From Leucoraja ocellata (Eukaryota), in NCBI GenBank assembly GCA_036785375.1, contig JAWMAR010000361.1:2232001-2296000 (forward strand): 64,000 bases of DNA. The letters are read 5' to 3'. Below, one piece after another: positions 1 to 64,000 of the stretch. A program made the translations under genes and the position numbers. Under the pieces are notes generated by a model. It made no database searches. It worked only from the letters and a program-made list of their open reading frames with translations, and had not been told where the DNA came from. Every line of letters begins with the position of its first letter. Position 1 is the first letter of the stretch.

Positions 1-12200: not shown

Positions 12201-12900
12201 AACATATTAACGAAACACAAAATTGGCTATTAATAACCGACCTGCATTTCAGAACAGCAACTGCATGAAAATCTTCCATAAGAGTCAATGATACATCACA
12301 TTGTCAACCTTTCCTTAGTGATTAGGTTTTTCTCTCTTACCCTGTTTTAAAAATAAAATTCTATCAGGTTACCAGTAGCGTCAGTTTGCAAACCCTGCAC
12401 TTCCAGATTCTAACCTCTCAAGAAGCGTGGAGCAGTCAGCACCTGAACTAAATGAAAATCAAGAGTTAAAAAAACCCAGTTATAAAACCATCCTTGCTTT
12501 CAGGGATCTGAGTTCAGATTATTGTGATAGAAGCTTTTATACTTGCCGAGTGTTAACGCAGTTTGAGCAGAGGTGAGCTAATTATACAAAGCTATCAATC
12601 ATTCAACACTAAGTTATCATTAAATTGATCTGAGAACAATTTGGATAGCTGGAGTTAGAAATTGTGTTATGACACAAGCACAATGCTACAGTGGCTCTGA
12701 GATTGGAGTTAAGATGCATTACTGAGGCAACTGCAATGAATTTTTTTCTATTTCTCTCTGTATCAAAATCAAAATCATGGTTTGATTCAGATCCAATGAG
12801 TATCACATGTTCAAGGAAGCTTTTTTTTGATAAAGAATACTTGCTTTGAAATTAGATTTCCGTCTGAAAAAGGGTCCCAATACAAAATGTCATCTGTCCT

Positions 12901-12962
12901 TTCAAACTGGGCATGTCTGAAATTCAACTGGGCATGTCTGAAATTCAACTGGACATGTCTGA
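12901..12962. repeat. 21-bp tandem repeat, about 3 copies
   Basis: (ttcaactgggcatgtctgaaa)x3. Confidence 0.85.
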
Positions 12963-12966
12963 TTTT

Positions 12967-13140
12967 GAGTGTAGGAAGGAACTGCATAAGCTGGTTTTCA
13001 CCGAAGATAGACACAAAATGGGGTAGAATCCCCGGAGAGAAGGAATGGAGAAGGGTCTCGACCCTGAAATGTCACCCATTCCTTCTCTGCAGAAAGGCTG
13101 TTTGTCCCGCTGAGTTTCTCCAGCATTTTATGTCTATTTG
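12967..13140. mobile_element. Short Penelope-derived element with inverted halves and 13-bp TSD
   Basis: catgtctgatttt at 12954-12966 and 13141-13153; contains aagggtctcgaccctgaaatgtc. Confidence 0.8.
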
Positions 13141-15325
13141 CATGTCTGATTTTCAATTGCCCTGCTGACACCAGCAGGATTTCTGTCAGATTTCAGTGTC
13201 AGATGGTATCATTCGTTGTGTAATGAATCACATTGCATGGCAGAGGAATTTGGACCATGCTCTCCTGGGGTCATAGATCACAGATTAGTCCCTCAATAAC
13301 ATGGCTTTAATTGGGCAACTCTATTTCTGGAGGTCTACAGGTGAGAATAATAGTTATCTACATCTTTGGAGGTTCATCCTACACTGAAATGTTTCTTTGA
13401 CAGACTTTCTACTGCCTTTCCCCAAGCCCATGACCTGTAGTTGACCCTCCCCTGAAATCCCTCTGCTCGGCCATGTCTTATAACCCTTTACATCCTGACT
13501 CCGGTGCTCTTAATTCCAGATTTCTCTCCTTCATTTGTGATGGCCTCATCCCCGATACCCCCTCCCACAATTTCTCCAGCCTCCTCCAAATCCCAACAAC
13601 TTTAACTGGCTGGTGGACAATTCAACAATTTGTGAGCTGTGCTCAGGCATCCATTCCTTCACCCAATAACTTCCTTCCTGCAACTATTGGCCTAACATCC
13701 CAACCATGACTTTAGGTGAATTCCTGGTGATACATTTTCATACGGAAGTAAATGTAATGCTGATTAACGTGGAACTAACATCCCACACCCAAGTCTCACG
13801 TTCAGTTTCATGCAGTGGGACTAGACCCCAAACTAGTTTCTAATCCGAAGCACATTTGTCCTTCCAACAAATCCGTTGGAATGTATTGGAGTTAATTGGC
13901 ATATCTAAAAGGGAATATTATTCTTACCTATTATCTTGGCCCATTTATGCTCTACTCAGTACTGAAGTTATATAAATGTATGTAATAGAGTTACCAGTAA
14001 AATGTTACATATACTTTCTTTCATTCAGCCCCACTAGAGACATAAGAGCAGGAACATAACATGAGCCACAGTGGACTTACTGAAATTCAAGTAGATTATA
14101 ATTCACCTGCAACAAAACTCTATTAACGTATCATGTTTCGATACCGAAGATATATTTCAATATCCTTCAGCTCTCTATCATAACAAAATACTATTGATCT
14201 TAGCCTTGGAAAGGTCATTTGATGCAACAATCTTAATCATTTTGGGAAGATATCTATCATTTTTGGTGTCTCCCAATTATATTCCCAGACATCGTCTAAG
14301 TTCCAGACACAATATTTCTAAATCTTATCTAATATTTCTGATTAGAGATAATATTTTTTCTATTTAATTTTTCTCTACACATTGCTAAATCATTCTGCCA
14401 CTTTTCTTAATCATTTTTATGAAATCATCTCATGATTTTCTTAGCTCTTTTATAAGCTAACCCTTTTAGTCTAAATCATTCTGTTATGTTAAGGCCAATG
14501 TAACCTTCCTTGTATCAAATGGCAAGGACTGAATGGAGTGCCACTGACACTGGACTTACTAAAGCTCTATTTAGTAAAGCATCCTCCTCAGTTTATTCCA
14601 GGCTCTTTGGCAGGATGTTTTGTTCTTTAATTTTTGTAACTGGGCACTTAAGCCCCTAAGCATCTCCCTCTCACCATTTAGAAAATAATGGAAAAATATA
14701 CGACCACATACTTTCCTATACTGAACTGCATCAGACATGGCAGTCCTCATTCATTCATCCCAAGTATCACTCAATATAATTTTCTCCTGCCATCATTCCC
14801 ATTTTTTCCACTCCTGGCATTGTCAGTAAATGTTGTATGTATATACCTGTTTATTCATCCTCATTTTAAACATAGAATAGTACAGCACAGGACCATAGCC
14901 TACAATTTCCATGCTGCCCATTATGGCATGTTAAATTAATCGTCCCTGCCTGCGTGTGACCTATATTCCTTCACTCCCTGCATATCTATGTGCCTATCTA
15001 AAAGCTTCTTAAATGCCACCACTGTCTCTGCCTCTACCACCACCTCTGGTAGAGCTCACTGTGTAAAAAAACATCTCCTTCAAACTTTGCCCCTATTTTA
15101 ATAAGGGATAGGCCATTTAGGACCGAGATGAGCATAAAATGGTTACATTCAGCAGGTGGTAAGCATTTAGAATTTTCTTCCGTGGAAAGACAAGATACAT
15201 TGAGTTCATTCTGAATTAAAATGATTATTTTTCTGGACATGACAATATAAAGAGATTATACTGAGATGAAAGATTAGCAAAGATTTTTTGAATGGATCCT
15301 TTGAGGATATCATGCTTTAAAGGGA

Positions 15326-15420
15326 CTGAAGAAAGGTCTTGACCCGAAACATCACCATTTAGTTTTCTCCAAAGATGCTGTTTGACCCACTGAATTACTC
15401 CAGCATTTTGAGTCTGCCTT
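15326..15420 (+). mobile_element. Short Penelope-derived element with hammerhead motif
   Basis: ctgaagaaaggtcttgacccgaaacatc...gaattactccagcatttt. Confidence 0.75.
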
Positions 15421-16199
15421 AAGCTTGAAGGGCTGACCAGACTACCCCTTTTATTTCTTAGGATCTTATAGTCTTGTCATGAAAAGCATAAGCCCAATCT
15501 AAAAATCTATGGAAATCAGTGTGCCACATCGAGCAAATTGGAATATGTTGTCTCTTCCTTCTACTCAAACAATTATGGATATGTCACCAACAACTAGTGT
15601 GCTTTTGCTTTGCTAAACAATTCAACCTTGACAATCGCCTTTTGGAAGTCTGAGTAGAAAAAAGCCACAATTCTCATCTATTCAATGTGGATTACCTACT
15701 CTGAAAAGCCAGCACTGTTAATAAGAAATGTCCTTACTTCCACTATTCTTATTGATTGCCTCAGCTTGAGTGCTCAATCATTCTAACCCTTAAGTTAGAT
15801 TTCAGTAACTTCCTCACAATTTAGCACTGCAGAATGTACATAGAATTCGATGACCCATTTATAAGGTACACTCTTAATATATTAAAAAATGGGTTATAGA
15901 ATTCCACTTGGTAGCACTTGAGACTCAAAAAAGGACTGTGTCTTTGCAGCGTACAGTACTTTCCAGTTAAGTAGGACAGACAGCCATTGGCATGCATTCC
16001 TCCATAGCTGTGACTTTCTGCCTTTGACCCTGAACGATAGATATCTTAAAGAATCCTCTTGGATGTTGTACACTGATAATAAGTATTTTCTTCTGACAGT
16101 TGTTGGATCTCAATTACAAAATGTGGCTTCAGTCTGTAAAAAGGGACATCTATACCTTCCCTTAGGTATTGCCTGATTGTACTAGGAAATATAACACAA

Positions 16200-16979
16200 G
16201 TGCCTTTAGTTGCCGTTCTTTCCTGGAGTGGCTGTTTTTTAAATAATCTTTTAAAAAACGCGCGTGCGCAGATCGATCTCTTTGGAGACGCTGATCCCAG
16301 CGGAGAAGGACCAGCGACCAGCATCCACTATGAGTCAGCATCGCACCGCCAATTCCAGCCACTATCCCTCTGGTCCCCCTCGCTGGCTCCTCTTCCCCCT
16401 CCCCCGTGATGCCCCCCCTCTCCCCCTTGGCTCTTCTCCCGTCTTTACTCCGAGTTCACTTCCCCCTGCCCCCCCCCACCCACCCACACACTCCCACTGC
16501 CCCCACACACCCCGCCACTCACACACCTCCCCGCCCCCGCCCCCACCCCCACAAACCCACCCCCCCACACACATCCAACCCCCCCATACACCCCTCCGAC
16601 TCACCCCACACACCACGCTACCCACACACCCCTCTCCTCCCACACAACCCCCACAACCCCCCCACCCCCATATACCCCTAATCCCACCTCCCGCCCACAT
16701 TCACAACTCATCCCCCCCACCACACACCCCAGTTCCCTCCCCCACTCCCCTCCTCTCCTCCCACACATGAAGAAGAGGGGGAGGGAGTGCTCGGGGATGA
16801 GGGGAATTGAGCCGTGCCTGCGCAGTTAGGGGCTATGAGTGAGTGGTGGAATATTGCGTTGGGGAATGGGTTGCATTGGGGGAATGGGTGAGTGGTGGAA
16901 TATTGCCTTGGGGAATGGTTTGCGTTGGGAGACCTGGCCTCCCGTGTGACTAGGACCCAACGGGTCCCACTCAGTCTAC
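16200..16979 (+). mobile_element. Non-autonomous Helitron-like element with internal C-rich low-complexity block
   Basis: 3' hairpin ggacccaacgggtcc (16953-16967), then ctac|t (decayed CTAG|T); subterminal sequence shared with 24540-24600; 5' end not clearly located. Confidence 0.6.
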
Positions 16980-17942
16980 TAATCTTTCTAAAAGAGAAAT
17001 GGGGCCACTCATACCCATGGGGTTGTCAATCACAGCGATGTAGTGGACACAAGGCACTCGGTTAAGCAACGGGATGTGCTCAGCTTTTCCTGCCTTTGAA
17101 CTAAAAAGAAAGTGGGTCAGAGTAGCACACTGGCAGAGCTGTGATGCACAACACGTGTAGGCTAACTGATTCACTTCTTGATCATGGTTTCTTGTTGCCG
17201 AAGACACTAATCTCCATATCTAGAAGTCTGACTCTACTGCAGTATTAAAGTGTTACTTCACAAGTCATGTTTATCTACTGACGTCAGTTAAACGACATTT
17301 CAAGAAGATAAGGCGCATCTACCAGTGATTTCACACTCTGCACAAACGACAATGAATGAATTTCTACCTTTCTACCCTTACAGTTGTAATATTTGGCAGA
17401 TAAATGGTTCCAGTGTTGCGAATTGTATGTTGCTATGTTACATAATTGTATTCCAATATCACATCTTTCTATTGTTAAATGCTATAGTTATTTTGATCTG
17501 TAATAAATTCCGTGTGGAATGACATTGAGGCCACTTTATATTCTAAAACAGCTCTCTTTTATTTAAAAAAAAATGGGTTAAAAACTGAACAACTTCTAAC
17601 TGTGCCAACATTTGTGAATGAACAAGAGTGCAAGCTGCCTCCAATGATTTATTTCCCACAAAGTGCTACATAAAGCGTGCCTTGGTAGAGTAGAGAACAT
17701 GAATACCAGAAGGTCAATCTCACATCGATGCATTATAACTTGGAAGATGGATATTTCTTTCATAAGTAAATTAAAGATATTCTTTTCAAAAAAGGCGAAA
17801 TGAACCAGTATGAATTTAAATCTGTAAATCTGGTGCTGGTGTCGATGTTAACCTCCTACTAGAGATATAAATAAATTCAAACACATAAGTTTATTTTTTC
17901 TTTAATCCAAACCTTGACTGCAGAACAAAAGACTGGTAATAA

Positions 17943-18125
17943 AAGATACAAAGTGCTGGAGTAACTCAGCGAGTCAGGCAGTTTCCCTGGACAACATGGA
18001 TTGGCGACGTTTCAGGACCGGTTCCGACATAAATCATTCCCTATCCGTGTTCTCCAGGGATAGTTACTCCAGCACATTTTGTCTTTTTTTTTGCAAACGA
18101 GCATCTGCAGTTCCTTGTTTCTACA
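17943..18125. mobile_element. Short Penelope-derived element with inverted halves
   Basis: acaaagtgctggagtaactcagcg...ttactccagcacattttgtc...gcatctgcagttccttg; flanks aagactggtaat / aagactggaaat. Confidence 0.75.
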
Positions 18126-18671
18126 GAAGACTGGAAATGTCAGGAGCCGGTGGTAGACCTGCTGTGAGGTGGGTTGTGTGGGCTGCTTTCGCAAGTCGAA
18201 CACCATTATCCCCACGGGTGAAAAAATGTTGATTAACACTCTGCCCCGGTAAAAAAACTACAAACATGCAGTGAGAAGTAGCAGTGAATAACTTACGAAT
18301 CTCCCACCCAAACAAGATTCAGAAGACAGCGTCTCCCTGAGCTGAGTGGGTTTTAATACCTGTAATTGATGAGACAAAAAGAAAGGGAATAAATTGAATA
18401 CATTTCTCCTTTAAATCTTTAAATTTTATTGCAATTTGCGATCAGGTTATTAGTAAACTCGATGATGAGAAGTTATTCAGTTTACTAATAATCTGATCCC
18501 AAAATACAATTAAAGTTCTTTGCTAGTTTTCTTTTCCGTAAGGTATTCTTAAAACCAATTGTTTTTGTTTGAGTTTTGTTTTTCCCGAGCATCTCCTTAG
18601 TTATTGAGGTCAAATTTGTTTGATTGCTCTCCCTTATGTGATTTTATAACATTCAAGGTGCTAAATTAATA

Positions 18672-18759
18672 TCTGAAGAAGGGTCTCGACCCGAAACGTC
18701 ACCTATTCCAGAGGTGCAAACTAACCCGTTGAGTTACTCCAGCATTTTGTGTCTATCTT
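18672..18759 (+). mobile_element. Short Penelope-derived element with 13-bp TSD
   Basis: tgctaaattaata (18659-18671) / tgctacattaata (18760-18772), one mismatch. Confidence 0.8.
18673..18700 (+). ncRNA. Minimal type I hammerhead ribozyme motif (best copy in the window)
   Basis: CTGAAGA-a-GGGTC-tc-GACCC-GAAA-CG-TC: conserved core boxes CUGANGA and GAAA, helix II, palindromic ACGU helix III, GUC triplet. Activity not demonstrable from sequence. Confidence 0.65.
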
Positions 18760-19052
18760 TGCTACATTAATAACAAATTGTTGTTGAATGTATTTTGGCG
18801 TATTGGCAGAATTGCATGATATTACATTTCAATTATAAATTTTTTGATGGACATTAAATGGACAAACCACGTATATTTATGTTGTTCCACTGAAACCCAA
18901 CACAACCGTAAGGATAAACATCTCATCTGTCTATAAACCTTGAACAACATTGAATTCAATAATTTCATAAACTGAGTCTTTCCAGTTAATGTCAGAACTT
19001 TGGGTATATGAGTGGTGTCAGTGGGGTAGAGATCAGGCTTGGCATTTTGGGA

Positions 19053-19235
19053 AGATAGACACAAAAATCTGGAGTAACTCAGTGGGTCCGACAGCAACTC
19101 TGGAGAAAAAGAATAGATGACATTTTGGGTCAAGACCCTTGTTGAGACTTCTGAAGAAGGGTCTTGACCCAAAGCGTCACCTATTCCTTTTCTACAGAGA
19201 TGCTGTCTGACCCACTGAGTTACTCTAGTTTTTAT
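19053..19235. mobile_element. Head-to-head pair of short Penelope-derived units
   Basis: Minus unit ending gggtcaagaccctt (about 19140) abuts plus unit starting ctgaagaagggtcttgacccaaagcgtc (19151). Confidence 0.75.
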
Positions 19236-20274
19236 TGCCTATTTTGCAGTATAGTGATCAATTTGTAATTTTAGCTCAGAACCTAAACTGCTGGAGTAAC
19301 TCAACGGGTCAGGCATCATATCTGGAAGACGTATCTGGAAGCTGGAGAGGGAGGTGGGGTGTGGGTCAAAACCTCGCAGGTGATATGTGGATACCGGAGA
19401 AGGAGTTTTGATCGGCAGGTGGATGGGCAAAGGCTAGAGATGAAAATAAGTCAACATGGTGGCAAAGGAGGACCAAAGGAGACAAGTAAGGACAGAATGG
19501 AGATAAGAAATAAAGATGTAGAGGAGCAAATGCAAATCCAGAGGGTGGGATCAAGGAGGAACTGGGGAGGGGGAGGGGTGGTTGTGGGAAAGAGGTCCGA
19601 ATAGTTGGAGAAATGCGTGTGCAATGGATGGGGGGGGGGGGGGGGTGTTTAGCAAAACATTTTTTCTCCATATGTTATCTGATCTGCTGGATCTTTCCTG
19701 GATTTCAGGTTTCTAACAACTATGTGTTATTCTGTTCCAATGTAGCATTTTGTTTTGTTTCTCCGCTGTTCTTCCTCCACTCGCACCTCCTCCAGACGAA
19801 TCAGCTCACCATCCTTCACTACTCTCTCAGCCGAAACCAATCCGATTCATTTATATTCTGTTTGTACCCTCCCTGTCACAAAAGCTGCCTTTGTACTCCC
19901 CACCTCCTCCTTCACAACTTAAAAACAAGTCTGTTTTCTAAATATTCCCATTTCCGAAGGGAAATTGTTAGCCGGTTTTCTCTCAACAGATGTTGCAGCA
20001 TTGTCTCTATTTTCTTATTGTAGATTGAATTTTAATTCCAGATGTATATTTCATGCAATTAAATGAATTAAAATCTAGTCCATACAGTAAGGAGAATTCC
20101 CCCCTCTTCTCAAATAATGATGTATATGCATTGGTGCTATTGCAGCAGAGAAGGAGCCAACGTTTGACGTATTCTGAAGCATTTGAGAATGAAACAAGAG
20201 AGGCTGTAAATTTGAGGTGAAGACAGAAAAGACTGGAAATATTTCATGTAGCACCAGTGGAAAGACAGAGTAAA

Positions 20275-20790
20275 TTCACAAGGTGCTGGAGTAACTCAGC
20301 GGGTCAGGCAGCATTAGTGGTGGATATGGACAGGTGGCGTTTCAGGTTGGGACAAAACCTGGCAAGCGATAGGTGGATACAGGTGAGGGGGCTTAAATAG
20401 CAGAAGGGTGGGCCCAAAGCTAGAGATGAATCAGAGGCAAAAGCATGGAACAGAATGTGGGAAGAGAAGGGACTTTGTGCTGCCCCCACCTCTCTTTTCA
20501 GCTTTCTCCCCCTACTGCCAATCAATATGAAGAAGGGTTTAAGAAGGAACTGCAGATGCTGGAGAATCGAAGGTACACAAAAATGCTGGAGAAACTCAGC
20601 GGGTGCAGCAGCATCTATGGAGCGAAGGAAATAGGCAACGTTTTGGGCCGAAACCCTTCTTCAGAATATGAAGAAGGGACCTGATATGAAACGTTTGCAG
20701 ATCCATGGCCCCCAGAGATACTGCCTGGCTCGCTGAGTTACTCCAGCACTTAATGCTTTATTTGTGTAATCTAGCATCTGCAGTTCTTTA
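20275..20790. mobile_element. Older Penelope-derived element with a younger copy (20538-20664, minus) nested inside
   Basis: 14-bp TSD aatatgaagaaggg at 20524-20537 and 20665-20678. Confidence 0.75.
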
Positions 20791-22469
20791 TTACCTCCAT
20801 CGGAGTTAATATTTTGGTTGAAAGACTTTCCAAGGTGTTTATCATTTTCTGATTTTCTTCTGAAAACATCTCAGTCCAATATAGTTTTTTGGCACCACTC
20901 TTTCTATCCTGCATCAGAGTGTTGGTTGGGGGATGGGATTTGAAATCTGACATTAGCTTAGTCAGGTTAATATGCTAGAGTGTTAGCACGCAACAAAACC
21001 TTTTCACTGTACCTCAGTACGCGTGACAATAAAAAAATTGAACGTGTAAAAATTGAAATCTGTGTTTGTACTTTCACCTGACAAAGAACAGAATCTAAAG
21101 CAAATAATAGCCATGGCAATGAAACAATGATTTTAGACACCTCTTAGATTTATCCTAACGCATTGTAAGGGAAGTGGATCAGATATGAATGCAAGCGGTG
21201 GACTTCTCCATGGTATTAGATTGCTCTGGTTGCCCATAGCAACCTTACTACCTACAAATAGGTTCAAATTTAAAAATGTACTGCAATCAAGTAAGGACTT
21301 AAAACAGATTAATTGAAAACTAAATTTCAAGTAGGCTGAGAAATAGGATTCTAATAATGCAACATGGTGACACATCTATAATGACCACTGTGGGGGGACC
21401 CATTTTATGAGCGACATGTACAATAAGGTTTTTCTCTACTGTGGCTGCAAGTCTGAATTATTCATTGAAGTGACCTGGACATTTTGGAGGTCAAACTCAC
21501 AGAATGAGTCATAATGTTAGTTTGGGGCTTTCAGTAGAACAAACAGTACTCAAGTTGAGATCATCGAAAGTGAGTTGCTTTTTAAAAAATGCCTTTTGTA
21601 TCAACTGTAGCTGGTTTTGGTTTTATTTACTTCTTCCTATTAGATGTGGTTGAGATTTATCAATGGTAAAAGCTTAATTGCACACCCCACATCTTGCTGT
21701 AGTTATTGCAATAAGACAGAGTGTTCAGGACTGCAAGATCTCCAGTGAGGCAGTATCATGATTTAATTTGGGGGCTGTGTGTTGAACAATACATATCTTT
21801 CATGTCCTTCTGCTTCTCTCAATAACATTGACTCAATGCTTATGACTGTCCTCTAATGCAGCTTGATAGATGAAAGGAAGCTAAGTTACATCTAAGTGAA
21901 ATCATAGTATCACTAATCCTATAGAGTAAATTTGATACAATAGGGACAGAGGTCCAGGAATAAGTAATTAGCACTTTGAGACACTCTGATCGTACTTAGG
22001 GTCATGACTGATCTGTGACTGTCTGCATTGTTGGCTTCAATTAACAACAATCTCAGGTTTAGAATGAACAAATAACTCAGTATCGACTGAATGACCGTTC
22101 CGAACTTCGATCACCTATGTGCGCAGAAGTTTCTCGCAAGTGAAAGGTCTTTAATTATAAGACAATGCCGCCCAGTCTGAGACTCTGTGGCAGGATTATG
22201 CTTGGAAAGTGCATTGAAGCATAGCCGATGCAATACAATGCCCATTGGCAGCGTTGGATGGCAACGGTTTTGGTCTCTGTCCCACCATGTTGAAATCCAG
22301 CCGAGATAAAATGGGCAGTGCAGATTTTTGGATTTGAAATCACAATATTTGATGTTCTCTCAGAGCCTCAGGCTAGGTCAAATAGGGGGATTGGGAGAGG
22401 GCAGGTGTATTCGGTTATGATGCCCGGGGATTGGCATGGGAACTGAGTGTAATATTTGTGATCAGACCA

Positions 22470-22828
22470 GTCATGTTCATAAGTGATAGGAGCAGAATTA
22501 GGCCATTCGGCCCAACAAGTCTACTCCGCCATTCAATCGTGGCTGATCTATCTCTCCCTTCTAACCATATTCTCCTGCCTTCTCCCAATAACTGCTGACA
22601 CCTGTACTAATCAAGAAGCTATCTATCTCTGCCTTAGAAATATCCATTGACTTGGCCTCCACAGCCTTCTGTGGCAAATAATTCCACAGATTCACCACCC
22701 TCTGACTAAAGAAATTCCTCCTCATCTTCCTAAAGAAACGTCCTTTAATTCTGAGGCTATCACCTCTGGTCCTAGACTCTCCCACTAGTGAAAACATCCT
22801 CTCCACATCCACTCTATACAGGCCTTTC
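22470..22828 (-). mobile_element. CR1 LINE 3' fragment (second subfamily)
   Basis: Minus ORF RVDVERMFSLVGESRTRG...FFSQRVVNLWN. Confidence 0.88.
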
Positions 22829-22909
22829 ATCTGCCTGATGGGTCAAGTTGGTTACATGCTTCAAGTTGCAGAGATTGGGGATACGGGCAAAGATGGAGTA
22901 TTTAGCTTG

Positions 22910-23215
22910 TTTTTAGTTTAGTTTTGAGATTGAGCATAGAAACAGGCCCTTCAGCCCACTCAGTCCATGCCGACCTTCGATCACCCATTCACACTAGTTC
23001 TATGTTATCCCATCCACTTTCACATCCACTCCCTACACATTATGGGGATTTAGAGAGGCCAATTAATTTACATACCCAAACATCTCGGGATGTGGGAGGA
23101 AACCGGAGTACCCGGAAGAATCCCTATGACATGCAAACTCCACATAGACAGCACCCGAGGTGTGGATTGAACCTGGTCTCTGGCATTGTGCAGCAGCAGC
23201 TTTACATGTTGCATC
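22910..23215 (-). mobile_element. V-SINE/HE1-type SINE
   Basis: tttagtttag tail, aaacaggcccttcagccc, tgtgggaggaaaccggagtacccg, decayed tRNA-like head. Confidence 0.8.
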
Positions 23216-23339
23216 ATTTTAGGTATTAGGTTGGTGAATTCAGAGTGGGGGTCAAATCAAATATTTTTCAGGCTGAGAATTACCAATTCCGTAGCACAGG
23301 AATCAGTGTGGGATACACTGTTTTCCGTGGATTATCACC

Positions 23340-23720
23340 TAGTCGTGGCGGGGAAGCTTGTGTGGACCTGAGATCTTGAGAGTGATGCCGTCTGGAGCCA
23401 TGGTGGTAATTTCGAGGGGGAGGTCTCTGACAAAGATCAATCCAACCAAGACTTCAATGGTGGAACAGACGGAGGACGATGGTTGACCTTAGTGGAGCGT
23501 CACAACGGCTGGGAAGGCGGATGAAGGCTGCAGCAGAAAAGGGTCTCCGGTCACCTTGGACTCCATGCCACTGGACACTGACCCAGATCTGTCAAGGGCC
23601 GTGGTGGGGTGGCTGTCTGTGCACCAGTCTCCCCACGTTAAACAAAGTCACGCACAGGCGTCCTCCATATAGGGAATAGCACCCTGGAGACACCCATGGT
23701 CAGCCATGACTGAAGGGGGG
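23340..23720 (+). mobile_element. Probable 5' region of an RTE-type retroelement or RTE-derived SINE
   Basis: GC-rich block with ccatgccactgg...gatctgtcaagg...ctccccacgttaaacaaagtcacgcacaggc; family assignment from memory only. Confidence 0.35.
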
Positions 23721-23894
23721 GGGGCTAGGACTGTATATCCCATTCTTAATTTATTGAAACGATAGTATAACATATTCAAGTGTGCTGATGATTCACATCT
23801 ACGAATGAGGTTTAACTGTGGGGATAAGGGAAGGTGCCCACATAGACCGGTAAATGAAGGGCGAGAAGATGGAAGATAATTTCAAATGATTTCA

Positions 23895-24529
23895 TTTTTG
23901 GGATGCAAATGTTGCTAGCAAGGCCAGAAATAAATGCCCATCCCTGAATGCCCTTGAGAAGATGGTGGTGAGCAACCTTTTTCTAAATCTCTGCAACTTC
24001 ATGATGAAGGTGTTGCCGCAGTGCTTTGGGTAGATCATCACAGGTTTTAGTCCTAAATAATGATTAAGATCCAGCAACATATTTCCAAGTCAAGTTGGTG
24101 TTGCAACTTGGAGGAAAACCTGAAGGTAATGGTGCACTCATGTGCCTGCTGCCCTTGGCTATTTTAGTATTATATCTTGGCAGGGCATGTGAGAAAATTG
24201 CCAAGAACTTTACAGGCAGTCTGCACTGCAATGACTGCACAGATGGAGGAGGGAATGGTGGTTTAGGATAGTGCATGGGGTATTAGTCAATGACCTCATT
24301 GTCCTGGATGTTTACAGATGCTTAAAAGCCAATGGAGCTGTATTCTTCCAAGCAATTGGAGAATATTCTTGCGAACTGCTGATTTGTGCCCCTGAGATGA
24401 TATAAAGGCTCTGTGGTAAGTCACATGCTGCTAGACACATCGCTTCTGACCTGTAATGTGGCCAACTAATACATGTGGTTGGTCTAGGTGAGTATCTGAT
24501 CAACGGTAAAGTCATGGATTTTGATGATA
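23895..24529 (-). mobile_element. Old CR1/L2-type LINE 3' fragment
   Basis: gcaaggccag...aatgcccatccctgaatgcccttgagaagatggtggtgagc, resembling the 3' terminus of an abundant chondrichthyan LINE; cut by the Helitron at 24530. Confidence 0.55.
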
Positions 24530-25689
24530 CAAGGAACTGCAGACCCGTTGGGTCCCAGCATCACACGGGAGGGCTGGTCCCCCAACGCAATATTCCACCT
24601 CTCCACCAATTCCAATATTGGTGGCCAGTGGGGGGGAGGGGGGGGATGGACATTGTGGGCCGAATGGATTCTTGGGCTGGCGGCTCAGTCACTCAAGTCT
24701 GTTGTGCTGGCAGCTCACCCACTCATGGCTGGTGGGCTGGCAGTTGACTCACTCAATTTCAAGCAGGGTGCAAGGCGACTAAAGACTGCGAGTCGTGACC
24801 TCTCCCTCCTCCATCTTGCAGACACTGGGCCACGCCCACACTTCTGGGGTTTTAAGTCCCTCCCCTCTCCCACCAGAAGGGGCGTGGCCTTCATGGTGTG
24901 AATGACAGGGGAAAGAATCTCAACATTTTTAACTCTTTTATTTTTCATCGATGGGAAAAATCCTTGGCACCTGATGAGAGGAGGGGGACTGAGTAAGATG
25001 GCCAAAAATCACAGCCATACGTGGTAGCGGTTTTTTTAAGATCAATATAAAGCGCAAACAGGAAGTGGTCAAGATTAGACTTTTAATTATATAGAAGGCA
25101 AGGCAACTTTAATTTGGCAAGGCAACTTTAATTTGGCAAGGCAACTTTAATTTGGCAAGGCAACTTTAATTAGGCAAGGCAACTTTAATTAGGCAAGGCA
25201 ACTTTAATTAGGCAACACAGCTTTAACATTTCCAAACCAAAGGCAACACAGCTTTAGCATTTCCAAACCAAAGGCATCACAGCTTTAGCATTTCCAAACT
25301 ATATTTTCAAACCACATTAAGGGCACTGACAGGCCAGTAAAACCACTCACAGTTTAGTAGACATGTGTTTAGTGTTATTCACAGCTCTGACTGAGAGACG
25401 TGACCCTCTCGCTCCCCCATCTTGAAGAGACTGACTGAGGCACTCGACACTTCCGGGTTTTATAGCCCCTCCGGAAGGTGGGTGGCCTTCAGGAGAGCGA
25501 ATCTCAACATTTTTCAAACACAATTAACTTTTATTTTTCATCGATGGGAAAGATCCTCATGTCCTGCGCGGCGGAGGGGGACTCTGAGTAAGATGGCCAA
25601 AAATCACAGCTGTAAGCGGCAGCGTTTTTTCTAAAATCAATATACAGAACACCAGGAAGTGGTCAAGATCAGACTTTTAGTAATATATA
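24530..25689 (-). mobile_element. Compound non-autonomous Helitron
   Basis: On minus: two 5'-terminal modules (atatattactaaaagtctgatcttgacc at about 25689; tctatataattaaaagtctaatcttgacc at 25095), 3' hairpin ggacccaacgggtc, then CTTG|T; internal 19-bp and 31-bp tandem repeats at 25097-25300. Confidence 0.7.
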
Positions 25690-26208
25690 TTTTCCCTGTC
25701 CACACTCAGACATCCCCGTTTATATAAAAAAACAAATCAGGTACATCAGGCTCAAGCAGACCTGAATAAATCCATGCTCTCTCTTTCCGATCAGCCAAAT
25801 TTTCCAAGGTTTTCAGTCTGCAATATGTCAGGAATAGATATTGATTTAATGCAGTTTAGCTTTCCCAACTTTCTCAAGGACTAGAGTATTGTTTCATTTT
25901 CAAAGAGCACTTCTTGAACCGTGAGCGCATTGCAATATGATAGTCAGAAGGTCTACAATCTTTCCTCCTATTTCCTTGAAAACCTAGCAATGAAAACCAT
26001 CTACTCCTCAAATCTATTTCCCTTCAGGACATTGTTTACTGTATTAAGATTCTTTTACATGAGCTACTTTTGATACACATAAATTGAACGGATTTTTGTT
26101 TCTTTCGGATGTTTCGTTCACTCTTCTGGTTTAAATAGTTTTTTTTTCCCAAAGGCTGAACCATTGTGATCTTTGCAGCAGACTGTGGAATTAACAGCAG
26201 AAAGTGTG

Positions 26209-26338
26209 CTGAAGAAGGGCCTCGACCCTAGACGTCACCCATTCCTTCTCTCCAGAGATGCTGTCTGTCCCGCTGAGTTACACCAGCATTTTGTGTCTAT
26301 CTTCGATTTAAACCAGCATCTGCAGTTCATTCCGAAAC
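26209..26338 (+). mobile_element. Short Penelope-derived element
   Basis: ctgaagaagggcctcgaccctagacgtc...accagcatctgcagttc; flanks cagaaagtgtgc / cagaaaatgtgc. Confidence 0.78.
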
Positions 26339-27261
26339 AGAAAATGTGCCCTCTATTACCTGTGGGCAAGGCCACAGAGGAACCGCTACACAAAGAATAA
26401 CACACTATTATGTGTTCAAAAGCAAGATAGCTCAGTAATAAGCTCTGTTCTTGTGATTTGTTATCTCCTAAATTTGATGTACTGTTGCCTGGTGCCTGAT
26501 TTCAAATGACAGGTTGTCCTACATATCAAACAATACCTTCCAGGCATCTATTGGCCATGTTTTTTTCCCCCTCACTTCCCAAAGGCTACATTGTGCTGTT
26601 CAAGTATTGCTGCACTTTTTCACCAGGTGTCAGACCAAATGGAGCAGATTCCAGCCACTGCAACAGATATAAATTAGTTGTGGTGCTTCTGAATAATGTA
26701 AAACGCATCATGTTCCTACCGAATTACAATTATTTTGCATGTGCTCCAGTAAAATATACAACTGCGAAAACCAAGTCATCTGCAAGATTTCATTTTAAAT
26801 CTTTTCGAGGAGCAAGTTACTTATTAAGCCATTTCTTGGGTCACCTGTGATAACTATGCAGAAAAATAATGATGTTAATTGCTGAAATTGGCTGAATTTA
26901 TCATTCAAGGTCATGCCAAATATATTGCAAATTATATCTAAAATCTGCTGAATACAACGATGGGAATAAAGTAGGTATCTTGCGGTGAACAAAGCTTTTA
27001 TTTTTAATCGTTCTTTGTTTCTGGTATAAGCATTACTTTTCCATTGGGGTTAATTAACTGAACCTGTTTAAGATTTTCTGAGAAGCCTATTATCTTGGAA
27101 TGACTTTGATTTGCCAGGCAAAAACCTCTGCGTTTACGAAGAAAATCAAAGATGCACATGAAGAAAAACTAAACAACAACTTGTATTTACAGTACGTAAG
27201 GCGTTTGTGGGAGTAACACCAATCACTTGTTTTGCTGAGTTGTTTGGATGTCAAACACTGT

Positions 27262-27790
27262 AGTCATAGAGTTATGTGACATGGAAACAGGCCTTTTGGT
27301 CCAACTAGTCCGTGCTGACCAATATGCCCCATCTAAGCTGGTTCCATTTGGCCACATAACCCTCTAAAACGTTCTTATTCATGTATCTGTCCAGTGTCTT
27401 TTAACTGCTGTTATAGTACCTGCCCCAACTACCTCCCCTGGCAGTTTGTTCCATACACCCACTAGCCTTCAAGTCAAAATGGTGTCCCTTAGGTTCCTAT
27501 TAAACATTTTCCCTCTCACCTTAAACCTATATCCTCTGGTTCTTGATACCCCTACCCTGAGGAAAAGGCTCTGTAAATTCACCCTGTCAATTCCCCTAGT
27601 GGACAAATTCACCCCTCAGACACCTGTGCCCCAAGGAATAATGTCCTAGCCAGTCTAACCTTTCCCTATAGCTCAGTCTTGGCAAGTCCTGGTTAATTCC
27701 CTGTAAATCTTCTCTCTACTCTTTCCAGCTTAATAATATCGTTCCTATAGCAGGGGGCCAAAACTGTATACAAAACTCCAAATAGCTCTC
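27262..27790 (-). mobile_element. CR1-type LINE 3' fragment, decayed
   Basis: agtcatagagttat...catggaaacaggcc...ccctctcaccttaaacctat. Confidence 0.7.
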
Positions 27791-28006
27791 GATGTCTGAT
27801 AGATAAATTATTTTATTTGCATTAAGTTGCACATCTCATTTGTTTTTTTTTTAAATTATCATATTGTCCCAGCATCATTATTGTGCGAGTCGGAGGATAG
27901 GTAGTTGAGGGATGACTTTATTGAAGTGTACAAGATCACAAGGAACATGCATAAATCGAACACACAAAGTCTTTTGCAAATGGTCGAGGATTCAAAAAAG
28001 AGGGAA

Positions 28007-29365
28007 GGGCCTGTCCCACTTGGGTGACATTTGGGTGACTGCGGAGCGACAATGACTGACGCCCGTAAAGCTGTCTAGTTGCACGACATGCACACTGAAG
28101 CATGCTGTCATGCCCGGGTGATACCCGGTTAGGCATGAGGCTGTCAAATATTCTTCCTTCAATACATGGATTTTAAACATTAATATGTTAAATTTATTAC
28201 AATTAAAACAATTGTGCAAATGAAAAGAGTCGTTCAGTTTTAATTATAGATGTATTGGTCTGTTTCCACATCCAATCACCAGGGATGGATTCAGTGAGTG
28301 TCGACTGAACTCCCCTCTCCCCTCTTCCCCCCCCCCCCCCCCCTCCTTCTCTACTCCTCCCTACACTTTTCCGTTCCCCCCTCTTCCTCCCTTCTCCCCA
28401 CTCCACTCTTCTCCCCCTTATCCACTAACTCCTCCCCTCACATCCCCTTCTCCCCCTCTCCCTCCCTTCTCCCATTCTCCACACCCCCTGTGGATAGCTA
28501 GTGCTAGTGTCAGGGTTAGGGTTAGGGTTTGGGTTTGGGTTTCCTCCAGCACTCCAAAGGCGCACAGGTTTGTATAACTTGTCTGTAGAGTGTGTGGGAT
28601 AGTGTTTGGGGGGTCGCTGGTCGCAGGCTGGGTCCACAAATTGGGGGGGGGGCGTTGGGGAAAGTGGGAGGGGGGGGGGGTGGAGGTCGAGAATGGGACA
28701 AGGTAGGGAGAGGGGGAGAAGGGGGATGTGAGGGGAAGGGGGTAGTGGATAAGGGGAGAAGAGTGGAGTGGGGAGAAGGGAGGAAGAGCGGGGAAGGGAA
28801 GAAGGAAGGAGAGGGGAGGAAAGAAGGGCAGGGGGGCAGTGGAGAAGGAGGGATGGGGGCAGGAGGGGGGGAGAGGGGAGTTCAGTCTACACTTACTGAA
28901 TCCATCCCTGTGTAAAGAGACAGTGATCGGATCTGGAAGTGGACCAATACATTTATAAATAAAACTTAACGACTCAGACATCTTTTCATTTGCACAATTG
29001 ATTTTATTGTATTAATTTTAATACATTATTATTTAAAATCCATGCATTGAAGGAAGAATATTTAACACCTCATCTGTGGCCCCTAACCCCAACCCCCAAC
29101 CCCCAACCCCCAACCCCCAACCCCCAACCGGGCATCACACACAGGACAACATACATCAGCGTGTGACAGGGCACATGACATGATGAGAAACCCAAATGTC
29201 ACCCCAGGATTTTGCACATTCCAAAATCCTCGGGTGACAGGGAAACACCGCGCATTACCGCGCTTCACTGCATGCGTCACCACGCCTCAGTACGCTTCAC
29301 GCCGTGACAACCTCTTTTTCGTATGTCCCCTAAATGTCGCCCAAATGACGCCCAAGTGGGACAGG
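28007..29365. mobile_element. 1.36-kb non-autonomous TIR/foldback element (Harbinger-like ends)
   Basis: TIRs cctgtcccacttggg ... cccaagtgggacagg; long imperfect internal inverted arms at about 28136-28470 and 28720-29072. Confidence 0.72.
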
Positions 29366-29489
29366 TGAGAGAAGGGAGATTTAAGAGGCACCTCAAGATG
29401 AATCTTTTCTTTCAAAGGGTAGTCTATATCTGGAATGAGCTGCCGGGGGATCCTATAGAAGCAGATACAATTGTGACTTTTGAAAGACA

Positions 29490-30470
29490 CTAGACTAAGC
29501 GCGGACCCGTTGGGTCCCGTTCTTCCAACGCAGTATTCCACCAAACTGCGCATGCGCGGCTGACGGGCATGCACAGTGCAGGCTCGACCACCATGTTCAA
29601 AGTTGTGCAGTTGATGGCAGAAATTAAGTTAAAGCTAGTACAGTGAATAGAGAACCCGTGGAGCCGTTGGGTCCACTTACAAAATTCTTAAGGGGTTGGA
29701 CAGGCTAGATGCAGGAAGATTGTTCCCGATGTTGGGGGAGTCCAGGACAAGGGGTCACAGCTTAAGGATAAGGGGGAAATCCTTTAAAACCGAGATGAGG
29801 AAAACTTTTTTCACACAGAGAGTTGTGAATCTCTGGAACTCTCTGCCGCAGAGGGTAGTTGAGGCCAGTTCATTGGCTATATTTAAGAGGGAGTTAGATG
29901 TGGCCCTTGTGGCTAAAAGGATCAGAGGGTATGGAGAGAAGGCAGGTACGGGATACTGAGTTGGATGATCAGCCATGATCATATTGAATGGCGGTGCAGG
30001 CTCGAAGGGCCGAATGGCCTACTCCTGCACCTAATTTCTATGTCCCCGTTGTGAGGCAGTCAAATACACACAGAAAATTAAAATAATGGCAATCTGAATA
30101 TCGGCAAAGGTCCAAACTGCACAGGTGCGGATACCAGGCCCACTGTGCATGCGCGGGGAGATGTCGTTATTATCCATCACTGCTGCGTCACCGGCGTCAT
30201 GTTCAATTGTGACACGGCTGGCGGGCTTCCCCAACTACGCAGGCGCAGCAGGCTAGTGGAAGCACTGTTTTAAGTTAATTTAAGTTTTAAATATCAATAA
30301 CTTGTAAAATAGCATCAATCTGAATGGAACTTGGCTAATGCACACCGCAGGACAACGGTGAGTAAGGTGAGCCTAAAATTGGCGTGCTATCGTGTACGTT
30401 TTGTCAGAGTTTCGGGAACACAAATATATATAATCAAACAAACAAGATGAGAGTTTTAGTAATATATAGA
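29490..30470 (-). mobile_element. Non-autonomous Helitron with both termini intact
   Basis: On minus: A|TCtatatattactaaaa ... ggacccaacgggtcc hairpin ... CTAG|T. Removal restores host CR1 gaaagaca|tttagacag (AT target, no TSD). Confidence 0.85.
29676..30043 (+). mobile_element. Young CR1 3' fragment inserted in the Helitron
   Basis: LDRLDAGRLFPMLGESRTRGH...AGTGY*; tttctatg tail. Confidence 0.92.
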
Positions 30471-31607
30471 TTTAGACAGATATAAGAAGAGTTTAAAGGG
30501 CTATGAACCAAATTCAGGCAAATGAGACTAACCAAACATGTTAGCTAAGGTAGATACAAAATACTGGAGTAACTGGGACAGGCAGCATTTCTGGAGAGAA
30601 GAAATGAGAGACCCTGCTTCAGACTGATGTTGATTTGGTCAGAATGGTCTAGATGGACTAAATAGCCTGTTTCTGTGCTCTGCGTGTGTACAACTCCATG
30701 AGTCTATGTCCTCAGTATTTTCAGTTCTCCCTTGCACTCAGAAGGTGGAAGGTCCATGTTGGACTTACTTCTGATCCACTGGACACTTTTTTTAAATTAT
30801 TATTTTTCTAGGTTTGATTGGGTAACATGCCAATTTATGGTCTCAGCCCCAAGGTTTGTGGGTGTGAACTCTTGTTTTCTGTAGTGACAATCAGCAAATA
30901 AATAATTTAGCGAAATGATCCGCAACAGAATCTCTCGGCGTTTTGTAGGGGAACATTCTCACTCTCACTCACGTTGTAAGTGTGGTTTAAAGTGAGGCGC
31001 ATCTTGAGCAAATCATCAGAAACCTAGCAGTGGTAATTTGTATTGGTGATTGCTGTGAGAACAGCCAGTACCTGCAAAGACCAATGTGAATGGAATAACT
31101 CCAAGGGAGTTCAGAGATTGATTACTAAAGCTTTCATGTTTCAAGAAGAATGAAATTTCTTATGTCAAATATGACATTTTTCTGTTTACTTCACAAGCAA
31201 TTGAATTTGTTTATTAACTGAGCTGCAATATATATTGCAGGAACGCTCAAAATGTCTTAACTAGAGAATTGGACTCCATATCCTTTGATCTTGCATCTTG
31301 CTAATTTTGCTCAAATTGTTAACATAGTTTGAGCAGTCTTCTATTTTAGTTGAGGTGTGGTGTGTGTGTGTCAATTCTGCACACTGGATATATATACAAA
31401 GTGAACATGGATCCTTTTACAATGCTAATATCGCACCAACTTTCCACGTTTACCCAGGATGATCTAGGTAACAACATGTGCTAAGCACACATGGGGGAAA
31501 CTGCAACAGTGAGAAGAACCACCCCTACTTACAATATTTACAGGGAACCACATTTACTTGGAGTTTCATAGACAAATACAACATAGACAACTCCTGACTA
31601 CTGGCAC

Positions 31608-31836
31608 TTGTCTGTATGGAGTTTGTACCTTCTCCCCGTGCGTTTTATCCGAGATCTTCAGTTTCCTCCCACACTCCAAAAACGTACAGGTTTGTAGGTT
31701 CATTGGCTTGGTGTAAATGCAAAATTGTCCCTCGTGTGTTTGGGGTAATGTGCGGGGATCGCTGGTCGGTAAGGAAACGCTGGGCTGAAGGGCCTAGTTC
31801 CACGCTGTATCGCCAAGCTAAAAAACGACTAAACTG
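31608..31836 (+). mobile_element. V-SINE-type SINE, 5'-truncated
   Basis: tgtctgtatggagtttgtaccttctccccgtg...cagtttcctcccacactccaaa...gaagggcc. Confidence 0.8.
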
Positions 31837-32459
31837 ACAGGAACACATAGTTAATCAGATTTAATGGTCAATTGTTGTAGTTTAGGATGGCATCCATGAT
31901 TACGAGGGCTAACAAAACAGTTACATTTTGCTCAGTCTAAGGGGAGATGGACTCTTAGCACAAGGCAGCTCTGGAAGTAACTCTTGCATCAAGTAAACTT
32001 AGATGCAACACTAAATGAAATAGTTTCTAGGAGTTACTCACAAAGATCTGCCACATGCTGTGACTTAATATGCAGCGACAGAGCAGGCCAAGAACTGCCT
32101 TGCCAGTGGCTATTAAAGTCACTGTCACACTAAATGTATCCTTCTGCTCCTTCTCCATGCTGATGACAGCAACATGTGGCAATTGGCTGCACTGGAGGGA
32201 TATCAGAGGCTTGTTAATCATAGAGGTCACATTATTTTCTTACTTTGTGGCTAATCTTCCAATCTGCAGGGAACCGCCATGATTCCTTTGTTAAATGATA
32301 GTGTACTGTGTCTTCTATCCTTGATAGACTATCTGCTGAATGGTTGGTTTCTCAGACCAGTCTGAAGCGTGGACACAGAAGGAGGATATGCATGTAATCG
32401 GACCCATGCTGCCACTTGCTATTCAACAGGGCAAAATACATCAGAATCTCCTTGTGTAA

Positions 32460-32517
32460 GGTGTGGCGCAAAGTCTCCAAAGGTTTCCGTTCAGGTTGCC
32501 TAAGTGGGACAGGGGCA
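32460..32517. mobile_element. PIF/Harbinger MITE terminal fragment
   Basis: gcaaagtctcc...cctaagtgggacaggggca|tta. Confidence 0.7.
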
Positions 32518-32711
32518 TTAGACTGCTTTTGTAATTGGAGTCCGAATCAAGCTGTGCAATGTGTATCCTGTGGTTCCAGGGCCAAGTAACCTGTTAGTGG
32601 AAAACGTACCTTTAAGGGAATAGTACCGCCAGGTGAAAAAGTACTTTAAAGGGAAAGTCTCCTGTACCCGTAGGAGAGGTTCAGTTGATTGACAACAGCA
32701 CAATTTGGGTA

Positions 32712-33545
32712 GTTCAAGTTCAAGTTCAAGTTTATTGGCATGTGTCCCTGATAGGACAATGAAGCTCTTGCTTTGCTTCAGCACACAGAACATAATAGGC
32801 ATTGACTACAAAAACACATGAATAAATAAACTGATAAAGTGCAAAATGACAGATAATGGGTTATTAATGTTTTGTCCGAGCCAGGTTTAATAGCCTGATG
32901 GCTGTGGGGAAGTAGCTATTCCTGAACCTGGTCGTTGCAGTCTTCAGGCTCCTGTACCTTCTACCTGAAGGTAGCAGGGAGATGAATGTGTGGCCAGGAT
33001 GGTGTGGGTCTTTGATGATACTGCCAGCCTTTTTGAGGCAGCGACTTCGATAAATCCCCTCGATGGAAGGAAGGTCAGAGCCGATGATGGACTGGGCAGT
33101 GTTTACTACTTTTTGTAGTCTCTTCCTCTCCAGGGCGCTCAAGTTGCCGAACCAAGCCACGATGCAACCAGTCAGCATGCTCTCTACTGTGCACCTGTAG
33201 AAGTTAGAGAGAGTCCTCCTTGACAAACCGACTCTCCGTAATCTTCTCAGGAAGTAGAGGCGTTGATGTGCTTTCTTGATAATTGCATCAGTGTTCTCGG
33301 ACCAGGAAAGATCTTCAGAGATGTGCACGCCCAGGAATTTGAAGCTCTTGACCCTTTCAACCATTGACCCGTTGATATAAACGGGACTGTGGGTCCCCAT
33401 CCTACCCCTTCCAAAGTCCACAATCAGTTCCTTGGTTTTGCTGGTGTTGAGGGCCAGGTTATTGTGCTGGCACCATATGGACAGTTGCTCAATCTCTCTT
33501 CTATACTTGGACTCATCCCCATCAGTGATACGTCCCATGACAGTA
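32712..33545 (-). mobile_element. Rex1/Babar LINE, 5'-truncated
   Basis: Open 224-aa minus ORF 32864-33538 (NLALNTSKTKELIVDF...FKFLGVHISEDLSW...LLPSGRRYRS); (ttgaac)n tail. Confidence 0.9.
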
Positions 33546-34006
33546 ATTTAGAATACTATGATTTATTTAGAACTGTACATTAGCTATTAGTGGAATGCTT
33601 GTGTTTTACATTGCAGTTTGTTGTTGTATGATAGTTATTAGTAGTATTATTTCTTGCTTAAGTACAATTTTGCTTGCGTGTTCCGACCTCATTTGCCTTT
33701 GTTTAGATTGAAGTGTTTTGAGTGTAGAAGATCTGCTGGTGAAGTGGGTTTGATCCGTTGCATCTTAAACTGAGATTGCTTACTGACTCTAAATTATTTA
33801 CCGGTTGGAAAGCTTGTGCGAATTCTGTGTGTGAGACTGGTGTGAAATAATTTTGGGTAGGGTACCCGGAGTTGAAAGGAGATATTTATTGTGGGAGAGA
33901 CTTACTGGCGTATCGAAGAACTTTAGGCCATTGTTTGTGAACAAACTTGTTAAGTCTTGTGAGTGAAGTGTGAATCGTTTGGATACTGTGTCCACTGTTA
34001 GTAACA

Positions 34007-35775
34007 ATGGGGAACCAGATAGAGAGAGATACAATGGAAGATCCCGAAAGCCCATTACAATTAGTTTCCCACAAAAAGCGGAAAGATTTAAATATTTTTC
34101 GGGAGCGTTGAATAAGAAATTAGGAGGAGATTTGTGGCCCCAAGGAGGGATTGGAACACTGGAGGGCATGAAATACATTGAGAATGTTTGACAATGTAGC
34201 CAAAGTGATAGGTAGCGAAGGAACTTATTGGGCTATGGAGACAATATTAGGAAGGAGTAAAAGAACGCAGAGAGGCTGCGATAATGGCGAACTGGCAGGA
34301 GGCAGCTTTGAAGCTTGGAATAGAGTTTAAGGATGATGAAGGAAACAAACCTCTAAATACCGTAAAGAAGACTGATTCCTGGGATGTCAGGGCTGTCTTA
34401 TTAAGAAAGACTGGATTGACTTGGTTTATACTCTCTAGAATTTAGGAGATTGAGAGGGGATCTTATAGAAACTTACAAAATTCTTAAGGGGTTGGACAGG
34501 CTAGATGCCGGAAGTTTGCTCCCGATGTTGGGGAAGTCCAGGACAAGGGGTCACAGCTTAAGGATAAGGGGGAAATCCTTTAAAACCGAGATGAGACAAA
34601 CTTTTTTCACACAGAGAGTGGTGAATCTCTGGAACTCTCTGCCGCAGAGGGTAGTCGAGGCCAGTTCATTGGCTACATTTAAGAGGGAGTTAGATGTGGC
34701 CCTTGTGGCTAAGGGGATCAGAGGGTATGGAGAGAAAGCAGGTACGGGATACTGAGTTGGATGATCAGCCATGATCATATTGAATGGCGGTGCAGGCTCG
34801 ACGGGCCGAATGGCCTACTCCTGCACCTAATTTCAATGTTTCTATGTTTCTATGAAGGAATGTGGATGTCCTTACAGAGAACATAGAGAACGGGAGAAAA
34901 ATAAAACATTTGTAGACTTAGAGTTAAGGGACCTGCTGGTTGGCTTTGATTTGGAAGGGGGAGATGAAGAATATTTAGAACATTGGGAGAACGTTCGAAT
35001 TAAACAAAGTTTGCAGCCTCCACCTTATTTCCCCTTGCGCTCCCCATACTCCACCTTCGCACCCAGCACCTTGTACACACTGTGTGCATCACATACCTAC
35101 TCCTGTGCCAGCAGCACCACCCACACCCCTCTGCTGATGATACATCGGAGGGTGAGACAGTATCAGGGGACACTGAGAGTGAGTCAGACATAGTAAAAAT
35201 TATGAAGGAAGAACCAATATCCCGTCGTCAGTATGTGTGGGATTGTTTGCCAAATGCTGCAGACCTGAACTTCACCCGATGGTGACCCTCAAAGTTCATC
35301 CATGGTTTCTGGTTCGGTAGAATCCTAAATCTAAAGAAATTCACCTCCAATGGTATAAAATGTCACTTAGCTGCAGTCGATGAGAAACTACTTAAAAAGG
35401 AATGAACATGAATGGGCAGTTTGACATTTAAAGAATTAATAGATAATTTAGAAAGGAAATTCAATTCAATTCAATTTATTTGTCATTTGGACCCCTTGAG
35501 GTCCAAACGAAATGACGTTTCTGCAGCCATACATTACAAACAAATAGACCCAAGACACATATCTTGTACATATATGTACAAGATAAACACATACCTTGAA
35601 AGCATTGAGGCTCAACAGCAGAAGTAATCCAGGCATGGTAAATGAGCAAGTTTCCCGTCGTCAGTTCCCAGTTGGGGAGATGCCTCACCCATCCTTTGAT
35701 CCGGCTAATGCAGTTGGTGCAAACAATCCCCGAGCCATTGATGTATATTCCCCATGGAAACCTAATGAAATGATG
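34007..35775 (+). pseudogene. Decayed endogenous retrovirus gag (matrix, PPPY late domain, start of capsid), probably gamma/epsilon-like
   Basis: MGNQ start (Gly2), SPLQL and LWPQGG matrix-like motifs; frame continuous across the CR1 insertion (NKPLNTVKK|KECGCPY); SLQPPPY; then QFPVGEMPHP...IDVYSPWKPNEM; frameshifts and stops present. Confidence 0.55.
34371..34854 (+). mobile_element. Young CR1 3' fragment inserted in the gag remnant
   Basis: Nearly identical to 42893-43375; aag on both flanks. Confidence 0.92.
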
Positions 35776-36114
35776 GTATCATGTTCGGCATGGACATTGT
35801 GGGCTAAAGGGCCTGTTCCTACATTGAACTTCTCTATGTTCTATGTTCTTTGCAAATTGTCCCTCAATTTATTAGCTATTCATATTTACAGTAAATGTAA
35901 ATTGTTCGTGAAGACCACAATCCTATGTCTTACTTTGAGTGAGTCAGTGTCACATTTCTGTTTGATAATACCTCTGGTAAGTAGCTTGAGATGCGTTATT
36001 AGGAATGGAGGCCTTTTATAGTTTTGTTTTTGCATTGAAATAAAAGACTCAACAACTTCGCTAAACACAGGCTTTTGAGTAAAAAAATTCAGCATCAAAC
36101 AAGAAAATCAGGGT

Positions 36115-36272
36115 ACACAAAATTGCTGGAGAAACTCAGCGGGTGCAGCAGCATCTATGGAGCGAAGGAAATAGGCAACGTTTCGGGCCGAAACCCTTCT
36201 TCAGACGGATGGGGGGTGGGGGGGAGAAGGAAGGACGACTAATGGGGGGTGGGGGGGAGAAGGAAGGCGATC
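36115..36272 (-). mobile_element. Short Penelope-derived element with hammerhead motif (36177-36204) and 11-bp TSD
   Basis: Reverse complement ctgaagaagggtttcggcccgaaacgtt; aaaatcagggt at 36104-36114 and 36273-36283. Confidence 0.82.
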
Positions 36273-36896
36273 AAAATCAGGGTGTTATTTTAAAGCTAGA
36301 TACTGAATTATGAGTCACAAAGCAAGTTATTGCATTTCTTATTGTGCAGATAATTTCTGTTTGAAAATCTATTGACATTTTCTGAAGGTTTATCAGATTC
36401 CTCAAACAGACACTAACCAGCAGGCGTTGACTACTATATTAAGTTATGACTTAAATAACAGAGTGGAAAGGCATACATCCTTGTTCCCATTGACACATAG
36501 ACTCGCAGTATAGTAAACAGAACAGACAGGTGCATACAACTACAGTCATTGGCAGAGTGAATGAGCAAAACTTTGGCAAAAGGAATTTCCACTTCGTTGA
36601 CTTTGAGATCAGCTGCTTTGGACCAAAATCAGATTGTTTAAAACATTGAAATACTGATTTCCAAAGAGTCCATAGAAGTGGAATGACACGGCATTACATG
36701 TTGTACACAATGCAATGCAAATACAGTGAAGGATCATTTACAATGGAAAAGAAGGACTTTCTAGGGGATGTGCATAGTTAATGATTTTCCTTCCAGTTAT
36801 GCCATATGTCTGATGTGATAGTGTGGCTGCCCAACAATAGTCTGTAATTATATATGTGGTGTGAAAGGATCATTGTGAAATATGCCTTCATGGCAC

Positions 36897-37297
36897 TTTT
36901 ACCAAGCCAATTAACCTACAAACCTAAGGTACACAAAAATGCTGGAGAAACTCAGCGGGTGCAGCAGCATCTATGGAGCGAAGGAAATAGGTGACGTTTC
37001 GGCCCGAAACGTCACCTATTTCCTTCGCTCCATAGATGCTGCTGCACCCGCTGAGTTTCTCCAGCATTTTTGTGTACCTTCGATTTTCCAGCATCTGCAG
37101 TTCCTTCTTGAACACAACCTACAAACCTGTACGTCTTTGGAGTGCGGGAGGAAACTAAAGATCTCGGGGAAAAAACCCAGGCATGACATGGGGAGAACGT
37201 GCAAACTCCGCACAGACAGAAACTGTAGTCTGGATCGAACCCGGGTCTGTGGCTCTGCATTCGCTGTAAGGCAGCGGCTTTACTGCTGCACCATCGT
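36897..37297 (-). mobile_element. V-SINE-type SINE interrupted by a Penelope-derived insertion
   Basis: accaagccaattaacctacaaacct | aacctacaaacctgtacgtctttggagtg...ggatcgaacccgggtct...ctgctgcaccatcgtg. Confidence 0.85.
36926..37115. mobile_element. Palindromic Penelope-derived insertion with 13-bp TSD
   Basis: Perfect 77-bp inverted arms 36926-37002 and 37004-37080; aacctacaaacct at 36913-36925 and 37116-37128. Confidence 0.9.
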
Positions 37298-37434
37298 GAC
37301 TGGCCCATGGGCAAGGTCCTTATTGAGTATTTCTTCTCTGTTTTTGCCGAGGAGATAGGCACGAAGACTAGGGAGCTTGGGGTAGTCACGAGCAGTCTTA
37401 AGAGCAGTCATTATTACGGTGGAAGGTGTGCTGA

Positions 37435-39405
37435 AGGTCCTGATGTGTATCAGGATAGACAGATCTCTCGAGCTTGATCAAATATATCTGAAGACATTGT
37501 GGGTTGCTAGAGAGGAAATTGCAGGTGCCCTGGCTGAGAGTTATGAGTCGTCATTAAATACAGGTAAGGTGCCAGAGGGTGGAGAAGACTAGCGAATGGC
37601 AAATGTTATGCCTCCATTCAAAAAGGTTTGTAGGGAAAAGCTTGGGAACTACAGGCCAGTGAGCATAAGATCTGTGGTCAGAAAGCAACTGGTAAGTAAT
37701 CTAAGGGATAAGACATACATGCATATAAAGGGATAAGACATACATGCATTTAGATAGACAAAGGCTGATTAAGGATACTCAGCATGGTTTTGTACAGGGG
37801 AGATTGTGTCTCACGAATCGGATTACGTTTTTTGAAGATGTTATCATTGTATATATACAACATATAATCCACCGCCATTTTCGCCACCTCCAACGGGATC
37901 TCACCACTGGCCACATCTTCCCATCTCCCCCCCTTTCAGCTTTCCGCAGAGACTGTTCCCTCCATAACTCCCTGGTCAATTTGTCCCTTCCCACCCAAAG
38001 CACCCCCTCCCCTGGTTCTTTCACTTGCAACCGCAGGAAATGCTGCACTTGCCGCTTTACCTCCCCCCCCAGACTCCATCCAAGGACCCAAGCAGGATTT
38101 CCAGGTGAGGCAGAGGTTCACCTGCACCTCCTCCAACCTCATCTACCGTATCCGCTGTTCCAGGTGTCAACTTCTCTACATCGGTGAGACCAAGCGCCAG
38201 CGATCGTTTCACTGAACACCTCCACTCAGTCCGTGCTAACCAATCTGATCTCCCGGTGGCTCAGCACTTCAACTCCCCCTCCCATTCCGAATCTGACCTT
38301 TCTGAACTGGGCCTCCTCCATTGTCAGAGTGAGGCCCAGCGCAAATTGGAGGAACAGCACCTCATATTTTCCTTAGGTAGTTTACACCCCAGCGGTATGA
38401 ACATTGACATCTCTAATTTCAGATAGTCCTTGCTTTCTCCCTCCTTCCCCTCCCCCTTCATAGCTCTCCCACAAGCATACCGTCTCCACCTTTTCCTTTC
38501 TTCCCCCCTCCCCCCCGACATCAGTGTGAAGGATGGTCTCGACCCGAAACGTCGCCTATTCCTTCGCTCCATGGATGCTGCCTCACCCGCTGAGTTCCTC
38601 CAGCATTTTTGTCTACCATTGTATATATGGATTTCAGCAAGACATTTCACAAGATTCTGCATGGTAGGTTGCACTGGAAGGTTAGACTGCATGGTATCCA
38701 AGGAGAGATTGCTGAATGGATAGACAATTGGCTTCATGGAAGGAAGCAGAGAGTGATAGTGAAGGTTATTTTTTGGACTGGAGGCCCGTGCCTCAGGGTT
38801 TGGTGCTGGGCCCATTGCTATTTGTCATCTATATTAATGATTTGGATGAGAATGTACATGGCATGATTAGCAAGTTTGCAGATGACACAAAAAGTGGATG
38901 GTATTGTAGATAGTGAAGATGGATGTCAATAATTGCAGCAGGATTTTGATCGGTTGGGCAGGTGGGCTGAGGGAAGGCTGATAGAATTCAATACAGAGAA
39001 GGTGCGAGGTGTTGTGTTTTGGGACGTCAAACATGGGCAGAACCTACACAGTGTATGATAACGGTCTGGGTAGTGTTGTAGAACAGACAGATCCAGGAGT
39101 GCATGTACACAGTTCCTGCAAAATTAGGTCACAGGTAGATAGGGTGGTTAAAAAGGCTTTCGGCACATTGGCCTTCATCAGTCAGTATTGAGTATAGAAG
39201 TCAGGCAGTCACATTTAGAATATTGTGTTCAGTTTTGATCGCCATGTTGTAGTAAAGGTGTCAAGCTGGAAAGGGTGCAGAGAAGATTTACGAGGATGTT
39301 GCCAGGATCGAGGGCCTAACCTGGAGGGAGAGGTTGACCTTGTTAGGACTTTATCCCTTGGAGTGCAGGAGGACGAAGGGTGTGCAGAAATCATGAAAGG
39401 AATAC
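37435..39405 (+). mobile_element. Old CR1 ORF2 (RT region) remnant
   Basis: Frameshifted [39 protein letters not shown]...SKFADDTK. Confidence 0.85.
37857..38616 (+). mobile_element. Penelope-like element 3' fragment: GIY-YIG endonuclease plus terminal repeat, 12-bp TSD
   Basis: FTCTSSNLIYRIRCSRCQLLYIGETKR / RFTEHL...PVAQHFN...RKLEEQHLIFSLGSLHPSGMN; decayed hammerhead at about 38527-38554; cattgtatatat at 37845-37856 and 38617-38628. Confidence 0.88.
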
Positions 39406-39864
39406 ATCCTCATGGGACCAGTTTAATTCCGTTCAGAAGCTACACGCAGTTGTTATAGCTGCATGTCGTAGCTGGGAAGCGAGTCACAGATTATAGAAAT
39501 TTCCCAAGGGTAGGCACAGTATGCTTGGAGATGTGGGGAAAGATGGAGGGCGAGGTTATGGTGGGCTCCTACTTGACTGGCCACCAGCAATGTGAGTGCA
39601 TGGCCCGGATAATCACGTTAGTGTGAGATGACCAAAACCACTACAAGGTATGGGCTAATCAAGGAGGAAGTGATCTGAACTCAGGCGCCACCGGTAGTAA
39701 AGGCAGGCAGTAATTCCATCTGCATATCGCTGACCATTGAGAACTGAAGCCGCCAGATCCTGAGTACAGCCATTGATATTACAGTGCCGACCCTTTAATT
39801 GCCAACTCATTTTTGGACCATGTGTGATGAGGTACGAGGGTTACTGTAACTGAGCAGTGAATGT

Positions 39865-40130
39865 AGGACTGAGATGAGGAAAGACTTTTTCACCCAGAGA
39901 GTTGTGAATCTGTGGAATTCCTTGCCACAGAAGGCAGCGGAGGCCAATTCACTGGATGTTTTCAAGAGAGAGTCAGATATAGCTCTTAGGGCTAATGGAA
40001 TCAAAGGATATGGGGAGAAAGCAGGAACGGGGTACTGATTTTGGATGATCAGCCATGATCATATTGAATGGCGATGCTGGCTCGAAGGGCTGAATGGCCT
40101 ACTCCTGCATCTATTTTCTCTGTTTCTATG
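39865..40130 (+). mobile_element. CR1 3' fragment
   Basis: aggactgagatgagg...gttgtgaatctgtggaattc...gaatggcctactcctgc, tttctatg tail. Confidence 0.88.
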
Positions 40131-40269
40131 TCATACATTACAACCAAAAGTTTCAGTTTCTGTTGGCATTTAGAGAGCTATTAGTTGCATGACCTGTGAA
40201 GTTCTTGGTGCATGACTAACAACGGGCAAACATCAGTGGTGTCCATGTGTACCAATTTCCTGATGTGAT

Positions 40270-43200
40270 GCTGTCGGGGAGGATTTAAACTAATGTGGCA
40301 GGGGGATGGGTACAAGAGCAGAGAGGCAGGGGGGTGTAAAATGAAGGTAGAAGCAATAGGTAGCAAGGTGAAAAGTAAAAGTGGCAGGCAGACAAAACCA
40401 GGGCAAAAATCAAAAAGGGCCACTTTTCAACATAATTGTATAAGGGGTAAGAGCGTTGTAAAAACAAGCCTGAAGGCTTTGTGTCTCAATGCAAGGAGTA
40501 TTCGTAATAAGGTGGATGAGTTGAACGTGCAGATAGCCATTAATGATTATGATATAGTTGGGATCAAGGAGACATGGCTCCAGAGTGACCAAGGCTGGGA
40601 GCTGAACATCCCGGGATATTCAATATTCAGGAGGGATAGAGAGAAAGGAAAAGGAGGTGGGGTAGTGTTGCTGGTTAGAGAGGAGATTAACGCAATGGAA
40701 AGGAAGGACATTAGTTTGGAGGATGTGGAATCGGTATGGGTAGAGCTGCGAAACAATAAGGGGCAGAAAACGCTGGTCGGTGTTGTGTACAGGCCACCTA
40801 ACAGTAGTAGTGAAGTTGGGGATGGCATCAAACAGGAAATTAGAAATGCTTGCGACAAAGGCAAAGCAGTTATAATGGGTGACTTCAATCTACATATAGA
40901 TTGGGTGAATCAAACTGGCAGGGGTGCTGAGGAAGAGGATTTCTTGGAATGTATACGGGATAGTTATCTAAACCAACATGTAGAGGAACCAACGAGAGAG
41001 CTGGCTATTTTAGACTGGGTATTGAGTAATGAGGAAGGGTTAGTTAGTAGTCTTGTTGTGCGTGGCCCCTTGGGCAAGAGTGACCATAATATGGTTGAGT
41101 TCTTCATTAGGATGGAGAGTGACATTGTTAATTCAGAAACAATGGTTTTGAACTTAAAGAAAGGTAACTTTGAGGGTATGAGACGTGAATTGGCCAAGAT
41201 TGACTGGCAATTAATTCTAAAAGGGTTGACGGTGGATATGCAATGGAAGGCATTTAAAGACTGCATGGATGAACTACAAAAATTGTTCATCCCAGTTTGG
41301 CAAAAGAATAAATCAGGGAAGGTAGTGCATCCATGGATAACAAGGGAAATCAGGGATAGTATCAAAGCAAAGGATGATGCGTACAAACTAGCCAGAAAAA
41401 GCAGCATACCGGAGGACTGGGAGAAATTCAGAGACCAGCAGAGGAGGACGAAGGGCTTAATTAGAAAAGGAAAAATGGATTATGAAAGAAAACTGGCAGT
41501 GAACATAAAATCTGACTGCAAAAGTTTTTATAGATATGTGAAAAGAAAGAGATTAGTTAAAACAAATGTAGGTCCCTTGCAGTCAGAAACAGGTGAGTTG
41601 ATCATGGGGAACCAGGATATGGCGGACCAATTGAATAACTACTTTGGTTCCGTCTTCACTAAGGAAGACATAAATGATCTGCCGGAAATAGCAGGGGCCC
41701 GCGGGTCAAAGGAGGTGGAGGGATTGAGTGAAATCCAGGTTAGTCGGGAAGTGGTGTTGGGTAAATTGAATGGATTAAAGGCCGATAAATCCCCAGGGCC
41801 AGATAGGCTGCATCCCAGAGTACTTAAGGAAGTAGCTCCAGAAATAGTGGATGCATTAGTAATAATCTTTCAAAACTCCTTAGATTCTGGAGTAGTTCCA
41901 GAGGATTGGCGGGTAGCAAACGTAACCCCACTTTTTAAGAAGGGAGGGAGAGAGAAAACGGGGAATTACAGACCAGTTAGCCTAACATCGGTAGTGGGGA
42001 AACTGCTAGAGTCAGTTATTAAAGATGGGATAGCAGCACATTTAGAAAGTGGTGAAATCATTGGACAAAGTCAGCATGGATTTACGAAAGGTAAATCATG
42101 TCTGACGAATCTTATAGAATTTTTCGAGGATGTAACTAGTAGCGTGGATAGGGGAGAACCAGTGGATGTGGTGTATCTGGACTTCCAGAAGGCTTTCGAC
42201 AAGGTCCCACATAAGAGATTAGTATACAAACTTAAAGCACATGGCATTGGGGGTTCAGTATTGATGTGGATAGAGAACTGGCTGGCAAACAGGAAGCAAA
42301 GAGTAGGAGTAAACGGGTCCTTTTCACAATGGCAGGCAGTGACTAGTGGGGTACCGCAAGGCTCAGTACTGGGACCCCAGCTATTTACAATATATATTAA
42401 TGATCTGGATGAGGGAATTGAAGGCAATATCTCCAAGTTTGCGGATGACACTAAGCTGGGGGGCAGTGTTAGGTGTGAGGAGGATGCTAGGAGACTGCAA
42501 GGTGACTTGGATAGGCTGGGTGAGTGGGCAAATGTTTGGCAGATGCAGTTTAATGTGGATAAATGTGAGGTTATCCATTTTGGTGGCAAAAACGGGAAAG
42601 CAGATTATTATCTAAACGGTGGCCGATTGGGAAAGGGGGAGATGCAGCGAGACCTGGGTGTCATGGTACACCAGTCATTGAAGGTAGGCATGCAGGTGCA
42701 GCAGGCAGTAAAGAAAGCGAATGGCATGTTGGCTTTCATAGCAAGAGGATTTGAGTATAGGAGCAGGGAGGTTCTACTGCAGTTGTATAGGGTCTTGGTG
42801 AGACCACACCTGGAGTATTGCGTGCAGTTTTGGTCTCCAAATCTGAGGAAGGACATTATTGCCATAGAGGGAGTGCAGAGAAGGTTCATCAGACTGATTC
42901 CTGGGATGTCAGGACTGTCTTATGAAGAAAGACTGGATAGACTTGGTTTATACTCTCTAGAGTTTAGGAGATTGAGAGGGGATCTTATAGAAACTTACAA
43001 AATTCTTAAGGGGTTGGACAGGCTAGATGCAGGAAGATTGTTTCCGATGTTGGGGAAGTCCAGGACAAGGGGTCACAGCTTAAGGATAAGGGGGAAATCC
43101 TTTAAAACCGAGATGAGGAGAACTTTTTTCACACAGAGAGTGGTGAATCTCTGGAACTCTCTGCCACAGAGGGTAGTTGAGGCCAGTTCATTGGCTATAT

Positions 43201-43375
43201 TTAAGAGGGAGTTAGATGTGGCCCTTGTGGCCAAGGGGATCAGAGGGTATGGAGAGAAGGCAGTAAGGGATACTGAGTTGGATGATCAGCCATGATCATA
43301 TTGAATGGCGGTGCAGGCTCGAAGGGCCGAATGGCCTACTCCTGCACCTAATTTCTATGTTTCTATGTTTCTATG
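40270..43375 (+). mobile_element. CR1 LINE, 5'-truncated at the end of ORF1, ORF2 complete
   Basis: APE-RT ORF, 3' UTR and (tttctatg)x3 tail at 43352-43375; no clear TSD seen. Confidence 0.95.
40293..43295 (+). CDS. CR1 ORF2: APE endonuclease plus reverse transcriptase
   Basis: LNARSIRNK, ETWL, VYRPP, GDFN, SDHN (APE); KSPGPD, NYRPVSLTS, QHGF, DFQKAFD, GVPQGSVLGP, FADD, RPHLEYC (RT); 1000 codons without a stop; 1-nt loss near the end alters only the last few residues. Confidence 0.93.
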   Translation: MWQGDGYKSREAGGCKMKVEAIGSKVKSKSGRQTKPGQKSKRATFQHNCIRGKSVVKTSLKALCLNARSIRNKVDELNVQIAINDYDIVGIKETWLQSDQGWELNIPGYSIFRRDREKGKGGGVVLLVREEINAMERKDISLEDVESVWVELRNNKGQKTLVGVVYRPPNSSSEVGDGIKQEIRNACDKGKAVIMGDFNLHIDWVNQTGRGAEEEDFLECIRDSYLNQHVEEPTRELAILDWVLSNEEGLVSSLVVRGPLGKSDHNMVEFFIRMESDIVNSETMVLNLKKGNFEGMRRELAKIDWQLILKGLTVDMQWKAFKDCMDELQKLFIPVWQKNKSGKVVHPWITREIRDSIKAKDDAYKLARKSSIPEDWEKFRDQQRRTKGLIRKGKMDYERKLAVNIKSDCKSFYRYVKRKRLVKTNVGPLQSETGELIMGNQDMADQLNNYFGSVFTKEDINDLPEIAGARGSKEVEGLSEIQVSREVVLGKLNGLKADKSPGPDRLHPRVLKEVAPEIVDALVIIFQNSLDSGVVPEDWRVANVTPLFKKGGREKTGNYRPVSLTSVVGKLLESVIKDGIAAHLESGEIIGQSQHGFTKGKSCLTNLIEFFEDVTSSVDRGEPVDVVYLDFQKAFDKVPHKRLVYKLKAHGIGGSVLMWIENWLANRKQRVGVNGSFSQWQAVTSGVPQGSVLGPQLFTIYINDLDEGIEGNISKFADDTKLGGSVRCEEDARRLQGDLDRLGEWANVWQMQFNVDKCEVIHFGGKNGKADYYLNGGRLGKGEMQRDLGVMVHQSLKVGMQVQQAVKKANGMLAFIARGFEYRSREVLLQLYRVLVRPHLEYCVQFWSPNLRKDIIAIEGVQRRFIRLIPGMSGLSYEERLDRLGLYSLEFRRLRGDLIETYKILKGLDRLDAGRLFPMLGKSRTRGHSLRIRGKSFKTEMRRTFFTQRVVNLWNSLPQRVVEASSLAIFKRELDVALVAKGIRGYGEKAVRDTELDDQP

Positions 43376-44694
43376 TACCTTTTGTACCCCCTGGAAGTGA
43401 TCGCTTCCTCAGGTAAGACCAGTTTTATATGCAAAAGGGCCCAGTGTCTGGAACTGACTGCATTTATTCTCAGTTCAGGAATATTTTAATTCAGACTTGG
43501 ACGAAGGAAGAGAAGTGGGGAAATTTGGGGAAAAATAAAATCAGAACATTGCATTGGTAAGAGCTAACCCAGATTTAAGAAGTAGCATATTCTCAGAGGG
43601 AAATCACGATCTAATTAGCTGAGTAACAAGCCTCAATGTAGTCTGGAGCTGGCCCAGTTATTTAATCAGATGCTGTGCATTAAAATACTGCTTCTATCTT
43701 GGCAAATGATAAAAGAAATAGCAATTTCTCCTATTTGAAAAGTCCGTTTTGTAGAATATCTGAAAACTGTAAAAATTTGCGACACCAAAGCTGAGGCAAA
43801 TAGGCAAAAACAAATTAAAATGAGCTCTTCTTTAAATCCTTCTCTTCTTTTCCCACCTCGTCTCAAATCAATCGATTACAAATTTGATTCTGCCCTGGAT
43901 GGTGTTTTTTATAACATTGCTATTCACCTTGCTTTTCATTTATGCCTGTGTTGTCATCAGTATAACCAGTCACAAAGATTGCATCCCTTCTAGATCAATG
44001 TCACTTGATGGATCAGTCCATTTCCTCCCCAAGTGCCGCCTACCCCAATGAATTTTTCCAGCACTTTGTGTTTTGATGAATTTAATATTCAATATCAACA
44101 TATTTTCATTTGAACCAGGGCTTAAAAACATATATTTTGAGAGAAAAGGGGTGAATTTATGGGTAAACAATTTGATATCAGAGATTGAGATTGAGAAGTG
44201 ATTCTATGGATGAGAAGAGTCAAGTACTCTCATGTGGACACCTCCGAAAACAGGGAAATGGGATATGGATTTGCAGACTGCAAAAATGTTATGTTAGGAC
44301 TCACGGAGAGGCAGAATGTGTCAGTGAGACAGCAATCATGATAGTCGTGTTTGATTCTCATTGTCCTAATTAAAGATTAGCCCAATGCAGTCTGATCTTG
44401 GCCAGGTTCATTTATCTTGAAAACATCTTAACAGAATGTTGGCACCCTTCATGCGAGATCGGATCGCCCTCAGCTTTGATTTAAAAAAAACTGCTGGAGG
44501 AACTCAATGGGACAAGCAGCGTCCGTGGAGGGAAATGGATGATGCTTTGGGTCAGCACCCATTTTCAGAATGATGAGGCTCATGTATACGGAATGGTTGC
44601 TCCATATAGATACAGTTAAACAGTCTCTAGAATAATTAATTCTAAGTGGAAGAGGAGGCAAATGGTAATACTCTGAGATGTCAGCCAAGACATG

Positions 44695-45360
44695 TTGAGT
44701 CATGGAATCATACAACTCAGAAACAGGCCCTTCGGCCTAACTCATCCATGGCGACAAAGATCCCCATCTATGCTAGTCCCATCTGCCTGTGTTTGGCCCA
44801 AATCCCTCTAAAACCTTCTTATTCGTGTACCTGTCCAAGTGTGTTTTTAATGCTGTTATAAATGCAGTCCCTGAATAAAATTATCTCCTCTCATCCTCTG
44901 AATGCAAAAGTTGCTCCTCAGGCTCCTACTAGATCTTGTCCCTCTCACCTTAACCCTATGTCCACTGGTTCTCAATTGCCCTACTCTGGGCAATAGACGG
45001 CATCTATTCATCCCATGATTGTGTACACCTCTATATGATCACCCCTCATCCTCCTGCGCTCCAAGGAATAATGTCCTAGCATACTCAACTTCTCTCTACA
45101 ACTCAGGCCCTAGAGTCCTGGCAACATCCTCATAAATCTTCTCTGCACCCTTTCCTGTTTGACAACATCCTTCAGCCTCTCGCAATCCAAGGAATAAAAT
45201 CCCAGCCTGCCCAACCTCTCCCCGTAGCTCAGTCCCATCATTCTTGGCAACATTCTTGTAAATCTTCTCTGCACTCTTTCCAGCTTAATTGCATCCTGTC
45301 TATAGCAAGATGATTAAAACTAAACATTGTACCCCCAATGTGGCCTCACCAATATCTTGT
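44695..45360 (-). mobile_element. CR1-type LINE 3' fragment with internal duplication
   Basis: gagtcatggaatcatacaactcagaaacaggcccttcggcc...; segment 45050-45170 repeated at 45175-45295. Confidence 0.7.
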
Positions 45361-45364
45361 GTTA

Positions 45365-45830
45365 CATATAACCATATAACAATTTACAGCACGGAAACAG
45401 GCCATCTCGACCCTTCTAGTCCGTGCCGAACACGTATTCTCCCCTAGTCCCATACACCCGCATTCAGACCATAACCCTCCATTCCTTTCCCGTCCATATA
45501 ACTATCCAATTTATTTTTAAATGATAAAAACGAACCTGCCTCCACCACCTTCACTGGAAGCTCATTCCACACAGCCACCACTCTCTGAGTAAAGAAGTTC
45601 CCCTTCATGTTACCCCTAAACTTCAGTCCCTTCATTCTCAAGTCATGTCCCCTTGTTTGAATCTTCCCTACTCTCAGTGGGAAAAGCTTATCCACGTCAA
45701 CTCTGTCTATCCCTCTCATCATTTTAAAGACCTCTATCAAGTCCCCCCTTAACCTTCTGTGCTCCAAAGAATAAAGCCCTAACTTGTTCAACCTTTCTCT
45801 GTAACTTAGTTGCTGAAACCCAGGCAACAT
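45365..45830 (-). mobile_element. CR1 LINE 3' fragment (third subfamily)
   Basis: Minus ORF MLPGFQQLSYRERLNKLGLYSLE...FFTQRVVAVWNELP. Confidence 0.9.
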
Positions 45831-45899
45831 AAAATAGGAATGTTTAAAGTAATGAACAAACTTTCTCTCTGTTTCTACTCATTATATTATCTTTGATTG

Positions 45900-46410
45900 T
45901 GAGCAATTTTGGGCAATTGTGAGCAATTTTGGGCACCGTATCTGAGGAAGGATGTGCTGGCTCATGAGAGGCTCCAGAGGAGGTTTACAAGAATGATCCC
46001 AGGAATGAGTAGATTAACATATGGTGAGCATTTGATGGCACTGGGCCTGTATTCGCTGGGGTTTTGAAGAAATGTTTAGTAGGCTTGGATAGAGTGGACG
46101 TGGAGAGGATGTTTCTAATAGTGGGAGAGTCTAGAACAAGAGGTCATAGCCTCAGAATTAAAGGACATTATTTTAGGAAGGAGATGAGGAGGAATTTCTT
46201 TGTTAGAAGGTGGCGAATCTGGGGATTACCTCAGAAAGCTGTGGAGGCCAAGGCAGTGGATATATTTGAGATAGATAGATTCTTAATTAGTACGGGTATC
46301 CGAGGTGATGGGGAGAAGGCAGGAGAATAGGGTTAGGATGGAGAGATAGAATAGCAATGATTGAATGGCGGGGTAGACTTGATGGGCCGAATGGCCTAAA
46401 CCTGTTCCTA
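45900..46410 (+). mobile_element. CR1 LINE 3' fragment
   Basis: GLDRVDVERMFLIVGESRTRGHSL...; CR1 3' UTR. Confidence 0.85.
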
Positions 46411-47005
46411 TCACATGATCTAATGATCTCATGATCATTCATGGTATACTTCAATTAGATTAAACTTCAAACTGGCAAGTTCTCGTTTAATCTTACTATT
46501 AATTATGGTTGATGGAAGTTGGTTCAGAACACAGTCAGGCTGCACTGGTTGACCAATCCTTCATGGTTGAATAGCCATCTTGTATAGTTTCCAATGGAAG
46601 ATCTATCAAGTCCCCAGGGAATAATATTCCATCAAAGGCTAAATGGTCCAAGAAAGCAAGTGAAAGGGTGACCATTATAAGGATTAAGATGTTGTGCCAT
46701 TCAAAGTTTTCAATGTATGAATCACAATGTGCTTTCACAGTTTCAGGGCAGTGCATCCATAGTTAAGAGCAATGTGTACCAAAGGCCAAGCCGGCGTTTA
46801 ACACAGTAATGTGTTGTCAAAGTGATTATTCAAGAAAATACATCATATTTCAGCTATGTCAGTGAAGCTTAATAATTTATTTCTCTTAAGTCACGACGTT
46901 ACATCTGTTCACAAGGCATTAGACTAATGCAAAAATCGGCACAGGAACGAAAATAGAATTGGAAGCACTTTACGTTTTGTCAAAAAAAAAAACAAGTCTT
47001 CAATG

Positions 47006-47690
47006 GACAGACACAAAATGATGGAGTAATCATCAGGACAGGCGGCATCTCTGGAGAGAAGGAATGGGTGACGTTTTGGGTCGAGACCCTTCTTCAGACT
47101 GAGAGTCTGGGGAGAAGGAGACACAGAGATAATGGGCCTGAACCATTATGGCGACTTTATATGCAACTGCCAGCGTCTAATTTTAATGAAATTCACACTA
47201 CGACAGCAAGTACGACGACCTATGACAGCTAAAGTCGTCGCCACTGTTGCAGAACATGTTGAACATTTTTGTGGCAATCGCCGGTAGTCGCCCTAAAAAA
47301 ATTGCCTAAGTGGGACAGGACAATTAGTCAGTGCAAGGTGTGAGAATGAGACATCAAAGGTGATGATGCTCAAGGAAAATGGAGAATAGATCATTGTTAG
47401 CTGGTGGAAGGTGACAGCGAAGCAAACAGAGATAAGCTTTAATCAAAGGGACAGTCTGACTGGTCGGAGAACTGGGAAGGGGGAGGGATGGAGAGAGATG
47501 GAATGCAAGAGTTACTTGAATTTAGAGAAGTCAATATTCATACTACTGGGGTGTAAGATGCCCAAGCGAAATATGAGGTGCTGTTCCTCTAATTTGCACT
47601 GGGCCTCACTCTGATAGTGGAGGAGGCCCAGGACAGAAAGGTCAATGTGTGAATGGAAGGGGCAGTTAGAGTGTTTAGCATCTGGGAGAT
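47006..47690 (-). mobile_element. Penelope-like element 3' fragment (end of GIY-YIG plus terminal repeat with hammerhead motif at about 47070-47097)
   Basis: 47510-47690 is the reverse complement of 38245-38425; gacgttttgggtcgagacccttcttcag. Confidence 0.8.
47133..47323. mobile_element. PIF/Harbinger-type MITE inside the Penelope fragment
   Basis: taa|tgggcctgaaccattatggcga ... ttgcctaagtgggacaggacaa|tta. Confidence 0.6.
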
Positions 47691-49229
47691 CAAGTGTTCA
47701 GTCTTCGAGAGATGATGGAAAATTCATTATGTTTAAGACATCTTTTAGATATGTGCATGTATCGATTCTACTTTTGACAGATTCTAGGTGTCAGATTGCT
47801 AGTTTTACTTCCATTCTTCTATCATCAAGTTACATAAGTAAATAAACCTATTTATTTGATCTTCTAATGCATATTTACAGCCACCAAGGGAGTCCTGCCC
47901 TCACTGTACAGTTGCTTTGCTTGCAGTCCTCAGTTCTTAGAAACCATTTACCTAACCCTCACATAAACGCTGGAGATATGCCTTGAGCAAAAGTAAACAT
48001 CAAAGTTCACGTACCAATGCTTTCGTTGGGGGTGTGTAATTATTTCCAAGAAAGAAATCCATGGATTATAATTGCACTTCTGGGATAACAAGTGCATTCA
48101 TTAAACACTTCTATGCTGTGAAAGACATGGGGTGTTGTGTAATGTGCATGTACAGTGGCAGAAGCGCTGAAAGAATCAATGAATACATATCATTAGCATT
48201 ACAGTCGTCACTCTTTTTGGGTATGAGAGGTGAAGTGAGATTGTAATTACTTCGCTAACTGGGAGGAATTCGATTTGACATTGAGGTACAACAGGTTTGT
48301 TTGAAAGAATACAAGTAACGTTTCATGCAATTATATTAAAGAGCAACGACTTGATCATATCCTGGGAGATAAGAAAGATCTTCCTCAAATACCACACATG
48401 ATGGTCTTGGTAATAACTGAAGATGCACTTCAGCTGGACCTTTCATTTTTCCAGATCTATTACTGGATGTATTTTAGATGTTCCAGGTCCGGCAGCTTTT
48501 TTTTTAATCAGTTCCCTGTGTTTTGTTCATCTTTGTAACTAGCATTTTATCAGGGTTCTACCCAGGGGCTTGACAGAGCTCCAGACAACCTAGATGACCC
48601 TATTTCATTATAAACAAATCCAGCACAAAGCAAAACACTAAGTAATGGAGTTTTACCAATTGACACTTGTGTACTTTCGCACAGAGAGTGGTGGGGATAT
48701 GGAGCGAGCTGCCAAGGGAAATACTTGAGGCAGGGACTATAACATCAATTAAAAGACAACTGGACAGATACATGATTAGAAACGGTTTAGAGGCATATGG
48801 AAGATAGACACAAAATGTAACTCGGTGGGATGGGCAGCATCTCTGGAGAGAAGGAATGGGTGACATTTTGGGTGACATTTTGGGCCTCTCGACCCAAAAC
48901 ATCACCCATTCATGAAGCATGAAGCCTTTGTTGAGAAGCTGATGCATTTTAGGTCAAACACTGCCCAGCTTCACACGTGGAGGTCCCCAAGCCCTGACTA
49001 CTGCCCATATTTCCCCAAGTTCTTCAGATGGAAGGGAATCTATGCAATTACAAGAGGAGTATGACCTTTATGCAGTTTAGTTTGGAGACGCATGATGGTT
49101 TCAGATATCCTACTCATTAAGAAGAACTAGAACAACAGATGGTTGCTGATGGTTTGTTGGCAAATTTAGCGGGCAGTTTGTAAACGGCGCAGTTATGCAA
49201 ACAGATGAATGAGGAATTAATCCAGTTTT

Positions 49230-49380
49230 AGTGTTGACTCAAGGATTTGGGATGTAGTCAGGAGACTCAAAGGAATTGCTTCTTGGAAAATGTTGTGGTA
49301 TCTTCTCCATTCATTTGAACATGCAGATGGAACCTCAGTTCCAAGAGATGGCTTCTATTAATGCTGCCCATTCTCACTCC
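49230..49380 (-). mobile_element. Possible ancient Deu-domain SINE remnant
   Basis: tgcttcttggaaaatgttgtggtatcttctccattcatttgaacatgcagatggaacctcagtt resembles the recalled reverse Deu-domain core; highly diverged. Confidence 0.4.
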
Positions 49381-49472
49381 GAGGTTGTGTGAACCTTTGA
49401 ATTAAATCCAATACCAATTAGTCATCCCTGCATAAACCATACTGAGGAATAATAGAGAGCTAGGATTTCCCT

Positions 49473-49638
49473 TAGATAGACACAAAATGCTGGAGTAACT
49501 CAGCGGGACAGGCAGCATCTCTGGGGAGAAGGAATGGTTGACGTTTCTCTCCAGAGATGTTGCCTGTGCCGCTGAGGTACTCCGGCACTTTGTGTCTTTC
49601 TTCAGTTTAAACCAGTATCTGCAGTTCCTTCCAACACA
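49473..49638. mobile_element. Hairpin-form short Penelope-derived element
   Basis: agacacaaaatgctggagtaactcagcgggacaggcagcatctctgg ... ccagagatgttgcctgtgccgctgaggtactccggcactttgtgtct. Confidence 0.8.
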
Positions 49639-50624
49639 CATGATGTTTGATTTGGGGGTATTAGCTACAGGTAGCGGTTGGACAGACTTGAATTGTTTTC
49701 TCTCGAGGTTATGGGAGACCTGATAGAAGGCATAGATTGGGTGGAGTTTAAGAATCGTTTTTTCCCCAGTATGGAGACATCAAATACCAGAGGGCATAGC
49801 TTTAAGGTGTGAGAGGCAAAGGTTAAAGCAAGACAATTTTTTTACACAGAGGGTGGTGAGTGACTGGAACAGGGTGACAGGAGTGGTGGTTGAAGCAGAC
49901 ACGTCACTGGCATTTAAACGATTTTTGTTTCGACATATGGATATGGTGGGAATGGAGGGATATGCATTACATATAGATAGATAGAAATTATGTTGGCATG
50001 ATGTTTGGCACAAACATTGTGGGCCGAAGAGCCAGTCTTTGTGATGCACTGTTCTATGTCCCATGTCTAAAATACTAATGAAGCTATCCTAAACTATTTA
50101 AAGTCATTTCCTCATCTGGTAATTCAAACAAATTATGAAACTAGATTGAGGAAGATTAGTTTTAGGTGTCCGATCGCAGCAAAAAACACCTTAGCTGTGT
50201 AGTTAGCTCACCAAAGGTCAAACCTGTTTAGTTGAGATGAAAAAACCATCGCGACACGACCGACTCGGATTAAATGGCTTATTAACGACTTCATAATTTT
50301 CATTGTTGGGCACAGGTTTTAAATGAAATGACATGAATAAAACTGTCTGACTCAGTGGATAAGTAGTACTGTTTGCCCTGCCCTGATCCTCATTTGAGCA
50401 GGTATGCGTCGCACAGCTCAAAACCATCCATAATTTGGAAGTAATTAGGGCTAAATTAGAATTCACTCAGAGATGTCAGAAGAACAATTTGAGGAGAGGA
50501 CATTCATCAAGATTTTGCAGATTTATATTATTTGCACTCTGCTCTAGTGGTTTATTATTATTTAATTATAAATGGCTGTATAAAGCACAACCTTCAACTC
50601 ACAAGCAACCATTTTCCATTAGAT

Positions 50625-50753
50625 GGGCACAAAAAGCTGGAGTAACTCAGCGGGGACAGGCAGCATCTCTGGAATGTTGCTTGTCCCGCTGAGTTACTCC
50701 AGCATTTAGCGTCTATTTTAGGTGTAAGCCAGCATCTGCAGATCCTTCCTACA
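50625..50753. mobile_element. Hairpin-form short Penelope-derived element with 15-bp TSD
   Basis: cattttccattagat at 50610-50624 and 50754-50768. Confidence 0.8.
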
Positions 50754-50777
50754 CATTTTCCATTAGATATGTATATA

Positions 50778-51705
50778 TCTATATTACTAAAAGTCTGATC
50801 TTGACCACTTCCTGTTGTTCTGTATGTTGATTTTAGAAAAAATGCTGCCACTTACGGCTGTGATTTTTTGGCCATCTTACTCAGAGTCCCCCTCCGCTGC
50901 GCAGCACAAGAGGATTTTTCCCATTGATTAAAAATAAAACAGTTATTAGTGTTTAAAAAATGTTGAGATTCTCTCTCCTGAAGGCCACGCCCCTTCCGGA
51001 GAGACTATAAAACCCAGAAGTGTTGAGTGCCTCAGTCAGTCTCTGCAAGATGGGGGAGCGAGAGGGTCACGTCTCTCAGTCGGAGCACTGCAAATGGCTT
51101 GGTGATGGAAACTTGACAACTTCCTGTTTGCACTGTATATTAATTTTAGATGAAATGATAGCATTTAAGGCTGTAACTTTTGGCCATCTTACTCAGTCCC
51201 CTTCCGCTCATCAGGTGCAGAGAATTCTTCCCATCAATGAAAAATAAAAGTGTTATTAGTGTTTTAAAAAAATGTTGAAAATCTCTCTCCTGTCAATCAT
51301 GCCATGAAGGCCACGCCCCTTCCGGTGGGAGCGTGGGAGGGTTTATAGAACCTAGAATTGTGGGTGTGGCTCAGTCTCTGCACGTTGTGGGGAGGGAGAA
51401 GTCACACAAGTCTGAGCTGTGAATCAACTGAACACACTGAATGTCTACTGAACTGTGAGTGTGGTGTTTCTCTGGTGTTTTGTGTGGTTTTATGGTGGTT
51501 TCATGGTGGTTTCACTCTGCTTGAAATGGTATGAAACTGCATTTGAATGTGATGGCCTTGCACCCTGCATGAAATGGTATGAAACTGCATTTGAATGTGG
51601 TGGCCTTGCATCCGGCATGAAATTATATGAAATTGCATTTGAATTTGGTGGACTTGCACCTTGCTTGAAGTGGTATGAAACTGCAATTGAATTTGGTGGC
51701 CTTGC
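50778..51705 (+). mobile_element. Non-autonomous Helitron, 5' part (same family as 24530-25689)
   Basis: a|tctatattactaaaagtctgatcttgaccacttcctg; duplicated internal module; about 48-bp tandem repeat x4 at 51521-51705; 3' hairpin/CTAG not seen. Confidence 0.7.
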
Positions 51706-52976
51706 CAACAGTCATATGACACAACAACATACATGAAACATGAAATTAAAGTCATGAGTGGAAAGTCCAATATTGGGGATGTGCAAAGATTGCAGAGTCC
51801 CATCTATCCACATTGGCCCATATCCCTCTATACCTTTCCTATCATGTATCTCTCCAAATATATTTTAAATGTGTGAAAATGTTGCCCCTCAGGTACATTT
51901 TTACCCTCTCACCTTAAACCTATGTCCCCTGGTTGTGGATTCTCCAATTCTAGGTAAAAGACTGTGCATTCTCCCTATCAACTTCCCTCATGATCTTACT
52001 TACCTCGATATGATCACCTCTCATCCTCCTGTGATGCAAGGAATAAAGTCTTGGCCTGCCCAACCTCTCCCTAACCTAGGCCGTCGCGTCCTGGATATAT
52101 CCGCGTAAATCGTCTCTGCACTCTTCTCAGTTTAACCACATCCTGCCCCGGTTTGCCTTCTGAAAAAGGAATACCTTGCACTAATTTGCATAGGACCATT
52201 CATTAGCCCACTCTCCCAACTGATCAAGAACTTGCTGTAGTATTTGATGGCCAACTCCTGGCAGAGCTTGGAACAGAATGTGTATTGTGATGGTCTAGCT
52301 ATGGGCCTCTGCAATGATTTCTCTTGCCCAGTGGAGATGACTGGATTTTATTAGAGTTTAAGTGAGAGGTGACCAAAAAGAGATATTTAAAGTTTTGTAC
52401 CAATTAAATATAAGGATCTTTCCATGAGCATGAATCCAGTGTCAACGTTGATATCAATAGGATAATCACAAATAAATTTAGCATAAAGTTCAGGAGAAAC
52501 CATTTCACTTAGAGTGATTGAAATATGTGCTGTGGGACTGATTAGAGTGGGTGCGTTGAGATAATTACATCAGGGAGAAAAGAATAGAAAGCTAATGGAA
52601 TTAGTTGAGGTAAACTGGAAAGGGGCCACTGGGTAGAATAAATAATGACATCAACCTGTTCTGCGCCTGTGTGACAACTTCTATGGAAATAATTTTTACA
52701 ATGTTTCCGCAAACTATGACAGTATTTGTAGTGAAGAAACAACAACACGAGTAGAAATCACACATTGTCCATTTATCAATGGGCTTTCAATATTAATTAT
52801 CGCAGCCACTTTATCAATAATTTGGGGAAGAAATATATATAAAGGGGTCAATTTCCTGATCATGCTCCCCCAATGAAACAGGGAACATGCAAGAAGAGTG
52901 GATGTGAAAATTGTTGTTCTACAGGCCAAATTTTCAACACAGCACATGAAGTGGACAGGTTATCAGTGCACTCACA

Positions 52977-53255
52977 GGCAGCACAGTGGTGCAGCGATAG
53001 AATTACCACCTCACAGCGCCAGAGACCAGGGTTCGATCCTGACGGTGGGTGCTGTTTATACGGAGTTTGCACGTTCTCCCCGTGACCTTGTGGGTTTTCT
53101 CTGGGTGCCCCCGATTCATCCCACATTCCAAAGAAGTGAAGGTTTGCAGGTTAATTGGCTTGTGTGAATTGTCCTTAGTGTGTAGGACAGAACTAGTGTA
53201 CTGGTGATCATTGGTTGGTGTTGGCTTGATGAACTGAAGGGCCTGTTTCCAGGCT
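52977..53255 (+). mobile_element. V-SINE/HE1-type SINE, near full length
   Basis: tRNA-like head with A box (tggtgcagcgatag) and B box (ggttcgatcc), central domain, gaagggcctgtttcc tail. Confidence 0.88.
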
Positions 53256-53536
53256 GAGACCAGCCTTAAAATGCAGTCACACATATTGGAGCTAAATGTT
53301 GTGGAACAATTTGAAAAAAAAAATCTGTTTTTTAAGTCACACTAATTAAGCATGCCACTGCCTTTTAAACAGAAGATTTTAAAAGCACACAGGAGGATTC
53401 AATGTCTGCACTGTCCATGGTGATAATTTGCAGATTTTTCTTCTTGGAAGTGTGCATTATGTTTTAGGTCAATGGGTTTGTTATAGCTTGAGTACGTTTA
53501 AAGCCTTTCATTAAAACCAAACTGGTAATAATTGAT

Positions 53537-53635
53537 TGACACAAAAAGCTGGAGTAACTCAGCGGGACAGGCAACATCTCTGGAGAGAAGGAATGGGTGA
53601 CGTTTCGGGTTGAGACCCTTCTTCAGACCTAATTA
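53537..53635 (-). mobile_element. Short Penelope-derived element with hammerhead motif (53599-53626) and 12-bp TSD
   Basis: Reverse complement ctgaagaagggtctcaacccgaaacgtc; gtaataattgat at 53525-53536 and 53636-53647. Confidence 0.85.
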
Positions 53636-54354
53636 GTAATAATTGATGTTCTTTGGGGACAGTGGGTGCAAGGTCCAAAGATATTTCCAATAAACTGAGT
53701 GGATATATTTAATTGTTCAAGACTGAGGTATTAAATATTTCTGCTATCCCAAAGTCAGGGAGATTATACATTTAGCATTGTTTCAGTTGCTTGTCTTATA
53801 CAGTAAGGACAATTGTTACATATCTGAAAAGGAAGTTGTGTAGATCATGGTGTCATATAGCATAGAAGCAAGTTCGTCAGCTCTTCGAATCTGCAAGTAT
53901 CCATTTAAGCCTATACTGATCTCATATTATTCCACCCTATTGGCATGGTACAGAATGGCACTTTATTTGTCCCATGTGAAGTTCATTTAGTATATAGTTC
54001 GGTACCAGTATCACTATACGTAAGCACTTAGATGCATATTAGACAAGCATCTCAGATTCTATACAACTGTATACTAGTAGTACACTGAGACAGTATACAG
54101 CGTCGCCAGTTTGGCGCTATTTTCAAGTCCCAGTTGGTATAAGTACAGGGAGGGTTCTCAAAAAGTTGCAGGCACTTCTTGTGTGAAATGAGAAGAGAAA
54201 CTGCTGGGTTAACTACGTATAGGGATAGCATTGATGCACAGCAATTAGCACAGCTGCCTCACGGTTCCAGAGACCAAGGTTGGATCCAGGTGTGTGTGCT
54301 GTATGGAACCTGCACATACAGGTTCCCTTCAGGTGGTCTGCTATCCTTCAAAGG

Positions 54355-54840
54355 CAATAGACAATAGACAATAGGTGCAGGAGTAGGCCATTCAGCCCTT
54401 CAAGCCAGCACCGCCATTCAATGTGATCATGGCTGATCATCCACAATCAGTACCCCGTTCCTGCCTTCTCCCCTGACTCCGCTATCTTCAAGAGCCCTAT
54501 CTAGCTCTCTTGAAAGTATCCAGAGAACCGGCCTCCACCGCCCTCGGAGGCAGAGAATTCCACAGACTCACAACTCTCTGTGTGAAAAAGTGTTTCCTCA
54601 TCTCCATTCTAAATGGCTTACCCCTTATTTTTAAACTGTGGCCCCTGGTTCTGAACTCCCCCCAACATCGGGAACATGTTTCCTGACTCTAGTGTGTCCA
54701 AATCCTTAATAATCTAAAATGTTTCAATAAGATCTCCTCTCATCCTTCTAAATTCCAGAATATACAAGCCCAGCCACTCTATTCAGTCAGCATATGACAG
54801 GGGAATGGACCTTGTGAACCTACGCTGCACTCTCTCAATA
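54355..54840 (-). mobile_element. CR1 LINE 3' fragment with (tctattg)n tail
   Basis: caatagacaatagacaataggtgcaggagtaggccattc... Confidence 0.88.
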
Positions 54841-55169
54841 GTATGCTGTTTGGTAGTGTAATTACTCATCATGCAGGCAGATGGCAGAAAATTAAAGGGG
54901 GCATTAATGAGGTCGGGAGAGGGAACACTAGGATTAGATCATTTAGGTGTTTGCTGGTTAGGATGAAATTGGTGGGCCAAGAAGTCTGCCTCCATGCTGA
55001 TGGCTCTCTGATCCAGAAGGCCTTGCACAATCTGTAGAAAGAGAAGCACGTTTCAGCTCTGTGTCCCTTTGGCCTGAAATGTTTGTTATTCCAGTAGTCT
55101 GAAGCATATTGGTCCACAGTGAACAGCCAAATGTGAGTTATATATGTGTGAAAAACTAGCTCATAAATG

Positions 55170-55335
55170 CTTTAGTTTAGTTTAGAGATACAGGACGGAA
55201 ACAGGCCCTTCGGCCCACCAGGTCCGTGCTGACCACCTATCCCTGCACATTAACACTATCCTACACCCACTCGGGACAATTTTTACATTTACCAAGTCAA
55301 TTATTCTACAACCCTGTACATCTTTGGAGTGTGGG
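55170..55335 (-). mobile_element. V-SINE 3' half
   Basis: tttagtttagtttagagatacag...gaaacaggcccttcggcccac...tctttggagtgtggg. Confidence 0.82.
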
Positions 55336-55344
55336 TCTGAGTGG

Positions 55345-55582
55345 TAACGTTTTCATATAAAGGGTGGTGGATGTATGGAACAAGCTGCCAGAGGAGGTCA
55401 TTGAGGCAGGGACTATCCCAACGTTTAAGGAACAGTCAGACGGGTACATCGGTAGGTCAGGTTTGGAGGGATATGGACCAAATGCGGGCAGGTGGGACTA
55501 GTGTAGCTGGGACATGTTGGACAGTGTGGGCAGGTTGGGCCGAGGGGGCTGTTTCCACGATGTATCACTCTATGACTATGTT
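55345..55582 (+). mobile_element. CR1-type LINE 3' end (tail similar to the V-SINE tail)
   Basis: agggtggtggatgtatggaacaagctgccagagg...gggccgagggggctgtttccacgatgtatcactctatgactatg. Confidence 0.8.
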
Positions 55583-55770
55583 TCACCGTTTTGCTTGGGG
55601 ATGCCTTATCAATGCAAAGGCATCCACGTTGTCGACTAAAAAAAATATACGGTATAAATAAGTAATGATTTATAGTTGCTGTTTACAAATTCATGCAGAT
55701 GGCAGTTACTTCAAGACTTTGCCACAGCTAATAGAGTGGAAATTGTGAATGCTGTTCCTCTTGCTAACAG

Positions 55771-55881
55771 GGCTCTACGGGAAGGATTCAGGCACCAGCC
55801 ATGGCTATCGCAGCGGAGGACCTGACCTGCACAACTTCATCTCTTCAGGATTTGTGACACTAGGGCGAGGACATCTCAAGG
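55771..55881 (+). CDS. SHISA6: Internal coding exon (exon 3, cassette-type, phase 1-1) of Shisa6/CKAMP52
   Basis: Acceptor gctgttcctcttgctaacag|GG, donor AAGG|gtacag, 111 bp. Encodes GLYGKDSGTSHGYRSGGPDLHNFISSGFVTLGRGHLK, matching recalled mammalian GHYGKDAYRSGGPDLHNFISSGFVTLGRGHTK. Confidence 0.92.
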
Positions 55882-58800
55882 GTACAGTAGAAACTGCTTC
55901 TTTGCAAAAACCATTTCATACTTATAATCGTCAGTCGAAAAACTCCAACGATGCAATGCTTGTGTGCCCATTAGAAGGGAAGGGAATTTTAGTGTAGTCT
56001 GTTGGCGATGCAGGACGACTAAAATTATGATCTGAATACCTACTCGGTAATAAATCTAATTCAGCTCCTTGTGTGGTGATTGTAGAGCATGTTTCGTAAT
56101 AATCCTGGGCATTGCATCAATAAGCCCGTGCAAAAGGGAAGCAATGTTGTGCAGCGTCTTGCAGTAGTGCAGTATCGTGTAGCAATGTTGTTATCTGTTT
56201 GTATTAAAGCTGATCTGTTGATGCTAAAATATTGTAAATGCTATGTTACACTGTCAGGTAATAAATATATTTGTTAATCATATACAAAGAGAAAGGCACA
56301 AGGACTTCCTGCTATCAGGAACGGATGGCTGACCCAAGACAGGCACTTTTTAAAAATAATTCTAGATGTACTTTTATGTCTCCTTGTTGTTAAAAAAAAA
56401 CCATTAAGGCTGAAATCCCAAAGGGAAACTCATGCTACCCGACATTGCCACCCCATTCAGAAACTGGAAGTTTAATTCTGTTCTAGTCTGCTTCTGAAGT
56501 ATGATTGTCTGTAAAATAGATGTTGCTCCAATTGCAGATTTTTTTTTAATGTCTGATCATTTCTATTCCCCAAGTTGATATATAGCTGCTGTCTCCCTGC
56601 ACCTTCCTGCACTCCCTAGTCCCTTCTATCCATAAACTAGTGCATCCTATTCCTTCCATCTACCATCTCCGGAGGTCTCCAGATTATTTTACCTTCCCCT
56701 GAATTCATCTTATCTAGTGATAATCCACTTATTTCTTCTCGATCTGCTCCCCTGTAATGCCGACACTGTACCATCGTAATCCTGGATATATTTTCCCAAA
56801 ATCGATGGGGTGACATGAAAGTCAATATCTACACTGAACCAAAAATGAAAATGATCAGCAGGGAATAATTAGCATAAGGAATTGATTTTTTTTTCCAAAT
56901 AAGGTTGTTTCTATTCCAAGTGACAACGACTTATTATCATCTGCTAGTTCACAAACTATATAAATAAAATAAGTCACCCAGATGTTTTTTTCCAAATGGC
57001 TCCTCATGTAAATGATCCAGAGTTCAATCAATCAATCAGCATTTAAATGTGGTGTGCTTACTGAGCTAAAAAAGTTCAATGCCTTGTGGTTTCTACATTT
57101 ATTGAGACCTTGTGGACTAATATCGTCAAATATTCTGTGCTTGGTTGCCATCAATGAATCTTCCTCTTGCCCTTTGGGTCACCGTTTTACAGATGACGTT
57201 GCTGTGTTGATGAAACCGATTTTCCCAAAAGAGTTTTTATGAGCTGTTTAAATGTCTATTAGTGCTGTGATTTGCTTGATTAATTGTGGACACAGTGAAT
57301 GGACAATTAATTAAAGGCAGAAGCCCAGGTTTTCATTTTACTTCTGCCCTTTGCAGTATTAATCTTGCACCCTTATCAATTCTAACACAACGTTAGTCTT
57401 CCATGTTAAACGCTGGGTACCAAGACGTAAACACCTTGTGAGTGAACGTTTCAGAATTACTTGTCATCCATTATAGATTTTAAAAATTGGCAAGGCAGAA
57501 GTGTGATTTGTAGATTTGAAAAAGACTTCAAAAAGATATAGTTCACTGCACTGTCACATTGATTTTCCTCCACACCAATGTTCATTAGTCTCCAATGGGT
57601 AGAGGACAATGGGCATTAAAATCCTTCTACTTTCACAATGCAGTTTTTCTCAGTTCCAATAAAACACATTTGACATCTGCATAACATTATTCTGAAGAAG
57701 CAGAAACGATTTCTTGATCACTGGGATGGAACTCAGAAATGTACTTATTCTGGCTGTCTGATGTGAAATTGGCTTTCCATATTCTGCATCTTCCAATGCA
57801 AAAGGATCTGTATGTGCAGAGACTTTTAAACTGCATGTTGAGGGATATATATTAATATAGATGGCGCTGGTCACAACCGATCAGTTCTTTGCAGGGGAAG
57901 TGAAAACACTAATCAAAATCGTGGCATCTCTATCTGTTCCTATTCTGGTACCATATCAAAATTGTGTCATTTATATCTGTATCTAAACTGATAGCAAATC
58001 AAAATTGTGCCATTTATATCTGTCCAGGGTTAGCAGGTTGGAATTTCACATCAACATTCTTACAAATTGTTCATTGTGAATGTAATTTTCCCTGCAAGTG
58101 GAATACAGCATCCGTTTGAAAGCACTTGCCACGGCCACAGTAAGGAAGTCTGTTTATGATGCTCTTTAATTAGTGAGAGCAGCCATTAATCAGAACACTT
58201 GAAATGTCAGAGCATTTACTTTAGCAGCCACAATGTGTCAATAAACTGCTGGGGTGTAGGTGCCACCAGCAAATCCATTCGTTGACTGCCTTCAGATCCC
58301 GAGGACAGCAACAGAGATTGGCAAGGATCTAGCTATGACGTGTCTGAAAAATGTCTCAAATCCCAATCTTGCTAGATGAAACATGGGTCCCAATCTGTTA
58401 GGGTAATCAAATGAGATCATTTGTTATGCATTTACCATATTTAAATTGGGACAGCGGGAAGAGAGGATGAGAAAAAGAAACGGGTTAAAACAAAAGGAAA
58501 GTAAAGGTTAGAGAATGACTAGAGAGTATTTAGAGTATGAATATGCTCCATTGAAATGAAAAAATAAGATTGAGAAAGGACATAAGCAAAACGAAGTTAA
58601 GAATGTACAACTAGCTTTGTGATGGTTGAGTGATGCTGTTGAGAGGTTATAATTACCCAAGAGAAGTAAATAAAGTGTTTCTTCACTGATGAGATTGTGT
58701 TTGATGATGGACATACTTGCCTGTTAAACATTGTTGTGCACAATACTGTTTACAGGGAGGAGGCAGCTAAACCAGCTCTTATCCTCACTTTGTTAATTCA

Positions 58801-61800
58801 GTGCGCAATTTAGTCATGCAGTGACCATATTTGATGATTGATATGTTGATTAACTAACCTTAATGTTCTGCCTTCAGTGCTACTAGCAGTGTGAATGCTA
58901 TCTAAAGATAGAGTCATAGAGGCAGTGAAAGATACAGCATGGAAACATACACGTGGTCCACTGGTTTGACATTAAACATCGCACACTCATCTTTACACTA
59001 ATCTCATTGTATCTTCCTGCTCTGCTGGAAGTGTGCATATGTGAGCAATGAACACTGGCTACTTTGGAAGCACTGACATCAGTAGTGGTGCCCCCAACAT
59101 TACTTTGTTTAAAGCTTATTAATCAGAACCATAACAATTAAATCTGATCTCTGGATGGCTAAATCACACAAGGATAAGCATGGGCATTCTGGTCATATTT
59201 TGCAATCCAAAAAGCCCTCAGCTCCTATTATCAAAATGTGTAAATATATAAGTCCCCTATACAAGTAAATACTGCTTCTCTCTATCGATGGAACTGCATT
59301 TTGGCAAAGGATCAGCAAAGAAGGAAAGAAAGAAGAACTGTGTTACAATGGTATGGATATTCCAATCTAAGCAAAATACCCTTGAACTTTTTTTAATATC
59401 TTTTCACCTCAACCATTAATTGTTCAGTTTGAAATTTGCTACCGAGTCATCACCTCAGAGGCAACATTGTATTTCAACCAAACTTTCTAATGACTGTTCC
59501 AGTTTGGATTATGTTATTAATTATATCAGCAATCTGCCGTCTGGATTTGATGGAGTTAGTTTATTGATCGTTGCCAATAATCAAATAAATCAGACAGCAA
59601 AGGCACAAACATGCAATTGTCTATTAACATTAAAGTCAGAGTAAGTTGCGGTAAAACTAAAGAAAGCGTTGGCAAGTTATCAATGCTTGGGGCAAATTGA
59701 TTAAAAATGATTTCCGATTAATTCATCTGTCAGTTGATTACAAACTCACAATGTAGATCGACGTCAGTGCTTAATACATGTAGATGACCTGGGAACCTCC
59801 AATCACCTCTTTTTGCAAGAAAAGTATCCAGCAACCAAACACTCCTGGTTTCCTGCTGAAAGATGTTGTCCTTGTCCAAGTGCAAAAGATCAACGGCCAT
59901 ATTCTTTGGATTTAATGAATAGTGGGGCTGGCACTAATCGATGCTGTAATATGTAGCACCAATTCATATCACAGGTTCCTCGTGTTTGATTTATTTACAG
60001 TGGGTGATTCACAATGGGTGTGGTCTAGAACATTATTGCAGCTTCTCTCATCACTATACACTTCTCCTGAAGGATTAAGCTGCGTCAATGCCTTTCTTTG
60101 TGGGCATGCCCAAATACATCGACATCGGACAATAAGCTCTAAAACTACAAATAATATTACAAAAAAAAATAAACATCAAAGACTGAAATTTGGTGACAAA
60201 ATGAGCAAATTATATAAACTTAATTTCCTAAAACCGTCTAATTCCATTGATTTGCTTGTGTGACCTGTATATTATTTTCCATCATTCAGCTCCCATGGGG
60301 ATGTGCGTACAATTGATGATCTCTCAATCTACTAAACAATATTTTCTAGATGCATCAAGTTGTGCATTCGGTTTCTAGTTTTCGACTCTTTGTTCCCAAG
60401 CATGCGACACAGGTCCAACTATACAGGACATATTTGTTAATGGTACATCAGCTTTGATTGTGCTCTATCCACGTGGCCATCATCTCACTCTATAAGCATG
60501 AATGGTTACACAGCATTTGCAATTACTTTTCCCACTAATCAGTCCAAATGGAGACTTTGGTTTGATTGTGCATAAGGCAGTTCTGAGAACTTCTCTTCCC
60601 TTTTGTGACTCTGGTCTCATGGGATATTTCTGCACGAGCAGGTTTTAGCAAACCACCAAATGGTATTTTCTGTAATTGGATTTGGAGGAAGATTTCCAGA
60701 ATTGGAAAAAAAACACAAGAGGGAGAAAAATATATGTAGCTAGTTGATAGTTCTAGCAAGGAGCTGAACTGATGACGAAAGGTGATTCATTCAGGAATTG
60801 AAATGCTGACGCAAAGGTTTCATTTAAAATAAATGGTAATAGCTATAAATGATCACAGGTGAAAGCCGACATAGGGAGTAATGCCCCCAGTTAATGCATA
60901 ACGTAACAAACACATGATTGAATTCTCAGTAGCCCCTCTTTTTGTAATTACAGTAACATATTATACCATTCATAAATAGTATCATTAGGCTCTCTTGTAA
61001 CATAATTAGCACTTTTAATTAGTTATCATTAGCGAAACAAACAAATATGCCGCAGAGCACTTTGCTCATCCTTGCATCGAGGTACGTAAGACATGGGACC
61101 TTATCCATTGCCATTGAATAGACTTCAGATAGAGGTCAATGAAACATGTAAAGGAAGCTAAGGTTTCATATGAAGAACAGCATCATCATGCATTCAACAG
61201 CTTGACGTAGAAATTCAAGGATTTTCTCATTAAGTCAATCTACAATAATATGCAAAGGCACTGGCTTATATGCAAAGGCACTGGCTTATATGCACTGGCT
61301 TAATATGCAAAGGCACAATCCTGCAAATGAATCTTTGTATCTTTGTGGACATTTTGCAAGTTGTGTTTAAATGGACATCAACACCAAAGGCTGTGAAAAT
61401 GTTGAAAATTAAAAGCTGCCAGAGCAGGTAGTTGAGGCGGGGACTACCCCAACGTATAAGAAACAGTTAGACAGGTACATGGATATGATAGGTTTGGATA
61501 GATATGGGCCAAATGTAGGCAGGAGGGACTAGTATAGCTGGGTCATGTTGATTGATTATGGGTATTTGGGCTGAAGGGCCTGTTTCCATACTGTATCACT
61601 CTATGACTATAAAAGAGATGTTTCCTTTCCTCATTATTATCCAGTGAAGAGCGAGATATTAGTGCAGTACAGAGTGTGAACAAGATGCGTTCGTCTATTC
61701 TACAGAAAAAAAACAGTCCTGCCACATACATATGATCATCAGGATGAGCTACCCGAGTATAGTTTCCAAGCATATAAGTGGTAGATATACATAAGGAGAA

Positions 61801-61849
61801 GACTATGCATCATGATAATAAAGGTTTCATTACTATAAATACAGGTTAA

Positions 61850-63280
61850 TACATCGGCATGGTGATAAAGGGGTCTTCTTCAGGTTAGTCAGTTGTGATA
61901 GTGGTCGGTACTTTGGTCCCAACTATTCATAATCAATAGCAAAAATCTAGATGAGAGGACCAAATGTTACATTTCCAAATGTATTGATGATACAAAACCG
62001 GGAGGATTTTGATTAATGAGGAGGATGTAAAGGGGCTTCATGCAGATAGAAACAAGCTGAGTAAGTGGACGAGAACATATCAGATGGAATATAACATGGA
62101 AATACGTGAGGTCACCCACTTTGGGGTTCCTTACCAGAAAAGCAACATTTTGCAAATGTTGATGAATGTGAAAAGCTGATAGTTAAAGAGATCTAGCCAG
62201 CCTTGCACAAAAGTCACTGAAATCCAGCATCCAGTTGTATCAAGAAATGGAGGGACAAATGTTATGTTGTGTAGAACATAGAGTGCTGGAGTAACTCATT
62301 GGGTCAGGCAGCGTCTCTGGAGAACATGGATAGGTGATGTTCCATGTCTTCTCGAGATGCTATCTGACCTGCTGAGTTACTGTCGCACTTTGTATTCCAT
62401 GCAGCATTCCAGCATTTGCAATTCCATGTGTGTCAATGGAATCATCTTGGTTCTTACTGCAAGATGATTTGGGTACAGGAGCTAAGATATCTTAGTGCAA
62501 ATCTATGGTGCCTTACTGGGATGACAGATAGAGTGTTGTGTCGAGATTTGGTCTACTTTCCTAAAAAATGATATCATTGTTTCAGAGGGAGTGCAGCAAA
62601 GATCCACTAGACTGATTCTTTACGAAGAGAGATCGAATATTCTAGACTGTAATCTCTAGAACAAGGGGAAGAGATCTCATTGAAACTTACAACATTGTTA
62701 TAGGGCTGTCTATGGTGTATACAGGGAGGCTGTGTCCCCTAGGGTTGATGGAGGAAGGAATAGACCATGTGTGTCGTGGATGAAGAAACATTTAACACGG
62801 AGGGTTTTGAATCTTTGGAATTTCTACCCCAGCGGGCTAGAGAGGCTACATTGCTGAGTTCATTAAAAGGCGAGGTCAGGAAGTTAAGCGAATCAAGGGG
62901 CCATAAGGTCATAAGTGATAGGAGTAGAATTAGGCCATTCAGCCCATCATGTCTACGCCTTCAATCATGGCTGATCTATCTCTTCCAACCAACCCCATTC
63001 TCCTGCATTCTCCCCATAACCTCTGACACCTGTACTAATCAAAAATCCATCTATCTCTGCCTTGGAAAAATCCACTGACGTGGAATTCTTCGCCACCGCC
63101 TTCTGTAGGAAGGAATTCCAATTCCATCTGTCTAAAGAAGTGGATATTCTAAGGAATGAAAGAAAGAATTAAAGAAAGGTGTGGAGATAGTGCCAGGAAA
63201 TAATGCGAGGTCGATGATCAGCTATGATTTTGATGATTGTTGGAAGAGACTCAAGGAATAGATGTCCTCCTGCTGTAACT
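61850..63280 (+). mobile_element. Very old CR1 remnant with nested Penelope-derived hairpin (about 62278-62430) and minus CR1 tail (about 62905-63120)
   Basis: Decayed RT-region motifs (ccaactattcataatc, gatgatacaaaa, gaggtcacccactttgg, cagagggagtgcagcaaagatccactagactgattc). Confidence 0.6.
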
Positions 63281-63698
63281 ACATGATTATAAAGTCTCGC
63301 AGATGCAAATCAGAGCTAGGAATTGGATCTGGCATTGCCGCAAGGGTTTTGGAGGGGGTTTCACCGGGGGCAACATCTATGAAATTGGGAAGGTGAGTTA
63401 CTGCATGCAAAGTAGTGGTTTAAAAAACGAACATTTTATAAGTTTGGAAACACCATGTGAACTGCCCTCATCAACTTTACAAAGTGATTTTGATTAATGA
63501 AAATTGGTTCAACTGTGAACTTTGCAGACAGCCCTTTATTCACTGTACATCCATTTCAACCAAACATTGACAATTCCCACGTCAAAGTAAAATATTTTCT
63601 GGGTCTATGTAAAACCACCAAAGCTTCCAACAGCTACTTACTCAGTGGTTTCCAGACCAATTACGCATAGGGCCTTCTCCACATGTTCAGTTAATATT

Positions 63699-63988
63699 GG
63701 TGGTGCAGCAGTAGAGTTGCTGCGTTACTGCACCAGAGACCAGGGTTCGATCCTGACCACGGGGGCTGTCTGTACCGAGTTTGTATGTTCTCACTGTGAC
63801 CTGCGTGGGTTTTCTCTGGGATCTCCAGTTTCCTCCCACACTCCAAAGACGTACAGGTTAATTGGCTTGGTATAATTGTAAACTGTCCCTAGTGTGTGTA
63901 GGATGGTGTTACAGTGCGGTGATGACTGGGAAGCACGGACTCGGTCGGCTGAAGGGCCTGTTTCCGCGCTGTATCTCTAAACTAAAAA
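63699..63988 (+). mobile_element. V-SINE/HE1-type SINE, near full length
   Basis: ggtggtgcagcagtagagttgctg...ggttcgatcctgac...gaagggcctgtttccgcgctgtatctctaaactaaa. Confidence 0.9.
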
Positions 63989-64000
63989 AGATAGACTGGA

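Follow-up and report, generated by a model that had tools for sequence, protein, structure and literature searches.

The repeats scattered through this 64,000-nucleotide stretch of Leucoraja ocellata DNA (hereafter the window) are most probably short 3'-end insertions of a Penelope-like element (PLE), likely of the Neptune clade, each made up of pLTR sequence with a hammerhead motif. The copies were likely inserted by the nuclease and reverse transcriptase of the parent element, have decayed, and likely do not cut the shisa-6 pre-mRNA. The focal copy, at 18672-18759 on the + strand, is a complete insertion starting 1 nt before C3 of its core, since it is flanked by two 13-bp repeats with one mismatch between them.

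Results

The motif recurs at high density in the window

Allowing at most three mismatches, we found the 28-nt core motif at 12 places in the window and at none in 100 dinucleotide shuffles. These near-exact cores lie on the + strand at 6774, 10504, 15326, 18673, 19151, 26209 and 38526, and on the − strand at 7981-8008, 20637-20664, 36177-36204, 47070-47097 and 53599-53626; the focal core (18673-18700, +) matches the motif exactly. The original prediction had listed 13 sites, and the one absent from the near-exact set, at 2641 (+), holds a core that is decayed and cut off. An assembly gap of 540 N (2747-3286) lies near the pair at 2533-2664.

We then searched with a profile built from 13 arms, using the reversed window as control. 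The search returned 36 arms in the window, split evenly as 18 per strand, whereas the reversed window had 0. Because nine of the adjacent arm pairs stand head-to-head, the 36 arms amount to 27 loci in 63,460 non-N bases, or about one per 2.4 kb. The very high copy number proposed earlier was borne out, with more copies than had been listed.

A search with Rfam hammerhead models, which had been suggested as a check, gave no match at any core in the window; the sole hammerhead row was HH9, below threshold (E 0.64) and lying over a tail. The Rfam miRNA and plastid matches in the window are head-to-head hairpins of the repeat, all under the gathering score.

All loci lie in introns of a shisa-6-like gene

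Shisa-6-like proteins match the 49 residues encoded at 11186-11332, at 100% in rays, 98% in a skate and 90-94% in sharks, so that the host is a cartilaginous fish, most likely a batoid. Using tblastn with shisa-6-like proteins, we placed one coding exon upstream of the focal copy (approximately 11170-11327, +) and another downstream of it (approximately 55771-55881, +). The focal copy sits in the 44-kb intron between these two exons, the + strand is the sense strand, and all 27 loci are intronic, as had been predicted for SHISA6. Pfam missed the shisa exon, and its identity came via homologues.

Other elements were also seen in the window. An uninterrupted frame of 1008 codons at 40269-43295 (+), in sense within the shisa-6 intron, encodes APE endonuclease and RT domains; it is an apparently intact, probably young LINE ORF2, which we take to be CR1/L2-like. 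Many fragments of similar elements occur elsewhere in the window. Two open frames, at 1106-1717 (+, 203 codons) and 32864-33547 (−, 227 codons), resemble the C-terminus of LINE ORF2, and both match Pfam ALKBH8_N.

The units have the anatomy of EN+ PLE insertions

The units measure about 95 nt where the core is followed by about 66 nt, about 130-135 nt where an optional tail of about 35 nt follows this segment, and 150-200 nt where they form head-to-head pairs. According to BLAST, the tail is on a single arm in four head-to-head pairs and on both arms of a fifth tailed pair, whose arms come from different subfamilies. Across the whole window the copies are solo or head-to-head insertions, and no head-to-tail array of the unit was found within it. 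Direct repeats of at least 12 bp flank 4 of the 20 loci tested, compared with 7 of 2000 random pairs, and repeats of at least 7 bp flank 7 of 20 loci, compared with 200 of 2000. The observed target-site duplications (TSDs) are 7-15 bp long, and 13 of the 20 loci have none of 7 bp or more. The features of an EN+ PLE insertion, namely 5' truncation, a head-to-head inverted copy, a tail at one end and a TSD, were all found. By eye, we assigned the copies to four sequence groups of differing age, 84-98% identical to their own consensus.

The focal insertion is an 88-nt solo pLTR stub with an 8-nt internal deletion and no tail. Its left TSD (18659-18671, +) is identical to the right one (18760-18772, +) at 12 of 13 positions. 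Its core is intact, with CUGAAGA, an extra A, a 4-bp helix II closed by a CUCG loop, GAAA and the ACGU palindrome; helix I has 1 bp, and the predicted cut falls after the C at 18700 (+).

Three further copies have intact cores, all antisense to the gene. Two are solo insertions, at 7914-8012 (−; 7-bp TSD, helix I of 2 bp) and 53533-53628 (−; 12-bp TSD, helix I of 3 bp). The third, at 36111-36260 (−; upstream boundary approximate), is a younger B variant with a UUCG loop that keeps the upstream pyrimidine tract. Four other solo sense copies have damaged cores. The copy at 6772-6867 (+) has its catalytic bases and a broken G10.1-C11.1 pair; at 15324-15420 (+), both the G10.1 pair and the ACGU palindrome are broken; at 10499-10587 (+), U16.1 is lost; and the tailed copy at 26209-26340 (+) is broken at G12-A13.

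Among the head-to-head pairs, that at 36926-37113 is near-perfect, with the joint inside helix II, a tail on one arm and a 13-bp TSD. At 19052-19244 both arms reach the 5' edge of the core and both cores are broken. The pair with arms of different subfamilies, both tailed, lies at 20537-20793 and possibly represents two insertions. Tails on one arm are also present at 50621-50752, which lacks any core and has a 15-bp TSD, and at 49474-49637, where the joint is at GAAAC. The pair at 12975-13138 has a 13-bp TSD, and its left arm, missed by the profile, was found by BLAST and by eye. Such pairs (36926-37080, 50621-50718 and others) form long near-perfect pre-mRNA hairpins on either strand, which give the sub-threshold Rfam miRNA matches and would be dsRNA substrates for editing or silencing.

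The unit forms the 3' end of a Penelope-like element

Judged from its sequence context, the short unit is the 3' end (pLTR) of a PLE with a Cys linker plus a C-terminal GIY-YIG nuclease. A long 3' fragment at 37868-38619 (+) comprises a linker with CX4CXXC, a frameshifted GIY-YIG nuclease ending at 38426, a pyrimidine-rich 3' UTR and the downstream segment. Its decayed hammerhead (38526-38553, +) lies about 100 nt past the stop, behind a pyrimidine tract ending in CAG, and is followed by about 66 nt more. A second long 3' fragment, at 47006-47691 (−), has the identical order of nuclease C-terminus, 3' UTR and hammerhead (47097-47070, with G12 lost). The earlier claims of a Penelope origin, and of the unit as the 3' terminus of both GIY-YIG fragments, hold. 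In the second fragment an insertion of about 200 bp of another repeat (approximately 47133-47334) splits the 3' UTR, and mapped reads jump from 47132 to 47335.

The frame at 38109-38423 has 647 protein matches at E ≤ 0.001, including proteins of 609 and 813 residues with Pfam RVT_1 and GIY-YIG domains; some of its homologues carry RT, linker and GIY-YIG. The preceding frame aligns to the RT-EN linker of protein P0103 and contains the Cys motif CNRRKCCTC (CX4CXXC). Pfam gave no match on the broken nuclease fragment itself, which was identified via homologues. Because the CX4CXXC linker motif marks both Neptune and Nematis (Craig et al. 2021, PMC8557442), and vertebrates are reported with only Neptune and Poseidon among PLEs (bioRxiv 10.64898/2026.07.22.740005), the parent is likely a Neptune-clade EN+ PLE, a clade assignment drawn from linker and nuclease, as the window holds no RT of the element or full-length copy. 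Four gene models (P0001, P0002, P0003 and P0063) fuse the nuclease C-terminus of the element to host proteins or a LINE RT; the partners are DUF4518, a neuromedin-U receptor, an NYAP protein and a LINE RT, and these fusions are exonisation or annotation artefacts.

The core corresponds to the published minimal hammerhead of PLEs

By its sequence features, the window motif is the published PLE minimal type I hammerhead. The CUGANGA, GAAA and UH boxes stand in type I order and are invariant across the four group consensuses. Metazoan PLE minimal hammerheads (Cervera and de la Pena 2014, PMC4209133) are likewise type I, with one nucleotide added between positions 9 and 10.1, pairing of G10.1 with C11.1, and a loopless helix III with palindromic 15.2-16.2. 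They also lie in the pLTR, mostly in solo truncated copies and sometimes in opposite-strand pairs, as here. In the window, the extra A is present in 18 of 20 arms, G10.1 in 17 of 20 and C11.1 in 21 of 28; there is no helix III loop, and the ACGU palindrome is found in all group consensuses. The original prediction of a minimal type I hammerhead with a palindromic helix III, working as a predicted dimer, agrees with these features, and the extra A that it had treated as a caveat is in fact a defining feature of PLE hammerheads (PMC4209133). Pairing is kept in both of its helix II variants; the difference between them, U-A to U.G on one side only together with an altered loop, is not a compensatory double change. 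Helix I is 1-3 bp in the four intact copies, whose fold is not favoured in monomer predictions and whose fold z-scores are unremarkable (−0.17 to 1.45).

None of 11 catalytic columns varies among the four group consensuses, compared with 26 of 77 other columns (Fisher p 0.029). The excess conservation of the core over the rest of the repeat, on which the prediction was to be judged, is therefore seen between group consensuses, and it indicates that the source elements kept the catalytic core. Individual copies decay after insertion: the core is fully intact in 4 of the 16 arms spanning it, one sense (18673) and three antisense. G12, which lies in a CpG, is kept in 16 of 29 arms and in 66-72% of mapped reads or contig depth of the four runs described below. 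Sites outside CpG, 47044 among them, carry the consensus in about 89-97%, and the loss of G12 is what any CpG would show. Non-CpG core positions are kept in 216 of 234 cases, compared with 1512 of 1820 for downstream non-CpG positions (p 1e-4). A non-catalytic block, chosen as the best-kept one, is equal to the core (416 of 454), so we read the better-kept core positions as subfamily variation and not as selection after insertion.

We examined pairing across the wider class with a pattern that fixes only the boxes, which yielded 119 metagenome loci and 3 loci of a viral collection, 30 of the 122 being dropped as duplicates or for short flanks. In the 92 distinct motifs, helix I averaged 2.6 bp, compared with 0.71 ± 0.11 when partners were permuted, and helix II extended 2.6 bp past the fixed GG/CC, compared with 0.63. 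Helix I was 2 bp or shorter in 42 of the 92. The batoid-specific core pattern matched 0 metagenome stretches. The extra-A, ACGU minimal hammerhead is itself common in metagenome contigs, with an estimated 7,000 or so stretches that are likely animal host DNA, and a PLE protein match lies within 600 bases at 11 of the 122 class loci.

Short units share a sharp 5' end at helix I

The 5' half of the core survives in 19 arms. In 16 of these, homology ends 0-8 nt upstream of C3 and the pyrimidine tract is missing; the other three are long upstream. We classed 47006-47099 as long despite its 5-nt score, since it is continuous with the nuclease fragment. The 5' boundary of the short units is the 5' strand of helix I.

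Four runs (X1, X4, X23 and X24) were mapped on 46960-47720. Organism B supplied two RNA runs and a contig set, and organism A a further contig set. The RNA runs are oligo-dT and single-cell libraries from a related species. Depth at the hammerhead was about 8-12 times that at the nuclease end in 4/4 runs (reads or contigs), which points to mostly short copies; it is a ratio that depends on likeness to one decayed reference copy and in which contig depth is not copy number. In all four runs the best-supported upstream loose ends fell at 47099-47102, 2-5 nt before C3. The loose letters at −2 and −3 were mostly without consensus, agreement being about 0.32-0.33 in X24, X1 and X4, as for unrelated flanks. 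Among the best-supported ends, X23 and positions −4 and −5 showed some consensus, which is partly divergence of the reference.

With their 5' ends gathered within 0-8 nt upstream of the core, most copies have the look of run-off cDNAs. A 3' splice site is also suggested by the pyrimidine tract and CAG at the boundary, and in D. virilis the intron of the element ends at helix I (PMC4209133); the downstream segment is, in addition, predicted to be able to fold back on the core. We prefer run-off to a splice acceptor or fold-back, since no exon sequence separates the TSD from the boundary at 8012 and 18672. The TCAGT at the boundary is initiator-like when set against the initiator consensus. An Inr-like TCACT has been noted in a rotifer pLTR, and an internal promoter has been shown for D. 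virilis Penelope.

We found no report of a 5'-end pile-up at the edge of a PLE hammerhead in the literature searched. Not every family of the class has its 5' end at the ribozyme: one metagenome family shares 22-60 nt upstream in 14/14 members; two other metagenome families have a short upstream in most members. We also considered a cap-templated extra G at the 5' junction and do not claim it: two window copies and some loose-end consensuses show a G, but X24 does not.

The copies offer little scope for cleavage of shisa-6 pre-mRNA

The original prediction held that sense copies place potential self-cleavage sites in the introns of the gene. The threat appears small. One of the 18 sense arms (18673) has an intact core, its helix I is 1 bp, and no intact sense partner exists in the window; G12 is prone to decay, and the arms are balanced between strands (18 sense, 18 antisense), with no bias. 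When three copies were folded with the downstream segment, a competing hairpin buried the core and the helix II probability was 0.00-0.17. In head-to-head pairs one arm is antisense and the other would be buried in the long hairpin.

In two RNA runs of a relative, 0.26-0.28% of reads belong to the family, and these runs showed no pile-up of read starts or ends at the cut site, the libraries being poor at showing such ends. In the single-cell run X23, reads antisense to the element outnumbered sense reads about 7-8 times, at the nuclease end as well as at the hammerhead; X24 was near 1:1 and may be unstranded. The excess in X23 reflects either internal priming by oligo-dT or a real depletion of sense fragments in transcripts. 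Since it was the same at the nuclease end, and X24 was near 1:1, we did not count it as ribozyme-driven depletion.

Rare joints going back 33-38 nt were seen in X1, X4 and X24 on 47063-47102 and represent head-to-tail duplication of the core alone. One falls exactly at C17 (47070), and such joints are candidates for natural cis-dimers.

Active cleavage of shisa-6 and other long neuronal pre-mRNAs by sense copies, through cis or trans dimers, would be in keeping with the perfect, sense-oriented focal core, with an ACGU duplex between two copies that is predicted to add about −3 kcal/mol, and with the plentiful partners suggested by the read share in the relative. Set against the single intact sense arm, its 1-bp helix I, the competing hairpin and the absence of read-end pile-ups in those libraries, we consider it highly improbable, the more so as published minimal hammerheads were inactive as monomers and weak as dimers (PMC4209133) or protein-dependent (PMC11167929). 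There is no support here for a regulatory ribozyme in shisa-6.

Discussion

Origin of the short copies

We explain the repeats most readily as parent-made insertions. By analogy with an anole PLE, the parent would nick AT-rich DNA and start reverse transcription inside its RNA at either of two positions, which lie about 66 and about 100 nt beyond the ribozyme cut; this pair of internal RT start sites, as in the anole element, would account for the optional tail. Reverse transcription would pass through the uncut hammerhead and usually stop at the 5' edge of helix I. The reason we prefer for this stop is that the template RNA would begin at TCAGT and yield run-off cDNA from the 5' pLTR; the alternatives at this position are a 3' splice site, formed by the pyrimidine tract and CAG, and a hairpin made by fold-back. 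Head-to-head pairs would arise by priming on both nicked strands or by fold-back. The ribozyme would matter only in the tandem transcript of the parent, where two cores would pair through ACGU, probably helped by the protein of the element.

The stubs might instead be a SINE-like, self-propagating non-autonomous family, each with an internal promoter and an RT start site, transcribed from the helix I edge and copied in trans by a Penelope protein. The sharp 5' end is what such a family would give, hammerhead ends outnumber nuclease ends about 8-12 to one, and the four sequence groups differ in age. Moreover, the internal promoter of D. virilis Penelope offers a precedent, and cis-sequences of a rotifer pLTR can be mobilised in trans. 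However, both long fragments end in the same unit as the stubs, and insertion by the anole PLE needs RNA past the RT start sites, which the stub lacks, although this point is extrapolated from another clade. On balance we regard such a family as unlikely. Far less credible still is the reading as non-LTR retrozymes, in which tandem units would be cut by paired hammerheads, circularised and reinserted, and the dispersed copies would be monomers. The 2026 preprint (bioRxiv 10.64898/2026.07.22.740005) does describe pLTR-derived retrozymes, including one from a chondrichthyan, and evenly spread monomers in Xenopus, and the mapped runs do contain the rare 33-38 nt head-to-tail joints. Those joints nevertheless contribute very little to depth (tens to about 200 where contigs reach millions, and 6 reads in X24), the window holds no tandem array, and the hammerhead is minimal and not canonical. 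Nor do the copy ends, about 66 or 100 nt past the core on one side and 0-8 nt ahead of it on the other, have any sequence in common through which a circle could close. The original prediction of a retrozyme-like derivative family is therefore kept in part: the short units do share a sharp 5' end, while the retrozyme-like character is not supported by solo or head-to-head copies with TSDs and a one-sided tail.

Relation to known systems

The reading as parent-made PLE insertions draws on elements that are well described. Insertions of Neptune and Nematis EN+ PLEs (PMC8557442; PMC3846280) share with those of the window a C-terminal GIY-YIG, a Cys-rich linker, heavy 5' truncation, a head-to-head copy, a 30-40 bp tail at one end and TSDs, theirs being about 8-10 bp. 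Unlike them, most copies here consist of about 100 nt of pLTR alone, begin sharply at helix I and have no evident microsatellite target. The Poseidon element PAc of Anolis (Frangieh et al. 2024, PMC11167929) has two internal RT start sites downstream of its hammerhead, which explains an optional tail; its uncut RNA is the template, and no RNA-seq reads end at the cut site, as here. PAc belongs to another clade and lacks the Cys linker, and its mechanism was shown in vitro, whereas ours would follow by likeness.

Metazoan non-LTR retrozymes (PMC7229834; bioRxiv 10.64898/2026.07.22.740005) are similarly non-coding and pLTR-related, with a type I hammerhead. They differ in having head-to-tail arrays, at least two ribozymes and circular RNA, where the copies in the window are solo or head-to-head. 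The canonical retrozyme hammerhead has a 6-bp helix I and a loop 1-loop 2 contact (PMC7229834), compared with a helix I of 1-3 bp and no helix III loop here, although the preprint also admits minimal hammerheads in retrozymes.

Among the minimal hammerheads of PMC4209133, helix II and helix I measure 7-8 and 4-5 bp in Schistosoma families, compared with 4 bp and about 2 bp here; in D. virilis, helix I is 2 bp. The density in the window is far higher, with 4 intact cores per 63.5 kb compared with about 4,000 and 9,000 motifs per coelacanth and Xenopus genome. Up to 120,000 hammerheads have been reported for axolotl, in a far larger genome. In the passages of PMC4209133 examined, cartilaginous fish receive no mention. 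Our literature search for ribozymes and Penelope elements in cartilaginous fish found no paper on such a family and one chondrichthyan in the 2026 preprint; a catalogue entry for the family may already exist. Published work covers the ribozyme class, its tie to the Penelope pLTR and the insertion anatomy, so this is not a new system. What is new is a very abundant member of the PLE minimal hammerheads.

Implications

Were the window typical, about a million loci and about 10^5 intact cores would be expected in a genome of 2-3 Gb, which we take to be the size for a host of this type; the estimate extrapolates from a single intron-rich window. Should rays and skates, as we think unlikely, carry a ribozyme-headed SINE, that is, a pLTR stub of about 100 nt that starts at the hammerhead and propagates itself via the Neptune protein to about a million copies with about 10^5 intact cores, theirs would be a denser hammerhead load than any we found reported for a vertebrate. 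It would be enough for trans-dimer cleavage of pre-mRNA to shape the orientation of intronic copies, and the sharp 5' end would show where the PLE template RNA starts.

With parent-made insertions as the preferred reading, the abundance of the family (27 loci in 63.5 kb, and the share of RNA reads given above) makes batoids a strong data set for asking whether PLE hammerheads cut host transcripts. The pile-up of 5' ends at helix I, together with the two 3' ends, is a genome-scale footprint of the PLE template, and it could settle whether short copies arise in the PLE cycle as run-off cDNAs from the 5' pLTR.
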